Below the pieces are notes generated by a model, which did not search any database, was not told where the DNA came from, and saw only the letters and a list, made by a program, of their open reading frames with translations. Position numbers and translations under genes: made by a program. This document shows positions 1 through 64,000 of a stretch of 64,000 nt of DNA, one piece after another (the first letter of the stretch is position 1; each line of letters begins with the position of its first letter). The stretch comes from Treponemataceae bacterium (GTDB lineage Bacteria > Spirochaetota > Spirochaetia > Treponematales > Rectinemataceae). The stretch covers positions 96,001-160,000 of the forward strand of contig CAXXGJ010000002.1 of the NCBI GenBank assembly GCA_963677895.2, read 5' to 3'.

Positions 1-2
1 TT

Positions 3-578
3 TGCGCTTCCATTGCCCTGGAGGGCGCGCCCGACGGAGATGCGCCTCGGGAAGATGTACTTGGAAGCGGCGCGCCCTCCGGGGATGCGCCTGAAGGGCG
101 CGCGGCGCTACCGCGCATACTTACCTCGAAGTGCGATGTCGATCCGGAATGGAGTTTCCACGCCCTCATCCCGCCCTTCGAACTTTCCACGCGGAAGGCG
201 AGGGCCGCCCTGCCCGCCTTCCTGCCCCGGGCCGACGCGGTCTTCAATCTGGGCAGGGCGGCACTCCTCGCCCTCGCCTTCGAGAAAAAGAATGTGGCTA
301 TGCTCGGCGCGGCCTGCGGCGACAGGATACATCAGCCTTACCGCAAAGCCCTGATTCCCGGATACGATGCCGTGACGGAAGCCTGTCGCGAGGCGGGCGC
401 CGACGCGTTTTGGCTGTCGGGCGCCGGACCCACGATCCTCGCGCTCACGGCGGGCAAGGAAAACGGCCTGCGTTTCGCCCGGATGATGGCGCCCGTCCTC
501 GCGTCGCGGATCGAAGGTCCCTGGGCGCACGAAATCCTGTCTTCCGATCCCGAAGGCCTGAGCTGTCGATTTGATTGA
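3..578 (+). CDS. thrB: Homoserine kinase, C-terminal part (5' truncated by window edge)
   Basis: Open frame from nt 3: PPFELSTRKARAALP, ADAVFNLGRAALL, DRIHQPYR, LSGAGPT are GHMP/ThrB motifs. Confidence 0.88.
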   Translation, partial: CASIALEGAPDGDAPREDVLGSGAPSGDAPEGRAALPRILTSKCDVDPEWSFHALIPPFELSTRKARAALPAFLPRADAVFNLGRAALLALAFEKKNVAMLGAACGDRIHQPYRKALIPGYDAVTEACREAGADAFWLSGAGPTILALTAGKENGLRFARMMAPVLASRIEGPWAHEILSSDPEGLSCRFD

Positions 579-631
579 GATGGTCTGAATGAGATGAGAA
601 GCGCTTCCGTACGGCGCGCGAGGAGAAGTTC

Positions 632-1411
632 ATGAAGAAAATGCCTTCGCTGTTCGTGGGTCACGGCTCGCCGATGAACGCGGTCGCCCATAATTCCTAT
701 ACCGAAGCCTTGGGCTCCTTGGCGGCGGCCTTGCCCGCTCCCCGCGGCATCCTGGTCGTATCAGCCCACTGGGTGACGCCGGGACTGCGGGTCACTTCCT
801 CCCCCTCGCCCAGGCAGATCTACGATTTCTTCGGCTTTCCCGATGAATTATACAAAATTCAATACGAAACCAAGGGGAGTCCCGAACTCGCCGCGAGGAC
901 GGCGGAGCTCCTCGTCCGGGCGGGATTTCCCTGCGCGGAAGATCCGGCCCGCGGCATCGACCATGCCGCCTGGGCGGTGCTTCTTCACATGTACCCCAAG
1001 GCCGATATCCCCGTGGTCGAAATGAGTCTGGACTATAAAATGAGAGCCGGACACTGGTTCGAGATAGGCGCGGCGCTGGCCGCCCTGCGGGAGGAAGGCT
1101 TTCTCGTCATGGGAAGCGGAAATGTTGTCCACAACCTGTACCGTTTCGAAGCCGCGATCGACGCGAAGCCCTATCCCTGGGCCTTGAAATTCAACGATAC
1201 GGTGAAGGCCGCCGTCGCCGGAAACGATAGAGCCCGGCTTTCTTCATTCGCGCTGCCCGTGGAAGAATCGCGCGATGCCGTGCCTACGCCCGAACATTAT
1301 CTGCCGCTCCTGCCTGTGCTCGGCAGCATGGGTGAGGGGGAAAAGGCTTCGATATTCCACGAATCCATCCAGAACGCCAGCATCGCGATGACGGGCTTTT
1401 CGATCGGATAG
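632..1411 (+). CDS. ygiD: DODA-type extradiol ring-cleavage dioxygenase (LigB family, YgiD-like)
   Basis: FVGHGSPM, SAHW, YDFFGFP, GIDHAAW, GSGNVVHNL, PTPEHYLPL; SD aggag upstream. Confidence 0.88.
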   Translation: MKKMPSLFVGHGSPMNAVAHNSYTEALGSLAAALPAPRGILVVSAHWVTPGLRVTSSPSPRQIYDFFGFPDELYKIQYETKGSPELAARTAELLVRAGFPCAEDPARGIDHAAWAVLLHMYPKADIPVVEMSLDYKMRAGHWFEIGAALAALREEGFLVMGSGNVVHNLYRFEAAIDAKPYPWALKFNDTVKAAVAGNDRARLSSFALPVEESRDAVPTPEHYLPLLPVLGSMGEGEKASIFHESIQNASIAMTGFSIG

Positions 1412-1419
1412 GGGGAGCG

Positions 1420-2133
1420 CTATTTCCTCACGATGACGACGCAGCGTTCCTCGTCGAGGAATGGAACCCAGATCGGCTTGACCTCGGCTCTCGAGAATGG
1501 TCCCGCGAGAAGGGGATCGGTCGCGAGGGCTGCCATCTCCATTTTCGCGTTGAACTGCTTGCCTTTATAGGCGAAAAGGGCGCCGCCTGGAGCCAGGTTT
1601 TTCCATATCGACTTGAAGAGTTTCAGCTCGGTAAAAGGCCTGAAAGCTCTGAATATCACGATGTCCTGGGGGCCTGGCGCCCGTTCGATCTCGCTTTCGA
1701 CGATTTCCACGTTTCCCAGCGAGAGGATTGCCTTCTGGCTTTCGAGAAAGGATATGCGCTTTCCCATGCGCTCGACGAGACGGATCTTCCTCTCCGGCAT
1801 GATGATGCTCAAGGGAATGCCGGGAAGACCCGCCCCGGTTCCTATATCGCTCAACGTCGCCGCGCGGCCTTGGGACTTGTTCTCGGGCGAGTTGTCGCAC
1901 TCTTGGAGCAGGTCCTCAAGGAGGCGCCAGGGCGCGAGACTGTCCAGGATATGCTTTATGACGAGCTCGTCTCCCGAGGAGTTCACGAGTCCGTAGGCGG
2001 GATTCCAGGTTTCGATCTCTCCGATATAGCGTAAAAGCGTCTCCGCTTTCTTGTCGTTGCCGTCGAGGCCGAGGATGGCGAGTCCCCTGACAAGAAGCGA
2101 CTGTGGATCGTTCATAATCTCCATTGTAATCAT
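1420..2133 (-). CDS. rsmG: 16S rRNA m7G527 methyltransferase
   Basis: HILDSL, DIGTGAGLPGIPL, RAF, YKG, ERCVV motifs. Confidence 0.92.
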   Translation of the reverse strand: MITMEIMNDPQSLLVRGLAILGLDGNDKKAETLLRYIGEIETWNPAYGLVNSSGDELVIKHILDSLAPWRLLEDLLQECDNSPENKSQGRAATLSDIGTGAGLPGIPLSIIMPERKIRLVERMGKRISFLESQKAILSLGNVEIVESEIERAPGPQDIVIFRAFRPFTELKLFKSIWKNLAPGGALFAYKGKQFNAKMEMAALATDPLLAGPFSRAEVKPIWVPFLDEERCVVIVRK

Positions 2134-2166
2134 TTGCCCGATTTTATTCCATTCCGGCGGGGAGGA

Positions 2167-2196
2167 TTGACAAAGTGAGGTCGTTTTCCCGATACT
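2167..2196 (+). promoter_or_regulatory. Sigma70-type promoter of pyrG
   Basis: TTGACA (2167-2172), 18-nt spacer, GATACT (2191-2196); ATG at 2205. Confidence 0.6.
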
Positions 2197-2204
2197 GAAA
2201 TCCC

Positions 2205-3824
2205 ATGAAGAAGCTAGTATTTGTCACTGGCGGGGTCTGCTCTTCATTGGGCAAAGGCATCGCGGCCTCGTCGATCGGCGCTCTCATGGAATCTCGCGGC
2301 TTTACCGTCCGTATGGTAAAGATCGATCCCTACCTGAACGTGGATGCCGGGACGATGAGTCCCTACCAGCACGGCGAGGTGTACGTCACCGACGACGGCG
2401 CCGAAACCGACCTGGACCTCGGCAATTACGGAAGGTTCACGTCAGCTCCCCTATCACGCATCAACTCCATCACGACGGGCCAAGTCTACAAGACCGTCAT
2501 CGAAAAGGAACGCGCGGGCGATTTTCTCGGCCGCACGGTCCAGGTCATTCCCCATATAACCGACGAGATAAAGCGCCGCGTCCTCGCCGTGGCCGAAAGC
2601 CCCGATGTCGACATGACCATCGTCGAGATCGGCGGAACAGTGGGCGACATGGAATCGGTGCCTTTCCTGGAGGCCGCACGCCAGCTCATCCACGAATTCG
2701 GCAAGCAGAACGCCATCTCCGTCCACGTCACCCTCGTTCCCTCCGTCTCGGGAGGGGAGATAAAAACCAAACCCACCCAGCACGCCGTCAAGGAACTGCA
2801 GGAAATGGGAATCCAGCCGGACGTGGTCATCCTGCGCTCCAAAGAACCGCTGGACGAGGGCATCCGCCGCAAGATCTCGTCCTTTACCAACGTCGAATTC
2901 GAGGGCGTGATCTCCGGCTACGATGTCTCGACGATCTACGAACTGCCCCTGGTCTACTACCAGTCGGGCATCGATGCCTTCATCCTGAAAAAGATGAACG
3001 TGGAAAGCAGGCACGCCGAACTTTCGGCCTGGAAACAGGTCGTGGAGAAGGTGAAGAAGCCGGCGGCGCAGGTGCGCATCGGCGTGGTGGGCAAGTACAT
3101 GGAGCTTCACGACGCCTACAAGTCAGTCTGGGAAGCCCTTGGCCATGGCGGCATCGCCAACAACGCCGGCGTCGAGATCGTCAAGATCGACTCGGGAAGC
3201 CTGGAAGGACCCGACGCGAAGCTGGACGACATATTCGCCTCGATCGACGGCATTCTGGTGCCCGGTGGTTTCGGCGAACGCGGCATCGAAGGCATGATCG
3301 TCGCCGCCCGCTATGCCCGGGAGCACAAGCTTCCCTATTTCGGCATTTGCCTCGGCATGCAGATCATGGTGATAGAGTATGCCCGCAACGTGCTGGGATG
3401 GACCGACGCCCACTCCACCGAGTTCAGCAAATCGTCGAAATATCCTGTCGTAGCCCTTCTCGAGGAGCAGATCGACGTAAAAGCCTACGGCGGCACGATG
3501 CGTCTGGGGGCGAGCGAGTCGCTGACGAAGGCTGACACGGCTATACGCAGGGCTTATGGCGCCGAACATATCCTCGAGCGGCACAGGCACCGATACGAGG
3601 TGGCCAACGCTTTCAGGAAGGACCTGGAGAAGGCGGGGCTCGTCATAGCCGCGACGACGCCGGACGATAGTCTCGTGGAAGCCTGCGAGTGGCCGAACCA
3701 CCCATGGGGCCTGGGCGTCCAGTTCCATCCCGAGTTCAAGTCGAGGCCCACGAAAGCTCACCCGATCTTCAGGGCTTTCATCACCGAGTGCGCCGCGATG
3801 GCGAAAGCTCGTCAAGCACGCTAA
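2205..3824 (+). CDS. pyrG: CTP synthase
   Basis: [60 protein letters not shown]. Confidence 0.99.
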
Positions 3825-3884
3825 TAGCGTGTTGACGTTCGCCAAACGCGCTCATAAGCGCTTTGGCGCTCGGCGGGCTTTGTA

Positions 3885-3913
3885 TTGACAGGGCGACGGC
3901 CCCAAACCATACT
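3885..3913 (+). promoter_or_regulatory. Sigma70-type promoter of lptCAB
   Basis: TTGACA-17 nt-CATACT. Confidence 0.6.
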
Positions 3914-3922
3914 CAACACGCG

Positions 3923-4558
3923 ATGCGAAGCGAAAATCAGCGCGAAAAAACCTCATCGGCCGCCGATGCCCCTTCGGCAAGGGGCCCGGCGAGGGCGGGC
4001 ATATGCGCCCTGATCCTGGCTTTCGCCATGATGACGCTGGCCGCCTCCTGCTCGATGTCCGAAGCCGAGGCCGCGCTCGCGTTGAAAGAAGACGAACCCG
4101 ATGCCACTTTCCTGGGCTTCAGCCGCGAGGAGGTGGAGAACGGGGTAGTGACTTTTTCGGCGAAAGCCGAACGCGCCGAGTATTTTCAGGATAGGGGCCT
4201 TTTCGTCATCTACAACATTGTTTTCGAGGACAGAGGCCCGGAAGGCGGAAGCGCGGAAGCTACCGGCGAGGCCGGCAAAGCCGTCTACTACGAAGATACG
4301 GGCAACGCCGAATTCTCTGGCTTCGTCCAGATTTACTCTCCCGAAGAAGATACCTATTTCGAGACAAGCGGACTCAACTACTTTTCTGCCACGAGGACGA
4401 TCGAAGGGCTGCCTGACAATCCGGTCATCGTGAAGGTCGGGGAAAAGCTCTTCATCCAGGGAATGGGCTTTTTCGCCGATATACAGGAAAAGGCTTTTTC
4501 CTTTCGCGATGGGGCGCAGGGCGTCTTCCACGTGGATTCCGCCGCCGGTTCACAGTAA
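3923..4558 (+). CDS. lptC: LptC-like LPS export periplasmic protein
   Basis: Hydrophobic N-terminus ending in AASC, beta-jellyroll-like sequence, position upstream of lptA/lptB; start uncertain. Confidence 0.65.
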   Translation: MRSENQREKTSSAADAPSARGPARAGICALILAFAMMTLAASCSMSEAEAALALKEDEPDATFLGFSREEVENGVVTFSAKAERAEYFQDRGLFVIYNIVFEDRGPEGGSAEATGEAGKAVYYEDTGNAEFSGFVQIYSPEEDTYFETSGLNYFSATRTIEGLPDNPVIVKVGEKLFIQGMGFFADIQEKAFSFRDGAQGVFHVDSAAGSQ

Positions 4559-4569
4559 GGAGAAGAACG

Positions 4570-5340
4570 ATGAGGTTTCATGACATAGATACGGGCCGGG
4601 AACGCCAAGACGCCGCGACGGGTAAAGTTCTTGTTCTGGCTGGCTTGCTCCTCGTGCTTCTGGCCGGTTTTCCGGCATTCGCGCAACAAACGCCAGCGCC
4701 AGCAAAAGCTGACACGCCAGCAATAGTTGGCGCGCCGGTAGCCGCAGGCGAGGCGGGAAGTTCCGACACCATCACCTTCACCGCCCGTCGCATGGAAAGC
4801 GTCATCGCCAAAGGCAAGGAAAAGACGATCCTCATCGGCGGAGCCGTCGTCAACACGGGAACCATGGAAATCAAGGCCGAAAGAATAGAACTCTTCGGCG
4901 TAGACTATAACGATGTCCTCTGCACGGGAACGGTGGTCGTTTTCGACGAGTCCAAGGGCTTCCTCCTCAAATCGGCTACCCTCACGTACGCGCGGGATAC
5001 CGAAATCGGCCTCGCCCAGACGCAGGTGGTGCTGGAAGATTCCAAGAACGACGTTCTCCTCAAGGCCGAGTGGGTGCGTTTCGACCAGAAACAGTCCCTC
5101 GTGGACGCGCGCATCGGCGTCCATATCCTGAAGGAAGATTTCGCCGTAAGGGCTGAATTCGCCCGCTACAACCGAGACGACGAGAGCCTCCAGCTCTCCG
5201 GAACCCCCGTGGCCGTTTCTTCCGATGGGACCATAGCAGCCGACGCGATGTCGGGCAAGACCGACAAGGAAAGCATGCAATTGGACGGACGGGTGAGCGG
5301 CACCATAACGACCAAGAAAAAGGAAGCGACGCAGCCTTGA
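4570..5340 (+). CDS. lptA: LptA/OstA family protein
   Basis: Signal peptide, ITFTARRM...IKAERIEL OstA-like strands, overlaps lptB start. Confidence 0.75.
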   Translation: MRFHDIDTGRERQDAATGKVLVLAGLLLVLLAGFPAFAQQTPAPAKADTPAIVGAPVAAGEAGSSDTITFTARRMESVIAKGKEKTILIGGAVVNTGTMEIKAERIELFGVDYNDVLCTGTVVVFDESKGFLLKSATLTYARDTEIGLAQTQVVLEDSKNDVLLKAEWVRFDQKQSLVDARIGVHILKEDFAVRAEFARYNRDDESLQLSGTPVAVSSDGTIAADAMSGKTDKESMQLDGRVSGTITTKKKEATQP

Positions 5341-6068
5341 ACGATTCCGTCCTCGAAGTGAAGGGACTTCGCAAGCTCTACGGACGCAAGGTGGCGGTGG
5401 CCGACGTGGGATTCTCCATGCGGACTGGGGAAATCGTAGGTCTGCTGGGTCCCAACGGAGCAGGAAAGACCACCGTCTTCTATATGCTCGCCGGCTTTCT
5501 CCATCCTAGCTCCGGAAAAATCGAGCTCGACGGAGCCTCGCTGAACAACTTGTCCATGTACAGGCGGGCGCGGCTGGGCATTTCCTATCTGCCACAGGAA
5601 GCTTCTATTTTTCGCAAGCTTACGGTGGAGGAAAACATCCTCGCCGTCCTGGAGGCGCGATCCGGACTGGATGGCCCCGCCCGCCGCGTCCGAGCGGGGA
5701 TGCTCATGGAAGAGTTCGGCATAGAGAAACTGGCCAGGCAGCCGGGCTACACCCTCTCCGGCGGCGAGCGCCGGCGTACGGAGATCGCGCGCGCCCTGGC
5801 CATCGACCCCAAGTTTCTCCTCCTGGACGAACCTTTTACGGGCATAGATCCCATCGCCATACACGAGATCAAGATAATCGTGCAGAAGCTTTCGGCGGCC
5901 GGCATCGGCGTGCTCCTGACCGACCACAACGTGCGCGACGCGCTGGACATCACCGATCGGTCCTATATCATCCACCTTGGCCGCATCATCGTCTCGGGAG
6001 ACAGGGAATCCATCCTTCACGACGTCGACGCGCGCAATCTCTATTTAGGCGAAGAGTTCCGTATGTGA
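5337..6068 (+). CDS. lptB: LPS export ABC transporter ATP-binding protein
   Basis: GLLGPNGAGKTT, YLPQEASIFRKL, LSGGERRRTEIARAL, DEPFTGIDP, TDHNVR, YLGEEF; TTG start. Confidence 0.95.
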   Translation: MNDSVLEVKGLRKLYGRKVAVADVGFSMRTGEIVGLLGPNGAGKTTVFYMLAGFLHPSSGKIELDGASLNNLSMYRRARLGISYLPQEASIFRKLTVEENILAVLEARSGLDGPARRVRAGMLMEEFGIEKLARQPGYTLSGGERRRTEIARALAIDPKFLLLDEPFTGIDPIAIHEIKIIVQKLSAAGIGVLLTDHNVRDALDITDRSYIIHLGRIIVSGDRESILHDVDARNLYLGEEFRM

Positions 6069-6096
6069 GCACTCTTTTATAACTTTAAAATAAACG

Positions 6097-6125
6097 TTGA
6101 CGTCGAAACCCATACATGTTACATT
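6097..6125 (+). promoter_or_regulatory. Sigma70-type promoter (extended -10) of tatD
   Basis: TTGACG-17 nt-TACATT with TG upstream of the -10. Confidence 0.55.
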
Positions 6126-6173
6126 TAAGTTTGCCCGTACGGGCAAGCCCACCATTTTTTTAACGGAAGACAG

Positions 6174-6953
6174 ATGCGGTATTTTGACACTCATGCCCAC
6201 ATCGGGCTGATTTATGATGACCCGATTGAACAACTTTTAGTTTGCCAGCAGGCGAAGCAGTCCGGCGTAGGCAGAATCATAAGCATCTGCAACAGTCTCG
6301 TTGACTTCAAACAGGTTTATGAAAACCTTAAGCCCGCCGAACATGTCTACCATGCCGTAGGCGTTTCTCCTTCCGAGGTGCAGAGCCCCGGCAAGGACTG
6401 GCAGTCCACCATCGAAGAAGCGGTCAAGCTGCCTCGCGTCATAGCGATAGGGGAAATCGGCCTCGATTATTTCCACAAGTACGGCGACAGGCGCACCCAG
6501 ATAGAACTTTTCATCGATCAGCTCGAAATGGCGGCGCGTCTCGATCTCCCCGTGATCATTCACAACCGCGAGGCGGGAAAAGACGTGCTCGAGGTGCTCC
6601 GCGACAGAATGCCGCCGGCGGGCGCCGTGCTCCACTGCTACTCCGAGGATGCCGAGTACGCCGATCGCGTGCTCTCCGCGGGACTCAATGTCTACTTCTC
6701 TTTCGCGGGAAACCTGACGTACAGGAACGCGAGGAATCTGCACGAGACAGCCTCCATGCTGCCTTTCGACAGGATTCTCGTCGAGAGCGAGGCGCCCTTC
6801 ATGGTCCCCGCCGAATACCGCGGCAAACGCAACAAGCCAGAGTTCCTGCCGTCGACGGTATGGTTCCTCTCCGAGATCCTCCAGATGGCGCCGGAAGAGG
6901 CCGCCGAAACCACCTACCAGAACGCCTGCAGATTCTTCAGGCTTGAACCCTGA
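6174..6953 (+). CDS. tatD: TatD family DNase/hydrolase
   Basis: DTHAH, AIGEIGLDY, IIHNREA, LHCYS, ILVESEAPF. Confidence 0.92.
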   Translation: MRYFDTHAHIGLIYDDPIEQLLVCQQAKQSGVGRIISICNSLVDFKQVYENLKPAEHVYHAVGVSPSEVQSPGKDWQSTIEEAVKLPRVIAIGEIGLDYFHKYGDRRTQIELFIDQLEMAARLDLPVIIHNREAGKDVLEVLRDRMPPAGAVLHCYSEDAEYADRVLSAGLNVYFSFAGNLTYRNARNLHETASMLPFDRILVESEAPFMVPAEYRGKRNKPEFLPSTVWFLSEILQMAPEEAAETTYQNACRFFRLEP

Positions 6954-6978
6954 GGATAGGGCGGGGTAGACTGGCGCC

Positions 6979-7998
6979 ATGCTGATTTCCCCGCCCCTTG
7001 AACCCATGAAAGCCTCAGCAAGAACACCCGCTCTCGCGGGTGTTCTTTTAAGAAATCCCTTCTTTCTCGCGCCCGTGGCCGGCTACTCCGACGCCGCTTT
7101 CCGCTCGATCTGCTATGAGCTGGGCGCGGCGCTCTGCTATACCGAGATGGTCAGCTCCGAGGCCCTGACGAGGGATCACCCCAAGACTAAACTTCTGCTG
7201 GAACGGGCCGAAGCCGAGGACAGGTACGCGGTACAGCTTTTCGGGACCAAGCCGGAGGTGCTCGCGCGCGCGGCCGCGATGCTCGGGCCATACAAGCCGC
7301 TCGTCATCGACCTCAACTGCGGCTGCCCCGTGCCCAAGATAGTGCGCACGGGAGCGGGCTCTTCGCTGCTCAAGGATCCCAGGCTCATCGGGAACATCGT
7401 CCGCGCCATGCGCGACGCCATCGACATCCCCATCACGGTCAAGATACGAAAAGGCTGGGACGATTCATCGGTCAATTTTCTGGAAACCGCCGGCGCCGCC
7501 GTCGAGGCGGGGGCGGCAGCCGTCACCCTGCACGCGAGGACGCGGGCTCAGGGCTATTCCGGAAAGGCGGACTGGGCTTCCATCGCTTCTCTCGTCGCCG
7601 CCCTCGCGCCGGCCGGCGTTCCCGTTTTCGGCTCCGGCGACGTGTTCGGCGCGGCCGCCGCCTTCCGCATGCTCGCGGAAACGGGCTGTTCGGGGGTGAT
7701 GGTGGCGCGGGGCGCCATGGGCAATCCCTTCGTGTTCGCCGAAGCCTTGGCCCTATGGGAAGGCAGGGAGAGCCCCTCCTTCACCGATGCCGAGGTGGCA
7801 GAGATCGCCATGAAACACCTGGAACGTTCGGTCCGGTTTCTGGGCGAAAAAACCGCCTGCGTCGAATTCAGGAAGCATTTCTGCGCCTACTCCAAGGGGA
7901 GGCCCAGGGGCGCGGCCCTGCGAGAAAGGGCCGTCCACTGCTCGACGATGGCCGAATTCGGGGAAGTGCTGCGCGAATTTGGGACGAAGGCCGGCTGA
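6979..7998 (+). CDS. dusB: tRNA-dihydrouridine synthase B
   Basis: LAPVAGYSD, YTEMVS, DLNCGCPVPK, TVKIRKG, HARTRAQGYSGKADW, GVMVARGAMGNP. Confidence 0.92.
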   Translation: MLISPPLEPMKASARTPALAGVLLRNPFFLAPVAGYSDAAFRSICYELGAALCYTEMVSSEALTRDHPKTKLLLERAEAEDRYAVQLFGTKPEVLARAAAMLGPYKPLVIDLNCGCPVPKIVRTGAGSSLLKDPRLIGNIVRAMRDAIDIPITVKIRKGWDDSSVNFLETAGAAVEAGAAAVTLHARTRAQGYSGKADWASIASLVAALAPAGVPVFGSGDVFGAAAAFRMLAETGCSGVMVARGAMGNPFVFAEALALWEGRESPSFTDAEVAEIAMKHLERSVRFLGEKTACVEFRKHFCAYSKGRPRGAALRERAVHCSTMAEFGEVLREFGTKAG

Positions 7999-8020
7999 GG
8001 CTCGACTAGCGCGATTCGCC

Positions 8021-9394
8021 CTATCGAAGATCGCCTGATCGCAGATCAGGATTCTTGTCGAGATAGGCTTCCAGGCTGGAGGCGAATTCGGCGTCGACGG
8101 GGGATTCGCGCTCTTTGCCGGCCGTCCCGTCCAGCCAAGGCAGGATGAATTCGGTTTTCATCTTGTCCCAGAAGGCCGGAAGGGGTTCGGGCGGGAGGAT
8201 CATGTTTTCGGGCGCGGTGTGGCCCAAAAGATCGGTGTAATAGGACGGAAAAAGCGTCTCCGTGACGGATTGGAGGGATGAGAAGCCGCCGGCTATGCCG
8301 AAGGCGCTCTCCGACAGCCGCAGCGCCCGCGATTTTTCGAGGATTTCCTTCTGATGCTCGGCGTTGAAAAACCAGCGCAGGAATTGTTCGGCCGATTCCT
8401 TGTTGGGCGCGCGCCGGGGGATGCCGGTGTATTTGATGTCTTCTGAAACGGCGAGCCTTTCCTTTTCCGAAAAATACTTATAATCGTATCTGGCTCGGAC
8501 GACGGGCGCCAAGGTGAAATAATCGGCGGAATTCATCGCGGTATAGAGGATCTTCCCCGTTTCGACATTTTTATAGCCGGGGGCGAAGAGGTATTTGAAG
8601 GCGAAGGCATCTTCTTCGGCGATCGAACCGTTCACCGCGCGGATATAATCGCGAAGCAAGGCGACGCCGTTCTGGATGCCGGCGGGATCCCAGGAAATGG
8701 GGAAAGATTCCCCGTCGGAACTTTTGCGGTCTCGCTTAGGCTTGTTTTCGCCGAAAGCGGCTCCGTTCAGTTGTATCCATTGGAACATGAAATCATTATC
8801 CGGCCATCGCGGCGAAAAGCCTATGCGCTTTGCGGCATCAGTGGATGTGCCGTTGAAAATGGCGGCGTATCGCTGGATTTCATCCATGGTGATGATGGAT
8901 CCATCGGCCTGGGGTACGGCCAGATCGTCCAGGCTGTTTTGCCGTCTCGATTCCCTCCCGCTCAGGATGAGAAGAAGGTTGAAGCTTACCGGAACGAGGA
9001 TCTGGCGGTTGTTTTCGACGCCGCCCTCGAGGAGGGTCGGGTAGAATGAACTTTTCGAGAGGACGAGCTCGCCGAAAAGATACTCCAGGGAAAGGAAATA
9101 ATCGTTGAGCGTCCTGGTCCGCAGACTCCGCCCGACGACGATCGAGGGGCCGGGGCGGTTGTCGGCGGAGGCGAGACGGAGGGCTTCGCTCAGCTCATCC
9201 ACGTAATGCACTTCTATGAGGTGGCGGTTTTGGGACGCGTTGAACAGTTCCGCGGCGATGAGCATCTCCGGCGTGTCGGTCCAGAGGACGGCCGGCTTGT
9301 TCTCGAAGAGGGAGCAGGAAGCGGCGAGCAGGCTTGTCATCGCGATAGCGAATCTGAGAAGATGCAATCGCGAGCGTTTCCGTTTAGGCGCCAT
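8021..9394 (-). CDS. Lipoprotein, extracellular solute-binding-protein-like
   Basis: Basic N-terminus + hydrophobic stretch + LAASC lipobox; long ORF with SBP-like composition; start chosen at ATG 9394. Confidence 0.55.
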   Translation of the reverse strand: MAPKRKRSRLHLLRFAIAMTSLLAASCSLFENKPAVLWTDTPEMLIAAELFNASQNRHLIEVHYVDELSEALRLASADNRPGPSIVVGRSLRTRTLNDYFLSLEYLFGELVLSKSSFYPTLLEGGVENNRQILVPVSFNLLLILSGRESRRQNSLDDLAVPQADGSIITMDEIQRYAAIFNGTSTDAAKRIGFSPRWPDNDFMFQWIQLNGAAFGENKPKRDRKSSDGESFPISWDPAGIQNGVALLRDYIRAVNGSIAEEDAFAFKYLFAPGYKNVETGKILYTAMNSADYFTLAPVVRARYDYKYFSEKERLAVSEDIKYTGIPRRAPNKESAEQFLRWFFNAEHQKEILEKSRALRLSESAFGIAGGFSSLQSVTETLFPSYYTDLLGHTAPENMILPPEPLPAFWDKMKTEFILPWLDGTAGKERESPVDAEFASSLEAYLDKNPDLRSGDLR

Positions 9395-9462
9395 GGTTCG
9401 ACGATATAATGTCAGGCGGGGTAATGGCAAGCGATTCGCGGAGTTTACCATTCGGAGCGTCC

Positions 9463-10425
9463 ATGGTTTCCAGATTCAACCGTCACGCCGATCGCCTCGT
9501 CGAACGCCATGGGGAAAAAGTATGGCGGCTCGGCGTAGACGCGGGATTCACCTGCCCTCATCGCGAGGCGGGGAGGGGAAGGGGCGGTTGCGCCTTCTGT
9601 TCACCGGAAGCGGGGCTGGCTACCTACCAGCACGAAGGCCTTCGCGTAGTCACCGATCTCGAGGAACAGATCGGGCGGGCGGTAGGATTCACGAGGAGCC
9701 GCTACGAAGCCAGGCTTTTCTTCCTTTATTTTCAGGCATATTCCTGCACGAATCTCCCTCCGGACGAGCTGAGGCTGGTCTACGATCGGGCTATAACGAT
9801 CCTGGAGGGCATAGCGCCCGGCTCGCTCCGCGGCATCGTGGTATCGACGCGCCCCGACTGTTTCGATGAGGAAAAGGCGGCGCTTCTGGCCTCCTACGCG
9901 GCATCGGGGCTGGAGGTCTGGCTGGAATTCGGCCTGCAGAGCTCGAACGACGAAACGCTGCGCCGCATCCACCGGGGGCACCTCGCGCGCGACTACGCCG
10001 AAGCCATGGCAATCGCCGGCGCGGCCGGCCTTCGCCGTGCCGTCCATGTCATGCTTGGCCTGCCGGGCGAGGGGCGTCGGCAGATGCTCGACACCATCGA
10101 ATTCGTGGCCGCCTGCGGCGGCGAAGGCATCAAATTCCACGACCTCAGGCTCGCCATCGGATCGCCCCTCGCCCATGCCTATCCGGCCGGCGAGTTCGCC
10201 CCCCTTCATCCTTCGCGGCTTCCCGGCCTTCTGGCGGACTGCCTGGAAATCCTGCCCCCCGGATTCGAAGTGATGCGCCTCTCCGCCGACTTCAGACCGG
10301 GCGAGGCCATCGATATCTTCCCCGCCACCGAAAAGACGCGGCTCTATATGGCCGTGGAAGCGGAATTGCGTCGCCGAGGCACGCGGCAGGGCTTCCTGAA
10401 GATTGAGCCTCCACAAAAGTCTTGA
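9463..10425 (+). CDS. TIGR01212/YhcC-family radical SAM protein
   Basis: DAGFTCPHR...GGCAFC, YFQAYSCT, STRPDC, EFGLQS, HVMLGLPGE. Confidence 0.88.
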   Translation: MVSRFNRHADRLVERHGEKVWRLGVDAGFTCPHREAGRGRGGCAFCSPEAGLATYQHEGLRVVTDLEEQIGRAVGFTRSRYEARLFFLYFQAYSCTNLPPDELRLVYDRAITILEGIAPGSLRGIVVSTRPDCFDEEKAALLASYAASGLEVWLEFGLQSSNDETLRRIHRGHLARDYAEAMAIAGAAGLRRAVHVMLGLPGEGRRQMLDTIEFVAACGGEGIKFHDLRLAIGSPLAHAYPAGEFAPLHPSRLPGLLADCLEILPPGFEVMRLSADFRPGEAIDIFPATEKTRLYMAVEAELRRRGTRQGFLKIEPPQKS

Positions 10426-10527
10426 GTTAACAATAAATTAACTTGCGTTCTCTTCCCCCCGGGAGCATACTTATCAACGGTTCCGCGCATAGCACGCGGA
10501 AATTGTAAAAACGGCGCAGGAGGAGAT

Positions 10528-11625
10528 ATGAAGCGGTTCGGAACGATCATTCTGAGTATTTTCATGCTTTTCGCGCTCTGCACGGGCACTTTCGCCCAAT
10601 CCAAGGAACTCATAGCCGCCGCCCAGAAGGAAGGGCAGCTCACGGTCATCGCTCTTCCCCACGACTGGGTCAACTACGGGGAGATGATCGAAACCTTCTC
10701 TAAAAAATACAATATCAGGATCAACGAAATCAATCCCGACGGCTCGTCCGGCGAGGAAATCGAGTCCATCAAGGCCAACAAAGGCAATACCGGACCCCAG
10801 GCGCCCGACGTCATCGACGTAGGCCTCTCCTTTGGTCCCCAGGCCAAGGCCGACAAGCTCATCGTTCCCTACAAGGTTTCCACCTGGGATTCCATACCCG
10901 CCGATGTCAAGGATAAAGACGGCTACTGGTATGGCGACTATTACGGAGCCCTCGCCTTCGAAGTCAACAGCGACATCGTGAAGAATATCCCGAAGGACTG
11001 GTCCGACCTCCTGAAACCCGAGTACAAGGGCAAAGTCGCGCTCGCCGGAGATCCCCGCACCGCCAATCAGGCAGTCATGACCGTCGTGGCCGCGTCACTC
11101 GCCATGGGAGCCAAGACCCCAGCCGATGTCAACCCCGGCCTGCAGTTCTTCGACAAGCTCAACAAGGCAGGGAACTTCGTGCCCATCATCGCCGTTCCCG
11201 GCACGGTCGCCTCGGGCGAAACCCCCATCACCATTCGCTGGGACTACAACGCCCTCTCCAACCGCGACAAGAGCGCCGGCAATCCCGAAATCGCCGTCGT
11301 CATCCCCGCCAAAGGCGTCATAGCCGGCGTCTACATCCAGGCCATCAGCGCCTACGCGCCGCATCCCAACGCCGCGAAGCTCTGGATGGAATTCCTCTAT
11401 TCCGACGAGGGCCAGCTCATATGGCTCAAAGGTTACGGACATCCGGTGCGCTTCAACGACATGGCCAAGCGGAAAGTGATACCCGCCGACCTCGCCGCGA
11501 AGCTTCCCCCGGCCGAAGCCTACGCGAACATCGTATTCCCCTCGCTGGCGGATCAGGATACGGCCAAAACCGCCATCGCCGCCAACTGGGATAAAGTCGT
11601 CAGCGTCGAAGTGATGAAGAAGTAG
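10528..11625 (+). CDS. ABC transporter substrate-binding protein (PotD/iron/thiamine-like family)
   Basis: Signal peptide, AAAQKEGQL, PKDWSDLLKPEYKGKV, APHPNAAKLWMEFL; SD aggag. Confidence 0.88.
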   Translation: MKRFGTIILSIFMLFALCTGTFAQSKELIAAAQKEGQLTVIALPHDWVNYGEMIETFSKKYNIRINEINPDGSSGEEIESIKANKGNTGPQAPDVIDVGLSFGPQAKADKLIVPYKVSTWDSIPADVKDKDGYWYGDYYGALAFEVNSDIVKNIPKDWSDLLKPEYKGKVALAGDPRTANQAVMTVVAASLAMGAKTPADVNPGLQFFDKLNKAGNFVPIIAVPGTVASGETPITIRWDYNALSNRDKSAGNPEIAVVIPAKGVIAGVYIQAISAYAPHPNAAKLWMEFLYSDEGQLIWLKGYGHPVRFNDMAKRKVIPADLAAKLPPAEAYANIVFPSLADQDTAKTAIAANWDKVVSVEVMKK

Positions 11626-11631
11626 CGTCCT

Positions 11632-12531
11632 ATGCCCATATCCGCATCAGGGCGAAGGGGGGCGCGCTCCGCGCGCCCCCTTTTCTCGCGTAAAAACCTG
11701 GCCTGGCTGGGGCTCGCGCCATTTTTCCTCTTCGTGCTTGCCTTCATGATACTTCCGGCGGGCAACATCCTCATCGGAAGCTTCCAGGACAGGGAAGGGG
11801 CCTTCACCCTCGCCAATTTCGCCAATCTCCTGCGTCCCAACATCGTCAAGTCCTATCTCGTCACGATACGCCTGAGCGCCGTGACGGCCCTCATAGGGAG
11901 CCTTTTCGGCTTCCTCGTGGCCTACGCCATCATCCTGGGGGGCTTGCCCAAGCCTATCCGTTCCTTCGTCAGCACTTTTTCCGGCGTGGCTTCGAACTTC
12001 GCCGGCGTGCCGCTGGCCTTCGCCTTCATCGCCACGCTGGGCCGCGTCGGCCTCGTCACCACCCTGCTCAAGACATTCCTCGGCATCGACCTCTATGATA
12101 AAGGCTTCAGCCTCTACAGCTTCTGGGGTCTCGCCTTCACCTACATATACTTCCAGATTCCGCTGATGATCCTCATCATCAGCCCGGCCATCGACGGCAT
12201 GAAAAAGGAGTGGCGCGAAGCCTCCGAGAACCTCGGCGCCACGCCTCTCCAGTACTGGCTTCACGTCGGCATCCCCGTCCTCGCGCCCTCCCTTCTGGCG
12301 GCCTTCATCCTTCTTTTCGGCAACGCCTTCGGCGCCTACGCCACCGCCTACTCGCTCACGGGGGGCCTGATAAACCTGGTGCCCATCCTCATCGGCGCCC
12401 AGATACGCGGCGATGTCCTCCACGATCCAAATCTGGGCTATGCCCTCGCCTTCGGCATGGTGATAATCATGGGACTGAGCATCAGCGTCTATTCCTGGGT
12501 GCAGAAAATAGCGTCGAGGTGGATGAAATGA
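11632..12531 (+). CDS. ABC transporter permease
   Basis: Multiple TM segments, EAA loop EWREASENLGA. Confidence 0.88.
   Translation: MPISASGRRGARSARPLFSRKNLAWLGLAPFFLFVLAFMILPAGNILIGSFQDREGAFTLANFANLLRPNIVKSYLVTIRLSAVTALIGSLFGFLVAYAIILGGLPKPIRSFVSTFSGVASNFAGVPLAFAFIATLGRVGLVTTLLKTFLGIDLYDKGFSLYSFWGLAFTYIYFQIPLMILIISPAIDGMKKEWREASENLGATPLQYWLHVGIPVLAPSLLAAFILLFGNAFGAYATAYSLTGGLINLVPILIGAQIRGDVLHDPNLGYALAFGMVIIMGLSISVYSWVQKIASRWMK
11655..11684 (+). terminator. GC hairpin + U tract just after the SBP gene (intra-operon attenuator/stabiliser)
   Basis: aaggggggcgcgc-tcc-gcgcgccccctttt. Confidence 0.5.
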
Positions 12532-13379
12532 AGAACCGTAAAAGCAAGGCGCTGTCCTGGCTCGTGCTCGCCGCCGGCCTGCTCTACTTCCTCCTGCCGC
12601 TCCTGGCCACCTTTCTGTTTTCCCTCAGAGGCAAAAAAGGCGTCATGAGTTTTGTCGCCTACGAGCATGTCTTCGCCGATCCACAGTTCCTGAAGACTTT
12701 TGTCTTTTCGTTCAAGATGTCCATTTTCACCGTCGTCACCGGCCTTGTCCTCATCATCCCCACGACGATCTGGATACATCTCAAGGTGCCGAAGGCCAAG
12801 CCTCTCATCGAAGTTTTCGCCCTCATGCCCTTCGTCATTCCGCCCATCATCCTCGCCTTCGGGCTCATCAGGAGCTACTCTAGGCCACCCTTGGCCCTCG
12901 TCACCTCTCCCGCCCTCCTCGTCGCCGGCTATGTCATCATCGCCTTCCCCTACATCTACCGTTCGATAGACGCGGGCTTGAGGGCCATGGACCTGAAGGC
13001 CCTCACCGAAGCCGGCATGAGCCTCGGCGCCGGCTGGTTCAGCCTCCTTTTCCGGGTGGTGCTGCCCAATCTGCGCACATCCATCCTCGCCGCCATCTTC
13101 CTCACCTTCGCGACGGTCATCGGCGAACTCACGCTCGCCGTCCTCCTCGCGTGGCCCGCCTTCGGACCCTATATGGCTCTCGTCGGCAGGGATCTGGCCT
13201 ACGAACCGGCCGCCCTCGCCATACTCAGCTTTGCCCTCACCTGGGGATCGATCGGCATAATACAGGCTTTGAGCCGCGGCAAGATCCGTCCCAGCGCGAT
13301 GCCCGCGCCCGGCTGGGCGGCGATGGCTGAAGACACGAAACCCGCGGAAAAAAGGAGCGCGACGAATGGCCTTTCTTGA
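12528..13379 (+). CDS. ABC transporter permease
   Basis: ATG overlapping previous stop; PFVIPPII, EAA loop LTEAGMSLGAG. Confidence 0.88.
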   Translation: MKNRKSKALSWLVLAAGLLYFLLPLLATFLFSLRGKKGVMSFVAYEHVFADPQFLKTFVFSFKMSIFTVVTGLVLIIPTTIWIHLKVPKAKPLIEVFALMPFVIPPIILAFGLIRSYSRPPLALVTSPALLVAGYVIIAFPYIYRSIDAGLRAMDLKALTEAGMSLGAGWFSLLFRVVLPNLRTSILAAIFLTFATVIGELTLAVLLAWPAFGPYMALVGRDLAYEPAALAILSFALTWGSIGIIQALSRGKIRPSAMPAPGWAAMAEDTKPAEKRSATNGLS

Positions 13380-14445
13380 ACTGCATGACGTCGTCAAGGT
13401 ATTCGGGAAGAATACCGTCGTTCGAAACCTGTCGTTGGATGTCGAAAAAGGCGAATTCGTCTCATTCCTCGGGAGTTCGGGCTGCGGCAAGACGACGACG
13501 CTCCGGATGATCGCGGGCTTCGAAACCCTCACCGAGGGCTCCATCATCCTGGATGGCGTGAACGTGGAACGCACGCCCCCGAACAGGCGGAACCTCGGCA
13601 TGGTGTTCCAGAGCTACGCCCTCTTTCCCAACATGAACGTGCGCCACAATATCGGCTTCGCGCTGAAAATCGCCGGCCTTCCCCGGCCAGCGATTGAAAA
13701 GCGCGTGGACGAAATGCTCGACCTCATCAAGATGGGCGAATACGCCGCCCGCTACCCGCATCAGCTCTCGGGCGGCCAGCAGCAGCGCGTCGCACTCGCC
13801 AGGGCTTTGACCCGGGAACCCGCCGCCCTCCTCCTCGACGAGCCTCTCTCCGCCCTCGACGCCAAGATACGCGTGCGTCTCCGCGACGACATACGCGACA
13901 TTCAGCGAAAACTGGGCATCACCACGGTCTATGTCACTCATGACCAAGAGGAAGCCCTCTCCATCTCCGATCGCGTCGCCGTCATGAAGGAAGGAAAAAT
14001 CGAGCAGATCGGAAGCCCTTTCGAAATCTACAACAAGCCCGCGACGCCCTATGTGGCGGCCTTCATTGGCACGCTCAACCGGCTGCCCGTCCTCGTCATC
14101 GATCCCTCGGCGGGAATCGTCGATGTCGAAGGACAGCGAATCGCGACCGCCTCGCCCATCCAGACGGCAGCGGGTACCGTCCTCCAGCTGCGCTTGAGAC
14201 CCGAAGCCCTCTCCCTTGGCCCCGGCGACGGATCCTCCAACCGCTTGAAGGGAAACGTGGAAAACGTGAAATTCCTGGGCTCGATCGTGCGGCTTGTCCT
14301 GCGCGTCGGCGCCCATCAGCTGTCGATAGACAGCTTCAACGAGCCCCGCCTCGTGCTGCCCGACTTGGGCGAGGAAATCGCCGTTTCGTTCGACAGGGAA
14401 GCCTGCGTCCTGGCCGAGCCGGAGGCGCAGCCGACGAGGTCCTGA
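13366..14445 (+). CDS. ABC transporter ATP-binding protein (PotA/FbpC-like, TOBE domain)
   Basis: GSSGCGKTT, FQSYALFP, LSGGQQQRVALAR, DEPLSALD, VTHDQEEA. Confidence 0.93.
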   Translation: MAFLELHDVVKVFGKNTVVRNLSLDVEKGEFVSFLGSSGCGKTTTLRMIAGFETLTEGSIILDGVNVERTPPNRRNLGMVFQSYALFPNMNVRHNIGFALKIAGLPRPAIEKRVDEMLDLIKMGEYAARYPHQLSGGQQQRVALARALTREPAALLLDEPLSALDAKIRVRLRDDIRDIQRKLGITTVYVTHDQEEALSISDRVAVMKEGKIEQIGSPFEIYNKPATPYVAAFIGTLNRLPVLVIDPSAGIVDVEGQRIATASPIQTAAGTVLQLRLRPEALSLGPGDGSSNRLKGNVENVKFLGSIVRLVLRVGAHQLSIDSFNEPRLVLPDLGEEIAVSFDREACVLAEPEAQPTRS

Positions 14446-14511
14446 CAAACCCTGACAAATCCTGGCCCGGCGGGCTCCGAACCGCCGGCTGGCTCTTGCG
14501 GGAGGGGAATC

Positions 14512-14784
14512 ATGAAAGCCATCCATGCCGTCGTCGAGGGCGAAGTCCAGGGCGTCGGATTCCGCTATTCGGCCATGAGGGAAGCGAAAGCGCTCGGCCT
14601 CACGGGCTGGGTGCGCAACGCCGAGGATGGATCGGTGGAGGTTTGGGCTGAAGGCGAAGAGAGCTCCCTCGATGAATTCTCCCGATGGCTGGAACATGGG
14701 CCGGATTACGCGCGCGTCGAGAAACTGCGCGTCACCAGGGTAAAGGCTTTAGGCATCTACGCTTCTTTCTTGACGATTCCGTAA
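14512..14784 (+). CDS. acyP: Acylphosphatase
   Basis: [28 protein letters not shown]. Confidence 0.92.
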
Positions 14785-14829
14785 CCTCCACTGACGCTGT
14801 TTTCCTACGCAGACGGTATTTTCCTATCT

Positions 14830-14874
14830 TATGTGCGCTGTCGCACAGACTCGATCCCCGCCTCGGATTATCCT
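14830..14874 (+). promoter_or_regulatory. Island regulon site 1: CRP/FNR-like box + -10
   Basis: tatgtgcgctgtcgcacagac (14830-14850), 18 nt, TATCCT (14869-14874). Confidence 0.75.
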
Positions 14875-14911
14875 TCATTCAGTCCAGTGAATAACGGGGC
14901 AAGGGGGCTGT

Positions 14912-15130
14912 ATGAAAAATAATTTTAAAAGAGAGGAAGCGTCATCCATGCGGTACGGGAACGGCGGGAGCCAGATGGAAGATCCGGCGAGACTGTCTCC
15001 GTCCATGAGCAGCATGGCGCTGCTCTCGCGGGGCGGCAATCGCGAAATGAAGGATTCTTGTATCACGCCAAAAGTAATAGAGCTCGGCGATGTCGCCGAC
15101 AGGTCCTGCTTCAACGGGCAAGACCTGTAA
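14912..15130 (+). CDS. Small hypothetical peptide with RiPP-leader-like motif (ITPKVIELGDVADRS)
   Basis: SD aaggggg 5 nt upstream; first ORF after regulon promoter 1; start uncertain. Confidence 0.45.
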   Translation: MKNNFKREEASSMRYGNGGSQMEDPARLSPSMSSMALLSRGGNREMKDSCITPKVIELGDVADRSCFNGQDL

Positions 15131-15187
15131 AAGACATGCAGGTTTTGCCTGCCGAAATTTTCCATCATCCAAACCACGGAGGTTTCC

Positions 15188-15715
15188 ATGAAACGTATCA
15201 TTCCCTTATTGATGTTGCTGGCTCTACTGCCGGTCGGCGTCTTCGCCCTTGATTTCTATGCTGGCGCCAACGCCTATTATGCCAGCCTGATCCAGCCGGC
15301 CGACATTCAGGCTATCGACACCGCCAACCTCAACATGGCTGACTTCTCTTTCGGCGGAGAGGCGCGCATTGTCGGTCACCTTCTTTGGGCCAGCGCCATC
15401 GGAACCTACACTCCAGCCGACGCCAACATGCCGCATCGTCTCGATGTAATGCTGGACGGCGGTGTCGGCCTCAGGCTGGGCATCGTGCGCGCCGGTATCG
15501 GAATCGGACCCAATTACGGGATCGAAATGGGCGACAACGCGGGGAACTACTTCAAGACGGGCGCCAATATGCGCCTCACCGGCGATGTCCTGCTGGGACC
15601 TTTCTCGGTCGGATTGAGCTGGATCAGCAAGATCGAATTCACCCGCGCATCGTTTGTCGAGGCTTTCGAAAACCCTTATGGCCAGCTTGGCCTGGCGGTT
15701 CTCTACAAACTGTAG
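15188..15715 (+). CDS. Exported protein, probable small outer-membrane beta-barrel
   Basis: SD ggagg, signal peptide ending VFA, alternating Gly/hydrophobic strands, C-terminal LGLAVLYKL. Confidence 0.6.
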   Translation: MKRIIPLLMLLALLPVGVFALDFYAGANAYYASLIQPADIQAIDTANLNMADFSFGGEARIVGHLLWASAIGTYTPADANMPHRLDVMLDGGVGLRLGIVRAGIGIGPNYGIEMGDNAGNYFKTGANMRLTGDVLLGPFSVGLSWISKIEFTRASFVEAFENPYGQLGLAVLYKL

Positions 15716-15758
15716 GCGCGGCCGCTCCCGCCGAAGAGTATTCGGCAAGAAGATAAAG

Positions 15759-15790
15759 AAAGGGCACCGGAAAATTTCCGGTGCCCTTTT
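15759..15790. terminator. Bidirectional intrinsic terminator
   Basis: aaagggcaccggaa-aat-ttccggtgcccttt between convergent genes. Confidence 0.8.
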
Positions 15791-15825
15791 CGTACCCAGG
15801 CGGTACTGTTTTTCCTATCGTTTTA

Positions 15826-16905
15826 TCACATCGTCGGTTCAGTCACCGCATCGGCATCCAGGGTCACCGCGGTCTGCGCGAGCAGCCTGCCGTTCACCAT
15901 GGCGCCGGTGTTGACTTCCACCAAGGTTTTGCAAAGGATGATTCCCTTGAAGTCCGAGGTCGTGCCGAGCGTGGTCTGTCCGGCCACCTGCCAGAAAATA
16001 TTCTTGGGCTGCGCGCCGCCGCTCAGGGTGACGATGGTTCCGTTGCCCACCGTGAGGTCCTGCGCTATCTGGAATATCCAGACATCGTTGGCGCCGCCGT
16101 TGAGCGTGACGCTGTTGTTAATCAGAACTCCCGTTCCCCATACGTACAGGCCGGGAACGATGGTCTGTCCGCTGAGATCGCCCGCGTGCAATTCCGTGGC
16201 GTCGGGCAACGTGCGTCCCGCGGCGTCGGTGTAGGCGATTTCCATGTCGCCGATGGCCGTCGTCATGTTGGATGGCGTAGGCGGCGTATAGTCAGCCGCG
16301 TAGATGCTGCCGGTGACGTAGGATGATGTCGAGAATACGTTCGAAGCGTCCATGATGAGGTCAAATCCGGTGATGTAGGTAGCGGCGGCAGGACTCACGC
16401 CGATGTCGCCGGTGATCGCCGTCGTTCCCGTCGTCGATACTCCGGTTTTAGCCAGGATGACAAAGTTGCCCGCGGTGCCGAGATTTACGGGCGACGGACC
16501 GGAAGCCAGGTTGACCCCGGTTGTAAAGCTCCATGCGTACTCAGCTTCAAGAGCATTTCCCGCAACGTCCGTGGCCGCGATCGTTATCTTCGCCGTATAG
16601 ACAACGCTGGATGTAAGTTCTGTCGTCGGTTCCAGCGTGGCGACGAGATCGACATAGGAGACGGAAGCGGGAACGGGCGTCGCGCCCTGGCTCAACGTAA
16701 AGGAAAGCGCCGTGATCGTCGAGGAGTCCATCGCTTCGCTGAAGGTCGCGGTGACGCTCCTGTTCCTGGCGACATCGGTCGCCGAGGCGGCCGGCGTCGT
16801 CAGATCGACGGTGGGAGGAATGACGTCGTCATTGTTGACGGGACTTTTGCATCCCGCGATGACAAGAACCATCAGTAAAATAGGCATAAACCACATCTTT
16901 CTCAT
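15826..16905 (-). CDS. Ice-binding-like lipoprotein 1 (Ig-like Big_5 + DUF3494)
   Basis: Lipobox IAGC; TATFSEAMD...YAWSFTT Ig-like; VNLGTAGNFVILAKTG, VWIFQI, KNIFWQVAG, NGRLLAQTAVTLD; SD aaggagg. Confidence 0.92.
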   Translation of the reverse strand: MRKMWFMPILLMVLVIAGCKSPVNNDDVIPPTVDLTTPAASATDVARNRSVTATFSEAMDSSTITALSFTLSQGATPVPASVSYVDLVATLEPTTELTSSVVYTAKITIAATDVAGNALEAEYAWSFTTGVNLASGPSPVNLGTAGNFVILAKTGVSTTGTTAITGDIGVSPAAATYITGFDLIMDASNVFSTSSYVTGSIYAADYTPPTPSNMTTAIGDMEIAYTDAAGRTLPDATELHAGDLSGQTIVPGLYVWGTGVLINNSVTLNGGANDVWIFQIAQDLTVGNGTIVTLSGGAQPKNIFWQVAGQTTLGTTSDFKGIILCKTLVEVNTGAMVNGRLLAQTAVTLDADAVTEPTM

Positions 16906-16940
16906 AAAAAGCACCTCCTTAATCAGTGCATAAAATTCTG

Positions 16941-16987
16941 AAAATAGGGCGCGAAGTCCGCCATGGTCGTGACGGACGCCGCACCCC
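16941..16987 (-). terminator. Imperfect hairpin + short U run between IBP2 and IBP1
   Basis: Minus strand gggtgcggcgtccgtca-cgacca-tggcggacttcgcgccc-tatttt. Confidence 0.45.
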
Positions 16988-17004
16988 GCATTCCGATGCT
17001 CAAA

Positions 17005-18084
17005 TTACAGTGCTGGTTCCACGATGGTATTGGCATCCATCGTGACCGCGGTCTGCGTAAGCAGTCTGCCGTTCACGGTTGCTCCCGCAGCCAGGGTTAT
17101 CGCGCCCGCCGACATGACTACGCCTTCCATATGGGAAGTCGCGGCGAGGGCGACGGCGCCGCCCACCTGCCAGAAAATGTTCTTGGGAAGCGCTCCGCCG
17201 GTCAGGAGGACCTGAGCCGTCGCGGCTTCGGTGAGCCCGCTGGCGATCTGGAATATCCAGACATCGTCGGCGCCGCCGTTGAGGGTGACGTTGGTCGTGA
17301 TCGACACTCCGGTTCCCCATTTATAGAGGCCGGGCGCGAGGGTCATGCCGCCGATTTCTCCGGCTCCCAGCTCCGAGGAATTGGGATCGAGCCGGCCGGC
17401 CGCGTCATCAAAGGCAGCCTGCATCGCAAGCACCGCCGCGGTCAGGTTCGTAGGCGTAGGCTCCGCGTAGTTCGCCGCATAGACATTCCCCGTCACCAAG
17501 GTCGAAGTGGCGAAGGTGTTCGACACATCCATCGTCAAGCCGAATCCAGTCATGGCCGCCGCATCGATGGGGCTCACGGCGATGTCGCCGGTGATCGAGG
17601 TCACTCCGGTGGTCGTTATTCCCGTCTTGGACAGGATCGCGTAATTCCCGGAGGTTCCGAGATTCACCGCCGCGGGACCGGCGGGAGGATTGGCCGTGGT
17701 CGTGAAGGTCCATACCTTATCGGCCGCAAGCGCATTGCCAGCCGCATCGGTGGCGCCTGTCGTGATCGTGGCCGTATAGACAGCGCTGGCCGCGAGATCG
17801 TTGGTGGGGTTAAAGGTCGCCACCTTGTCGGCATAGCTGACCACGCCGTCGATCGCGGTGACGCCCTGCATCAGGGTGAAGTTCGCCGCCACGATGGTCG
17901 CAACATCCATGTCTTCGCTGAAGGTGGCGGTGACATTGCTGTTCCGCTCTACCGCGACCGCGGCGTCAGCCGGAACTGTGGAATTGACAGTAGGAGCCGT
18001 GAGGTCCTCTTCAACCACGGGATTGCTGCAGCCGCTCAGTGAAAGGGCTACCATAAGCAGTCCCAGAAACAACATCTTCTTCAT
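17005..18084 (-). CDS. Ice-binding-like lipoprotein 2 (Big_5 + DUF3494)
   Basis: Lipobox LSGC; TATFSEDMD, KVWTFTT; LAPGLYKW, VWIFQI, KNIFWQV, NGRLLTQTAVTMD. Confidence 0.92.
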   Translation of the reverse strand: MKKMLFLGLLMVALSLSGCSNPVVEEDLTAPTVNSTVPADAAVAVERNSNVTATFSEDMDVATIVAANFTLMQGVTAIDGVVSYADKVATFNPTNDLAASAVYTATITTGATDAAGNALAADKVWTFTTTANPPAGPAAVNLGTSGNYAILSKTGITTTGVTSITGDIAVSPIDAAAMTGFGLTMDVSNTFATSTLVTGNVYAANYAEPTPTNLTAAVLAMQAAFDDAAGRLDPNSSELGAGEIGGMTLAPGLYKWGTGVSITTNVTLNGGADDVWIFQIASGLTEAATAQVLLTGGALPKNIFWQVGGAVALAATSHMEGVVMSAGAITLAAGATVNGRLLTQTAVTMDANTIVEPAL

Positions 18085-18147
18085 AATCGATATCTCCTTG
18101 TTCTTCATTCTCTTGTTCATGTTCAAAAATCCTCCTTCTTATCTGCA

Positions 18148-18192
18148 AGAATACGTATGGAATCCGAATTGGTCTGTTCGGTAGCACACACA
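18148..18192 (-). promoter_or_regulatory. Island regulon site 2 (drives IBP2-IBP1)
   Basis: Minus strand tgtgtgtgctaccgaacagac (18192-18172), 18 nt, TATTCT (18153-18148). Confidence 0.72.
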
Positions 18193-18205
18193 GTCCGGCG
18201 CCGTC

Positions 18206-18251
18206 TGTGTGTGCTGGCGCACAGACGAGGTTGCTCCGCGAGAATCATATT
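18206..18251 (+). promoter_or_regulatory. Island regulon site 3 (drives IBP3)
   Basis: tgtgtgtgctggcgcacagac (18206-18226), 19 nt, CATATT (18246-18251). Confidence 0.7.
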
Positions 18252-18316
18252 TATGGGCAGATGGGGAGGATCGCTTCTATATGAATCATATGTCCAAGAG
18301 AAAAAGGAGAAAAACA

Positions 18317-19714
18317 ATGAAGAAGATTTTAGTCTCGATGCTCGTGCTGGTCGCGTTTTTCGCGGTCAGCTGCAAAAGTCCGGTGGCTGAGGACGTTGTC
18401 GCGCCCACGGTTGATCTGACGAGTCCAGCCGATCTCGCCACCAATATAGCGATAACGGCGGACGTGACGGCGACCTTCAGCGAAGCGATGGATTCCGCGA
18501 CCGTCGTCGCGGCGAACTTTACGGTAAGCCAGGGAGCGACGCCAGTCGCGGGCACGGTGAGCTTTGCCGATGATGTCGCCACCTTCAATCCGACCAGCGA
18601 TTTCGCGGCGGGAACCGAGTACACGGCAACGGTCTCGACCGGTGTCATGGATCTGGCAGGCAACGCGCTGGCCTCCGCCAAAGTATGGACCTTTACGACA
18701 GCGGCGTTGGTCGACATCATCGCTCCCGTAGTGAGTTCGATCAGTCCCGCGGCCCTTGCCGTCGATGTGGCCACAACATCGAATGTCACCGCTACCTTCA
18801 GCGAAGCCATGACTTCCGGAACGATCATCGCCGCGAACTTCACGTTGACGCAGGCGGCTACGCCCATTCCCGGCGCGGTCAGCTATCTGGGCAACGTCGC
18901 CACGTTCAATCCTGACAGCAATCTAGCCTTCAACACGATCTACACCGCAACCGTGAAGACGGACGTCACCGACCTGGTAGGCAACCATCTCGCGGTCAAC
19001 AAGGTATGGACCTTCACGACCGTAGCCGCCCCAGCGGCGGGCCCCGCGGCCGTAGACCTTGGAACGGCGGGCAATTACGTAATCCTGGCGAAAACCGCCA
19101 TCAGCACCGTTCCAACCTCAGCGGTAACGGGCAATATTGGGCTGAGCCCGGCCGCCGCGAGCTTCATCACGGGATTCTCACTCGTAGCGGACGCCACGAA
19201 TGTGTTCGCGACAGCGAGTCAGCTTACCGGAAGGGCTTATGCCGCCGATTATGCTTCTCCCACCCCCACGAACCTGACCACCGCCGTGAGCAATATGGAA
19301 GCGGCGTATACCGATGCCGCGGGGCGACCGACGCCGGACTTCCTGAATCATGGAGCCGGAGAGATAGGCGGCTTGACCCTCGCGCCCGGACTCTATAAGT
19401 GGACCACGAATCTCTTGATCACCACCAACGTCACGCTGAACGGCGGCGCCAACGATGTCTGGATCTTCCAGATATCGGGCGGCATCACCCAGGCTTCCGG
19501 CGCGAGCGTCAATCTGACCGGCGGCGCTTTAGCCAAGAATATCTTCTGGCAAGCGTCGGATGATGTCGCGCTTGGCACGACCGCCCATATGGAAGGCATC
19601 GTGCTTTGCGCCACGGCCATCCACCTCGGCACCGGCGCTTCCGCCAATGGCAGGCTGCTGGCCCAGACCGCCGTCACGATAGACGGCAGCGCGGTAGTCG
19701 AACCCGTACTGTAG
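18317..19714 (+). CDS. Ice-binding-like lipoprotein 3 (two Big_5 + DUF3494)
   Basis: Lipobox AVSC; two TATFSEAM...KVWTFTT repeats; DUF3494 motifs VDLGTAGNYVILAKT, VWIFQI, KNIFWQ. Confidence 0.92.
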   Translation: MKKILVSMLVLVAFFAVSCKSPVAEDVVAPTVDLTSPADLATNIAITADVTATFSEAMDSATVVAANFTVSQGATPVAGTVSFADDVATFNPTSDFAAGTEYTATVSTGVMDLAGNALASAKVWTFTTAALVDIIAPVVSSISPAALAVDVATTSNVTATFSEAMTSGTIIAANFTLTQAATPIPGAVSYLGNVATFNPDSNLAFNTIYTATVKTDVTDLVGNHLAVNKVWTFTTVAAPAAGPAAVDLGTAGNYVILAKTAISTVPTSAVTGNIGLSPAAASFITGFSLVADATNVFATASQLTGRAYAADYASPTPTNLTTAVSNMEAAYTDAAGRPTPDFLNHGAGEIGGLTLAPGLYKWTTNLLITTNVTLNGGANDVWIFQISGGITQASGASVNLTGGALAKNIFWQASDDVALGTTAHMEGIVLCATAIHLGTGASANGRLLAQTAVTIDGSAVVEPVL

Positions 19715-19752
19715 ACGAATCGATAGATCCGCCCGCAATGCGAGGCTAATGT

Positions 19753-19800
19753 AAAAAAGAAGGGGCTGCCCGGGAAGAACTTCCCGGGCAGCCCCTTCAA
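19753..19800. terminator. Bidirectional intrinsic terminator
   Basis: gaaggggctgcccgggaag-aa-cttcccgggcagccccttc preceded by an A run, between convergent IBP3 and catalase. Confidence 0.85.
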
Positions 19801-19850
19801 TTATTTCTACTGATCAACCTGCCGCATCGACCCGATGATCGGATTCTTGC

Positions 19851-21356
19851 CTACCGGCTGGTTGCCCCGACACGTTCTTCCTGAGACATGGCCGCGAGCC
19901 TCTTCACTTCGGCGCGGTCCAGCTTCAGTCCTTGGGCGACGCGTTCCCCGTACTCGACATCCACCTTATAGAACAGGGCCGTCTGGCGCAGCTGAATGCG
20001 CGTTTGCGCCTTGCCCAGATGGGATACGATATTGCTGACGAGATGGTCGCGGTCCGTGTCGGACATGACCTTCCTATACAGATCGCCTGCCTGGACAAAG
20101 TCCACGTCCCCGCTTTCGTAGACATGCCGCGTCGCCGTCCCTGAAACCGTAAGGGGCGGCGCGGAGAATGACGGATCGGGCGCGGGACCGCCGACGCTGT
20201 TGGGCCAGTAGTTGGGACTCCCGCCGCCGTTCGGGCCCGACCGCATGGGGCCGTCGCGCTGATAGCCGCTATCCATGGAAGCCTTAGGCGCATTGATAGG
20301 CAGAAGATTGAAGTTCGGGCCCAGCCTGTGCCTCTGCGTATCGGGATAGCTGAACAGGCGTCCCTGCAGAAGCCTATCCGGCGACGCCCCGATTCCCGGC
20401 ACGAAATTGCCTGGCGCGAAGGCGATCTGCTCCACTTCGGCGAAATAATTGGACGGATTGCGGTTGAGCACCATGCGTCCAAGGGGAAGGAGCGGATAAT
20501 CCGCGTGCGGCCAGACTTTGGTTATATCGAAAGGATCGAATCGATAGGTTTCGGCTTCCGCCGGCGTCATGATCTGCACGGACACTCGCCACGCGGGATA
20601 CTCGCCGCGCTGTATGCTGTCGAAGAGATCCCTCGTCGCGTGGTCGGGATCGACGCCGGCGAGACGAGCGGCTTCTTCCCGAACGAGATTCTTGATCCCC
20701 TGTTCCGTCACGAAATGCGTCTTGACCCAGCAGTAACCGCCCTTTTCGTCGTACCACATGAAGGTGTGGCTGCTGAAGCCGTGCATGTGACGGTAATCGA
20801 GAGGGATGCCGCGGTCGGAGAAAAGAATCGTCACTTGATGAATGGACTCCGGAGTAAGCGAGAGAAAATCCCAGAACATATCGGGGTCTTTCAGGTTGGT
20901 CGCGGGATTGCGTTTTTGGGTATGGATGAAATCCGGGAATTTTATCGCGTCGCGGATGAAGAACACCGGCGTATTATTGCCCACCAGATCGTAGTTGCCT
21001 TCCTCAGTATAGAATTTGACGGCGAAACCGCGGGGATCGCGGTCCGCGTCGGCGGAACCCTTTTCGCCGCCCACCTGCGAGAATCGCGCGAAGATTTCCG
21101 TGCGCTTTCCCGGGCTGGAAAGAAATTTTGCGCGCGTATACTTCGTCATGTCATGGGTAACCTCGAAGTATCCGCCCGCTCCGGCGCCTTTCGCGTGCAC
21201 AACCCTTTCGGGCACGCGTTCCCTGTCGAAGTGCGCCAGTTTTTCCAGGAGGTGGGTATCCTGGATGAGCGTGGGGCCATCAGCTCCCGCCGTCATCGAG
21301 TTCAGGTCATTCTCGACAGGTCTCCCCGTATTCGTCGTCAATATATTTTTTTTCAT
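19851..21356 (-). CDS. katA: Monofunctional heme catalase (small subunit)
   Basis: [17 protein letters not shown] active-site signature, [33 protein letters not shown] heme-ligand motif. Confidence 0.97.
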
Positions 21357-21403
21357 GATTTTCTCTCTCCCGCCCATATGCCGCGATTTTCGATCGACAG
21401 GAA

Positions 21404-21850
21404 TTACTTTCCCGAAGTCAAAGAGCGGTAGATCAGCTGCATCAGCTCTTCGAAAAGGTGGAAGTATCCGGTATTGTCTTTCTTGTAGGCAGTAACTGTA
21501 TCGTTGATGCCCGATCCCATTTTTTCCATCACGTCGCTGGCCAGGGTCAAGCTGCCTTTTGCCGTGTTGGCGACATGCTCGACTTCCTGGATGATCGCGG
21601 GAAATGAAACCTTCAGCTGAGAGGTCGTGTCCTTGAGATCGCCGCTTATCTGCTCGAGATCCCCGATTATGGCGGGCACTCTTCTGAAGGAATGCTTTAT
21701 GGAATCTTTATTGATCTCCACAAGCGGACTGATGATTCCCACCATTTTTTTTATGTTCAGGAGTATGGGGACGAGAATGGCGCCGATCAGGATTCCCATC
21801 ATGCAGACCAGGAAAATCATCAGATCAGGCAACGTGAATTGTATTGTCAT
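21404..21850 (-). CDS. DUF948/YoxC-like membrane-anchored coiled-coil protein
   Basis: Single N-terminal TM followed by heptad-like region; lies directly downstream of YtxH as in general stress operons. Confidence 0.55.
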
Positions 21851-21865
21851 GGTTTTTGCCCCGCT

Positions 21866-22195
21866 CTACGCTGAAGCCGTTCCGCTTCTCTTTTTCCTGG
21901 CCGCCGGCTTCGGCTGCAAGGTGCTTTTCAGTTCCTGAGCCGCGTGGGCCGTTGTTTCCTTTACGATTTCCGCCTTGCGCCTGAGTTTTTCCCTGATGGT
22001 CTCCAGGGTTTCTTCCGCTTTCTTTTTCAGCTCCTCCCTGGTTTCTTTCCCCGATTTCGGCGCGTAGAGAATTCCTTTCAGCAGTCCGATAGTGGCGGCT
22101 ATGCCCATTCCCAGCGCGAAATTTATGGAAGCCTTTCTTCGGTCCTCGTCCCTTTTTTTCCTGTTTACCATATCCAGCATATTATTGAAAAACAT
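21866..22195 (-). CDS. YtxH domain general stress protein
   Basis: GILYAPKSGKETREELKKKA motif; SD ggagg before ATG 22195. Confidence 0.85.
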   Translation of the reverse strand: MFFNNMLDMVNRKKRDEDRRKASINFALGMGIAATIGLLKGILYAPKSGKETREELKKKAEETLETIREKLRRKAEIVKETTAHAAQELKSTLQPKPAARKKRSGTASA

Positions 22196-22298
22196 ACAAA
22201 TTCCTCCGCAGAAAATTCTGCTGATCTCGAGACGCCCTGCCGGTCGCATTGGACCGGCTAAGCTCTACTCGGTCGAAATAATATCGGCGATCGCGCGG

Positions 22299-22475
22299 TT
22301 ACATGATCTTTTTGATTTCTGCCTTGGCGTCGCCGAGTCCAGCCTGAACGGCCCCTTTGATTTTTTTGGCCTTTCCCTTTTTCTCCATTTTTTTATCGCC
22401 GACGACAATGCCTATCGCCTGCTTGACCTTGCCTTTCACTTCGTCGATGCGTCCCTTGATTTGATCATTATTCAT
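22299..22475 (-). CDS. csbD: CsbD family stress protein (58 aa, below ORF-track cutoff)
   Basis: Translated by hand: MNNDQIKGRIDEVKGKVKQAIGIVVGDKKMEKKGKAKKIKGAVQAGLGDAKAEIKKIM; SD aggag. Confidence 0.9.
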   Translation of the reverse strand: MNNDQIKGRIDEVKGKVKQAIGIVVGDKKMEKKGKAKKIKGAVQAGLGDAKAEIKKIM

Positions 22476-22547
22476 TCTTGTCTCCTCTCGTGAAATCTTT
22501 TGGAAATGGTCCCATTTATCAACGTTCCCATTCTCTTGCCTGATCCA

Positions 22548-22592
22548 AAGATACTTTCAAGGCCTAGCCGGGTCTGTGCGGCAGCACACATA
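22548..22592 (-). promoter_or_regulatory. Island regulon site 4 (drives csbD-ytxH-DUF948-katA)
   Basis: Minus strand tatgtgtgctgccgcacagac (22592-22572), 18 nt, TATCTT (22553-22548). Confidence 0.75.
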
Positions 22593-22620
22593 GGGCAGGG
22601 CAAAGGCGGGCCGGACAGTC

Positions 22621-22665
22621 TATGTGTGCTGCCGCACAGACCGGTTCGAGCCTGGAACGTATGCT
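22621..22665 (+). promoter_or_regulatory. Island regulon site 5 (drives IBP4)
   Basis: tatgtgtgctgccgcacagac (22621-22641), 18 nt, TATGCT (22660-22665). Confidence 0.75.
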
Positions 22666-22726
22666 TTTACGTATATGGAGGACTGCGCTTCCAAAATTCC
22701 GGAAAATCAAAAGAGGAGATAATCGT

Positions 22727-23806
22727 ATGAAGAAAATGGCCTTATTGGCTCTAGTATCTATTATCCTAATTGTGGCGGGCTGCAATAGCCCCGTTGTCGG
22801 AGGCGATGCCACCGCTCCCACGGTCGATGCCACCTCTCCCGCCGCCGCGGCAACCTCCGTCGGCAGAAATATCGGCGTGACGGCGACCTTCAGCGAAGAG
22901 ATGGACGCCGCGACGATCGGCGACGCGACCTTTACCCTTTCTATGGGGGGGAATCAGGTCGCCGGCGCCGTAACCTACGCGAACATGGTGGCGACCTTCG
23001 ATCCAACCGCCGATTTATCGGCTAATGCCGTGTATACCGCCACGATCACGACAGGCGCCAAGGATGTGTCGGGCAACGCTCTCGCGGAAAACCGCGAATG
23101 GGTTTTCACCACGGGCGGCACGTCGGCTTCCGGTCCCGTGACGGTGAACCTGCGGACCGCCGGCGATTTCGCGATCCTGACCAAGGCCGGCATCGGTACG
23201 ATTCCGACCTCGGTGGTGACGGGCGACATTGGCGTGAGTCCGATAGACTCGACGGCCATCACGGGATTCTCGCTGGTGATGGACGGCTCGAATACTTTCG
23301 CCACATCCAGCCAGGTCGTCGGGAAGGCTTACGCGGCCAATTATGTTCCGCCTACCCCCACGAAAATGACCACCGCCGTCAGCGACATGGAAACAGCCTA
23401 CACCGACGCGGCCGGCAGGGCCACGCCCGATTTCATCGAACTGGGCAGCGGAGAGATCGGCGGACTCACGCTGGTGCCGGGCCTCTATAAATGGGGCACC
23501 GATGTGCTGATATCCAACGATGTAACGCTCAACGGCGGACCGACCGATGTCTGGATATTCCAGATATCCGGCGGAATAACGCAAGCCTCCGGCAAAAGCG
23601 TAAACCTGACGGGCGGCGCCTTGCCCCAGAACATATTCTGGCAGACCTTCGGTCCCGTCGCCCTCGATACCACCGCGCATTTCGAAGGAGTCGTGATGTC
23701 GTACACGGAAATAACCCTGGCCACTGGCGCGTCCGTGAATGGCAGGCTCCTGTCGCAGACTGCCGTCACGATAGATTCCGGCACCGTTACGCAGCCTTCG
23801 CCGTAA
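22727..23806 (+). CDS. Ice-binding-like lipoprotein 4 (Big_5 + DUF3494)
   Basis: Lipobox VAGC; TATFSEEMD, EWVFTT; LVPGLYKW, VWIFQI, QNIFWQ, NGRLLSQTAVTID; SD gaggag. Confidence 0.92.
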   Translation: MKKMALLALVSIILIVAGCNSPVVGGDATAPTVDATSPAAAATSVGRNIGVTATFSEEMDAATIGDATFTLSMGGNQVAGAVTYANMVATFDPTADLSANAVYTATITTGAKDVSGNALAENREWVFTTGGTSASGPVTVNLRTAGDFAILTKAGIGTIPTSVVTGDIGVSPIDSTAITGFSLVMDGSNTFATSSQVVGKAYAANYVPPTPTKMTTAVSDMETAYTDAAGRATPDFIELGSGEIGGLTLVPGLYKWGTDVLISNDVTLNGGPTDVWIFQISGGITQASGKSVNLTGGALPQNIFWQTFGPVALDTTAHFEGVVMSYTEITLATGASVNGRLLSQTAVTIDSGTVTQPSP

Positions 23807-23812
23807 GTCGGG

Positions 23813-23847
23813 ATGAAGGGCCGGCCCGACCGGGCGGCCCTTCATTT
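23813..23847 (+). terminator. Terminator-like hairpin after IBP4
   Basis: atgaagggccg...cggcccttcat followed by tt. Confidence 0.6.
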
Positions 23848-23883
23848 GCCGCATAAGATTTTGGAACCGAAAGGAGGAGCATT

Positions 23884-24078
23884 GTGAATACATTGAACGC
23901 AAAAAGCGCTACATATGGATTGAACGTCGAGTTCGGAAATAAAGCGAGATATATCGGCGTCGCGGACATGTTTTTTGAAGAGAGAAAAGTCGAAGAGTTG
24001 CTGAATAGAGTAGAGAAGCGAATAGGAAGGTCGAAGGAAGACGTTGTCGGATACATCGATACGATGGCAACCAGATGA
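23884..24078 (+). CDS. Small hypothetical protein
   Basis: SD aggagg, GTG start, stop overlaps next ATG (ATGA). Confidence 0.5.
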   Translation: MNTLNAKSATYGLNVEFGNKARYIGVADMFFEERKVEELLNRVEKRIGRSKEDVVGYIDTMATR

Positions 24079-24530
24079 TCAATGTCGTTGGTATTAAGAA
24101 TCGCATAACTTTTCATAAATACACCGAAGCGGCGAAAGCCATCAAGTCCGAACTCGCCCAAAAATTTCCCGGCGTCTCCTTTTCGATCAAATCGAAATCG
24201 TTCGCGAGCGGAGACAATGTAACGATAGATTGGACGGGAGGCCCGACAAGCGATGCCGTCGAATCGATAGTGATCAAATACCGGTACGGAACCTTCGACG
24301 TGTCGAAAAATCTCTATCTCTACGACAGTCGCGACGATGCCCTCCCGCAGGCGCAGTATGTGATGGTTTCCCACCATCACAGCGATTCCTCGAAAAAAAA
24401 GGCCAAGCAGGAAATCGCCGATGGTTTCAATGTGGACATGAATGACAGCCAGGCGGTGTTCGCCGCCTTCGGCGACTGGCCGCAGCCTTTGATCCGCGCG
24501 AAGCTTGAGCATCGCAGCCCGTTCAATTAA
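24075..24530 (+). CDS. LPD29-like domain protein (large polyvalent protein domain)
   Basis: AAKAIKSELAQKFPGVSFSIKSKSFASGDNVTIDWTGGPT...YGTFD pattern recognised as LPD29. Confidence 0.7.
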   Translation: MINVVGIKNRITFHKYTEAAKAIKSELAQKFPGVSFSIKSKSFASGDNVTIDWTGGPTSDAVESIVIKYRYGTFDVSKNLYLYDSRDDALPQAQYVMVSHHHSDSSKKKAKQEIADGFNVDMNDSQAVFAAFGDWPQPLIRAKLEHRSPFN

Positions 24531-24664
24531 GCCGAATGCAATAAACAGAATCCCGACTTTGTTTTTACCGCTCCTCTCAGTATTTTAGGCATACTTCACC
24601 TGCGCGGCATGGTGGCGTATGTTCTATGTGAAGGATGAATCCAAAACCTGAGAAGGAGTTTTTA

Positions 24665-25465
24665 ATGGAACTTGGACTCAAGAATAAAATACTCTTCGCT
24701 TCGGCTTCGACCGATGGCTTGGGGCTGGGCATAGCGGAAAGCGCGCTCGCCGAGGGCGCTTTCGTGTTTTTGGGCGGCAGATCGCAAGAGAGGCTCGACG
24801 CGGCGCTGAAACGCCTGGACGCGGTGGGGGCGGCATCGGGCGGGCGGTCCGCCGGCGCCGTCCTGGACATGTCTTCGGCCGGCTCCATCGAAGCCTGGGT
24901 CGCGGCGGGAATGGCCGCGATGGGGGAGCCGGACGCGCTGCTGGTGAACGCCGGCGGACCGCCCCCCGGAGACTTCGAAACGCTGGCGGGCGATGAGCCC
25001 TGGCAGGCGGCCTTCAACCTCACCCTCATGTCTTCCGTGCGGCTCATCCGCGCCGTCCTACCCTCCCTCAAGGCGAAGGGCGGTTCGATTCTCACGATAA
25101 CGTCGAGTTCGGTGAAGGAGCCGTGGCCGGGGCTGATTCTTTCGGGCGTCATGCGCTCGGGAGTCGCCAGCCTCGTCAAATCGCTGTCGATCGAGCTCGC
25201 GCCTTACGGCATCCGCGTCAACAACATAGCGCCGGGCAACATCATGACGGGCCGCCTCGAAAGGCTCATCGCCGCCGAAGCCAAGGGCGCCGGAATCTCC
25301 AGCGACGAGCGGCGAGCCCAGCGGCAAGCCAATATCCCCATGGGTCGCATCGGGGAAGTGGAAGAGTTTGGCAGGGCGGGGGCCTTCCTTCTGTCGCCGG
25401 CGGCTTCTTATCTGAACGGCCAGACCTTGGTCGTGGACGGGGGCGCTTCCAAGTTCCTATATTGA
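24665..25465 (+). CDS. SDR family oxidoreductase
   Basis: MELGLKNK, ASTDGLGLG, NAGGPPPG, GIRVNNIAPG, YLNGQTLVVDGG. Confidence 0.9.
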   Translation: MELGLKNKILFASASTDGLGLGIAESALAEGAFVFLGGRSQERLDAALKRLDAVGAASGGRSAGAVLDMSSAGSIEAWVAAGMAAMGEPDALLVNAGGPPPGDFETLAGDEPWQAAFNLTLMSSVRLIRAVLPSLKAKGGSILTITSSSVKEPWPGLILSGVMRSGVASLVKSLSIELAPYGIRVNNIAPGNIMTGRLERLIAAEAKGAGISSDERRAQRQANIPMGRIGEVEEFGRAGAFLLSPAASYLNGQTLVVDGGASKFLY

Positions 25466-25515
25466 GACGACAGGCGGCGCGGGACGCGCTTCGCGTTCAG
25501 GCCGCCTGCCCGCCT

Positions 25516-26442
25516 TTACTTGATTTTCGAGTTCCCCGACGGGCGGACGGGGCGGGCTTCTATGTACCCGCGCCAGCCCTGCGGCGCCAGCTGGAAACGC
25601 GGCGCCGAATCGGGCGCCCAGGCGAAACCGTAGAGAGCGGGATCGAAGCTGTCGATTTTCTTCATCACCGCGACGACGGCTTCCTCGAAATCCTCGTCAT
25701 CGTAGGGCTCTCCCTGGAATATCATCATCATCGCCGGCCCGAACTCGGCGAGTTCGTATCCTTCCGGAACAGGCCCGCTCCAATCCAGGGGCAGCTCGAC
25801 GCCCTGCACGTACTCAGAGGTGCCGGTCGGGCGGAGTTTTGCGGGCAGCCAGAGGCCGACCGGCTCATAGAGCGCTTCCTTGACGCTTGATAGGACGCCC
25901 CAGACGTCGCAGCCAACTTCCTCGCAGTAGGCGAAGTACTCGTTCGCCGTCTTGGCCCGCTTGATGAGGACCTTGCGGGCCGGTCTTTCAATCACCTGCA
26001 CGAAAATAGTCTTGCTCGTGCCTTCTTTCATGTCGTTTTCTCCTTTTTCATGCTTTTGGCGCAATGGAAGAGGATAGGGAAGAAACAGCTTCACGGGGCG
26101 GGGCTGTTTGCGGTACTTCGCCGGGGTTACGCCGAATTCTTTCGAAAAAGAGCGCGTAAATCCCTCGTGCGAGTCGAACATGAAGTCCAAAGCCACGTCG
26201 AGAACCCTCGAGGGCTTGTCCCGCAATACCAGAGCCGCCTGTGAAAGCCTCAATCTGCGGATGTATTCGAAGGGCGGCTGACCGGTCAGCTCCCTGAACA
26301 TCCGCTGCGCGTGCCACGCGGAATATCCCGCCGCACGCGCCAGATCATGGACCGAGATTTTGTCGCGCACATTCGCGAGAATATAATCCTGCATTTGGCG
26401 TACTGCGCGGATCATGTCCTCTCGCGTGTGTTCCCGTTCCAT
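25516..26442 (-). CDS. AraC family transcriptional regulator with GyrI-like effector domain
   Basis: LARAAGYS...YIRRLRL, VALDFMFDSHEGFTRSFSKEFGVTP; SD aaggagg. Confidence 0.9.
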   Translation of the reverse strand: MEREHTREDMIRAVRQMQDYILANVRDKISVHDLARAAGYSAWHAQRMFRELTGQPPFEYIRRLRLSQAALVLRDKPSRVLDVALDFMFDSHEGFTRSFSKEFGVTPAKYRKQPRPVKLFLPYPLPLRQKHEKGENDMKEGTSKTIFVQVIERPARKVLIKRAKTANEYFAYCEEVGCDVWGVLSSVKEALYEPVGLWLPAKLRPTGTSEYVQGVELPLDWSGPVPEGYELAEFGPAMMMIFQGEPYDDEDFEEAVVAVMKKIDSFDPALYGFAWAPDSAPRFQLAPQGWRGYIEARPVRPSGNSKIK

Positions 26443-26526
26443 GATCGCCTCCTTTAGCGCCATGCGATGGAGTGTCGCAGATTCCTGGTTCCCGTTCTTG
26501 ACCTGCACTGCGAAATTGAAAAGATT

Positions 26527-26562
26527 CGCCGCCGCGCCGCCGCGCCGCCGCGCCGCCGCGCC
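26527..26562. repeat. 8-bp tandem repeat (CGCCGCCG) x4.5
   Basis: cgccgccg repeated in the mtfA-araC intergenic region. Confidence 0.9.
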
Positions 26563-26573
26563 AAGGTTTGCTT

Positions 26574-27386
26574 TCATTTTCGCCACGTGGTGGGGTCGCG
26601 GTGGAAAAAGAGCTTGAGCTGTTTATGGACGGCCGGATATTCCCGCAAAAGGACGGCCGGGCGCTCCCAGAAATATTCGCAGACCACGGCGAAGAATTCG
26701 TCGGGGCTCTCGGCCGCGTAAGGGTCCAGCCTGGATCGCGTTTTCGAGGTTCCCCTGCGGGCGGCGCGTCGCGCCTTCGGCGAATCCGAGAGTTTGGCGT
26801 TCAGGTCCTTCCAGGCTTCGGTGAACGCCTCGTTCCAGCGCAGCGGGTCCATGCCGGCGTGCAGGGGAGGGCGGCCGTCATAAAGGCCGTCCAGGCCGTC
26901 GAGTTTGTGGGCCATCTCGTGTATGACTACATTGTAACCATCGCCCCAGCCCGAGGCGTCTATGTCGGGAATCGACAGCGCGATAGGCCCCAGCGAGAAC
27001 GCTTCGCCGGCCAAGGCTTCCTCCCGCTCGTGGACTATGCCCGATTCGTCCGTCCAGCGCTGCGTGACGGCATAGGCGTCGGGCGTGACAAATATCGTGT
27101 TGAAGTCACGGTACCAGGACAAGTCCAGACCCAGCAGCGGAAGACAAGCCTGGGCGGCGACTGAAACCTTCAGCTTTTCGTCGATTTCGGCCCCGCCCAC
27201 GGGGCGGAAGCGCTTAATGGCCAGAAACTGTCCCGAAAGCTCGCGCAGCCGTGTCCGATCGTCATCGGGCAAGCCCGCGAAAATGCGGTGCTCATCCAAG
27301 GCCCATGCCCATAGTTCGTCGCGGATGGCGCCTCTCTCGGCGAGCCGCCGGCGTCTCGCCTCCAGAAATCCGTCGAAAATTCCCAT
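26574..27386 (-). CDS. mtfA: M90 family zinc peptidase (MtfA-like)
   Basis: AAQACLP, GYNVVIHEMAHKLD, YAAESPDEFFAVVCEYFWE. Confidence 0.9.
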   Translation of the reverse strand: MGIFDGFLEARRRRLAERGAIRDELWAWALDEHRIFAGLPDDDRTRLRELSGQFLAIKRFRPVGGAEIDEKLKVSVAAQACLPLLGLDLSWYRDFNTIFVTPDAYAVTQRWTDESGIVHEREEALAGEAFSLGPIALSIPDIDASGWGDGYNVVIHEMAHKLDGLDGLYDGRPPLHAGMDPLRWNEAFTEAWKDLNAKLSDSPKARRAARRGTSKTRSRLDPYAAESPDEFFAVVCEYFWERPAVLLREYPAVHKQLKLFFHRDPTTWRK

Positions 27387-27505
27387 GCCTCCAGCCTACA
27401 CGGGAATCGCCTTTCGCTGAAGCCTCCGATCGCCGCGTATTGGAGGCGCCGGCCTCCTTCCGCGATCTTCCGGCGTTTCGGCTCGGTCTTTGGCAGGCAT
27501 GGCTA

Positions 27506-27533
27506 TTGACAATTCGAGGCCTTTCAACATAAT
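27506..27533 (+). promoter_or_regulatory. Sigma70-type promoter of tRNA operon
   Basis: TTGACA-16 nt-CATAAT. Confidence 0.7.
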
Positions 27534-27566
27534 GTCGGTACTCGCCGATTCATTTTTTCTGTCTGT

Positions 27567-27651
27567 GGAGCGGTGTCCGAGGGGTTTAAGGAGGCGGTCT
27601 TGAAAACCGTTGAACCGCGAGGTTCCGGGGGTTCGAATCCCCCCTGCTCCG
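27567..27651 (+). tRNA. tRNA-Ser(TGA)
   Basis: Cloverleaf with long variable arm; anticodon stem-loop gcggt-ctTGAaa-accgt; TTCGAATCC. Confidence 0.95.
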
Positions 27652-27670
27652 GATACTGCGATATTTTGTT

Positions 27671-27758
27671 GGAGAGGTGCGAGAGCGGCCGAATCGGGCT
27701 CCCTGCTAAGGAGTTGTACCTCTAAAGGGTACCGAGGGTTCGAATCCCTCCCTCTCCG
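27671..27758 (+). tRNA. tRNA-Ser(GCT)
   Basis: gctcc-ctGCTaa-ggagt; long variable arm. Confidence 0.95.
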
Positions 27759-27764
27759 CTACGC

Positions 27765-27838
27765 GAGGCTATAGCTCAGCTGGATAGAGCTTCAGATTGC
27801 GGATCTGAAGGTCGGAGGTTCGAATCCTCTTAGCCTCA
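27765..27838 (+). tRNA. tRNA-Arg(GCG)
   Basis: tcaga-ttGCGga-tctga; acceptor gaggcta/tagcctc. Confidence 0.93.
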
Positions 27839-27847
27839 TTCTTCGTT

Positions 27848-27933
27848 GGAGAGATGCGAGAGCGGCTGAATCGGGCGGTCTCGAAAACCGTTAAACCTTT
27901 TAGGTTTCGAGGGTTCGAATCCCTCTCTCTCCG
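27848..27933 (+). tRNA. tRNA-Ser(CGA)
   Basis: gcggt-ctCGAaa-accgt; long variable arm. Confidence 0.95.
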
Positions 27934-28019
27934 CAAGCCGCGCTTCTTCGTCGCTCCAACGTCGATAAAGCAGGCGTTTTCAGTTTTTCGTTTCTGTTTT
28001 CGTTTCTTTTTTTCTTTTT

Positions 28020-28106
28020 GGAGAGATGACCGAGCGGCCGAAGGTGCGCGATTGGAAGTCGCGTGTACCCGTAAGGGTACCTAGGGTTCAAATCCCTATC
28101 TCTCCG
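28020..28106 (+). tRNA. tRNA-Ser(GGA)
   Basis: cgcga-ttGGAag-tcgcg; long variable arm. Confidence 0.95.
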
Positions 28107-28116
28107 TAGCATTTAG

Positions 28117-28228
28117 AGCGCAAGAAGCCAGGCACTGTGCTCGTAACCACTGCGGAACCCGCCAGGTCCGGAAGGAAGCAACGGTACGTGGAAGGTGCGG
28201 TGCCGCAGAGCGCCTGGCTTCTTGCGCT
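28117..28228 (+). ncRNA. ffs: Signal recognition particle RNA (4.5S)
   Basis: Domain IV motif CAGGTCCGGAAGGAAGCA within a long hairpin closed by agcgcaagaagccagg/cctggcttcttgcgct; upstream of dnaX. Confidence 0.92.
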
Positions 28229-28271
28229 TCAAGTGCTTTACCCTTCCACGCCTCCATGCTATTTTGATGCC

Positions 28272-30446
28272 ATGCCCTATGAAGTCACCGCGGCCAGAAA
28301 ACGCCCCCAATCATTCGAACAGCTCGCTGGCCAGGAGTTCGTCGCCGCCACCCTCGAGAAGTCCCTCGAGACCGGCAGGATAGCCCACGCCTATCTTTTT
28401 TCGGGTCCAAGGGGCTGCGGCAAGACAAGCACGGCGCGCATCCTCGCTAAGGCGCTCAACTGCGAAAAAGGTCCCACCGCCCAGCCCTGCGGCGTCTGCG
28501 ATTCCTGCATGTCGATAACGGCCGGTTCCTCCCTCGACGTGATCGAGATCGACGGCGCGTCGAACACCTCGGTCGAGAACGTGCGCCAGATAAAGGATGA
28601 GGTTCTTTTCCCGCCCAATTCCAGCCGCTATAAAATATACATCATCGACGAAGTCCATATGCTCTCGACGAGCGCCTTCAACGCCCTGCTGAAGACGATC
28701 GAGGAGCCGCCGCCCTACGTGATTTTCATGTTCGCCACGACCGAGCAGCACAAGGTGCCGGCTACGATCAAGAGCCGCTGCCAGCAGTTCACGTTCAGGC
28801 TCGTATCCTCCGACGTGGTCGTGCGGCTTCTCGCCGCCGCCGCCGCCGATCTCGGCGTGACCGCCGAACCCGAGGCTCTGCTCTGGATCGCCCGCGAATC
28901 GGGCGGCTCCGTGCGCGACGCTTACACCCTCTTCGACCAGGTAGTCTCCTTCGCCGAAGGCCACATCACGGCGGCCCTTATCCGCGAAAAGCTCGGCCTC
29001 GTAGGACAGGACAGGATGAACGCGCTTTTCGGGCTTTTCGTCGCGGGCGATACAGCGGGCTCCCTTTCGGCCTTGGACTCGATTCTCGGCGGCGGCGTTT
29101 CGCCAGAGCAGTTTGTGGCCGACACCGTCGAGTACTGCAGGGCTCTGCTTCTCATCAAGCACGGCCTCACGCGCGAGAGCATCCTCGGCGCCCCGCTTTC
29201 CTCCTTCGATCTTTCGATCACCGAGGCCTTGTCGGGCGAACGCATCGAGCGCGTCCTCTCGACCTTCCTGTCCGCGTACAGAAATCTGAAAGAGTCCATC
29301 GATCCCCGCTACGAACTGGACCTCGCCGTGGCGAAGGCTTCCCATATCGGGAGCTACGTGCCGCCCTCCGATCTCGTCCGCGCCGTGGGCACGCTCAAGC
29401 GCTATCTCGAGAAGAACGCCCCGATGACCGCGGCCCCCGCTTCGGCGGCCACCCGGGCTCCGGCGCCGGTCCCAATCCCGGAACAGATCCGGACAGCGGC
29501 CGCCCCAATGGCATCGGCCGCCTCAATGGCATCGGCCGCCCCCGCGGCCTCACCCGCCTCTCCGGTCCCGGCCGCTCCTTCGGTAAGTGCCCAGGTCGCT
29601 CCTTCTGTCGCCGCCCAGCCCGCCGTTTCATTCGGGGGCATCGATCCCGCGAAGCTGCCGGAACTCAAGAAAATCCTCGTCGCCGACATAAAGAAGAATA
29701 ACGTGCTCCTCGCCACGGCCCTGGACAAGAGCCGTTCCTGGCATCTCAAGGGGCAGACGCTTTCCATCTCGGTGACGAAACAGATGGACTGCGACCTCCT
29801 CAGGCGATTCCTCGCCATCATCGCCGAAGTGCTGGCCGTGAGAGTGGGCTCTCCCCAGAAGATCGAAGTGACGCTGGCGGCGGAGGATATTCCCGAGGAG
29901 AGCCAAGGCCAAGGTGATTCCCCTTTTGATTCCCCCGGCGCGGACGCCGGGTTCGCTTCTCAGGGAATCAACGAGGCTCAGGGCGTCGGCGCTGGAGCCG
30001 TTGGAGTGCCTGGAGGCTCTGGAGCCTCCGGAGGCGCCGAAGGCGAAGCCCGCTTGCCGGGATCCTTCAACGAGCGGCCGCGGGAAGATCGACAGGAAAA
30101 CAGGCAGGCTCGAGGACAGCAGCCTAAGCCCGATTCCGGCAGAGGCCAGGCCAACCCCGTGAATGTACCGCAGGTGAGCCTTCCCGAAAGGGAGGCGATC
30201 GGCATGGTCGAACGCCTTTTTAAAGGGAATCTCGCGGGCTATTCGCATGCCGCGCAGGCGGCGGCTTCAAGTACGGCGGCTCCAGGTTCGCCGGCCCAAA
30301 GCCCGATGGCGCCAGGTTTAGCCACGTCCGGCTCAGCGGCGCGGAGACCCGTCGGACGGGGCCCGACGGAAGAAGACTCTGAAATGAACGACGACAGGGC
30401 CGCTACCTATAGTCCCGATATCGACGAAAACGAAACATCAGAATAA
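28272..30446 (+). CDS. dnaX: DNA polymerase III subunit gamma/tau
   Basis: RKRPQSF, HAYLFSGPRGCGKT, EIDGASN, IIDEVHMLS, SRCQ; long Pro/Ala/Gly-rich C-terminal linkers. Confidence 0.96.
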   Translation: MPYEVTAARKRPQSFEQLAGQEFVAATLEKSLETGRIAHAYLFSGPRGCGKTSTARILAKALNCEKGPTAQPCGVCDSCMSITAGSSLDVIEIDGASNTSVENVRQIKDEVLFPPNSSRYKIYIIDEVHMLSTSAFNALLKTIEEPPPYVIFMFATTEQHKVPATIKSRCQQFTFRLVSSDVVVRLLAAAAADLGVTAEPEALLWIARESGGSVRDAYTLFDQVVSFAEGHITAALIREKLGLVGQDRMNALFGLFVAGDTAGSLSALDSILGGGVSPEQFVADTVEYCRALLLIKHGLTRESILGAPLSSFDLSITEALSGERIERVLSTFLSAYRNLKESIDPRYELDLAVAKASHIGSYVPPSDLVRAVGTLKRYLEKNAPMTAAPASAATRAPAPVPIPEQIRTAAAPMASAASMASAAPAASPASPVPAAPSVSAQVAPSVAAQPAVSFGGIDPAKLPELKKILVADIKKNNVLLATALDKSRSWHLKGQTLSISVTKQMDCDLLRRFLAIIAEVLAVRVGSPQKIEVTLAAEDIPEESQGQGDSPFDSPGADAGFASQGINEAQGVGAGAVGVPGGSGASGGAEGEARLPGSFNERPREDRQENRQARGQQPKPDSGRGQANPVNVPQVSLPEREAIGMVERLFKGNLAGYSHAAQAAASSTAAPGSPAQSPMAPGLATSGSAARRPVGRGPTEEDSEMNDDRAATYSPDIDENETSE

Positions 30447-30457
30447 GAGGATACGTT

Positions 30458-30799
30458 ATGGAAATTTCGGATCTCATGAACATGCTCAAGAATCCCCAGG
30501 CCATCCAAGCCAAGGCCAACGAACTGAAGCAGAAAACGGCAGCCCTCAGGGCTACGGGCCAGTCGGGGGGCGGCATGGTAAAAGTCACCCTTTCGGGCGA
30601 AATGGAAATGCTCGAATGCTCGATAGCCCCGGAAGCCGTCGACCCCTCCGACCCTAAAATGCTCGAAGATCTCATCCGCGCCGCTCACCACGACGCCGCC
30701 GAACGCATCCAGGAATCCATACGGACGCAGATGGCGGAGATGATGGGCGGCATGCCTCCGGGAATGTTCGGCGGCGGGAATCCCTTCGGAGGATTCTGA
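30458..30799 (+). CDS. ybaB: YbaB/EbfC nucleoid-associated protein
   Basis: GQSGGGMVKVTLSG, MLEDLIRAA; between dnaX and recR. Confidence 0.92.
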   Translation: MEISDLMNMLKNPQAIQAKANELKQKTAALRATGQSGGGMVKVTLSGEMEMLECSIAPEAVDPSDPKMLEDLIRAAHHDAAERIQESIRTQMAEMMGGMPPGMFGGGNPFGGF

Positions 30800-31422
30800 T
30801 GCGAGCCCTCGAGGATCTCGTTTCGCTGCTCACCCGGCTTCCGGGCATCGGCCGGAAAAGCGCGCTCCGCATGGCCTATTATCTTCTGAAGGCCGACCAG
30901 CGCTATGCCGAAGCCCTCTCCGAGCGCATCGCGAAACTGCAGAGCGAAATCAGGTTCTGTTCCGTCTGCGGCTCCTACACGGAAACCGACCCCTGTCCCG
31001 TTTGCGACGGCCTCGATAGGGACCGCCGGATCATCTGCGTCGTCGAACAGCCCCAGGACGTTCTCACCATCGAGGCGTCGAAGGAATATAAAGGCCTCTA
31101 CCATGTCCTCGGCGGCCTTCTCTCGCCGCTTGACGGCATCGGCCCCGACAAGCTGCGGATAGCCTCCCTCGTGCAGAGGATCAGGACGGGCAGGAACGCT
31201 TCTCCTGAGGCCGCCGCTCTCCCCGGCCGGATCGAGGAAGTCGTGCTCGCGACCAATCCCACGGTCGAAGGGGACACGACAGCCCTGTACATAAAAAAAG
31301 TCTTGGAGAGAGAAGGCATCCAGGTGACCAGACTCGCGACGGGCATTCCCGTGGGCGGCGACCTGGAATATGCCGACCGCCTCACGCTCGCCCGCTCGTT
31401 TCATGGGAGAATGCCGCTGTGA
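30799..31422 (+). CDS. recR: Recombination mediator RecR
   Basis: LPGIGRKSA, C4 zinc finger, YHVLGGLLSPLDG, LATNPTVEG, GIPVGGDLEYAD. Confidence 0.96.
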   Translation: MRALEDLVSLLTRLPGIGRKSALRMAYYLLKADQRYAEALSERIAKLQSEIRFCSVCGSYTETDPCPVCDGLDRDRRIICVVEQPQDVLTIEASKEYKGLYHVLGGLLSPLDGIGPDKLRIASLVQRIRTGRNASPEAAALPGRIEEVVLATNPTVEGDTTALYIKKVLEREGIQVTRLATGIPVGGDLEYADRLTLARSFHGRMPL

Positions 31423-31450
31423 AGCGGCGCCAATCATCGGAGGTATCTGA

Positions 31451-31810
31451 ATGAAAGTCAGCGATATCGTGACAATACTCGACGCGAAGGTCTTCGCCGG
31501 CGGGAACCAGCTCGATCTCGAAGTCCAATCCGCCTGCGGGGCCGATCTCATGAGCGACGTCATGGCTTTCGTGAAGGAAAGGGTCGTTCTCCTGACCGGC
31601 CTGATGAATCCGCAGGCGCTCAGGACGGCCGATCTCCTCGACATCAAGGTGATCGTGTTCGTCCGCGGCAAGAAACCGACGGCCGACCTGCTGGAAATGG
31701 CCGATGAATCGAAAATGATACTCATGACGACCAAATATTCGATGTTCCTCGCCTGCGGCCGTCTCTACGAGGCGGGCTTGAGGGCCGGCGGCATCAGGGA
31801 AATTTCCTGA
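31451..31810 (+). CDS. DRTGG domain protein
   Basis: ACGADLMSDVM, VLLTGL, IVFVRGKKP. Confidence 0.82.
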   Translation: MKVSDIVTILDAKVFAGGNQLDLEVQSACGADLMSDVMAFVKERVVLLTGLMNPQALRTADLLDIKVIVFVRGKKPTADLLEMADESKMILMTTKYSMFLACGRLYEAGLRAGGIREIS

Positions 31811-31821
31811 AGGAATCCGGC

Positions 31822-32256
31822 GTGAAGCTCAATTTTTCCATACCTTCGATGGACTTTTCCGCGGCGGGAAAGGCTTCCACCGAGGTGAAGCGCCTCCTCG
31901 CGAGGCTGGGCCTCAATTCCGACCTCGTCAAGCGGATCGCGATAGCCATGTACGAGGGCGAAATGAACATCGCCATCCACGGCGGCGGGGGGGAGGCCGA
32001 AATGGAGCTCACGACGGACAAGGTGGGGATCACCCTCATCGATCATGGTCCGGGCATAGCCGATATAGACCTGGCTATGACGGAGGGCTTTTCCACGGCG
32101 AGCGAGGAAGTCCGGAACATGGGATTCGGCGCCGGCATGGGGCTTCCCAACATGAAGCGCAACGCCGACCTTATGGAACTGGAAAGCAAGGTAGGTCTGG
32201 GCACGAGAGTGCATCTGCTGTTCAGGCTCAATCCGGCGCAGGGCGCCAAAGCATAA
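31822..32256 (+). CDS. RsbW/RsbT-like Ser/Thr kinase (GHKL ATPase)
   Basis: AMYEGEMNIAIHG, DHGPGI, GFST, GFGAGMGLPNMK; GTG start. Confidence 0.85.
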   Translation: MKLNFSIPSMDFSAAGKASTEVKRLLARLGLNSDLVKRIAIAMYEGEMNIAIHGGGGEAEMELTTDKVGITLIDHGPGIADIDLAMTEGFSTASEEVRNMGFGAGMGLPNMKRNADLMELESKVGLGTRVHLLFRLNPAQGAKA

Positions 32257-32282
32257 ATCGGAATCAGGGGAAGGCGGCGCTG

Positions 32283-33656
32283 ATGGGCGGCAGCATTTTT
32301 CATTCGGTATATCTGGACTCCAGTCTCTGCGTCGGCTGCACGACCTGCGTCCGGCGATGCCCCACCCAAGCCATCCGCGTGAGGGACGGCAAGGCCCATA
32401 TCACCGAAGAACGCTGCATAGACTGCGGCGAGTGCATCCGCGCCTGTCCCAAAGGGGCGAAGAAATCGGTCTCCGATCCCCTGGCCGTGATGGGCGGCTA
32501 CGACATAAACGTGGCGCTTCCCGCGCCTTCGCTCTATGGACAGTTCGGCATCGATCATTCACCGGAACAGGTTTTCGCCGTGCTCCGGACCATAGGTTTC
32601 GACGAGGTTTTCGACGTGGCCTGGGGCGCCAAAGCCCTCACGGAATCCATAAGGGAATACGCCAAGGCCGATCTTCCGAGACCCCTCATTTCGAGCGCCT
32701 GTCCCGTGGTCGTCCGCCTCATCCAACTCCGCTTCCCCTCGCTCATACAGAACCTCGTGCCCTTCCTGCCGCCCGTCGAGGTGGCCGCGAGGGAAGTCCG
32801 CTCGCGTTTCGCGCGGGCGGGGGAGGCTTTCGCGAACAAGAGAGTGGGTATTTTCTTCCTCAGTCCCTGCACCTCCAAGGTGACGGCCATCAAAGCCCCC
32901 CTCGGCTACCACGCTTCCGAGGTGAATGCCGTATTCTCCTTTCAGGATATTTATGCGGCTTTGAAGAAGAACCTTAAGGCGGGTTCCGGAGCCTCCGAGG
33001 GCGACAGGACCGGGCGTTCGTCCGCTTTGCCGAGGATCCGGGAGCTGGGAAGCGGCTTTGGCTGGGCACGTTCCGACGGCGAACTCGAATCGCTGGACAT
33101 CCCGGGCGCGGTCTCCGTCGATGGCATAGGCAACGTGATCGCCCTGCTCGAGGAGATCGACAACGGCAAGCTCGGGGAACTGCCCTACATCGAAGCCCTG
33201 GCCTGCCCTGGCGGATGCGTCGGGGGGCCTATGGCCGTGGCCAACCCCCATGTCGCCAGGACGACCATCAAAGCCATAGCGAAAAAGGAATCGGCCGAAT
33301 CCGTCCGCCCGGCCAACGGAGCCTCCGCGCCGCCTTCCGGAACGTTCGCGCCGCCTTCCGGAAAGGCCGGGCCGGCGAATTTCAGGCCGCTACTCTGGGA
33401 TGAAGAACTCCTTCCCAAACCGGTGATGGTCCTCGACAGGGACATGGAAAAGGCGCTCGCGATGGCGGAAGCGCTCGAGGAAATAGCGGCCGGTCTGCCG
33501 GGTCTGGACTGCGGCGCCTGCGGAGCGCCGGATTGTCGCGCTTTTGCCGAAGATATCGTTAAGGGCTGCGCGAAAATTGACGATTGTATAGTGCGGATGA
33601 AAGAGAAATCGGCTAAGATAACCGGAATTCAAAATTCAGCCGGGATGGCCGAATAG
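32283..33656 (+). CDS. [FeFe]-hydrogenase-like protein, putative sensory type (2x[4Fe-4S] + H-domain + C-terminal FeS domain)
   Basis: Two CxxCxxCxxxCP; ISSACP, SPCTSK, EALACPGGCVGG; LPGLDCGACGAPDC. Confidence 0.85.
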   Translation: MGGSIFHSVYLDSSLCVGCTTCVRRCPTQAIRVRDGKAHITEERCIDCGECIRACPKGAKKSVSDPLAVMGGYDINVALPAPSLYGQFGIDHSPEQVFAVLRTIGFDEVFDVAWGAKALTESIREYAKADLPRPLISSACPVVVRLIQLRFPSLIQNLVPFLPPVEVAAREVRSRFARAGEAFANKRVGIFFLSPCTSKVTAIKAPLGYHASEVNAVFSFQDIYAALKKNLKAGSGASEGDRTGRSSALPRIRELGSGFGWARSDGELESLDIPGAVSVDGIGNVIALLEEIDNGKLGELPYIEALACPGGCVGGPMAVANPHVARTTIKAIAKKESAESVRPANGASAPPSGTFAPPSGKAGPANFRPLLWDEELLPKPVMVLDRDMEKALAMAEALEEIAAGLPGLDCGACGAPDCRAFAEDIVKGCAKIDDCIVRMKEKSAKITGIQNSAGMAE

Positions 33657-33668
33657 AGTCAGGGAAAT

Positions 33669-33697
33669 TTGACAAATGCTCTAAAGATCATTATAGT
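33669..33697 (+). promoter_or_regulatory. Sigma70-type promoter
   Basis: TTGACA-17 nt-TATAGT. Confidence 0.7.
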
Positions 33698-33810
33698 GAT
33701 AATTTAGGGTACGTCTCGTATAATAATGCAACAAACGGTGTACTTTGCAGACTGTCGCGCCCGAAGGCATGTGCCGCTGTCGCAGATAACGTCCGGGAGA
33801 GGGGTCGTTC

Positions 33811-35262
33811 TTGAATAAAAAAGACTTTCCGCGTGTCCATTTTTACGACCAGGACTTTGTAGAAATATACGACCGCACATGGGCCTGGGTTGCCGACTGC
33901 TGGGCCTCGGGCGGAGCCGAAAGCGGCTTCGACAAGATCAAGTTTTTCCATTATCCTCAAAAACCCGTCCTCGACGTGATGGAACAGGTTTTTTCTTCTT
34001 TTTTCCTGGTCTACAGCAATAGGATATTTTCCGCGTCCAATGGCCTCGACGCTCTCTATGGCCTCCAGGAAGCCGACGGAGCCATCAGGGCAACCTACGA
34101 TATGGAGACTGGCAAGCCAGTTTTCTCCCCTGAAAACCCCGAAGGCCTCATTTTACCTCTCTTCGCCTGGGCGGAGTACAACCTTTATCACAAGACGGCC
34201 AACAAGAAACGCGTCAAGGACGTAATGCCCGCCCTCAGGAAGCACTACAAGTGGCTCGAGAGCAATTTCAAGGGCGCGAACGGTCTCTACTCGGCGCCGA
34301 TTGCCGCCAGCGGCTTGAGCAATTCACCCCGCGAGGGAGCCCGCTACCTGGTCGATTTCAATGCCGTCATGGCGATGAACGCGCTCTATATCTCGGCCCT
34401 CGGTGACATTCTCAACGACAAGGATATTTCCTTCCAGTTCAAGCGCGACTATTTCTCGCTCAAGACGAGAGTGAACGGCAAGATGTGGAACGCCGAGGAT
34501 GGATTCTACTACGACCTCGACGAGCAGGAAAAACACGTCAAGGTGAAGACAATAGGTTCCTATTGGCTGCTTCTGGCCGAGATCCCCAACGAAGACAGGG
34601 CCGAGAAGCTTGTGGCCAAACTCAAGGACGCCACCTGCTTCGGCACGGAGAATCCCTTCCCGACCTTGTCGGCGGACGATCCCCATTACGATAAAAAGGG
34701 CAACGGCTATCGCGGTTCGGTCGTGACCGCTTTCACCTTCATGGTGATCAAGGGGCTGGAAAAGTACAACTTCTACGAATTCGCCCGCGACTGCGCCATA
34801 AGGCACCTCTATTTCATACTGGATTCGATGCACGCGGGAACGGAACACGCCGAGGGGAACCATCAGAAAGAGCATAAGCCCATCGTCTGGGGAGCCTACC
34901 AGCCTCAATCCGAGGGCAAGGCCTCCTGGGACGGACATCCCGACTGGCCCTATCCGCACTACCTGCCCTTCAATGGCCTCGCCAGCGTCACCCTGATGAT
35001 CGAAAATATCGTGGGACTCTATGTTTCCCTGCCGAGGAAGACGGTCGACTGGATCGTCCCCAACCTCGAGATCATGGGCATCGAGAACCTCTCCCTCAAG
35101 CGGAACATGGTCACGATCCTTTCGAGCAAATCCGGGCGTGGCTGGGAAATCCATATGGAGAGCGAAAAACTCTATTACTTCACCATCAACGTGCTCAACA
35201 AGAAAAAGAAAACCCTGCCCATCCCCTCGGGCAAGTGTTCCATGCTCATCGATAAAATTTAG
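33811..35262 (+). CDS. MGH1/GH63/trehalase-like glycoside hydrolase
   Basis: PLFAWAE, SGLSNSPR, MWNAEDGFYYD, PTLSADDPHY, YRGSV; TTG start with SD. Confidence 0.75.
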   Translation: MNKKDFPRVHFYDQDFVEIYDRTWAWVADCWASGGAESGFDKIKFFHYPQKPVLDVMEQVFSSFFLVYSNRIFSASNGLDALYGLQEADGAIRATYDMETGKPVFSPENPEGLILPLFAWAEYNLYHKTANKKRVKDVMPALRKHYKWLESNFKGANGLYSAPIAASGLSNSPREGARYLVDFNAVMAMNALYISALGDILNDKDISFQFKRDYFSLKTRVNGKMWNAEDGFYYDLDEQEKHVKVKTIGSYWLLLAEIPNEDRAEKLVAKLKDATCFGTENPFPTLSADDPHYDKKGNGYRGSVVTAFTFMVIKGLEKYNFYEFARDCAIRHLYFILDSMHAGTEHAEGNHQKEHKPIVWGAYQPQSEGKASWDGHPDWPYPHYLPFNGLASVTLMIENIVGLYVSLPRKTVDWIVPNLEIMGIENLSLKRNMVTILSSKSGRGWEIHMESEKLYYFTINVLNKKKKTLPIPSGKCSMLIDKI

Positions 35263-35273
35263 AACCGTCTCGT

Positions 35274-35906
35274 TTACGAGACGAGGCTCGCCACCGACAC
35301 GAAATGGGCTATCGCCGCCAGAAGCACGAAAATATGCCAGATCTCGTGGAAGCCGAATTTGCCGGGGAAGAAATTGCCCTTTTTCGTCGCGTAGACCAGA
35401 GCTCCCAGCGAATATAGCAGCCCTCCCGCCATAAGCCAAGCGAGCGTCCAGGGCGTCAGCTTCGCCAGGAATTCCCTCGCGGCGAACACGCTGAGCCAGC
35501 CCATCCCGACATAGATGCCCGCCGTCACTCCCCTCGGAAGTCCGATAATGAACATCGTGAAGACGACTCCCGCCGCGGCCAAGGCCCATATGACGGCCAG
35601 AAGGCCCCAGCGCCAGAAGCCGGAAAAAGCGATGACGCAGAAGGGGGTGTAGGTGCCGGCGATGAGCGTGTAGATGGCGGCGTGATCGAATTTCCTCAGC
35701 CGGACGAGGGTTTCCGGGGGAGCCTCTGAGGCGTGGTAGATACCGCTCGCCATGAATAAGGTGAGGAGACAGAGGCTGTAGACCAGGAGGGAGAGTGTAC
35801 CTATTAGGCTGCCGGCGCCGCGGAGGAGAAGCCAACCCGCGGCGGGCAAGGCGAGCGCGGCGCCGGCCAGGTGAGATAGGCTATTGAAGGGTTCCCTGAT
35901 CCGCAT
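35274..35906 (-). CDS. Hemolysin III / PAQR family membrane protein
   Basis: EPFNSLSH, SGIYH, DHAAIYTLIAGTYTP, FHEIWHIFV. Confidence 0.92.
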   Translation of the reverse strand: MRIREPFNSLSHLAGAALALPAAGWLLLRGAGSLIGTLSLLVYSLCLLTLFMASGIYHASEAPPETLVRLRKFDHAAIYTLIAGTYTPFCVIAFSGFWRWGLLAVIWALAAAGVVFTMFIIGLPRGVTAGIYVGMGWLSVFAAREFLAKLTPWTLAWLMAGGLLYSLGALVYATKKGNFFPGKFGFHEIWHIFVLLAAIAHFVSVASLVS

Positions 35907-35913
35907 GCCCGGT

Positions 35914-36597
35914 TCAGCCGGCCTTGACGATGATCGACCCCATCAGGGCAAGTCCCGAAATATCGACCCAGGGCTGGCGCCTGTCGACCCGCTGCTCGAC
36001 TGAAGAATGGATATTGGCTTCGCCCATGAAGGGGAAGGCCGACATTTTGACGGGCAGGCCATAGGGGACGAGGATCCTGATTTCGCCCATGATGGCGATG
36101 GCGTCGATCTTGAGACGTCCGGGAGGGAGGGCGGTGTTGCGCAGGTCGAGGGTGGTGCTTCCCATCAGCGTGAAGCTCGTGGCCTGGTCCGAATTGAGCC
36201 AGTCGCCGGCCATTTTTCTGTCGCCCATGACGCAAAGCGAAAACTCCGGGCTTCCGTTGCGTTCTTCCACGAAGAGGTCTTCCACGGGAGGAGCCGCGGG
36301 GCGGCGGTAAGAAGATGGGCGGCTGGTGGCGTCGCGGTCGGAAGTCCGGCGGCTGGCGTCCAGGTGTCCGCGTCCCGTTTCGCGGGGCAGTTCCTGGGGC
36401 GGCAGGTCGGCGGTCTGCGTATAGATGTCGCGCAGGTCTGTCGCCCTCTGGATTTTCTCAGCCCGGACTTCATAGTCTTCGATGTTGATTTTGCCCAGGG
36501 CGAAAGCCGAGGTTATGGCATCGAGCGCGCTTTGTCTTTCCCGATCCATTTCATTGTTTCCGCCCGCGCCCGGCACGGAATCATAGCGGTCGTTCAT
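35914..36597 (-). CDS. DUF1707 + LiaF-like C-terminal domain protein
   Basis: DRERQSALDAITSAFALGKINIEDYEVR (DUF1707); MGSTTLDLR, MGEIRILVP (LiaF-like). Confidence 0.7.
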   Translation of the reverse strand: MNDRYDSVPGAGGNNEMDRERQSALDAITSAFALGKINIEDYEVRAEKIQRATDLRDIYTQTADLPPQELPRETGRGHLDASRRTSDRDATSRPSSYRRPAAPPVEDLFVEERNGSPEFSLCVMGDRKMAGDWLNSDQATSFTLMGSTTLDLRNTALPPGRLKIDAIAIMGEIRILVPYGLPVKMSAFPFMGEANIHSSVEQRVDRRQPWVDISGLALMGSIIVKAG

Positions 36598-36759
36598 GGT
36601 CCGCTCCTTGTGGCCCGCTTGGCGCCACCTTCCTGAATTTGGCGGCCCGCCAAAGGGTGGCGCCGCGCTTGTGCCTAAAATACTGGATATCGGTAAAAAA
36701 ATCCACTATTTCCGCACGAGACGTGGATGGAGCCTCACCGGAAAGTGAGGCCGTCGTGT

Positions 36760-37479
36760 TCATCCGATAAGCGTGCCGACGAAGGTTTTGCCGTCCAGGA
36801 TGCGGAAAACGTTGTCGAGATCCTTGCCCGCGGCGCAGATCACCCGGATGTCGGCGGCCTCGGCGCGCGCCGAGGCGATGGGGTCGAAGGGCAGGTTGGC
36901 GCCCGGCGTCCAGGTCGAGCCTACCATGGCCCGGAAATCCTTCCAGGAGATGGTGTCGATGGGCGTGGCCGTCGGGTCCTTCTTGGGGTCGGCGGTGTAG
37001 ACCTTGGCGATGTTGGATAGATTGAGCACGGTCTTGGCGCCGAAACGCTCGCCCAGATAGACCGCGTCGTAATCGCTCGAAAAGCCCGGCTTCCAGCCCG
37101 AGGCGACCAGCACTTTTCCCGTGAAGACGAAGGCCGCCGAGGGGTCGGTGACCACGTCGTCGGCGCAGAGGTCGCCCATGGCCGCCTTCACGAGCTGGGC
37201 ATTGATGCGCGTCGCGGCGATGCCGATCCAGTCGAGGGCTTCGTTGGAGCCCGGGGCTTCACTGGAGCCCGAGGCCTCTCCCCGACGCCGCCAGAATTCC
37301 TTCAGCGCGGTCTGGTAGGAACGGGCGGGACCGCCCCCGCCGATGACGAGTATGGCCCGGCGATCCACGGCTTCGGCCAGCCAGGATTCGAGGCGCTGGC
37401 GGAATTCCACGAGAAAGGCGACATCGGGGCCTTCAGGCGGGGCGACTATGGAACCGCCCAGAGACAGGACACAGGTCAT
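36760..37479 (-). CDS. pyrH: UMP kinase, archaeal-type
   Basis: VLSLGGS, GGGGPARSY, DWIGIAATRINAQL, GWKPGFSSDYDA, VYTADP, PFDPIA. Confidence 0.9.
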   Translation of the reverse strand: MTCVLSLGGSIVAPPEGPDVAFLVEFRQRLESWLAEAVDRRAILVIGGGGPARSYQTALKEFWRRRGEASGSSEAPGSNEALDWIGIAATRINAQLVKAAMGDLCADDVVTDPSAAFVFTGKVLVASGWKPGFSSDYDAVYLGERFGAKTVLNLSNIAKVYTADPKKDPTATPIDTISWKDFRAMVGSTWTPGANLPFDPIASARAEAADIRVICAAGKDLDNVFRILDGKTFVGTLIG

Positions 37480-38163
37480 TCAAACCTCCTGGGATGGGGA
37501 CCGGGACAGGTCCGACGGCGCCGTCCGCAGCACCTTGTATTCATCGGCGAGGATCGAGGCGAGGCGGCGCGCCGATCCGGTGAAATGGATGGCGTGCATG
37601 CCCATCCGGCGCGCCGCCTCCACGTTCGCGACGGTATCGTCTATGAAAACGCATTCGTCCGGATCCGCCTCGGCCGATGCCAGGCAGCTCCGGTAGATCT
37701 CGGGTTCCGGCTTTATGAGATGCAGGTCGCAGGAGAGGATGATCTCGTCGAAGGGCTCGATCCAGTCGGTTCCGCCCGCGCTTCTGCCGGCGCCGAACAT
37801 ACATTCCTTGCCTTCCTTGTTCATGTTGGAAAGAATAAGAAGGCGGCAGCCTTGTTCCTTCAGCTTTTCTATGATCGCGACCGTCTCGGCGTTGATGTTG
37901 AACCAGCTTTCCTGGTCGAGCCGGATGAGGCGGGGGAGGATGCTTTCGTCGACCCGCGTCCCGAAGCGTCCGGCTACCTTGTTCCAGTACGTCAGGGCGC
38001 TCATGACGCCCCTGTCATATTCTCCCCGGTCGGCGGCGTAAGCCTTGGGGAATTCCTCGGCCGGGGCGCCGATGATGGCGGCCATCTCGTCGGCGAGGTT
38101 TTTTTTCTGGTCGTAGGTTATGACCCGGCCGCAATCGAAGATGACCGTTTTTATAGGTTTCAT
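37480..38163 (-). CDS. HAD family phosphatase
   Basis: VIFDCGRV, ILSN, KPEPEIY, FIDDTVANVEAA. Confidence 0.88.
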   Translation of the reverse strand: MKPIKTVIFDCGRVITYDQKKNLADEMAAIIGAPAEEFPKAYAADRGEYDRGVMSALTYWNKVAGRFGTRVDESILPRLIRLDQESWFNINAETVAIIEKLKEQGCRLLILSNMNKEGKECMFGAGRSAGGTDWIEPFDEIILSCDLHLIKPEPEIYRSCLASAEADPDECVFIDDTVANVEAARRMGMHAIHFTGSARRLASILADEYKVLRTAPSDLSRSPSQEV

Positions 38164-38173
38164 GGCGATGACC

Positions 38174-39880
38174 TCATTCGGCGCGAGGGGAAGGCGCCCC
38201 GGCACTTCCCTTTTCGGGAACCGCGTCCAAGTCCAGCGCGCCACGGACGAGGCGGGAGAGGAGCTTGGGCAGTTCGATAAAGGAATATTCCTTGTGCACG
38301 CGTTCGCCGATCTGGTGATACTCACGGCCCCAGGGGCCAACGTTGATGACGGGACAATCGATCGATACCCGGGATTCCTCGCCTGAGTCGGGATCGGCGA
38401 CGGGGGACTGGCGCTGGACGCAGGCTCTGTCGCCTGCCGAATCGGAGGGGGCGAGGAAGCTCATGTCCGAAATGCCGGGGAAGTAAGGCCGTACCCTTAT
38501 GCTTTTCCCTATCTCCCCCGAAAAGGCCGAGAGTTCCGAGCGAAGCATGGCGATGAACGCGGCGTCCCTTTCCTGGTCGATTTCGGCTCGGGAATAGTAG
38601 GGGGGAGCGAAGCCAATGATGGCCGCGGGGCCTTCCAGCCCGGAGAATGGCAGGAGTTCCTGCACGATGAGAAGCGTCTGCTGGACCCTGTCGTCGGGCT
38701 GCTGGCTCGCCGCGTAGGCGCGCGCCTTTTCGAGAATGCCGGGGCTCAGGCGTTCGGCGAGGCGCGACAGTTCGTCGAAATCGAGAACGATCGGCTGCTT
38801 CGACGGCAGGGCGAAATGGCCCGATACCCTCCGGGAAAGCGTGGAGGCGCGCTCCCTGAGGGAGGAAATGGCGCGGTTCATGGAGTCGGCGGCTATTTTG
38901 CCCATCGCCTCGACGATTTCCTCTGGTCCCCTCGTGTGGCTGAGGACGTTGAGCGCGCAGAAAACGGCCGAAGGCGTCGTCACGTCGTAGGAGGTCCTCG
39001 ATTCCCGGAAATAAAGGATGGTGGGCGGGGGGGCTTCCTCGCCGGGCGCCACCTGGCGTTCCTTGATGGTATCGGGGTTGCATTCCACTTCCCTCGCGAA
39101 TTCCGAGGCGAGGAGCACCGGGTTGATGCCGTCGAAGGGAGCGCCCGCGTGGGTGCATTTCCCCACGAAGTAGACGAAGGGAAGGGTTTTTCCGACTGAG
39201 CCCGTGAAGACCGCTCGGCCCATTTCCCCGCTGTCCTGATCCACTGCCGAATCCAGATTGAAGACGGCGGCGGCTTCCAGACCGCGCTCGGCCAGGTAGT
39301 CCTTCAGCATGGCGGCGGCGGCTTTCATGCCGTGGCTCGAGCCTTCCTCGTCGGCCACCGAGAGAAAGAGAACGTTGCCCGCCCGCTCGAAGGGCGCCGA
39401 AAAGGCCGCCAGGACCGAAATACCAGCGGCCAGGCCGCTCTTCATGTCGAGTATGCCCCGTCCGGCGAGAAATTCCCCCGAAGCGAGGTCTTCTTTCAGC
39501 CGGGAGAGCGGATTGTCCTTGCCGCTGACGTCGGCGAGGGACTCGAGCATTTTGCGCGAAAGGGTTTCGGGATCGAAAGCCCAGGGTTCGAGGGAGCCGT
39601 ACATGGAGGTCTGCACGACATCGTAATGTCCCGTGAGGATGACGCATCGCCTGCCGGAACCTCTGACGAGGGCGAACACATTCGAGCGTTCCTTGGGATC
39701 GCCCGGAATGGGGAGGGCAGCGAGATTGCCGGGATTGTTCCGGAAATAGGGAATCTGTCCAAGCACGGACAGGAGAAAGGCGGGAAAGGCCTTTTCTCCC
39801 GGCGAGTCGGTCACGCTGGCCGTTCTGGCGAGCAGCACGGACAATTCCTGAACACTTTCGAAATTGGGGGATTTCTCCAT
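38174..39880 (-). CDS. M20 family metallopeptidase, RocB-like
   Basis: ILTGHYDVV, GRGILDMKSG, ADEEGSSHGM, YFPGISDMSF, NVGPWGREYH. Confidence 0.85.
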   Translation of the reverse strand: MEKSPNFESVQELSVLLARTASVTDSPGEKAFPAFLLSVLGQIPYFRNNPGNLAALPIPGDPKERSNVFALVRGSGRRCVILTGHYDVVQTSMYGSLEPWAFDPETLSRKMLESLADVSGKDNPLSRLKEDLASGEFLAGRGILDMKSGLAAGISVLAAFSAPFERAGNVLFLSVADEEGSSHGMKAAAAMLKDYLAERGLEAAAVFNLDSAVDQDSGEMGRAVFTGSVGKTLPFVYFVGKCTHAGAPFDGINPVLLASEFAREVECNPDTIKERQVAPGEEAPPPTILYFRESRTSYDVTTPSAVFCALNVLSHTRGPEEIVEAMGKIAADSMNRAISSLRERASTLSRRVSGHFALPSKQPIVLDFDELSRLAERLSPGILEKARAYAASQQPDDRVQQTLLIVQELLPFSGLEGPAAIIGFAPPYYSRAEIDQERDAAFIAMLRSELSAFSGEIGKSIRVRPYFPGISDMSFLAPSDSAGDRACVQRQSPVADPDSGEESRVSIDCPVINVGPWGREYHQIGERVHKEYSFIELPKLLSRLVRGALDLDAVPEKGSAGAPSPRAE

Positions 39881-39940
39881 GGGCAAAATATAACGCAAAG
39901 GCTCATGGAGAAGTAAGGTGTCCGGTCCTCGAGGGGCTAA

Positions 39941-39984
39941 GGAGCGCGCCGGGAATGCCTGACAGAGGGCGCCCGGCGCGCTCC
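39941..39984 (-). terminator. GC-rich hairpin downstream of acyl-CoA synthetase pair
   Basis: ggagcgcgccggg...cccggcgcgctcc inverted repeat; U-tract weak. Confidence 0.45.
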
Positions 39985-39991
39985 CGCGGCC

Positions 39992-41935
39992 TTATAGGTT
40001 GAAGAGCTTTTTAAGCGTCGCGATATTCCTGGGGTTGACCGTCGTCGAACCCTCGTGTTCGTAAGAATAATCGATCAAGTACCGGTATTCGGATTCGACC
40101 TTGCGGCGCACGAGCTTCATCGTCGAATTTATGGTGCCGTCTTCCTCGCTGAACTGCCTGTCGACGATCTGGAACGTGACGGGCACCCAGCTGGGCTGAA
40201 TGAGCGGCGCCCCGCCCTTGTCGTTGAAACGGTAGAATTCATCCTGGAGCGCCTGGCACAGCGCCTCGGCCGTCTTTATCCTTTTTTCGGCGATGAGGGC
40301 CTTCGTCCTGGCGATGTCCAGGCTGACGAGGGCGCAGGGGTATTTCTTATACAGGCACCAGGCCATCATCTGCTCGATGACGCCCGTCGAACCCATGACC
40401 GCGTCCTCTATCGTTTCGGGGCTGTATTTATTGCCCGATTCGGAGACGAGCAGGGCGTTTACGCGGCCTGTCACAGTGATGAAGCCATCCTCGTCCATGA
40501 AACCGAGATCGCCGGTCCAGAGTCGCCCGTCGCGCAGCACCTGGGCCGTCGCTTCAGGATTCTTGTAGTAGCCTTTCATGACGCTGTCGCCGGTGACGGT
40601 GATTTCCCCGACCTGCCCGGCGGGAACCTCGTTGCCGTTCCTGTCCAGTATGGCGCATTTCACCGACGGCATGATTATGCCCATGGTGCCGAATTTCCAG
40701 CGTTCGAGGGTGCTCGTCGAGATGACGGGAGCTGCTTCGGTGAGTCCGTAGCCGGGGAGAAGGTAGACGCCGAGCGCGGTGAAGAATTTCTGCTGCTGGG
40801 GATCGAGCCTGGAGCCTCCGCTGATGCAGAAGATGATGGAGCCGCCGAGGGCTTTCTTCCTGATCGCGCCGAAAAGGAGGGTTTTGGCCAGGAAATAGGG
40901 GAAGAAGGACGATATCCTGTCGCCGAGCGGCGGTTTGTGGCAGCCGTCGCCCATCCATTTGGCCGCGGCTTCGATGCCGTTCATGAAAATCTTCGCGGCG
41001 AGGGGGCCTTTCTGTTCCACGCCGGCTATGATCTTTTTCATGAAATTCACCGTGAGGGCGGGCACCGTGAAGAGGAAGGTGGGCTGGCACTCCTGGAGGT
41101 TCCCGGGAATGTTCCTCAGCATGGCGATGCCGCCGCCGCGCGCGTCCAGGAAATACAGCGCCACGCCGCTCCACAGGGCGGTGAATATCGCCGAGGTATG
41201 GATGAAGGAGTGATCGGTTGGGAGAATGAGCAGGGTCCTGTAGCGGGGCGTGATGAAGCGGATGCTGAGGTCGTGGCTGTTCGTCCAGAAATTGAGGTGC
41301 GTGAGCATTACGCCCTTGGGGTTGCCCGTCGTTCCCGACGTGTAGGAAATCGTCGCCACCGTGTCTTCCGTCACGGCTTCCGCTATGGCGTCGAGCCTGG
41401 CGGGGAGTGTGCCCGCCGGATCGGCGAGCGCCGCTCGTCCCGCCGCCAAGGCCTGGGAAAAGCCCACGAAGCGTCCGTCCTCGAGGCCGGCCTTCGAGGC
41501 CTGCGCCCTTCCCCAGTCGAGGTCCTCATCCAGGTAGACGAGGGTGATGGGGGCGCCCGCGCGCCGCGTCAGCACGCCGAGGACGCCGGCGAGGTAGTTG
41601 TGGGTGGTGAGGATGAGCTTGGCCCCGGAATGATCCAGGCGGAAGAGGATCTCGTCGGGCGTCAGCTTGACCGAGAGCGGTATCGATATGAGGCCCGCGT
41701 AGAAGCCGCCGAATTCGCCTTCGAGCCATTCGGGGCTGCCTTCGCTCAGGATGGCGATCTTGTCGTCGAGGCCGAAGCCCGAGGTGAGGAGCCATGAGGC
41801 AAAAGCCCTTGAGGCGTCGCGCACTTCCGAAAAACTCGAGGGTTTGAAGTCTTCGTTGGTTTTTCGGAGGGCGTAGGGCTCCGCTGGCCAGGTTATAGCC
41901 GCATTGTCGATCATCGCGAGGACGGTTTTTTTCAT
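39992..41935 (-). CDS. Long-chain acyl-CoA synthetase (AMP-binding), paralog 2
   Basis: YTSGTTGNPKG, GYGLTE, VMKGYY, TGDLG. Confidence 0.9.
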   Translation of the reverse strand: MKKTVLAMIDNAAITWPAEPYALRKTNEDFKPSSFSEVRDASRAFASWLLTSGFGLDDKIAILSEGSPEWLEGEFGGFYAGLISIPLSVKLTPDEILFRLDHSGAKLILTTHNYLAGVLGVLTRRAGAPITLVYLDEDLDWGRAQASKAGLEDGRFVGFSQALAAGRAALADPAGTLPARLDAIAEAVTEDTVATISYTSGTTGNPKGVMLTHLNFWTNSHDLSIRFITPRYRTLLILPTDHSFIHTSAIFTALWSGVALYFLDARGGGIAMLRNIPGNLQECQPTFLFTVPALTVNFMKKIIAGVEQKGPLAAKIFMNGIEAAAKWMGDGCHKPPLGDRISSFFPYFLAKTLLFGAIRKKALGGSIIFCISGGSRLDPQQQKFFTALGVYLLPGYGLTEAAPVISTSTLERWKFGTMGIIMPSVKCAILDRNGNEVPAGQVGEITVTGDSVMKGYYKNPEATAQVLRDGRLWTGDLGFMDEDGFITVTGRVNALLVSESGNKYSPETIEDAVMGSTGVIEQMMAWCLYKKYPCALVSLDIARTKALIAEKRIKTAEALCQALQDEFYRFNDKGGAPLIQPSWVPVTFQIVDRQFSEEDGTINSTMKLVRRKVESEYRYLIDYSYEHEGSTTVNPRNIATLKKLFNL

Positions 41936-41972
41936 AATTTTTTACTCCTTGCCGTGGCTTTCGCCATCCGGT

Positions 41973-43922
41973 TCATGAAAGTTTAAATAAAGTCTTCAGC
42001 GTCTCGATATTTCTTTCGTTGACCGTGAGGGATCCTTCCTTCGTATAGGAATAATCCAGCAGATCCTTGTAGACCTGCGATACCTTGAAGCGGACGATTT
42101 TCATGGTCGAGTTGACCGTGCCGTCCTTTTCGCCCAGCGCCGCGGGCAGTATCTGGAAGGCGGCGGGAACCCATGCCCTCTGCACTTTCTTGGCCTTGGG
42201 ATCGTTCTGGAAGGCGTAAAATTCGACGTTGAGCGATTCGCAAAGTTCCTTGGCCGTCTTTATGCCCTTGTCCTTGATAAATCGCTCAACTTTGGCCGCG
42301 TCGAGGGCGACGAGGGCGCAGGAGTACTTTTTATGGTCGCACCAGACCATGACCTGATCGATGAGGTCGGTGGAGGTGATGACGGCTTCCTCGATTTCCT
42401 CCGGGCTGTATTTCTCGCCGTCCTCGAAGATGAGGAGGGCTTTTTCGCGCCCGACCACGACGAGGAAGTCGTCTTCGTCCATGTAGCCCAGGTCCCCGGT
42501 CCACAGGCTGCCTTCGCGCAGCGCCTGGGCACTGGCCTCCGGATTCTTGAAGTAGCCTTTCATGACGTTTTCGCCGGTGATGACGATTTCGCCCGTGGTG
42601 CCGCGGGGCGCCTCGGTTCCGTCGGCCAGCATTATGCGGCACTTGAGCGACGGCGCGAGGATGCCTGAGGAACCGAACTTGTGGCGGGCTGGGACGTTGG
42701 CGGAGATGATGGGCGCGGCTTCCGTGAGGCCGTAGCCTTGGAAGACGGGGCAGCCCAGGGCGGCGAAGAATTCCTGCTGCTTCACGTCGAGGAGGGCGCC
42801 GCCGCCGACGCAGAAGAGGATCGAGTCGCCGAACACCGCTTTCTTGATCTTGTTGAAGACCAGGGCTTTAGCGAAGAAGTAGGGGAGGAAGGCTCCCGCT
42901 CTCGTGCCGAATCCGGGCTTGGCGAAACCGTCGCCGTTCCAGCGGATGCCCGCGGCGATCCCGGTCTTGAAGATTTTCTCTATGATGCCGCCCTTCTCCT
43001 CCATGGCCGCGATGATTTTCTTCATGAAGTTGCCGGACAGCGCCGGCACGGTGAAGAGGAAGGTGGGATTCACTTCCTTGAGGTTGAGGGGGATATTGCG
43101 CAGGGTGGCGATGCCGCCGCCGCGGGAATCGACGAAATAGAGGGCGATGCCGCGCACGAGGGCTGTGTAGATGCCTACGGTATGGGCGAAGGAGTGGTCG
43201 ACGGGAAGGATGAGGAGGGTCCGGTAGTGGGGGGGAAGCTCGAACATCTCTATGGCGTCGTGGCAGTTGCTCCAGTAGTTGAGGTGGGTGAGCATGATGC
43301 CCTTGGGGTTGCCGGTGGTGCCCGAGGTATAGGAAATCGTGATGACATCGTCCTCTTCGGTGCCGGCGTCAATCGCGTCGAGCCTGGCGGCCATTTCGGA
43401 TCCCCGCGCTTCGATGAGCTTCCGCCCTTCTTCCTCGGCCTGGGTGAATCCGATGAAGCGGTCGCCCGCTATGCCGTGTTTTTCGGCTTGGGCCCTGCCC
43501 CAGTCGGTATCCTCGTCGAGATAGACGAGCCTGATGGTCTCGCTGTCGGCCGAGTCCAGGGCGGAGAGCACCTTTTCCAGCTGGTTATGGGTGGTGAGGA
43601 AGCCTTTGGCCTCGGAATGATTGAGTCTGAAGGGGATTTCCTCGGCGAGCAGCTTGATGGAAAGAGGAACGGAAACGATGCCCGCGCACATGAGGCCATA
43701 CTCGCCGCAGATCCATTCGGGGCTGCCTTCCCCCAGGATGGCCATGGTGTCGCCTTTTCCGTAACCCTGAGAAATGAGCCAGGCGCCGAATCGGCGGGAT
43801 CTTTCGCGCGCCTGGGAGAAGGTGGTCGGCGCGTAGCCATTGTCGGTTTTTCTGAGCGCGTAAGGATCGTTTGCCCATTCCTTGGCGGCTTCATCGAGCA
43901 TGCGGAAGACTGTCCGTTTCAT
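41973..43922 (-). CDS. Long-chain acyl-CoA synthetase (AMP-binding), paralog 1
   Basis: YTSGTTGNPKG, QGYGLTE, TGDLG, GREK; SD aggag before ATG 43922. Confidence 0.9.
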   Translation of the reverse strand: MKRTVFRMLDEAAKEWANDPYALRKTDNGYAPTTFSQARERSRRFGAWLISQGYGKGDTMAILGEGSPEWICGEYGLMCAGIVSVPLSIKLLAEEIPFRLNHSEAKGFLTTHNQLEKVLSALDSADSETIRLVYLDEDTDWGRAQAEKHGIAGDRFIGFTQAEEEGRKLIEARGSEMAARLDAIDAGTEEDDVITISYTSGTTGNPKGIMLTHLNYWSNCHDAIEMFELPPHYRTLLILPVDHSFAHTVGIYTALVRGIALYFVDSRGGGIATLRNIPLNLKEVNPTFLFTVPALSGNFMKKIIAAMEEKGGIIEKIFKTGIAAGIRWNGDGFAKPGFGTRAGAFLPYFFAKALVFNKIKKAVFGDSILFCVGGGALLDVKQQEFFAALGCPVFQGYGLTEAAPIISANVPARHKFGSSGILAPSLKCRIMLADGTEAPRGTTGEIVITGENVMKGYFKNPEASAQALREGSLWTGDLGYMDEDDFLVVVGREKALLIFEDGEKYSPEEIEEAVITSTDLIDQVMVWCDHKKYSCALVALDAAKVERFIKDKGIKTAKELCESLNVEFYAFQNDPKAKKVQRAWVPAAFQILPAALGEKDGTVNSTMKIVRFKVSQVYKDLLDYSYTKEGSLTVNERNIETLKTLFKLS

Positions 43923-44065
43923 TTTTCTCTCCTGAATTGCCACGCCGATAGAAATGCCCAGGGAATATCGATCCGCGCGGTTCCTAACCGTAGCACGAAG
44001 CGGGAATACGGTAAAGCGCATAATGTCGTCGTTGCTGAAACACGAAAAATTCTTGGCTTTTTTGA

Positions 44066-44094
44066 TTGACACGATCCGCCTTGTGATGGACAAT
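44066..44094 (+). promoter_or_regulatory. Sigma70-type promoter of the DUF6305-deacylase-ggt operon
   Basis: TTGACA-17 nt-GACAAT with TG extension. Confidence 0.6.
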
Positions 44095-44241
44095 CTTTTG
44101 AACTGATTCAGTATTGTATTGCGCCGCTTCCAACGAGGCCAACGTACGTACAAGTTCCGGAATAGAACACGCGTCGCTCATATCGGGGGTATCTTCACAA
44201 ACATCGCTCCGAATGGCGGCGCAACCTAAGGAAGGTTTTTC

Positions 44242-44793
44242 ATGAAACGAATCGCACTTATCTGCGCCCTCTTCGTCGCAGTCCTCGGCTCGGCCTTCGC
44301 TCAACAGACCACGGCATTCGCCGGAAAGCCCGCCGTGCTCACCGCCATCGGCCAGAGCGCCGATTTCGAGATGGTCAAGGTTCTGTTGACGAGGAACAAG
44401 ATATCCTTCAAGGCCGACACCCTGGTCAAGGCCGAAGGTCTCGACGGTTCGGCCCAGACGCTGATTCTCGTAGTCGGCGCCAGCTCGAAGGGTCTTGGAG
44501 CCGCGGGCATCAGCGCCGAGGCGGAGCTCGCGAGGACCAAGGCTCTCCTCAAGCGCGCCAAGGAATTGAAGATGAGCATCATCACCGTCCACGTCGGCGG
44601 CGCGGCCCGCAGAGGCGCCATGTCCGAGAGCTTGATTGAGCCGTGCATGGCTTCTTCCGACTACGCCATCGTCGTGGCGTCCGGCAACGAGGATGGCTTC
44701 TTCACGAAATTGGCCGCTAAGGCCAACATAGCGCTGACGTCGGTCGAGCGCATCTCAGCGGTCGGCGCCCCCCTGGCTGCGGCATTCAAATAA
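44242..44793 (+). CDS. Exported DUF6305-like protein
   Basis: Signal peptide; TAIGQSAD, GASSKGLGAAG, HVGGAARRG, GNEDGFF. Confidence 0.7.
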   Translation: MKRIALICALFVAVLGSAFAQQTTAFAGKPAVLTAIGQSADFEMVKVLLTRNKISFKADTLVKAEGLDGSAQTLILVVGASSKGLGAAGISAEAELARTKALLKRAKELKMSIITVHVGGAARRGAMSESLIEPCMASSDYAIVVASGNEDGFFTKLAAKANIALTSVERISAVGAPLAAAFK

Positions 44794-44803
44794 AGAGATA
44801 CGT

Positions 44804-45901
44804 ATGCTGAAACGTTTTTCGATCGCCCTGGCAGCGGCCTTGGTCTGTTTGAGCGCGATCGGCGCCCAGACCTCGACGGCCCAGGATCTCCATGGCCGCT
44901 ACCTCATAAACCACGATTATCGTCCGTCCTCCTCGCTGACGAAGACGGGCTGGCTGTCCGATTATTATCCCGAGCTTCTCGGCAGCCCCGGAGACAGCAA
45001 GGTCTATTTCTTCGAGGGAAAGACCCCCGGCGGCACCCTGTTTGTAGGCGGCGGAACCCACGCCAACGAGATCGCGGGCATCATGGCCGCGGTGACGATG
45101 CTCGAGACAGTGAAAATCGAGGTCGGGAGAGTCATCGTCGTTCCTAACCTGAATAACTCCGGCGTATCGAATCAGGAGAAGGAACCCACCATGCCCGCCT
45201 ATACCTCCCGCGGACCTTCCTGGATCGCCCTCGACACGCCAAGCGGACGGAGGTTTTTCAAGTACGGCTCCAGAGCCACCAGCAGCGCCCAGCAGGGCGT
45301 TCCCGACCCCGTCGGCGGCTACGTGCATCCCGACAGCAAGGAAGCCCCGCTCGCGGCCTGGGAATTCAGGAACCTCAACCGCTCCTATCCCGGCCGCACC
45401 GATTCCGGCCTGACGCAGAAGATAGCCTACGCCATCATGGCCCTTCTCAAGAAGGAGAAAGTCGATGTCGCCTTCGATTACCACGAGGCCGACGTGGGCG
45501 GCCGCCTGGCGAACATGATGGTAGCCAATCCCAAGAACCTCGATATCGCCGCCGCCGCGGTGGTCAACGTGGACCTGGACTACGGTTTCACGTTCAAGCT
45601 GGAACCTTCCAATATGGAATTCCGCGGGCTTTCCCACAGGGAATGGGGCGCCTGGACCGACGCGGCTTCCTTCCTGACCGAGACACCCAATCCTGCCATG
45701 GCGCACGAAGCCGACGACGGAGCCGACGTCGTCAACGACCCCAAAAATCCTCTCGCCTTGAGGGTGGCAACCCACCTGATAGCGACCGAGGCCGTCGTCA
45801 ACGTATTCAGCGAAGCGCATCCCGAAAAGAGCATCGTGTTCTCTGGCCTCCCCGCCTACGAGGATCTGCTCAAGAACGGGGTAGGACGCTATCTCAAGTA
45901 A
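44804..45901 (+). CDS. Exported succinylglutamate desuccinylase/aspartoacylase (M14-like) family protein
   Basis: Signal peptide; GGTHANE, NLNRSYPG, DYHE, LTET. Confidence 0.85.
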   Translation: MLKRFSIALAAALVCLSAIGAQTSTAQDLHGRYLINHDYRPSSSLTKTGWLSDYYPELLGSPGDSKVYFFEGKTPGGTLFVGGGTHANEIAGIMAAVTMLETVKIEVGRVIVVPNLNNSGVSNQEKEPTMPAYTSRGPSWIALDTPSGRRFFKYGSRATSSAQQGVPDPVGGYVHPDSKEAPLAAWEFRNLNRSYPGRTDSGLTQKIAYAIMALLKKEKVDVAFDYHEADVGGRLANMMVANPKNLDIAAAAVVNVDLDYGFTFKLEPSNMEFRGLSHREWGAWTDAASFLTETPNPAMAHEADDGADVVNDPKNPLALRVATHLIATEAVVNVFSEAHPEKSIVFSGLPAYEDLLKNGVGRYLK

Positions 45902-45985
45902 AGGTCGAATCGCGAGCCGGCTTCTTTGGGGTCGGCTGATAGGCGGCGCATGGTTCGTCGCCCAGTTATTTCAGGAGGAGTCCAT

Positions 45986-47653
45986 ATGAAGATGAAAAGA
46001 AGCTTTATGTCGATAGCGCTCATCGCGCTATTGCTTTCAGGCAGCCTCGGAACGGCATTCGCCCAGAAAGCCGCCACCGTCATCCCCGAAGTCGTATCCA
46101 GCACGGGCATGGTCGCCGCGGCTCATCCGCTCGCTTCGCAGGCCGGTCTCGATATACTCAAAGCAGGCGGCAACGCCGTCGACGCCGTCGTGGCGACAGC
46201 CTTCGCCAACGGCGTTGTCGAACCCAACGCCAACGGTATCGGCGGGGAAGGCTATGTCGTCATCTATATGAAAGGAACCAACAAAGCGACTTCGATCGAC
46301 TATCGCAGCCGGGCTTCGTTCAACAAGGCGGCTGAAGGCGAAAAATGGCCCGCCGCGGGACACAGGGGCGTCGCCGTTCCCGGGACGGTAGCCGGACTCG
46401 CCTTGGCCTTGGAGAAATACGGAACGATGAGCCTCGCCCAGGTTCTCGAACCGGCCATCAAGCTGGCCGAGGAAGGCTTTGTCGTCAGCCCGACCCTCGC
46501 GGGCGTAATCTCCGACAACTACACGCGCGCTATGCCCAACAAATACCTGATGTCCATCATCGCCCCCGACGGCCTGCCCCTCGAAGCCGGCGACACCTAC
46601 AAGAACCCCGACCTCGCCAAGAGCCTGAGGCTTATCGCCAAGGAAGGCCCCGACGCTTTCTATAAGGGAGAAATCGCCAAGGCCATCGCGGCCGACATGA
46701 AGGCGAACAACGGACTCATCGACGAGAACGACCTGGCCCAGTACAAAGCCATCGAGCGCGAACCCGCCAGCGGCACCTACCGCGGCTACGACATCGTTTC
46801 GGCGCCGGCCCCCGTCGGAGGCTTCCTCCTCATCGAATCGCTGAACATGCTCGAAAACTACAACCTCAAGTTCCTGGGCTTCGATTCGGCCATGAAGCTT
46901 CACCTCTTCGCTGAGGTGCTGGCCAGGGCCTTTGACGACTACTACGACGTGCTCGGCGATCCCGACTATGTCGATGTTCCCATGAAAGCCCTGACCTCGA
47001 AGGGATACGCCAATGCCAAGGCCGCTTCCATCAAGCTGGACGCCATGACCACCAAATACGACAAGATCAATCCCAACAGCGAGCATTGGAGCACCACGCA
47101 CATGTCGGTGGTCGACAAGGACGGCAACGTGGTCGCCCTCACCCAGACCCTGTCCAGTTTCTACGGCGCCGCCGTGGCCGTTCCCGGCACGGGCGTCATC
47201 CTCAACAACGAGATGGGCAACTTCAACGGCAAGAAAGGCTCTTCGGCCTACATGCCTGGCAAGCGCATGAACACGACCATCGCCCCGACCCTCATCATGA
47301 AAGATGGCAAGTCCTTCGCGACGCTCGGAACCCCGGGAGCCATGAGGATCATCCCGACCCTGACCCAGATTGTCACCAACCTGATCGACTACGGCATGGG
47401 CATGCAGGAAGCCATCGAGGCTCCGCGCATGTACTGCACCTACCTCCAGGGCCCCGGCAAGACGACGATGGAACTGGAAGGCACGCTCTTCTCGGCCAAA
47501 ACCTCGGCCGACCTTGCCCTCCTCGGATACAAGGTAAAGAGCTACGATGGGCGCGACCTCTACTTCGGCGGCGTGCAGGGCATCATCATAAAGGATGGCA
47601 AACTGTACGGCGGAGCCGATCCCCGCAGAGACGGCGCCGTCTTCGGATACTGA
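45986..47653 (+). CDS. ggt: Gamma-glutamyltransferase
   Basis: GGNAVDA, GIGGEG, VAVPGT, TTHMSVVD (catalytic Thr), LNNEM, GTPGA, GGADPRRDG. Confidence 0.95.
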   Translation: MKMKRSFMSIALIALLLSGSLGTAFAQKAATVIPEVVSSTGMVAAAHPLASQAGLDILKAGGNAVDAVVATAFANGVVEPNANGIGGEGYVVIYMKGTNKATSIDYRSRASFNKAAEGEKWPAAGHRGVAVPGTVAGLALALEKYGTMSLAQVLEPAIKLAEEGFVVSPTLAGVISDNYTRAMPNKYLMSIIAPDGLPLEAGDTYKNPDLAKSLRLIAKEGPDAFYKGEIAKAIAADMKANNGLIDENDLAQYKAIEREPASGTYRGYDIVSAPAPVGGFLLIESLNMLENYNLKFLGFDSAMKLHLFAEVLARAFDDYYDVLGDPDYVDVPMKALTSKGYANAKAASIKLDAMTTKYDKINPNSEHWSTTHMSVVDKDGNVVALTQTLSSFYGAAVAVPGTGVILNNEMGNFNGKKGSSAYMPGKRMNTTIAPTLIMKDGKSFATLGTPGAMRIIPTLTQIVTNLIDYGMGMQEAIEAPRMYCTYLQGPGKTTMELEGTLFSAKTSADLALLGYKVKSYDGRDLYFGGVQGIIIKDGKLYGGADPRRDGAVFGY

Positions 47654-47685
47654 TCGCCCACGGGTGATCGATTCGTTTTACATCG

Positions 47686-47715
47686 AAGGGGGCGGCCTTG
47701 AGGCCGCCCCCTTTT
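47686..47715 (+). terminator. Intrinsic terminator after ggt
   Basis: aagggggcggcct-tg-aggccgccccctttt. Confidence 0.7.
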
Positions 47716-47734
47716 ATAGGAAGCTACCACAAGT

Positions 47735-48856
47735 ATGAAAATTACCTTTGCATGCCGGGCCATTGCTTGCCTCGCGCTGGCGGTCTTCACGGCCGTTCCT
47801 GCGGTCGCGCAGGCAGCCGCCGGAGCGGGGCAAGTCCCGCCCCGGAATCTAGCTTTCGACGCCGCCTTGGCCGAACAGAGGCCGGGATCGGCCGTCTCCA
47901 GGATAGGGGCGCTCTCCGATTATCTTCCCTCGCTCGCGGGCACGGCCATGGACAGCCCCGTCTATTTCATCGAGCCCTCCGCGCCGAGCTCCGAAGTGTC
48001 GAGTCCCGGACTTCCCGCCATCCTCATCCTGGGCGGCACGCACGGCAACGAGCTGGCCGGAACCGTGGCCGCTTCCCTCTTCGTCTCCTGGGCGCGGCCT
48101 GTCTCAGCTCGGCTCATCGTCATCCCCAGGGCAAATGCCTCGGCCGCGACCTGGCCGGATCCCGACAGGCCCGGACCCGCCTACGTCGCCATACAGGGGA
48201 GCTCGGGCGAGCGCCGTTTCCGGTACGGTTCGCGCCTGACCAAGCCCGGAGACGAGATAGTCTCCGATCCCCAGGCCTTTTTTCCCCAGGGTGCGGGTCC
48301 CGGAAAGGGCCTCTCCGGTCAGGAAGCGCGAAATCTCAACCGCAACTATCCGGGCGATCCCTCGGGCTCTCTCACCTCCAGGACGGCCGCAGCCATCTTC
48401 GCCCTCATCGGCAAGGAGAACGTCAGGGCTGCCTTCGATTTTCACGAGGCCGGCCCCTCCTCGGGTCTGGCCTGGGATATCGTCGCCCACTCCAAGAATA
48501 TCGGGTACGCCGCCATGGGCATCCTCGCGGCGGAAGACAGTGGCGTCAGCATGGTCCTCGACCAGTCGAGGGAAGAGCACAGGGGGCTTTCGCATCGCGA
48601 ATGGGGCGAAAGTACCCAGGCGGCGGCCTACCTGATCGAGACCCTGAACATGGGGCAGGTCGCGGGCGGGAATCCCGGCTTCGATCACCTGGGCGACGCC
48701 AAGACTCCTCTATGGAAAAGGGTGGGAATACAGATAGAGATAGTTCTCGCCATTCTCGAGGCTCATTCCGAGATGGACGAGTCCGCGGGCTGGGCCGCGA
48801 TAGAGGGAATGCCCGGCATCGAGGCACTGAAGCATGACTTTTCTCGATACTTCTGA
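47735..48856 (+). CDS. Second exported AstE/AspA family deacylase
   Basis: Signal peptide; GGTHGNE, NLNRNYPG, DFHE, GLSHREWG shared with 44804 paralog. Confidence 0.85.
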   Translation: MKITFACRAIACLALAVFTAVPAVAQAAAGAGQVPPRNLAFDAALAEQRPGSAVSRIGALSDYLPSLAGTAMDSPVYFIEPSAPSSEVSSPGLPAILILGGTHGNELAGTVAASLFVSWARPVSARLIVIPRANASAATWPDPDRPGPAYVAIQGSSGERRFRYGSRLTKPGDEIVSDPQAFFPQGAGPGKGLSGQEARNLNRNYPGDPSGSLTSRTAAAIFALIGKENVRAAFDFHEAGPSSGLAWDIVAHSKNIGYAAMGILAAEDSGVSMVLDQSREEHRGLSHREWGESTQAAAYLIETLNMGQVAGGNPGFDHLGDAKTPLWKRVGIQIEIVLAILEAHSEMDESAGWAAIEGMPGIEALKHDFSRYF

Positions 48857-49244
48857 AACGCTGGCCAGGATCCTTGAAGCCCTGCCCCCCGGGCATAGGC
48901 TCAAGGAAGCGGCTTTGGGATTCACGGAACCTGCCGACGGGCTTCTCCAGGCCGAGGGAGAAGCGAAGAGGGTGAAGAATGCGCCGGGCTGGCCCGGCGA
49001 GCTTGGAATCCTAGCCGCTGCCGGAAATCAGTTTGATCGGTACCTTCTCTGGCTGGGCTCCAGGGCCGGAATGGAGGGCAGCCGACAGCTCGTTCTCTAC
49101 CCTCCTCCCGGAAGGTACAGGATAGAATACTGGACAAAAGGCGATGGCCGCCTTGAAGGCGTGGAGATCGGAACTTCCGCGCCCCTCGTGCTCGGCCCGC
49201 CGGGGAATGGGCCCTACATCGTTCTCATCCAAAGGCTGGCCTGA
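48834..49244 (+). CDS. Hypothetical protein
   Basis: 136-aa ORF overlapping previous stop and filling the gap to prs. Confidence 0.5.
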   Translation: MTFLDTSETLARILEALPPGHRLKEAALGFTEPADGLLQAEGEAKRVKNAPGWPGELGILAAAGNQFDRYLLWLGSRAGMEGSRQLVLYPPPGRYRIEYWTKGDGRLEGVEIGTSAPLVLGPPGNGPYIVLIQRLA

Positions 49245-49333
49245 GGGAAGCTTTCCTTGCTCGTCAAGATTGACAAGAGCATCGAGGCGGTATAAATTGG
49301 AATCAACCAATCCATTCCTAAGGCGGCGATCCC

Positions 49334-50680
49334 ATGAGTTATTCCGACCCAACGAAATTGGGCATTCTCGCTTGCCCCGGCGCCGAAGTGTTCACGGACC
49401 AAGTTGTCCGGAAACTGTCCGGGATTTACAAGCGACGATTCGACCGGAAAACCCAGGCCTTGGCTTCGCGATATCACATTAGCCAGGAACTGGCCATACG
49501 GAAGATCAACTTCTCCAACGACGCGAACTCCAGCCTCCTCTACATGCCCGGCCCCACGGACAAGTACAGAGCCCCCCGTTTCAAGATCAACGCCCAGCAC
49601 ACTTTTTTCGCCAATGGCGAGGTGAAGACGGAAATTCTCGAATCGGTGCGCGGCAAAGATCTCTACATCTTCCAGGACATCGAGAATCACCAGCCGATTT
49701 CATTCAACGACGGTTCGGTGAGCCGCGTCATGTCGGTGAACGACCATATTTTCAATCTATTCGTGGCCATCGACGCCGCGATGCAGGCGGGCGCCAACCG
49801 CATCAATCTCGTCCTGCCTATGTATCCCTATTCCCGCCAGCACAAGAAAAAGGGAAGGGAAGGACTCACCGCCGCCCGCGTGGGCGCCATGCTCGAAAAC
49901 CTCGGCGTATCCAGGATCATCACCCTGGACATCCACTCGAAGGAAATCGAAAACTGCTTCGATAAGCTGCGCCTCGAGAACCTCCACGCCTCCTTCCAGA
50001 TCATCGAAAAACTGATGTCCATCATCGATATACAGACCGAAGACCTCGTCGTCCTCGCGCCCGACACCGGCGCGGTGGACCGCAACAAGTTCTACGCCAA
50101 CGCCCTGAGGAGACCGCTCGCCCTCCTGTACAAGGAGAGGGACTACTCGAGGGTCAGCAAGAACGCCGCCGATTCCAACATCAAGGAAATGAGACTCCTG
50201 GGCAATGTCGAAGGCAAAACCGTCTTCATGGCCGACGACATGATCGGCACGGGCGGAACCCTCATCAAGGGAATGAAGAACCTGAAGGAGCTGGGCGCCG
50301 CCAGGGTCATATGCGCTGTTTCCCTGCCGCTGTTCAACGGCTCCGCCGTCGAGGATTTCGACGCGGCCTACAAGCAAGGCTATTTCTACAGGATAATCGG
50401 CACCAACGCCATCCATCACAAGGAACTCCTGCAGAAGGAATGGTATATACAGGCCGACGTCACCGGACTATTCGCGCAGATCATCAGCCTTCTCCATCAC
50501 GACCGATCCCTCTCCTCCCTGCTCGACAACAGGGACGTCGTGGCCAGGCTCATCAAGAAGCAGATGGACAAGGGCGAGGCGATACAGGGCAGCCTGGGGC
50601 TGACGACTCCACCCGCGGCCGGCAATGTCCAGACGCTTCCCGACGAAGTGATTCCCTACGGAGCCGCGGACAAGAAGTGA
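49334..50680 (+). CDS. prs: Ribose-phosphate pyrophosphokinase (long form)
   Basis: FANGE, PMYPYSRQ, TLDIHS, APDTG, DDMIGTGGT; TTGACA upstream at 49270. Confidence 0.93.
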   Translation: MSYSDPTKLGILACPGAEVFTDQVVRKLSGIYKRRFDRKTQALASRYHISQELAIRKINFSNDANSSLLYMPGPTDKYRAPRFKINAQHTFFANGEVKTEILESVRGKDLYIFQDIENHQPISFNDGSVSRVMSVNDHIFNLFVAIDAAMQAGANRINLVLPMYPYSRQHKKKGREGLTAARVGAMLENLGVSRIITLDIHSKEIENCFDKLRLENLHASFQIIEKLMSIIDIQTEDLVVLAPDTGAVDRNKFYANALRRPLALLYKERDYSRVSKNAADSNIKEMRLLGNVEGKTVFMADDMIGTGGTLIKGMKNLKELGAARVICAVSLPLFNGSAVEDFDAAYKQGYFYRIIGTNAIHHKELLQKEWYIQADVTGLFAQIISLLHHDRSLSSLLDNRDVVARLIKKQMDKGEAIQGSLGLTTPPAAGNVQTLPDEVIPYGAADKK

Positions 50681-51339
50681 TCGTCCGCCGGCTTCCGGGC
50701 GACGTGGCCGCCCTCATTTTCGATATGGACGGCACCCTCTACACCCATGAGGCATACGGCCGCTATCAGGAGACGTCCCAGGTGGCGCGCCTCGCCCTGC
50801 ACCTGGGCATCCCTGAATTCGAGGCGGCCGTACTGCTGCAAAGGCAGCGCGAGGCGCGCCTCACCGCAGGCCTTCCCAAAACAAGCATGGCGAATCTCTT
50901 TCTCGACCTCGGCCGCGACCTGGGTTTCGCCATCGATATGGCCACCATCGTCCGCTGGCGCGTCGAGGAAATACGCCCCGCCGAATGGCTGACTCCCGAC
51001 CCCCGCCTCGACGAAACCCTTGCCGCGCTAACCCGGCGGTACCGCCTTGCCCTGCTCACCAACAATCCGCGAAGCGTCGGCGCGGCCAGTCTCGCCGCTC
51101 TCGGCATTGCCTCCCGATTCGAGGCCGTCATCGGCCTCGACGACAGCCTAGCGTCCAAACCTTCCCCGATACCCTTTCTCAAGACCTGCGAAATCCTCAG
51201 TCTTCCCCCCGCCGCCTGCGTCTCCATCGGCGACCGAGCGGACGTGGACATGGAGCCGGCCCTGGCTTTGGGGATGGGGGGAATACTGGTGGATGGCGTG
51301 GAAGATGTCTATCGTCTGCCCGAATTGCTCAGATGCTGA
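50677..51339 (+). CDS. HAD family hydrolase
   Basis: GTG overlapping prs stop; IFDMDGTLY, LLTNN, SKP, IGDRADVD. Confidence 0.85.
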   Translation: MIVRRLPGDVAALIFDMDGTLYTHEAYGRYQETSQVARLALHLGIPEFEAAVLLQRQREARLTAGLPKTSMANLFLDLGRDLGFAIDMATIVRWRVEEIRPAEWLTPDPRLDETLAALTRRYRLALLTNNPRSVGAASLAALGIASRFEAVIGLDDSLASKPSPIPFLKTCEILSLPPAACVSIGDRADVDMEPALALGMGGILVDGVEDVYRLPELLRC

Positions 51340-52998
51340 AATGTCTCAGCTCTTCGGCTATGGCGAAGGCGCAGTCGCCCATCTTCTCCACGTGGCGGAT
51401 TAGATCGATATAGAGCAGTTCGGCCTTGACGTCGGCGCCCGCGCTCAGGCGTTTCCTGGCGAGCTTTTTCAGGTGCTTCTTGAAGGCGTCTATCTTGTCT
51501 TCCATTTCCGAAGCCATGCCCATCTCGATTTCCGTCATGCCGGTGTGCAGGCGCGCGGCCACGAAGCCCAGAAACTCGTCGACCATGTCGGAGAAGGGCT
51601 TGAGGGCTTCGAGCGACTCGGTTTCAAAACGAAGATGCTTGTTCCTTTTTTTCTTCAGGAGAAAAGCTATGCTCAGGCATTCGTCGGACATGTTCTCCAG
51701 CTCCGCGATGATGCGCAGCTTCATGCCCACGCGTCCGCGTGTCTTTTCCGACAGGTCGCTCTGCGTTATCTCGATGAGGAATTTCGATAGTTCCTCGTGC
51801 ATCATGTCCAGGTAGTTTTCCTTGGCGGTGAACCAGGTTATCTCCGTGTCGAAGTCGGCGGCCTCGACCGCTATGTTTTTCCGCACCCTGTCGAACATTG
51901 CCCGGGAAATCGTGGCCATGTCGGCTATCTCTTTCCGGGCGTGGATGAGGGAAAGTTCGGGCGTGGCCTTCAGCGTGGTGGGAAGGTAGATCGCGCGCAT
52001 TTCGGCCTCTTCCGGCTTCTCTTTGATGAGCCGGTTGAGGAGGGCCGCGTACTGGTTGACGAAGGGCAGGAGGATGATGGTGTTGACCGTATTGAAGAGC
52101 GTGTGGAGCATGGCGACGTGAATGCCCATGCTCTGCGCGGTTATCGGGCCGGGTACCACCCAGTCGACAAAAGCCATGAAGGGATTGAAGACGATGATGA
52201 CCCATATCGTGCCCAGCACATTGAAGAGAATATGGGCCCAGGCGGCTCGCTTGGCGTTGGCGCTCGCTCCTTTCGCTATCGAGGCGAGGAAGGCGTCGAA
52301 GGTGGTGCCGATGTTGGCTCCCAGGGTTATGGCCGCGGCGATGTTGAAGTCGATGATGCCCTGTGAGGCCATGGCTATGACGATGGCCAGTGTCGCGCTC
52401 GACGCGTTTATGAGAATGGTGAAGACCATGCCGGCCAGGACGGCGAGAATTATGGCTATATAGCCCATGTCCGAAAAGTTTTGGAGGAAAAGAAGGATTT
52501 CGCGCGAAGGCTCGGGGATGGCGTCGGCGATGAAGCCCAGGCCGAGAAATATGAACGCGAGCCCCATCAACGAGCTTCCATAGCTTCTGAAAGCGTCCGA
52601 GCGCTTCTTCATGATCGACATGAAAAAGCCCGCGCCGAAAATGGGAACGGCCAGCGCCGCGATGCTGAACTTCGCTATGCCTACGCCGGCGATGATCCAG
52701 CCGGTAAGCGTCGTCCCGATATTGGCGCCCATGATGACGCCGATCCCCTGGGTTAGGGAGAGAAGGCCGGCGTTGACGAAGGTGATGAGCATGACGGTGG
52801 TGGCGGAAGAAGATTGGACGGCAACGGTTACCACCGTTCCGTAAGGACCGCCATGATCCTGTTTTTGGTCATGAAATTGAGAGCGCTCTGCAGCTTTTCG
52901 CCGGCCGCTCTCTGTATGCCGTCGCTCGTTCGTTCCATGCCATACATGAAGAGGGCAAGCCCGCCCATCAATTCCAGAAACATCGCAACAATTTGCAT
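51329..52998 (-). pseudogene. Na/Pi cotransporter (NptA/YjbB, PhoU C-terminus) with single-base frameshift near 52839
   Basis: N-terminus MQIVAMFLELMGGLALFMYGM...AVLT in one frame; VQSSSATT, GANIGTT in another; one extra G restores a continuous frame. Confidence 0.8.
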
Positions 52999-53109
52999 CG
53001 CACCTTCCTCGGAGGCAGTATAGCCGGTTTTTAATATTGCTTGAAGATGGGGCTCGGACAGTTTTTGTCAGTGGCTTTTCTCGCGACGATGCGATAGAGT
53101 CTCCTCCGT

Positions 53110-53970
53110 ATGAAGAAGATCCTGTTTTCAGCCGCTCTTTTTTGGTCGGCCTTCGCTTTCTGCGCGGCGCAGTCCGCCCTTCTTCCGGCCGTCGTCGACC
53201 TGCTTCCCCGCCAGGTCTCATACGAAGCCGGACAGTTCCTTGTCGTCGTCGACACCGGCCACGGGACGAAGCCGGTCCTCAAGCCCTTCGGCTTCGCGTC
53301 CGACGTTCCTTCGACCGTCGCCGATTCGGACCGGGCGCTGAGGATAGAGGCGCTCGCCGTCCTCCCCGCCCCCATAGGCTTGAAGCAGACCGAACATTCG
53401 ACCCTACCCGATACGATGCGCATCCTGGCCCGGATACTGAACTCCGTAAACACGATGGAGGGCACCGAATATTGGTCGGCGAGCAGGCAGCGCATGCGAA
53501 CCCTCTATGCCGAAGCCTACAGGGTCGAGTCGGCGTCCAAACGCACAAGACTGCCCGATCCCGGCGACATTCCCTCGGTTCCGGGATCCTCCCAGCTTTT
53601 TTACGCCTTTCTGCGCGACCTGACTTTCGGCGGCAACGTGATGAAATACGATGTCCGTATCGGGGATTCCTTCATCGCCATGACAAACGAGAACGTCACG
53701 ACGGTGAGGTATTACATGCTCCCGCTCGCGTCGCCGGGCAACATGAGGAGCGGCCTTCTCGTCGTGCCCTGCAGGGAGGGACTTCTCGTCCACTTCCTGT
53801 CGACGATAGACGCGATCGATATATTGGAAAAAAGAGTGTTTGAATCGGCGGGCAATAAATCGCTTGCCGTTCTCGGATGGTTCGCTGAACAGACGGCGGC
53901 AGCCGGGCTCACTCAGGAACCGAGGCTGCCGAAGAATATCGAAGAGGTAAGAAATTTAAATGAGAGGTAG
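53110..53970 (+). CDS. Exported hypothetical protein (DUF6675-like)
   Basis: Signal peptide; MEGTEYWSAS, DLTFG motifs; family call tentative. Confidence 0.55.
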   Translation: MKKILFSAALFWSAFAFCAAQSALLPAVVDLLPRQVSYEAGQFLVVVDTGHGTKPVLKPFGFASDVPSTVADSDRALRIEALAVLPAPIGLKQTEHSTLPDTMRILARILNSVNTMEGTEYWSASRQRMRTLYAEAYRVESASKRTRLPDPGDIPSVPGSSQLFYAFLRDLTFGGNVMKYDVRIGDSFIAMTNENVTTVRYYMLPLASPGNMRSGLLVVPCREGLLVHFLSTIDAIDILEKRVFESAGNKSLAVLGWFAEQTAAAGLTQEPRLPKNIEEVRNLNER

Positions 53971-53972
53971 GC

Positions 53973-54197
53973 TCAGGCCTGCTGGACTTCCTTCACTTCA
54001 GGCACTACTTTTTTGAGATAGGCTTCGACGCCCTGTTTGAGGGTCATGAGGGCATAGGGGCAGGAACCGCAGGATCCGGTGAGCTTGACTTTGACGATTC
54101 CGTCGTCGCTTACGGACACGAGTTCGATATCGCCGCCGTCGGCCTGGAGCGAGGGGCGGACATCCTGTATCGCTGCTGTAACACGTTCATTCAACAT
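53973..54197 (-). CDS. NifU/NfuA C-terminal domain Fe-S biogenesis protein
   Basis: VRPSLQADGGDIELV, LTGSCGSCP, TLKQGVE. Confidence 0.92.
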   Translation of the reverse strand: MLNERVTAAIQDVRPSLQADGGDIELVSVSDDGIVKVKLTGSCGSCPYALMTLKQGVEAYLKKVVPEVKEVQQA

Positions 54198-54352
54198 TGG
54201 GATTCTCCTTGTGACAGGAGATAATCTAGCGATTTGCGGTATGATGGGTCAAGTTGCGTCAACCGACTCTCTCTGAGGAGGTTAACGAAGCTTCTAGCGG
54301 TTGTATTCCGAAATGTGATACAATCCAAATTATATTGATGGAAGGGATGTGG

Positions 54353-55108
54353 ATGGCACGCATCATAGTCTTCGTGAACCAAAAAGGCGGAGTTGGCAAG
54401 ACCACGAGCGCGATCAACATCGGCGCCGCCCTTGCGATACTCGGCAAGAGAACCCTGCTCATAGATTTCGACCCGCAGGGCAATATGACCTCCGGCGTCG
54501 GCGGTCCGTCGGGCGCCAAGGGCGTGTACCAGGTGATCTCGGGATTGAGGGAACTGAAAGAGGTTATCGTGGGCACGAAAGTCCCCAACCTGTTTCTCGC
54601 GCCTTCTTCGATCGACCTTTCGGGCGCCACCGTGGAGCTCGTCGAAAAGGAAGACAGGAACGAATACCTCAAGCGCGCCATCGCCACGGTGTCGGATGAC
54701 TACGATTACATCCTCGTCGACTGTCCGCCTTCCCTCGGCATCCTGACGCTCAACGGACTCAACGCCGCCACGGAAGTGATCATACCCCTGCAGTGCGAAT
54801 ATTTTGCCCTCGAAGGGCTTTCCCTGATCCTGCAGACCATAGGTCTCGTGCAGAAAAGCATGAATCCTTCGCTCAAGATTTGCGGCATCCTGCTGACCAT
54901 GTTCGACGGACGCACGAAGCTTTCGCAGGAAGTGGTGCGCCAAGTCACCGAATACTTCAGGGATAGAGTCTTCAAGACGATAGTGCCGAGAAACGTCAGG
55001 CTTTCCGAAGCCCCCTCGCACGGCCTGCCCGTGATGTACTACGACCCGACCTGCATCGGCGCGAGGAGCTACGAAGCCGTTGCCGAGGAGTTGATCAATC
55101 GTGTCTAA
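54353..55108 (+). CDS. parA: Chromosome partitioning ATPase ParA/Soj
   Basis: NQKGGVGKTT, DFDPQGN, DCPPSLG, QCEYFALEG, PRNVRLSEAPSHG. Confidence 0.96.
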   Translation: MARIIVFVNQKGGVGKTTSAINIGAALAILGKRTLLIDFDPQGNMTSGVGGPSGAKGVYQVISGLRELKEVIVGTKVPNLFLAPSSIDLSGATVELVEKEDRNEYLKRAIATVSDDYDYILVDCPPSLGILTLNGLNAATEVIIPLQCEYFALEGLSLILQTIGLVQKSMNPSLKICGILLTMFDGRTKLSQEVVRQVTEYFRDRVFKTIVPRNVRLSEAPSHGLPVMYYDPTCIGARSYEAVAEELINRV

Positions 55109-56013
55109 GTTTGGTCTGGGCAAGGGACTCGGTGCCCTCATACCCGAGCATCAGCAGTATTATGACGCCGCGAAGAATCCGGTGGATATCGGCGGCAGCA
55201 TCACCATCGTTCCTCTTTCGCGGCTGAAGCCCAACCCCGACCAGCCGCGCAAGACTTTTCCCGATGGTTCGATCGAGGAGCTGGCCGATTCCATAAGGAA
55301 GCACGGTCTTCTCCAGCCCATCATCGCCGAGGCGGCAGGCGAAGGCGAGTTCGTCATCATCGCCGGCGAGCGCAGATTCCGCGCGGCGAGCAGGGCCGGC
55401 CTCTCGGAAGTGCCTGTCATCGTGCGGGCGGTATCTTCTGAAAAGCGTCTCCAGCTTTCGCTCATAGAAAACATCCAGCGCGAAGACCTCAACCCGATGG
55501 AAGAGGCTCAGGCCTACAACAGCCTCATGGAACTCACCGGTTATACCCAGGAGCAGGTGGCGGAGGCCGTGGGCAAGAACCGCAGCACCGTGGCGAACGC
55601 GCTCCGCATGCTTCGTCTCTCCGACGCCATGCAGTCGGCCGTGCGTGACGGCATCATCTCCGCCGGCCATGCCCGCAGCCTGCTCGCCGTATCCGATCAT
55701 CGGGCGCGCGAGGCTTTGTTCGCGCGCATTTGTCGCCGAGGGGCTCTCGGTCCGCCAGGCCGAATTGGCCGTACAGGAATTGGGCGGCTACGGCGGTGGC
55801 AAGAAAGCGGGCAAGAGCCGAAAATCGCCGAGAGGCGCCTCCGCGGACGATGCCCTGGAGCCGGATCTTCGCGCCCTGTGCGAAAAATTCATCGAGCGTT
55901 TCGGCACGAAGGTGGAAATCAAGGGTGATATGAAAAGCGGCTCCATAACGATTGACTATTATTCGCAGGACGACCTCCAGCGCATCCTGGACATTGTCGG
56001 GGAAGGCACATGA
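55101..56013 (+). pseudogene. parB: ParB/Spo0J with +1 frameshift at 55729-55731 (likely sequence error)
   Basis: GLGKGLGALI, PNPDQPRK, IAGERRFRA, ENIQREDL; frame switches at cgcatttgtc to VAEGLSVRQAE...IDYYSQDDLQRI. Confidence 0.85.
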
Positions 56014-56726
56014 GAGTGCCGGCGAAGCTGATCGCGGTACTGCTTGCCTTCGCGGCCTCGGTCGCGGCGGCCGCGCCCGGTCCCGCGTTCCAGGACCAAA
56101 GCGTCGGCGAATACAAGGGTTTCAAGGTCCGCTGGGGCGTGGCCGCCGGCGCCGGAGAAGCTGGCTTCCCCTCGTCGGGAAGGCCGAGGCTTTCCGCCGT
56201 GGATGTCGTCAAGTTCAAGGACGAGGCCAGCGGCGAAAACCGTCTGCTTGGCAGCGGGGAAGCCCATGGCATATACCCTGTGTCCCTCGAGGCGGCGGTG
56301 TCCGCCGTGCTCGACTACAAAAACCTGAAAGCCATTTCGCCCCGCGTGCGGGAAGTGCGCATCTATGAAAACGGGCCTCCTCTCTGGAAGGTCTACGAGG
56401 ACATCGGCGTCGATTTCCTGGGCATATCGGTCGGCTATAAGCTGGATTCCGAAACCCTGCGCGACGATCTCCCCGGCGGCGCTGTAGGCGTTCGCGGCCG
56501 CATGCTGAAGAGCCACGACGGCAAACTTTACGAAGCCGATTCCTCCTGGTACTTTACCCGCCTCGCCGTGGGTGGAATTGAGTATACTTACATACGTACA
56601 TATTCCACTTCTGGACTGCGCGAGCCCGGCGCGGGCATCGCGGGCATCCTGAAGCTCTTTACCGCGGGCGACTTGCGCGATCAGGTCGCCTCCGTCGCGA
56701 AGGTAGCGGCAGCGTCCAGGCCATAG
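56010..56726 (+). CDS. Exported hypothetical protein, possibly START/SRPBCC fold
   Basis: Signal peptide; AVSAVLDYKNLKAISPRVREVRI resembles SRPBCC motif; overlaps parB stop. Confidence 0.5.
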   Translation: MRVPAKLIAVLLAFAASVAAAAPGPAFQDQSVGEYKGFKVRWGVAAGAGEAGFPSSGRPRLSAVDVVKFKDEASGENRLLGSGEAHGIYPVSLEAAVSAVLDYKNLKAISPRVREVRIYENGPPLWKVYEDIGVDFLGISVGYKLDSETLRDDLPGGAVGVRGRMLKSHDGKLYEADSSWYFTRLAVGGIEYTYIRTYSTSGLREPGAGIAGILKLFTAGDLRDQVASVAKVAAASRP

Positions 56727-56733
56727 GAGCAGC

Positions 56734-58623
56734 ATGCGGCGATCGAAGGTCGATCGATCGGGTCCTTTTCTCGCCCGTTCCCGTCAGGAGGGGTCATCCT
56801 GGCAATCGGTCATAGACAATAGATTCGATCAATACCGACGCCATTTCCTGAGCGCTTCTTTTCTCGTCGGACTGCAGCTGCCCGCCTTGATAGCCATCAT
56901 TTCCTGGAAAAACAGGGAGTTCAACAATTTCCTGCCCTTGATGATCGTCGAAGTCGTGCTTCTGGTGGGATTTACCATATCCAGGCGACTTTCCCGCCGC
57001 AGCACCGAAATTTTCATGACCATTTTCCTGGCAGCCTACCCCCTGGCCTACGCATGGGGCGCCTTCGCCCCGGGCAATCACCAGACCTATGTGGTCATAC
57101 TGCTCTGCATGCCTCCCATTTTCGACAGCCTCGCGCCGCCTCGCTATTATTGGCAGTTCTTCGCCTATGCCACGACTGTCGTCGCGGCCACCCTGCTGTC
57201 CTTCCTCATAGGCTATCCCTCGCACTGGATCGCGGACTTCAACATCGCGGTGATCCTGATGCTGCACAGCGCTTTTCTCGTGCTCTGGGCGCTCAGGTAT
57301 GTCACCAAGCGCCAGATGGGAAAGTATATCGTCGAGCTGGCCGACAATATCGTGAAGGACAAGGCGACGGGTTTGCCCACCATCGTCGCTTTCCGGGATT
57401 CCTTCGCGAAAGGCGATAAACTTTTCGTCGCCCTCATCGCCATAGGCAACTTCCATGAGCTGTCGGCGCTTTTCGGGTATTCGATCTCGACGAATATCCT
57501 CACCATCGCCGCTTCCCGGCTCGTGGAATGCCAGACCCAGCTTAAGGGAACGGCTTTTCGCCTCAGAGGTCACGATTTCGGCTTTCTCCATCCTATGGCG
57601 GAGGGGGAGTCGGCCAAGGATATCGTGGAAAAGCTGCGCCAGGGCATGAGAGGGCCTTTGGTTTTTCAGGGCAAGACCATCGAACTCAGTTACAGGATGG
57701 GGTATACGGTCGCCGGCGACGGAAACGCCGAGAAGTCGCTGGACGAAGCCGAGGACGCCCTCGAGATGGCGGAGCGGAGCGGACTGGACGCCGCGCAGTA
57801 TTCCGGGTCCTGGCAGCAGCTAACCCAGGCGGAGATCGCCATCGCCGATCTCATGACCCTGTCGCGCAACATCTCCGAGAAGACGCTGGAGGTGTTCTAT
57901 CAGCCTGTGATCTCGTTTTCCTCCGGGAAGACCGCATGGAATGAAGCCCTCGTCAGGTTCAAAGGAAAGGGCGAATACTACGAGGAGCCGTCGCGTTTCA
58001 TGTCTCTCGCTTCGACGACGGGTCATTGGGCCGCGATCGAGGATTTCATGTTCGAGAGGACCGTCCTCCGGGCTTGCGGTCGGGGCGGACCGGTTTCCGT
58101 CAATATCGCCCTGAGAGACCTCGACAGGGAAGGATTCCGCGTCGCCATCGAAGAGGGCGCGCGCCAGGCTTGGAAGAGCGGGTCGGTCATTATCCTGGAA
58201 ATCCTGGAGGGCGATTTTGGCTCCATGGACGGCGCGCGCATGGAATTCCTCAAGGAACTCAGGAAGGCCGGCTGCCTGATCGCCATCGACGATTTCGGAA
58301 CCGGCTACTCCAACTATTCCCGCCTCATCAACATGCCGGTCGATATCGTCAAATTCGACAAGTCGATGATATACAGCGCTCTTAATAGCACTGCGGAGGA
58401 GGCGCTTGTCCGGAGTCTTGTGATTTTCTGCCGCGATATTGGCGCTTTTACGGTGGCCGAAGGCGTGGAAACGAGGGAGTCGGCCGACTTCGTCCTGGCT
58501 ATGGGCTTCGATTTCGGTCAGGGCTATTTCTGGTCCAGGCCTGTCCCTGAATCTAAAGCGGAGATAGCTGAAAGAATGCTGCTAATTGCCCCAAGTCTTC
58601 TTCCTTTTACTAAGAAATCATGA
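56734..58623 (+). CDS. Membrane c-di-GMP phosphodiesterase (TM + degenerate GGDEF + EAL)
   Basis: DKATGLP, RLRGHDF (degenerate GGDEF), EALVR, IDDFGTGYSN, KFDKS, AEGVET, QGYFWS. Confidence 0.9.
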   Translation: MRRSKVDRSGPFLARSRQEGSSWQSVIDNRFDQYRRHFLSASFLVGLQLPALIAIISWKNREFNNFLPLMIVEVVLLVGFTISRRLSRRSTEIFMTIFLAAYPLAYAWGAFAPGNHQTYVVILLCMPPIFDSLAPPRYYWQFFAYATTVVAATLLSFLIGYPSHWIADFNIAVILMLHSAFLVLWALRYVTKRQMGKYIVELADNIVKDKATGLPTIVAFRDSFAKGDKLFVALIAIGNFHELSALFGYSISTNILTIAASRLVECQTQLKGTAFRLRGHDFGFLHPMAEGESAKDIVEKLRQGMRGPLVFQGKTIELSYRMGYTVAGDGNAEKSLDEAEDALEMAERSGLDAAQYSGSWQQLTQAEIAIADLMTLSRNISEKTLEVFYQPVISFSSGKTAWNEALVRFKGKGEYYEEPSRFMSLASTTGHWAAIEDFMFERTVLRACGRGGPVSVNIALRDLDREGFRVAIEEGARQAWKSGSVIILEILEGDFGSMDGARMEFLKELRKAGCLIAIDDFGTGYSNYSRLINMPVDIVKFDKSMIYSALNSTAEEALVRSLVIFCRDIGAFTVAEGVETRESADFVLAMGFDFGQGYFWSRPVPESKAEIAERMLLIAPSLLPFTKKS

Positions 58624-58874
58624 ACTCCATGAGCAACCATTAATGCATATTTTGTTGTCACTGCGCTTTTTTGAATGAATAATGGTAACGAGACTTTACC
58701 GGGGCGAAAAAGCATATTATTGTGTTTCATTGGATTTGCTCAGTAATTTAATAATTTGCTTTTTGTTTCTACAATTCTTCGGATGAAGTGAAAACGGATG
58801 AGTAACAAGGTATAGTGTCTCTAAACAGAACCGAGGATTTAAATGCAGTGTATTTACTTATATAGTATAGAATT

Positions 58875-58899
58875 CCCCCCCCCCCCCCCCCCCCCCCCC
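58875..58899. repeat. Poly-C homopolymer (25 nt)
   Basis: Directly visible in AT-rich spacer, ending 64 nt upstream of ATG 58964. Confidence 0.9.
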
Positions 58900-58963
58900 T
58901 AACCGATAAATATTTATCCAATAAGGGGATATCAGATTTTACCATCCGCAAGGATGAAGCCAA

Positions 58964-60805
58964 ATGAGCGTCGGCAATTCCTTCGAAGCTCTCTTCAATC
59001 TGAAGCGTTATCTACATACCTCTTGGTACGAAGGCCTTCTGGCCGACTTTGATGTCTTCAGAAAACGCTTTCTCATCGCATCATTCCTGATTGGCCTCTT
59101 AGTGCCCGCAGCCGTGGCCTTCGTCTCGATTAGGAAAGGTGAGTTCTTCAATTTGGTTCCCTTAGCGGTATCAGAGGTCGTCCTTGCCGGGGGAATGATC
59201 GCATCACTTCGCGCCTCCCGAAAGATGATCGGTTCTCTTGCCCATCTTGTCCTGACACTCTATCCAGTCCTCTACATCGTTGCTGTCCTGTCACGGTACA
59301 GCCACCACACGTACGTGATCCTCCTCATAGTGATGCCGCCTATCATCGAAGTCCTCTCGCCGCGCCGGGAGAAACTGCTGTGGTTCCTCTACTCGAGCGC
59401 CTTCATCGTGTTCGCGAACGTTCTCGCCGTGGCAGGCGTCCCAACGTCTTGGGTGCGCGACTTTTCGGCGGGCGAAATCGTAATCTTCCACTCCGCCACG
59501 TCCGTCGTTGCCGCCCTCAGCTATCTCAGAGACATGCAGATGATCCACTATCTCGAGGCCCAGGCGTATCGCATCGTCAGGGACGAGGCCACGGGGCTGC
59601 CTACGGCCGCGGCTTTAGGGGAAGCCCTGCTGACTTCCGGCGTGGGCATCCTCTGTGTCGTCTCAATAGACAATTTCTACGAGCTCTCGGCGCTCTTCGG
59701 CTATGAGTTTTGCGATGAGATCGTAGTGTACGCGGCATCACGCCTGGAGACCGCGGCGCAAAGGCTTGGCGGCCGCTGTTTCAAGCTCCATGGGAGAGAT
59801 TTGGGCGTCATGCGCTCCTGGGAGGGGGAGGACGAAGCCAAGGCGGACCTATACGTCCAGGAGTTCCATGCCGCCATCGGCGGTCCCGCCGAGCTGAAGG
59901 GAAAGCAGGTGGAAATTCAGTACTCCATCGGCTACACCTTCTTCAGGAATGGGAACGCGGCCAAGGCTCTCAACGAAGCGGGCGCTGTCCTCTGGCGTGG
60001 GGCCGGCCTTCACGGCGTGCACAGGCACGAAGGACAGTTGGACTCGGCCGCGGTGGATCTAGCCTTCTCCAGGCTCGCCACTCTATCCCGCTGCGTGCGC
60101 GAGGGAGGTCTCGAGGCCTACTTTCAACCCGTAGTGTTCCTGGCCGACGGCCGGCGAGTCTGGTATGAAACTCTCCTCAGAGTGAGGGGAGATACGGGGA
60201 AGCTGGAGGAGCCCTCCAGATATCTGGAGGTGGCGCGATCCGCGGGGTACTGGGGTATGATCACCGACTTCGTACTGGTCCGCGCGATCGATCGAATCAA
60301 GTCCGGATTCGGATCTGTTTCGGTCAACATCGGAGTCCTCGATCTCCGGAGAGAGGGGTTTTGGACCCTCGCGGCCGAAGGAGGCGCGCTGGCTCGCGAA
60401 CATGGCTGCAGGCTCATCCTCGAGCTCCTTGAGACCGACTCGAGTTATCTGACGGACCAGGAACTCGAGGTCGTAAAGATGCTCAGGGCCTCAGGGTGTC
60501 TTATCGCCATCGACGATTTCGGCAAAGGTTATTCGAACTACTCGCGACTTCTCAGCTTCCCTGTTGACATCGTAAAGTTTGATATGTCGCTCACGCAGAG
60601 GGCTGCCGGCGAGGCCTCCGTTGGGGTTCTCGTCGAGGGCCTCGCGCGATTCTGCTCGGACCTTGGGGTTGCCACTGTGGCTGAAGGAGTGGAGACGGAA
60701 CGAGAGGCGGACTTTTACAAGACTATCGGTTTCGATTACGGACAAGGCTTCTTCTGGTCGCGGGCCGTCCCCGCAGCCGAAGCTCCCGCATCGAGGCCAT
60801 GGTAG
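58964..60805 (+). CDS. Second membrane EAL phosphodiesterase (paralog)
   Basis: DEATGLP, KLHGRDL (degenerate GGDEF), ETLLR, IDDFGKGYSN, AEGVET, QGFFWS. Confidence 0.88.
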   Translation: MSVGNSFEALFNLKRYLHTSWYEGLLADFDVFRKRFLIASFLIGLLVPAAVAFVSIRKGEFFNLVPLAVSEVVLAGGMIASLRASRKMIGSLAHLVLTLYPVLYIVAVLSRYSHHTYVILLIVMPPIIEVLSPRREKLLWFLYSSAFIVFANVLAVAGVPTSWVRDFSAGEIVIFHSATSVVAALSYLRDMQMIHYLEAQAYRIVRDEATGLPTAAALGEALLTSGVGILCVVSIDNFYELSALFGYEFCDEIVVYAASRLETAAQRLGGRCFKLHGRDLGVMRSWEGEDEAKADLYVQEFHAAIGGPAELKGKQVEIQYSIGYTFFRNGNAAKALNEAGAVLWRGAGLHGVHRHEGQLDSAAVDLAFSRLATLSRCVREGGLEAYFQPVVFLADGRRVWYETLLRVRGDTGKLEEPSRYLEVARSAGYWGMITDFVLVRAIDRIKSGFGSVSVNIGVLDLRREGFWTLAAEGGALAREHGCRLILELLETDSSYLTDQELEVVKMLRASGCLIAIDDFGKGYSNYSRLLSFPVDIVKFDMSLTQRAAGEASVGVLVEGLARFCSDLGVATVAEGVETEREADFYKTIGFDYGQGFFWSRAVPAAEAPASRPW

Positions 60806-60878
60806 AGAGGTCTATCGAACATCAAGCCCTCATGAGCGGGCATCCGCAGCGTCACAGTACTCCGGAGACTGACGCGCC

Positions 60879-62235
<1,357 letters not shown>

Positions 62236-62280
62236 GCAGCGTTTTCAAAAAACGGGGTCTAGCCCCGCTTTTTGGCTTTT

Positions 62281-62311
62281 ATAGGCTGCCCCGAAAGGGC
62301 AGCCTATTTTT
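62281..62311 (+). terminator. Intrinsic terminator after eno
   Basis: ataggctgccc-cgaaa-gggcagcctat-tttt. Confidence 0.85.
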
Positions 62312-62708
62312 ACCGTGGAGGAAGAGCCGGCGCCACGTCCGTCTTCGAAAAGTCGCCGCCTTTGAAAAGAAGCGAATCGTTCAACGTCGAAGCCAGCGCA
62401 TAGGCGGCGCAATCGCCCAGGTTGAGCCCCGCGGCATGTCTCCCTTTGCCAAAGCGGCGCCAGGCCGCCATCGCGATCTCAGCCTGCCCTGAATCAAAAG
62501 GAATCGTTTCGACCTCGATAGTGGCCAGCAGCCTCGCCAAAGCCGCGGAACCCGCCTCTCCCTTTCTCGCCTCCACGACAATCATCGCTTCGAGCTTATT
62601 TACAGAGCTTAGGAATTTCCTGCCGGGGAAGGCCAGCGCCTCGATAAAATCACCAGCCTCGGTCTCCCCGAAAAGGACAGCCATTAAAGCCGAACTATCG
62701 ATCACCAT
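62310..62708 (-). CDS. vapC: Type II toxin VapC (PIN domain)
   Basis: MVIDSSAL, LNLGDCAAYALA, LLFKGGDF. Confidence 0.92.
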   Translation of the reverse strand: MVIDSSALMAVLFGETEAGDFIEALAFPGRKFLSSVNKLEAMIVVEARKGEAGSAALARLLATIEVETIPFDSGQAEIAMAAWRRFGKGRHAAGLNLGDCAAYALASTLNDSLLFKGGDFSKTDVAPALPPR

Positions 62709-62955
62709 CGGCAAACTCCCCGGCCGCTCCGTAACCGAGGATTTCCTCGGGACTGCGCCTGTCCAGATCGGGCAGGACCGCGCATTCGGCGGCAATCTTC
62801 GTTAATGCATCGCGGCGAGGGATATAATCGCGGTCGTCACTGATGAGACTGGCTTCGAGCGCCTCTACGATGACCTCTGTCATAGTGCTGCCTTTTCGAT
62901 GCGCGAGATCGCGGGCGAGCCGCTCAACCCGTGGATTTCTTATGCTGATGGCCAT
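62695..62955 (-). CDS. vapB: Type II antitoxin VapB (Rv0623-like)
   Basis: ISIRNPRVERLARDLA...SMTEVI-type RHH N-terminus, EEILGY; overlaps vapC start. Confidence 0.85.
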   Translation of the reverse strand: MAISIRNPRVERLARDLAHRKGSTMTEVIVEALEASLISDDRDYIPRRDALTKIAAECAVLPDLDRRSPEEILGYGAAGEFADGDR

Positions 62956-62963
62956 CGACATTC

Positions 62964-63000
62964 TCCATGTATATACAATATTAGTATGTATATACATGGA
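62964..63000. promoter_or_regulatory. vapBC operator: two TGTATATACA palindromes in an inverted repeat
   Basis: tccatgtatatac-aatattagtat-gtatatacatgga immediately upstream of vapB. Confidence 0.75.
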
Positions 63001-63028
63001 AGTCAAGCGAAAGATTTCTGGATGCGAG

Positions 63029-64000
63029 CTACAAGAGCCAAATCAGCGCGAGGACTACGGCGGTTGGCACCACATTCCGCCAGAATACTTTTTTCGCGAT
63101 CCGCGAGGCCTTGTGTTCCAGGTAGTCCACCCTGTACGCCGCGAACTTGCCGGTTATGCAGGCGCCGGGAATGCCCCCTGGGGGCGAGATCCACTGCCCG
63201 GCGAGCACCACGTTCTTCAAGCCTTTGATGAAAGGAGAAGGGTAGGCTGTTCTCATGTTCGCCTCTTTCGGGAGGATGCAGGCCTGGTTGTATCCGTTGT
63301 GGGCGTTGCAGTACCGCTTGTAGGTGCAGGGCGTCCAGGCGTCGAGCAGGGTCAGCTTGCCACGGTATTCCGGCCAGGTTTTTTCGATTTTATCCTTCAC
63401 CAGAGCGGCAAGCTCCAGTTTTTTCGCCTTGTAGGCTTCCTTGTCATCGCCCAGCGCTTTCCAGTATGCCCAGCTGGACCGATCCATGCCCCAGAGAACC
63501 TGTATGATCTGCTTGCCCTCCGGCGCGAAGGACGGTTCATAGGCGAAGGTCTTCAGCGTGACGCGGTCGTTCAGCCAGGGTTCGACCCGGAGTTCGGGCG
63601 CGTCGAGGTTGATCTCGTGCCGCAGCAGGTCCCGCTCATCGTCGATAGCCCAGGCGGCCTGGAACATTCCGTAGATCGTGTATTTATCAGGGTTGTCGAA
63701 ATATTCCTTGAGCTTTTCGGGAATGTAGGATCTGTCGAGCAGCTGGGTGAAGGTGAAGTCGGCGTCGCAGGCTGGAATGACGTAGTCAGCCTCGACGCGC
63801 GCGTCGTCCTCGAGGACGATGCCGGTCGCCCTGTCCCCGGCGATCTCGATTCGCCGCACCGGCGCCGAATCGCGATAGGCGCCTCCCAGTTCCTCGAATC
63901 GCGCCTTCATCCGCAGCGCCGCCGCCCTGGATCCTCCGACGGGAACGCCGCCGTCCCCGCTCGCGAAATTGCCGTAGGCGACGGGGAAGGAGTATGCCTT
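63029..64000 (-). CDS. Phytoene desaturase-family FAD oxidoreductase, C-terminal part (truncated by window)
   Basis: VRRIEIAGDRATGIVL, ADYVI, AWTPCTY, LAGQWISPPGGIPG; C-terminal hydrophobic tail. Confidence 0.75.
   Translation of the reverse strand, partial: KAYSFPVAYGNFASGDGGVPVGGSRAAALRMKARFEELGGAYRDSAPVRRIEIAGDRATGIVLEDDARVEADYVIPACDADFTFTQLLDRSYIPEKLKEYFDNPDKYTIYGMFQAAWAIDDERDLLRHEINLDAPELRVEPWLNDRVTLKTFAYEPSFAPEGKQIIQVLWGMDRSSWAYWKALGDDKEAYKAKKLELAALVKDKIEKTWPEYRGKLTLLDAWTPCTYKRYCNAHNGYNQACILPKEANMRTAYPSPFIKGLKNVVLAGQWISPPGGIPGACITGKFAAYRVDYLEHKASRIAKKVFWRNVVPTAVVLALIWLL

Follow-up and report, generated by a model that had tools for sequence, protein, structure and literature searches.

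Five copies of a palindromic box near DUF3494 and stress genes of a spirochaete as probable operators of a BerA-related CRP/FNR-family activator

Five copies of a short palindromic element are found in the 64-kb stretch of spirochaete DNA analysed here (hereafter, the window), and we consider it probable, at roughly 0.86, that they serve a class II-type activator as operators, the activator being a BerA-related CRP/FNR-family protein encoded outside the window on contig C6. The mechanism, class II activation by a dimer of the CRP family, is already known in kind.

A pattern search with the 21-mer described in an earlier note on this DNA returned five exact matches in the window and still five when three mismatches were allowed, compared with means of 0.00 and 0.02, respectively, in shuffled windows. 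The five oriented copies, and the lack of any other in the window, are thus confirmed, but the element itself is more accurately a 20-bp imperfect palindrome, T[AC]TGT[GT][CT]G-N4-CG[CA]ACA[GT]A, followed by one downstream C, and the proposed core TGTG-N8-CACA does not hold for the copy at 18192, in which it reads TGTG-N8-AACA. With this C included, the boxes occupy positions 14830..14850 (box 1, plus strand), 18172..18192 (box 2, minus), 18206..18226 (box 3, plus), 22572..22592 (box 4, minus) and 22621..22641 (box 5, plus). Boxes 2 and 3 are arranged back to back with a centre-to-centre distance of 33 bp, as are boxes 4 and 5, at 48 bp. The 20-mer of box 1 has the same letters in the congeneric genomes G001 and G002. 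We rejected an origin of the copies as a repeat or the end of a mobile element: their flanks differ, and the copies have nothing in common beyond the box and the -10 hexamer. Separately, of four DNA contig sets compared, X4, a groundwater metagenome, has near-identical pieces covering all 30 bins.

The position of the box relative to the putative promoters is nearly fixed. The hexamers TATCCT (14869-14874), TATTCT (18153-18148), TATCTT (22553-22548) and TATGCT (22660-22665) begin 18 nt past the 21-mer of boxes 1, 2, 4 and 5, respectively, whereas CATATT (18246-18251) begins 19 nt past that of box 3, a one-base offset kept in both congeners (CATATT, GATATT). Transcription is accordingly predicted to start at 14881, 18141, about 18258 (18257-8), 22541 and 22672; these recomputed values match those proposed previously, as do the hexamer spacings. 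There is no TTGACA at the -35 position, as had also been claimed: the five sites read CAGAC(T/C/G) there, and a scan with the sigma-70 consensus found no promoter at any of them. Measured relative to the -10 hexamer only, the 16-bp TGT-N10-ACA core is centred at -41.5 and overlaps the -35 position, which is the class II geometry of CRP. Class II sites of Escherichia coli CRP and Corynebacterium GlxR, TGTGA-N6-TCACA, are centred at -41.5, and the sites of cyanobacterial NtcA combine GTA-N8-TAC at -41.5 with TAN3T and no -35 element. The box thus shares the TGT-N10-ACA spacing and position with CRP and GlxR sites, differing from them in the inner bases ([GT][CT]G..CG[CA] rather than GA..TC), and the promoter design resembles that of NtcA.

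A matrix scan of the whole focal genome, which the earlier note had recommended, recovered 15 sites scoring above 15, compared with none in two genome shuffles, although the count is partly circular because the matrix was trained on those sites. TAnnnT occurs at offset 19 in 12 of the 15 and at any other offset in at most one site each; it is found there in 8 of the 10 sites outside the window, in 23 of 29 sites of a further set, and in 104 of 199 sites from other phyla, so that the -41.5 geometry proposed for the window extends well beyond it.

Could an alternative sigma factor read CACAGAC as a -35 and TAnnnT as a -10 element, rendering an activator unnecessary? CAGAC does lie exactly 17 nt ahead of the -10 hexamer, and among 125 oriented sites, conservation is higher at G19 (96 sites), A20 (123) and C21 (72) than at the positions mirroring them. 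However, the upstream half-site TGT (positions 3-5) is about equally conserved in the same sites (111, 123 and 119), which had been selected with a symmetric matrix, and the asymmetry is also explained if region 4 of sigma-70 shares the downstream half. Furthermore, the element emerges de novo as a palindrome and follows a single Crp/Fnr subfamily across three phyla (see below), leaving this alternative very improbable. Slightly less probable still is repression, in which this Crp/Fnr protein would sit on the box and hold down promoters that are weak anyway. Overlap with the -35 position speaks for it, but there is no consensus -35 to block, the 19-nt spacing fixed across phyla fits an activator that needs contact with the polymerase, and BerA is described as an activator in PMC3584217.

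Pfam searches agree with the gene identities assigned earlier, namely four Big_5 plus Ice_binding (DUF3494) proteins, catalase, YtxH and CsbD. Box 1 is separated from the acylphosphatase gene by a gap (14785..14829) and precedes, on the plus strand, a small ORF at 15047..15130 (27 aa counted from that ATG, or 72 aa when read from 14912), whose core C-x-TP[KR]VIELG...C is conserved, and a gene for a 175-aa protein (15188..15715) without a Pfam or NCBIfam match. Language-model features of the latter weakly suggest a resemblance to outer-membrane beta-barrel clusters, with a recognition score below the tool's bar. A hairpin at 15759..15789, terminator-like on the minus strand, lies between this and the convergent unit behind box 2, in which DUF3494 lipoproteins 2 (17005..18120) and 1 (15826..16905), both on the minus strand, probably form one operon, judging from their spacing. 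Box 3 precedes lipoprotein 3 (18317..19714, plus), which has two Big_5 domains and is separated from the catalase gene by an 18-pair hairpin (19759..19798) scored as terminator-like on both strands. The minus-strand genes for a CsbD-like protein (22299..22475), a YtxH-like protein (21866..22195), a 148-aa product without a Pfam match (21404..21850) and catalase (19851..21356) are likely to constitute another operon, with csbD immediately behind box 4, whereas box 5 faces lipoprotein 4 (22727..23806, plus), the gene for which is absent behind the corresponding box in congener G001. All four DUF3494 proteins carry a lipobox-like Cys and score 235-261 bits against PF11999 (cut-off 28.7), and lipoprotein 4 is below the NCBIfam IBP_CFB cut-off (233 versus 400); "ice-binding" is a domain label only, and the activity is putative. 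The ice-binding/stress regulon proposed in the earlier note would be wider than these genes, given that the predicted regulon further includes an RNase II-like/hydrolase/SOD run, DnaJ, DUF5670, other barrel-like proteins and a hybrid kinase. No box is conserved at a fifth DUF3494 gene.

The earlier note had also proposed that the element is read by a CRP/FNR-family activator encoded outside the window. The likely reader, judging from distribution, synteny and flanking boxes, is the product of a gene at positions 177826-178581 of contig C6, which is flanked by 3 of the 15 strong sites of the genome. In G002, a paralogue 82% identical to the C6 protein is encoded, as a complete gene, between the acylphosphatase gene and box 1, in the gap that holds no such gene in the focal genome or G001; in G001, another paralogue sits between two boxes that adjoin each other on contig C38 of the focal genome. 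Among 61 genomes, the strict palindrome is present in 10 of the 12 with the regulator (66 sites) and in 3 of the 49 without it (one site each), a co-occurrence that does not amount to 61 independent tests because the genomes are kin. The strict pattern is absent from the two remaining regulator-bearing genomes, G030 and G031, both of which have matrix hits near the regulator gene. Two other Crp/Fnr genes were rejected as readers on distribution: 15 genomes without a box carry the one on C18, and 10 box-bearing genomes lack the one on C17. The focal genome is 92.8% complete, and the assembly may therefore lack another paralogue. In most spirochaete loci, the regulator gene itself has a TTGACA promoter; hence, the protein is likely to be constitutive and switched on post-translationally.

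The regulator belongs to the CRP/FNR superfamily, with a cNMP-like beta-roll at the N-terminus, a long C-helix and a C-terminal winged HTH: it matches HTH_Crp_2 with 62.5 bits (cut-off 27), its close paralogues yield cNMP_binding hits, and its AlphaFold model (pLDDT 89.9) adopts a CRP fold, for which all top Foldseek hits are CRP, GlxR, NtcA or FNR structures. At E<=1e-30, the subfamily amounts to 7,717 clusters of 50% identity. Its recognition helix, which the earlier note had suggested inspecting, is GVRREGVTE, and all 82 sequences compared keep C154, H158, C231 and C233 without exception. From alignment A3, L045, L069 and L091 were omitted, their matches being partial or interrupted by a stop codon. 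The regulator does not fit the cAMP-CRP, NtcA or FNR/FixK families. Identity to CRP and GlxR is only 15-21%; the fold (TM 0.6-0.7) and the R-E helix pair are common to both, with the R and E of the GlxR helix RET kept and E replacing K at the R185/K position, whereas the regulator adds a C-terminal CECY extension. Membership in the cAMP-CRP group was rejected, as GlxR FGELS and PRTSS align with VG[IV]AL and TTPSR, the cyclic-nucleotide residues G-E and P-R-T being matched by G-[IV] and T-P-S, the helix ends in E, and the inner box positions differ; cAMP-pocket residues are absent from the subfamily as a whole. Single-sequence comparison with PDB and NCBIfam ranks NtcA first (E 2e-5 and 1e-5), but the regulator scores only 25.1 bits against TIGR03697 (cut-off 244.95), its helix is VRREGVTE rather than STRVTVTR, and the targets differ. 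Finally, FNR/FixK proteins are characterized, in the parts of PMC3590769 and PMC12071387 consulted, by N-terminal Fe-S cysteines, an ExxSR helix and the site TTGAT-N4-ATCAA, whereas the regulator has no N-terminal Cys and carries the helix RREGVTE.

The box recurs beside relatives of the regulator in three phyla. At 70 non-spirochaete homologue loci, the top de novo 4-mer palindrome, counted independently of matrix training, is TGTG-N8-CACA (52 observed, 7.9 expected), and 65 of these 70 proteobacterial and acidobacterial loci contain the 199 sites located with the matrix (2.2 in shuffles). In 44 of the 70, a box lies <=400 bp upstream of the regulator. Another palindrome from the same search, CAGAC-N4-GTCTG, was set aside as probably representing regulator coding sequence. 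The regulator tree is a quick version, and we therefore claim neither a donor nor an order of transfer. Predicted targets linked to the box include CsbD, YtxH, catalase, SOD, ferritin-like, BON, Usp and PRC proteins. The general stress regulons of SigB and EcfG contain CsbD, YtxH, catalase and Dps-type genes, and thus overlap with the box regulon in target types, but they use alternative-sigma promoters instead of combining a sigma-70-type -10 with a palindromic activator box. Some targets could point to another co-travelling regulator, for example a response regulator fed by a neighbouring REC-PAS-kinase, with the Crp/Fnr protein being merely a neighbour or target: the box targets include a REC-PAS-HisKA-HATPase gene in the focal genome and G005 (Pfam) and in L026 (similarity), and single REC proteins are among the targets in Acidobacteria. 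Nevertheless, these kinase and REC proteins contain no DNA-binding domain, kinase-REC similarity is found in only 4 of the 70 non-spirochaete loci, as opposed to the box in 65 of the 70 chosen by the Crp/Fnr gene, and TGT-N10-ACA at -41.5 is the CRP geometry, so that we regard such a regulator as very unlikely. No description of the box was found in the literature searched, which left out most subscription journals; the P. putida hpdH element, a different system, contains TGTGC-n6-GCACA according to the part of PMC5431877 consulted.

The closest characterized relative of the regulator is BerA (Bcam1349) of Burkholderia cenocepacia, which is 49% identical over 224 aa (E 3e-78), matches the subfamily profile with E 1e-80 and has an identical recognition helix and C..H / CECY set, although it is a divergent long-branch member outside the core clade, with unsure placement. 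BerA is published as a CRP/FNR activator (PMC3584217, PMC9684580) and reportedly binds c-di-GMP, which enhances its DNA binding (PMC3584217). It controls exopolysaccharide, whereas the predicted spirochaete targets are stress and DUF3494 genes; berA depends on RpoN/BerB (PMC5552954), in contrast to the TTGACA promoter of the spirochaete gene. The 12 bep regions scanned contain 20 boxes above 15 bits, versus 0.4 after shuffling, and the same box lies between berA and its divergent paralogue. The published bepA/bepB starts, for which 401 genomes were compared (five not scored), are not matched: in related Burkholderia genomes (strains other than H111/J2315), no box coincides with the 5' ends reported for bcam1330 (-88) and bcam1331 (-64). 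All 9 wza loci share a weak box 354-663 bp upstream of the gene, and all 6 wzc loci have none before the gene. The bcs promoter, too, is reportedly bound by BerA, but each of the 5 bcs regions searched yielded no box above 9.5 bits. No consensus for the BerA site was found in the literature searched, and the word 'motif' does not occur in PMC3584217. Two further leads were dropped: the surroundings of paralogue L114 look unlike the Burkholderia low-oxygen (lxa) locus, and membership of Methylobacillus EpsA in the subfamily was not confirmed, the single Methylobacillus locus inspected adjoining biotin and glucan genes.

The kinship with BerA raises the possibility that the spirochaete protein, too, is a c-di-GMP effector, governing a sessile or biofilm regulon in which the Ig-DUF3494 lipoproteins would be adhesins rather than antifreeze proteins. 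The genome contains 10 ORFs with R.GG[DE]EF and 7 with an HD-GYP-like motif, and homologues in pKLC102 and Methylobacillus adjoin genes for cyclic-glucan-type glycosyltransferases. On the other hand, the predicted targets here are catalase, SOD and CsbD instead of polysaccharide genes, the distance of BerA from the core clade weakens the analogy, and the invariant Cys3-His set demands a separate explanation. We consider this doubtful; it bears on the signal step alone and would not conflict with class II activation at the box. A redox or metal switch at C154-H158-C231-C233 appears to be the likeliest trigger, ahead of c-di-GMP, but we suggest it only tentatively.

What the analysis establishes is the motif and its spacing, the co-occurrence and synteny with the regulator, and the conservation of fold and residues; binding, activation, start sites, operons and signal are predictions. 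In the preferred reading, a dimer of the C6 protein would dock on the 20-bp palindrome, centred near -41.5, and bring the housekeeping sigma-70 polymerase to promoters with a -10 element but without TTGACA. Of the two halves of the box, the downstream one falls exactly on the -35 position, its GAC aligned with that of TTGACA, and this double duty would explain the asymmetry of the box (upstream TAT.., downstream ..AGAC). Under such control would stand a programme of general stress and surface functions made up of CsbD, YtxH, catalase, SOD, RNase II-like, DnaJ and small membrane proteins, into which these spirochaetes may have wired their set of DUF3494 surface lipoproteins. Taken as a whole, and more speculatively, the subfamily might run a general stress regulon independent of dedicated sigma factors, with one box and one geometry across Pseudomonadota, Acidobacteriota and Spirochaetota and a new Cys3-His metal/redox sensor, BerA being a specialised offshoot and the groundwater spirochaetes using the system as a dedicated switch for DUF3494 surface lipoproteins.

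If true, this would be, within the literature searched, the first named activator and operator for bacterial ice-binding-like proteins, and a huge, little-studied branch of the CRP/FNR superfamily would gain a precise operator together with a promoter design. The box also offers a candidate site for BerA, and because the regulator/box code is kept across three phyla, regulon prediction would become feasible in thousands of genomes. By tying the DUF3494 lipoproteins to a stress programme, it would make the question of ice binding versus adhesion addressable through the inducing signal.

The repeated promoter motif is real, and a pattern search of the 64-kb window with TRTGTGYGCTRNCGMACAGAC gave exactly five matches, at 14830(+), 18192(-), 18206(+), 22592(-) and 22621(+), the same places at which an earlier note had reported an oriented 21-mer; no sixth copy of the 21-mer was detected in the window even with three mismatches allowed, and shuffled window sequence yielded essentially zero matches. 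Oriented towards the next gene, four of the five copies are followed by TAnnnT 18 nt past the 21-mer and the remaining one by CATATT 19 nt past it, reproducing the spacing originally described. A sigma-70 consensus scan called no promoter at any of the five boxes, consistent with the reported lack of a TTGACA -35 element, and CAGAC(T/C/G) sits 17 nt before the -10 at the window sites. As for the proposed gene identities, Pfam searches confirmed four DUF3494 proteins (Big_5+Ice_binding), putative ice-binding lipoproteins, as well as catalase, YtxH and CsbD; the assignment of a beta-barrel did not hold to the same degree, since the 175-aa ORF concerned has no family match and displays a weak likeness to outer-membrane barrels, nothing more.

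Several other features of the island were observed. A small ORF at 15047-15130 (+), with relatives at L024:9593-9823 and L022:2728-2940 and the core C-x-TP[KR]VIELG-x5-6-C-[FY]N, usually precedes barrel or DUF3494 genes; the core resembles the PxLxxxG leader motif known from lasso-peptide precursors, but no maturase gene was seen beside the ORF. An LPD29 (large polyvalent protein-associated) gene at 24075-24530 (+) comes after the position of DUF3494 lipoprotein 4 and keeps this place in all three congeners; G001 lacks lipoprotein 4 and so has the LPD29 gene immediately after box 5, and a single contig of run X10 shows the same gap, skipping 22676-23873. An AraC-family regulator near the island (25516-26586, -) gave no sign of tracking the box, and translations of ~27550-28100 look like a tRNA gene cluster. 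The best match to the island among the compared contig sets was a groundwater metagenome.

The genome-wide matrix scan suggested in the earlier note was run on the source genome G000 (3.5 Mb, 39 contigs), whose nearest named relatives are Rectinemataceae/Treponemataceae MAGs. Fifteen sites scored above 15 bits and two shuffled genomes gave none, with a matrix trained on those same sites. The element, T[AC]TGT[GT][CT]G-N4-CG[CA]ACA[GT]A, is an imperfect palindrome of 20 bp that the 21-mer extends by a downstream C; the 20-mer is followed by TAnnnT at offset 19 in 12 of these 15, among them 8 of the 10 that lie beyond the window. Targets outside the window include DUF5670, DnaJ, a REC-PAS histidine kinase, a small lipoprotein, a run of RNase II-like, alpha-beta hydrolase and SOD genes, and proteins without a family match. 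A fifth DUF3494 lipoprotein gene (L145, G000:C6:360940-362094) has only a degenerate site, conserved in neither congener; a conserved 148-aa ORF precedes this gene. Separately, a 130-aa protein encoded two genes behind a box (G000:C38:121371-121763; L104:1572-1964) looks like two tandem CsbD-like units, and one sequence of at least 70 bases is present three times on contig C6, at 56632, 60930 and 65516, ~4.3-4.6 kb apart, which points to either a tandem repeat or a gene present in several copies.

Three Crp/Fnr genes exceed the Pfam cut-off in G000, and three boxes flank one of them (C6:177826-178581), whose product has the recognition helix GVRREGVTE. This gene is the probable regulator, which can be named and, as anticipated, is located outside the window. 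The congener G002 has an 82%-identical paralogue between the acylphosphatase gene and a box equal to window box 1; neither G000 nor G001 has it there, so that the window island is without its own regulator and would depend on one encoded on a different contig. G001 has an 80%-identical paralogue between two boxes, and the same two boxes stand 375 bp apart, gene-free, on contig C38 of G000. Among 61 genomes, 12 carry the regulator gene; the strict palindrome occurs at 66 sites in 10 of these 12, and in 3 of the 49 regulator-free genomes at one site each. Five genera (g6, g10, g11, g13, g21) are represented by one regulator-bearing and one regulator-free genome; the strict pattern goes with the gene in three of these genera and against it in none. 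Across the same set, the paralogue on contig C18 is present in 15 box-free genomes and that on C17 is missing from 10 box-bearing ones, while DUF3494 genes are found in 12 genomes, 10 of them regulator-bearing. Since the 61 genomes are related to one another, and some of them incomplete, the co-occurrence is to be read as a pattern, not as a statistical test. TTGACA precedes the regulator match by 50-64 nt in 6 of 8 other spirochaete loci, and likewise in G000, which suggests that the regulator may be made constitutively and controlled at the protein level.

The AlphaFold model of the C6 protein (pLDDT 89.9) matches CRP, GlxR, NtcA and FNR structures at 12-21% identity. GVRREGVTE is found in 53 of 82 aligned sequences, and C154, H158, C231 and C233 are invariant in all 82. 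Compared with the GlxR helix GASRETVNK, the R-E pair is kept but the last basic residue is replaced by E, and the cyclic-nucleotide residues of GlxR (G-E, P-R-T) are not kept; the helix-final E would read the changed inner bases of the box. The helix types listed in an excerpt of PMC3590769 (RExxR, RExxxH, RxxxxR, ExSR) include none ending in E.

The claim that the box is a class II activator site of the CRP/FNR type agrees with the 19-nt spacing, the box-flanked Crp/Fnr gene and the co-occurrence, and we regard it as well supported (probability about 0.86); on this reading transcription would begin a predicted 51 nt from where the box begins. The box is asymmetric along the direction of transcription, with A at position 2 in 87, G at position 19 in 96 and C at position 21 in 72 of 125 oriented sites. 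G19-A20-C21 occupy the place that GAC would have in a -35 hexamer at a 17-nt distance from the -10, and sigma-70 therefore probably shares the downstream half-site. Such sharing would explain the asymmetry, so that the rival raised previously, in which an alternative sigma factor reads the box, is absorbed by the class II reading and not supported in its own right.

The best 80 of 156 homologue loci were fetched, 70 of them non-spirochaete (Beta- and Gammaproteobacteria, Acidobacteriota). In an unbiased palindrome count over these 70, TGTG-N8-CACA was the top 4-mer (52 seen, 7.9 expected) and TGTGCG-N4-CGCACA was seen 13 times versus 0.08 expected. The spirochaete matrix found 199 sites in 65 of the 70 loci, compared with 2.2 in shuffles, with TAnnnT at offset 19 for 104 of the 199 and at most 23 of 398 flanks at other offsets; in 44 loci the regulator is preceded by a box at no more than 400 bp. 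Pfam families among 66 of 123 first-downstream ORFs, chosen by leaving out evident regulator copies, repeats and doubtful ORFs, included CsbD, BON and Crp paralogues (5 each), REC-containing proteins (4), DUF5670, DUF3096, PRC, STAS and DUF3494 (2 each), and DUF3185, Usp, ferritin-like and SOD; no Pfam family was assigned to 26 of the 66. DUF3494 prominence is a spirochaete trait, since just 4 of the 70 non-spirochaete loci show DUF3494 similarity. The subfamily comprises 7,717 cluster representatives at E<=1e-30, and in a quick tree the 16 spirochaete-clade rows, one labelled Shapirobacteria, form one group (SH-aLRT 95). That row, L028 (JBAZWK010000085.1, Candidatus Shapirobacteria; 81% identity), is possibly a mis-binned contig. 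On the Pseudomonas aeruginosa island pKLC102 (L112, NC_019202.1 85797-102495), six boxes surround a 67%-identical regulator, a GH94 glucan gene and a fatty-acid desaturase. At L151 (G026:C20:46170-54800), a box precedes genes that by eye resemble 6-phosphogluconate dehydrogenase, phosphoketolase, PRC-barrel and FtsH, with a bacterioferritin-like gene alongside; the target set reads as dormancy-type.

A berA promoter primer from PMC5552954 maps 290 bp upstream of a Burkholderia cenocepacia gene whose product is 49% identical to the C6 protein, with the same helix and Cys/His set; we take it to be berA (bcam1349). [quoted passage not shown] Evidence linking the box to BerA is mixed. Twelve bep regions contain 20 sites above 15 bits (0.4 in shuffles), a box is conserved upstream of manC in all 12, and a strong box separates berA from a divergent paralogue in 8 of 12 loci, the best site being elsewhere in the other four. 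In these related genomes, which may not be the papers' strain, a weak conserved box 354-663 bp upstream of wza misfits the published -88 start, no box was found before wzc, and none of five bcs regions has a site above 9.5 bits. Closer paralogues, present in at least one Burkholderia record (one searched), could be the true box readers there. An excerpt of a CRP review (PMC10187061) does not mention BerA, and a published description of the box was not found in the literature searched. A known activation mechanism is combined here with an apparently undescribed operator whose reach extends across phyla.
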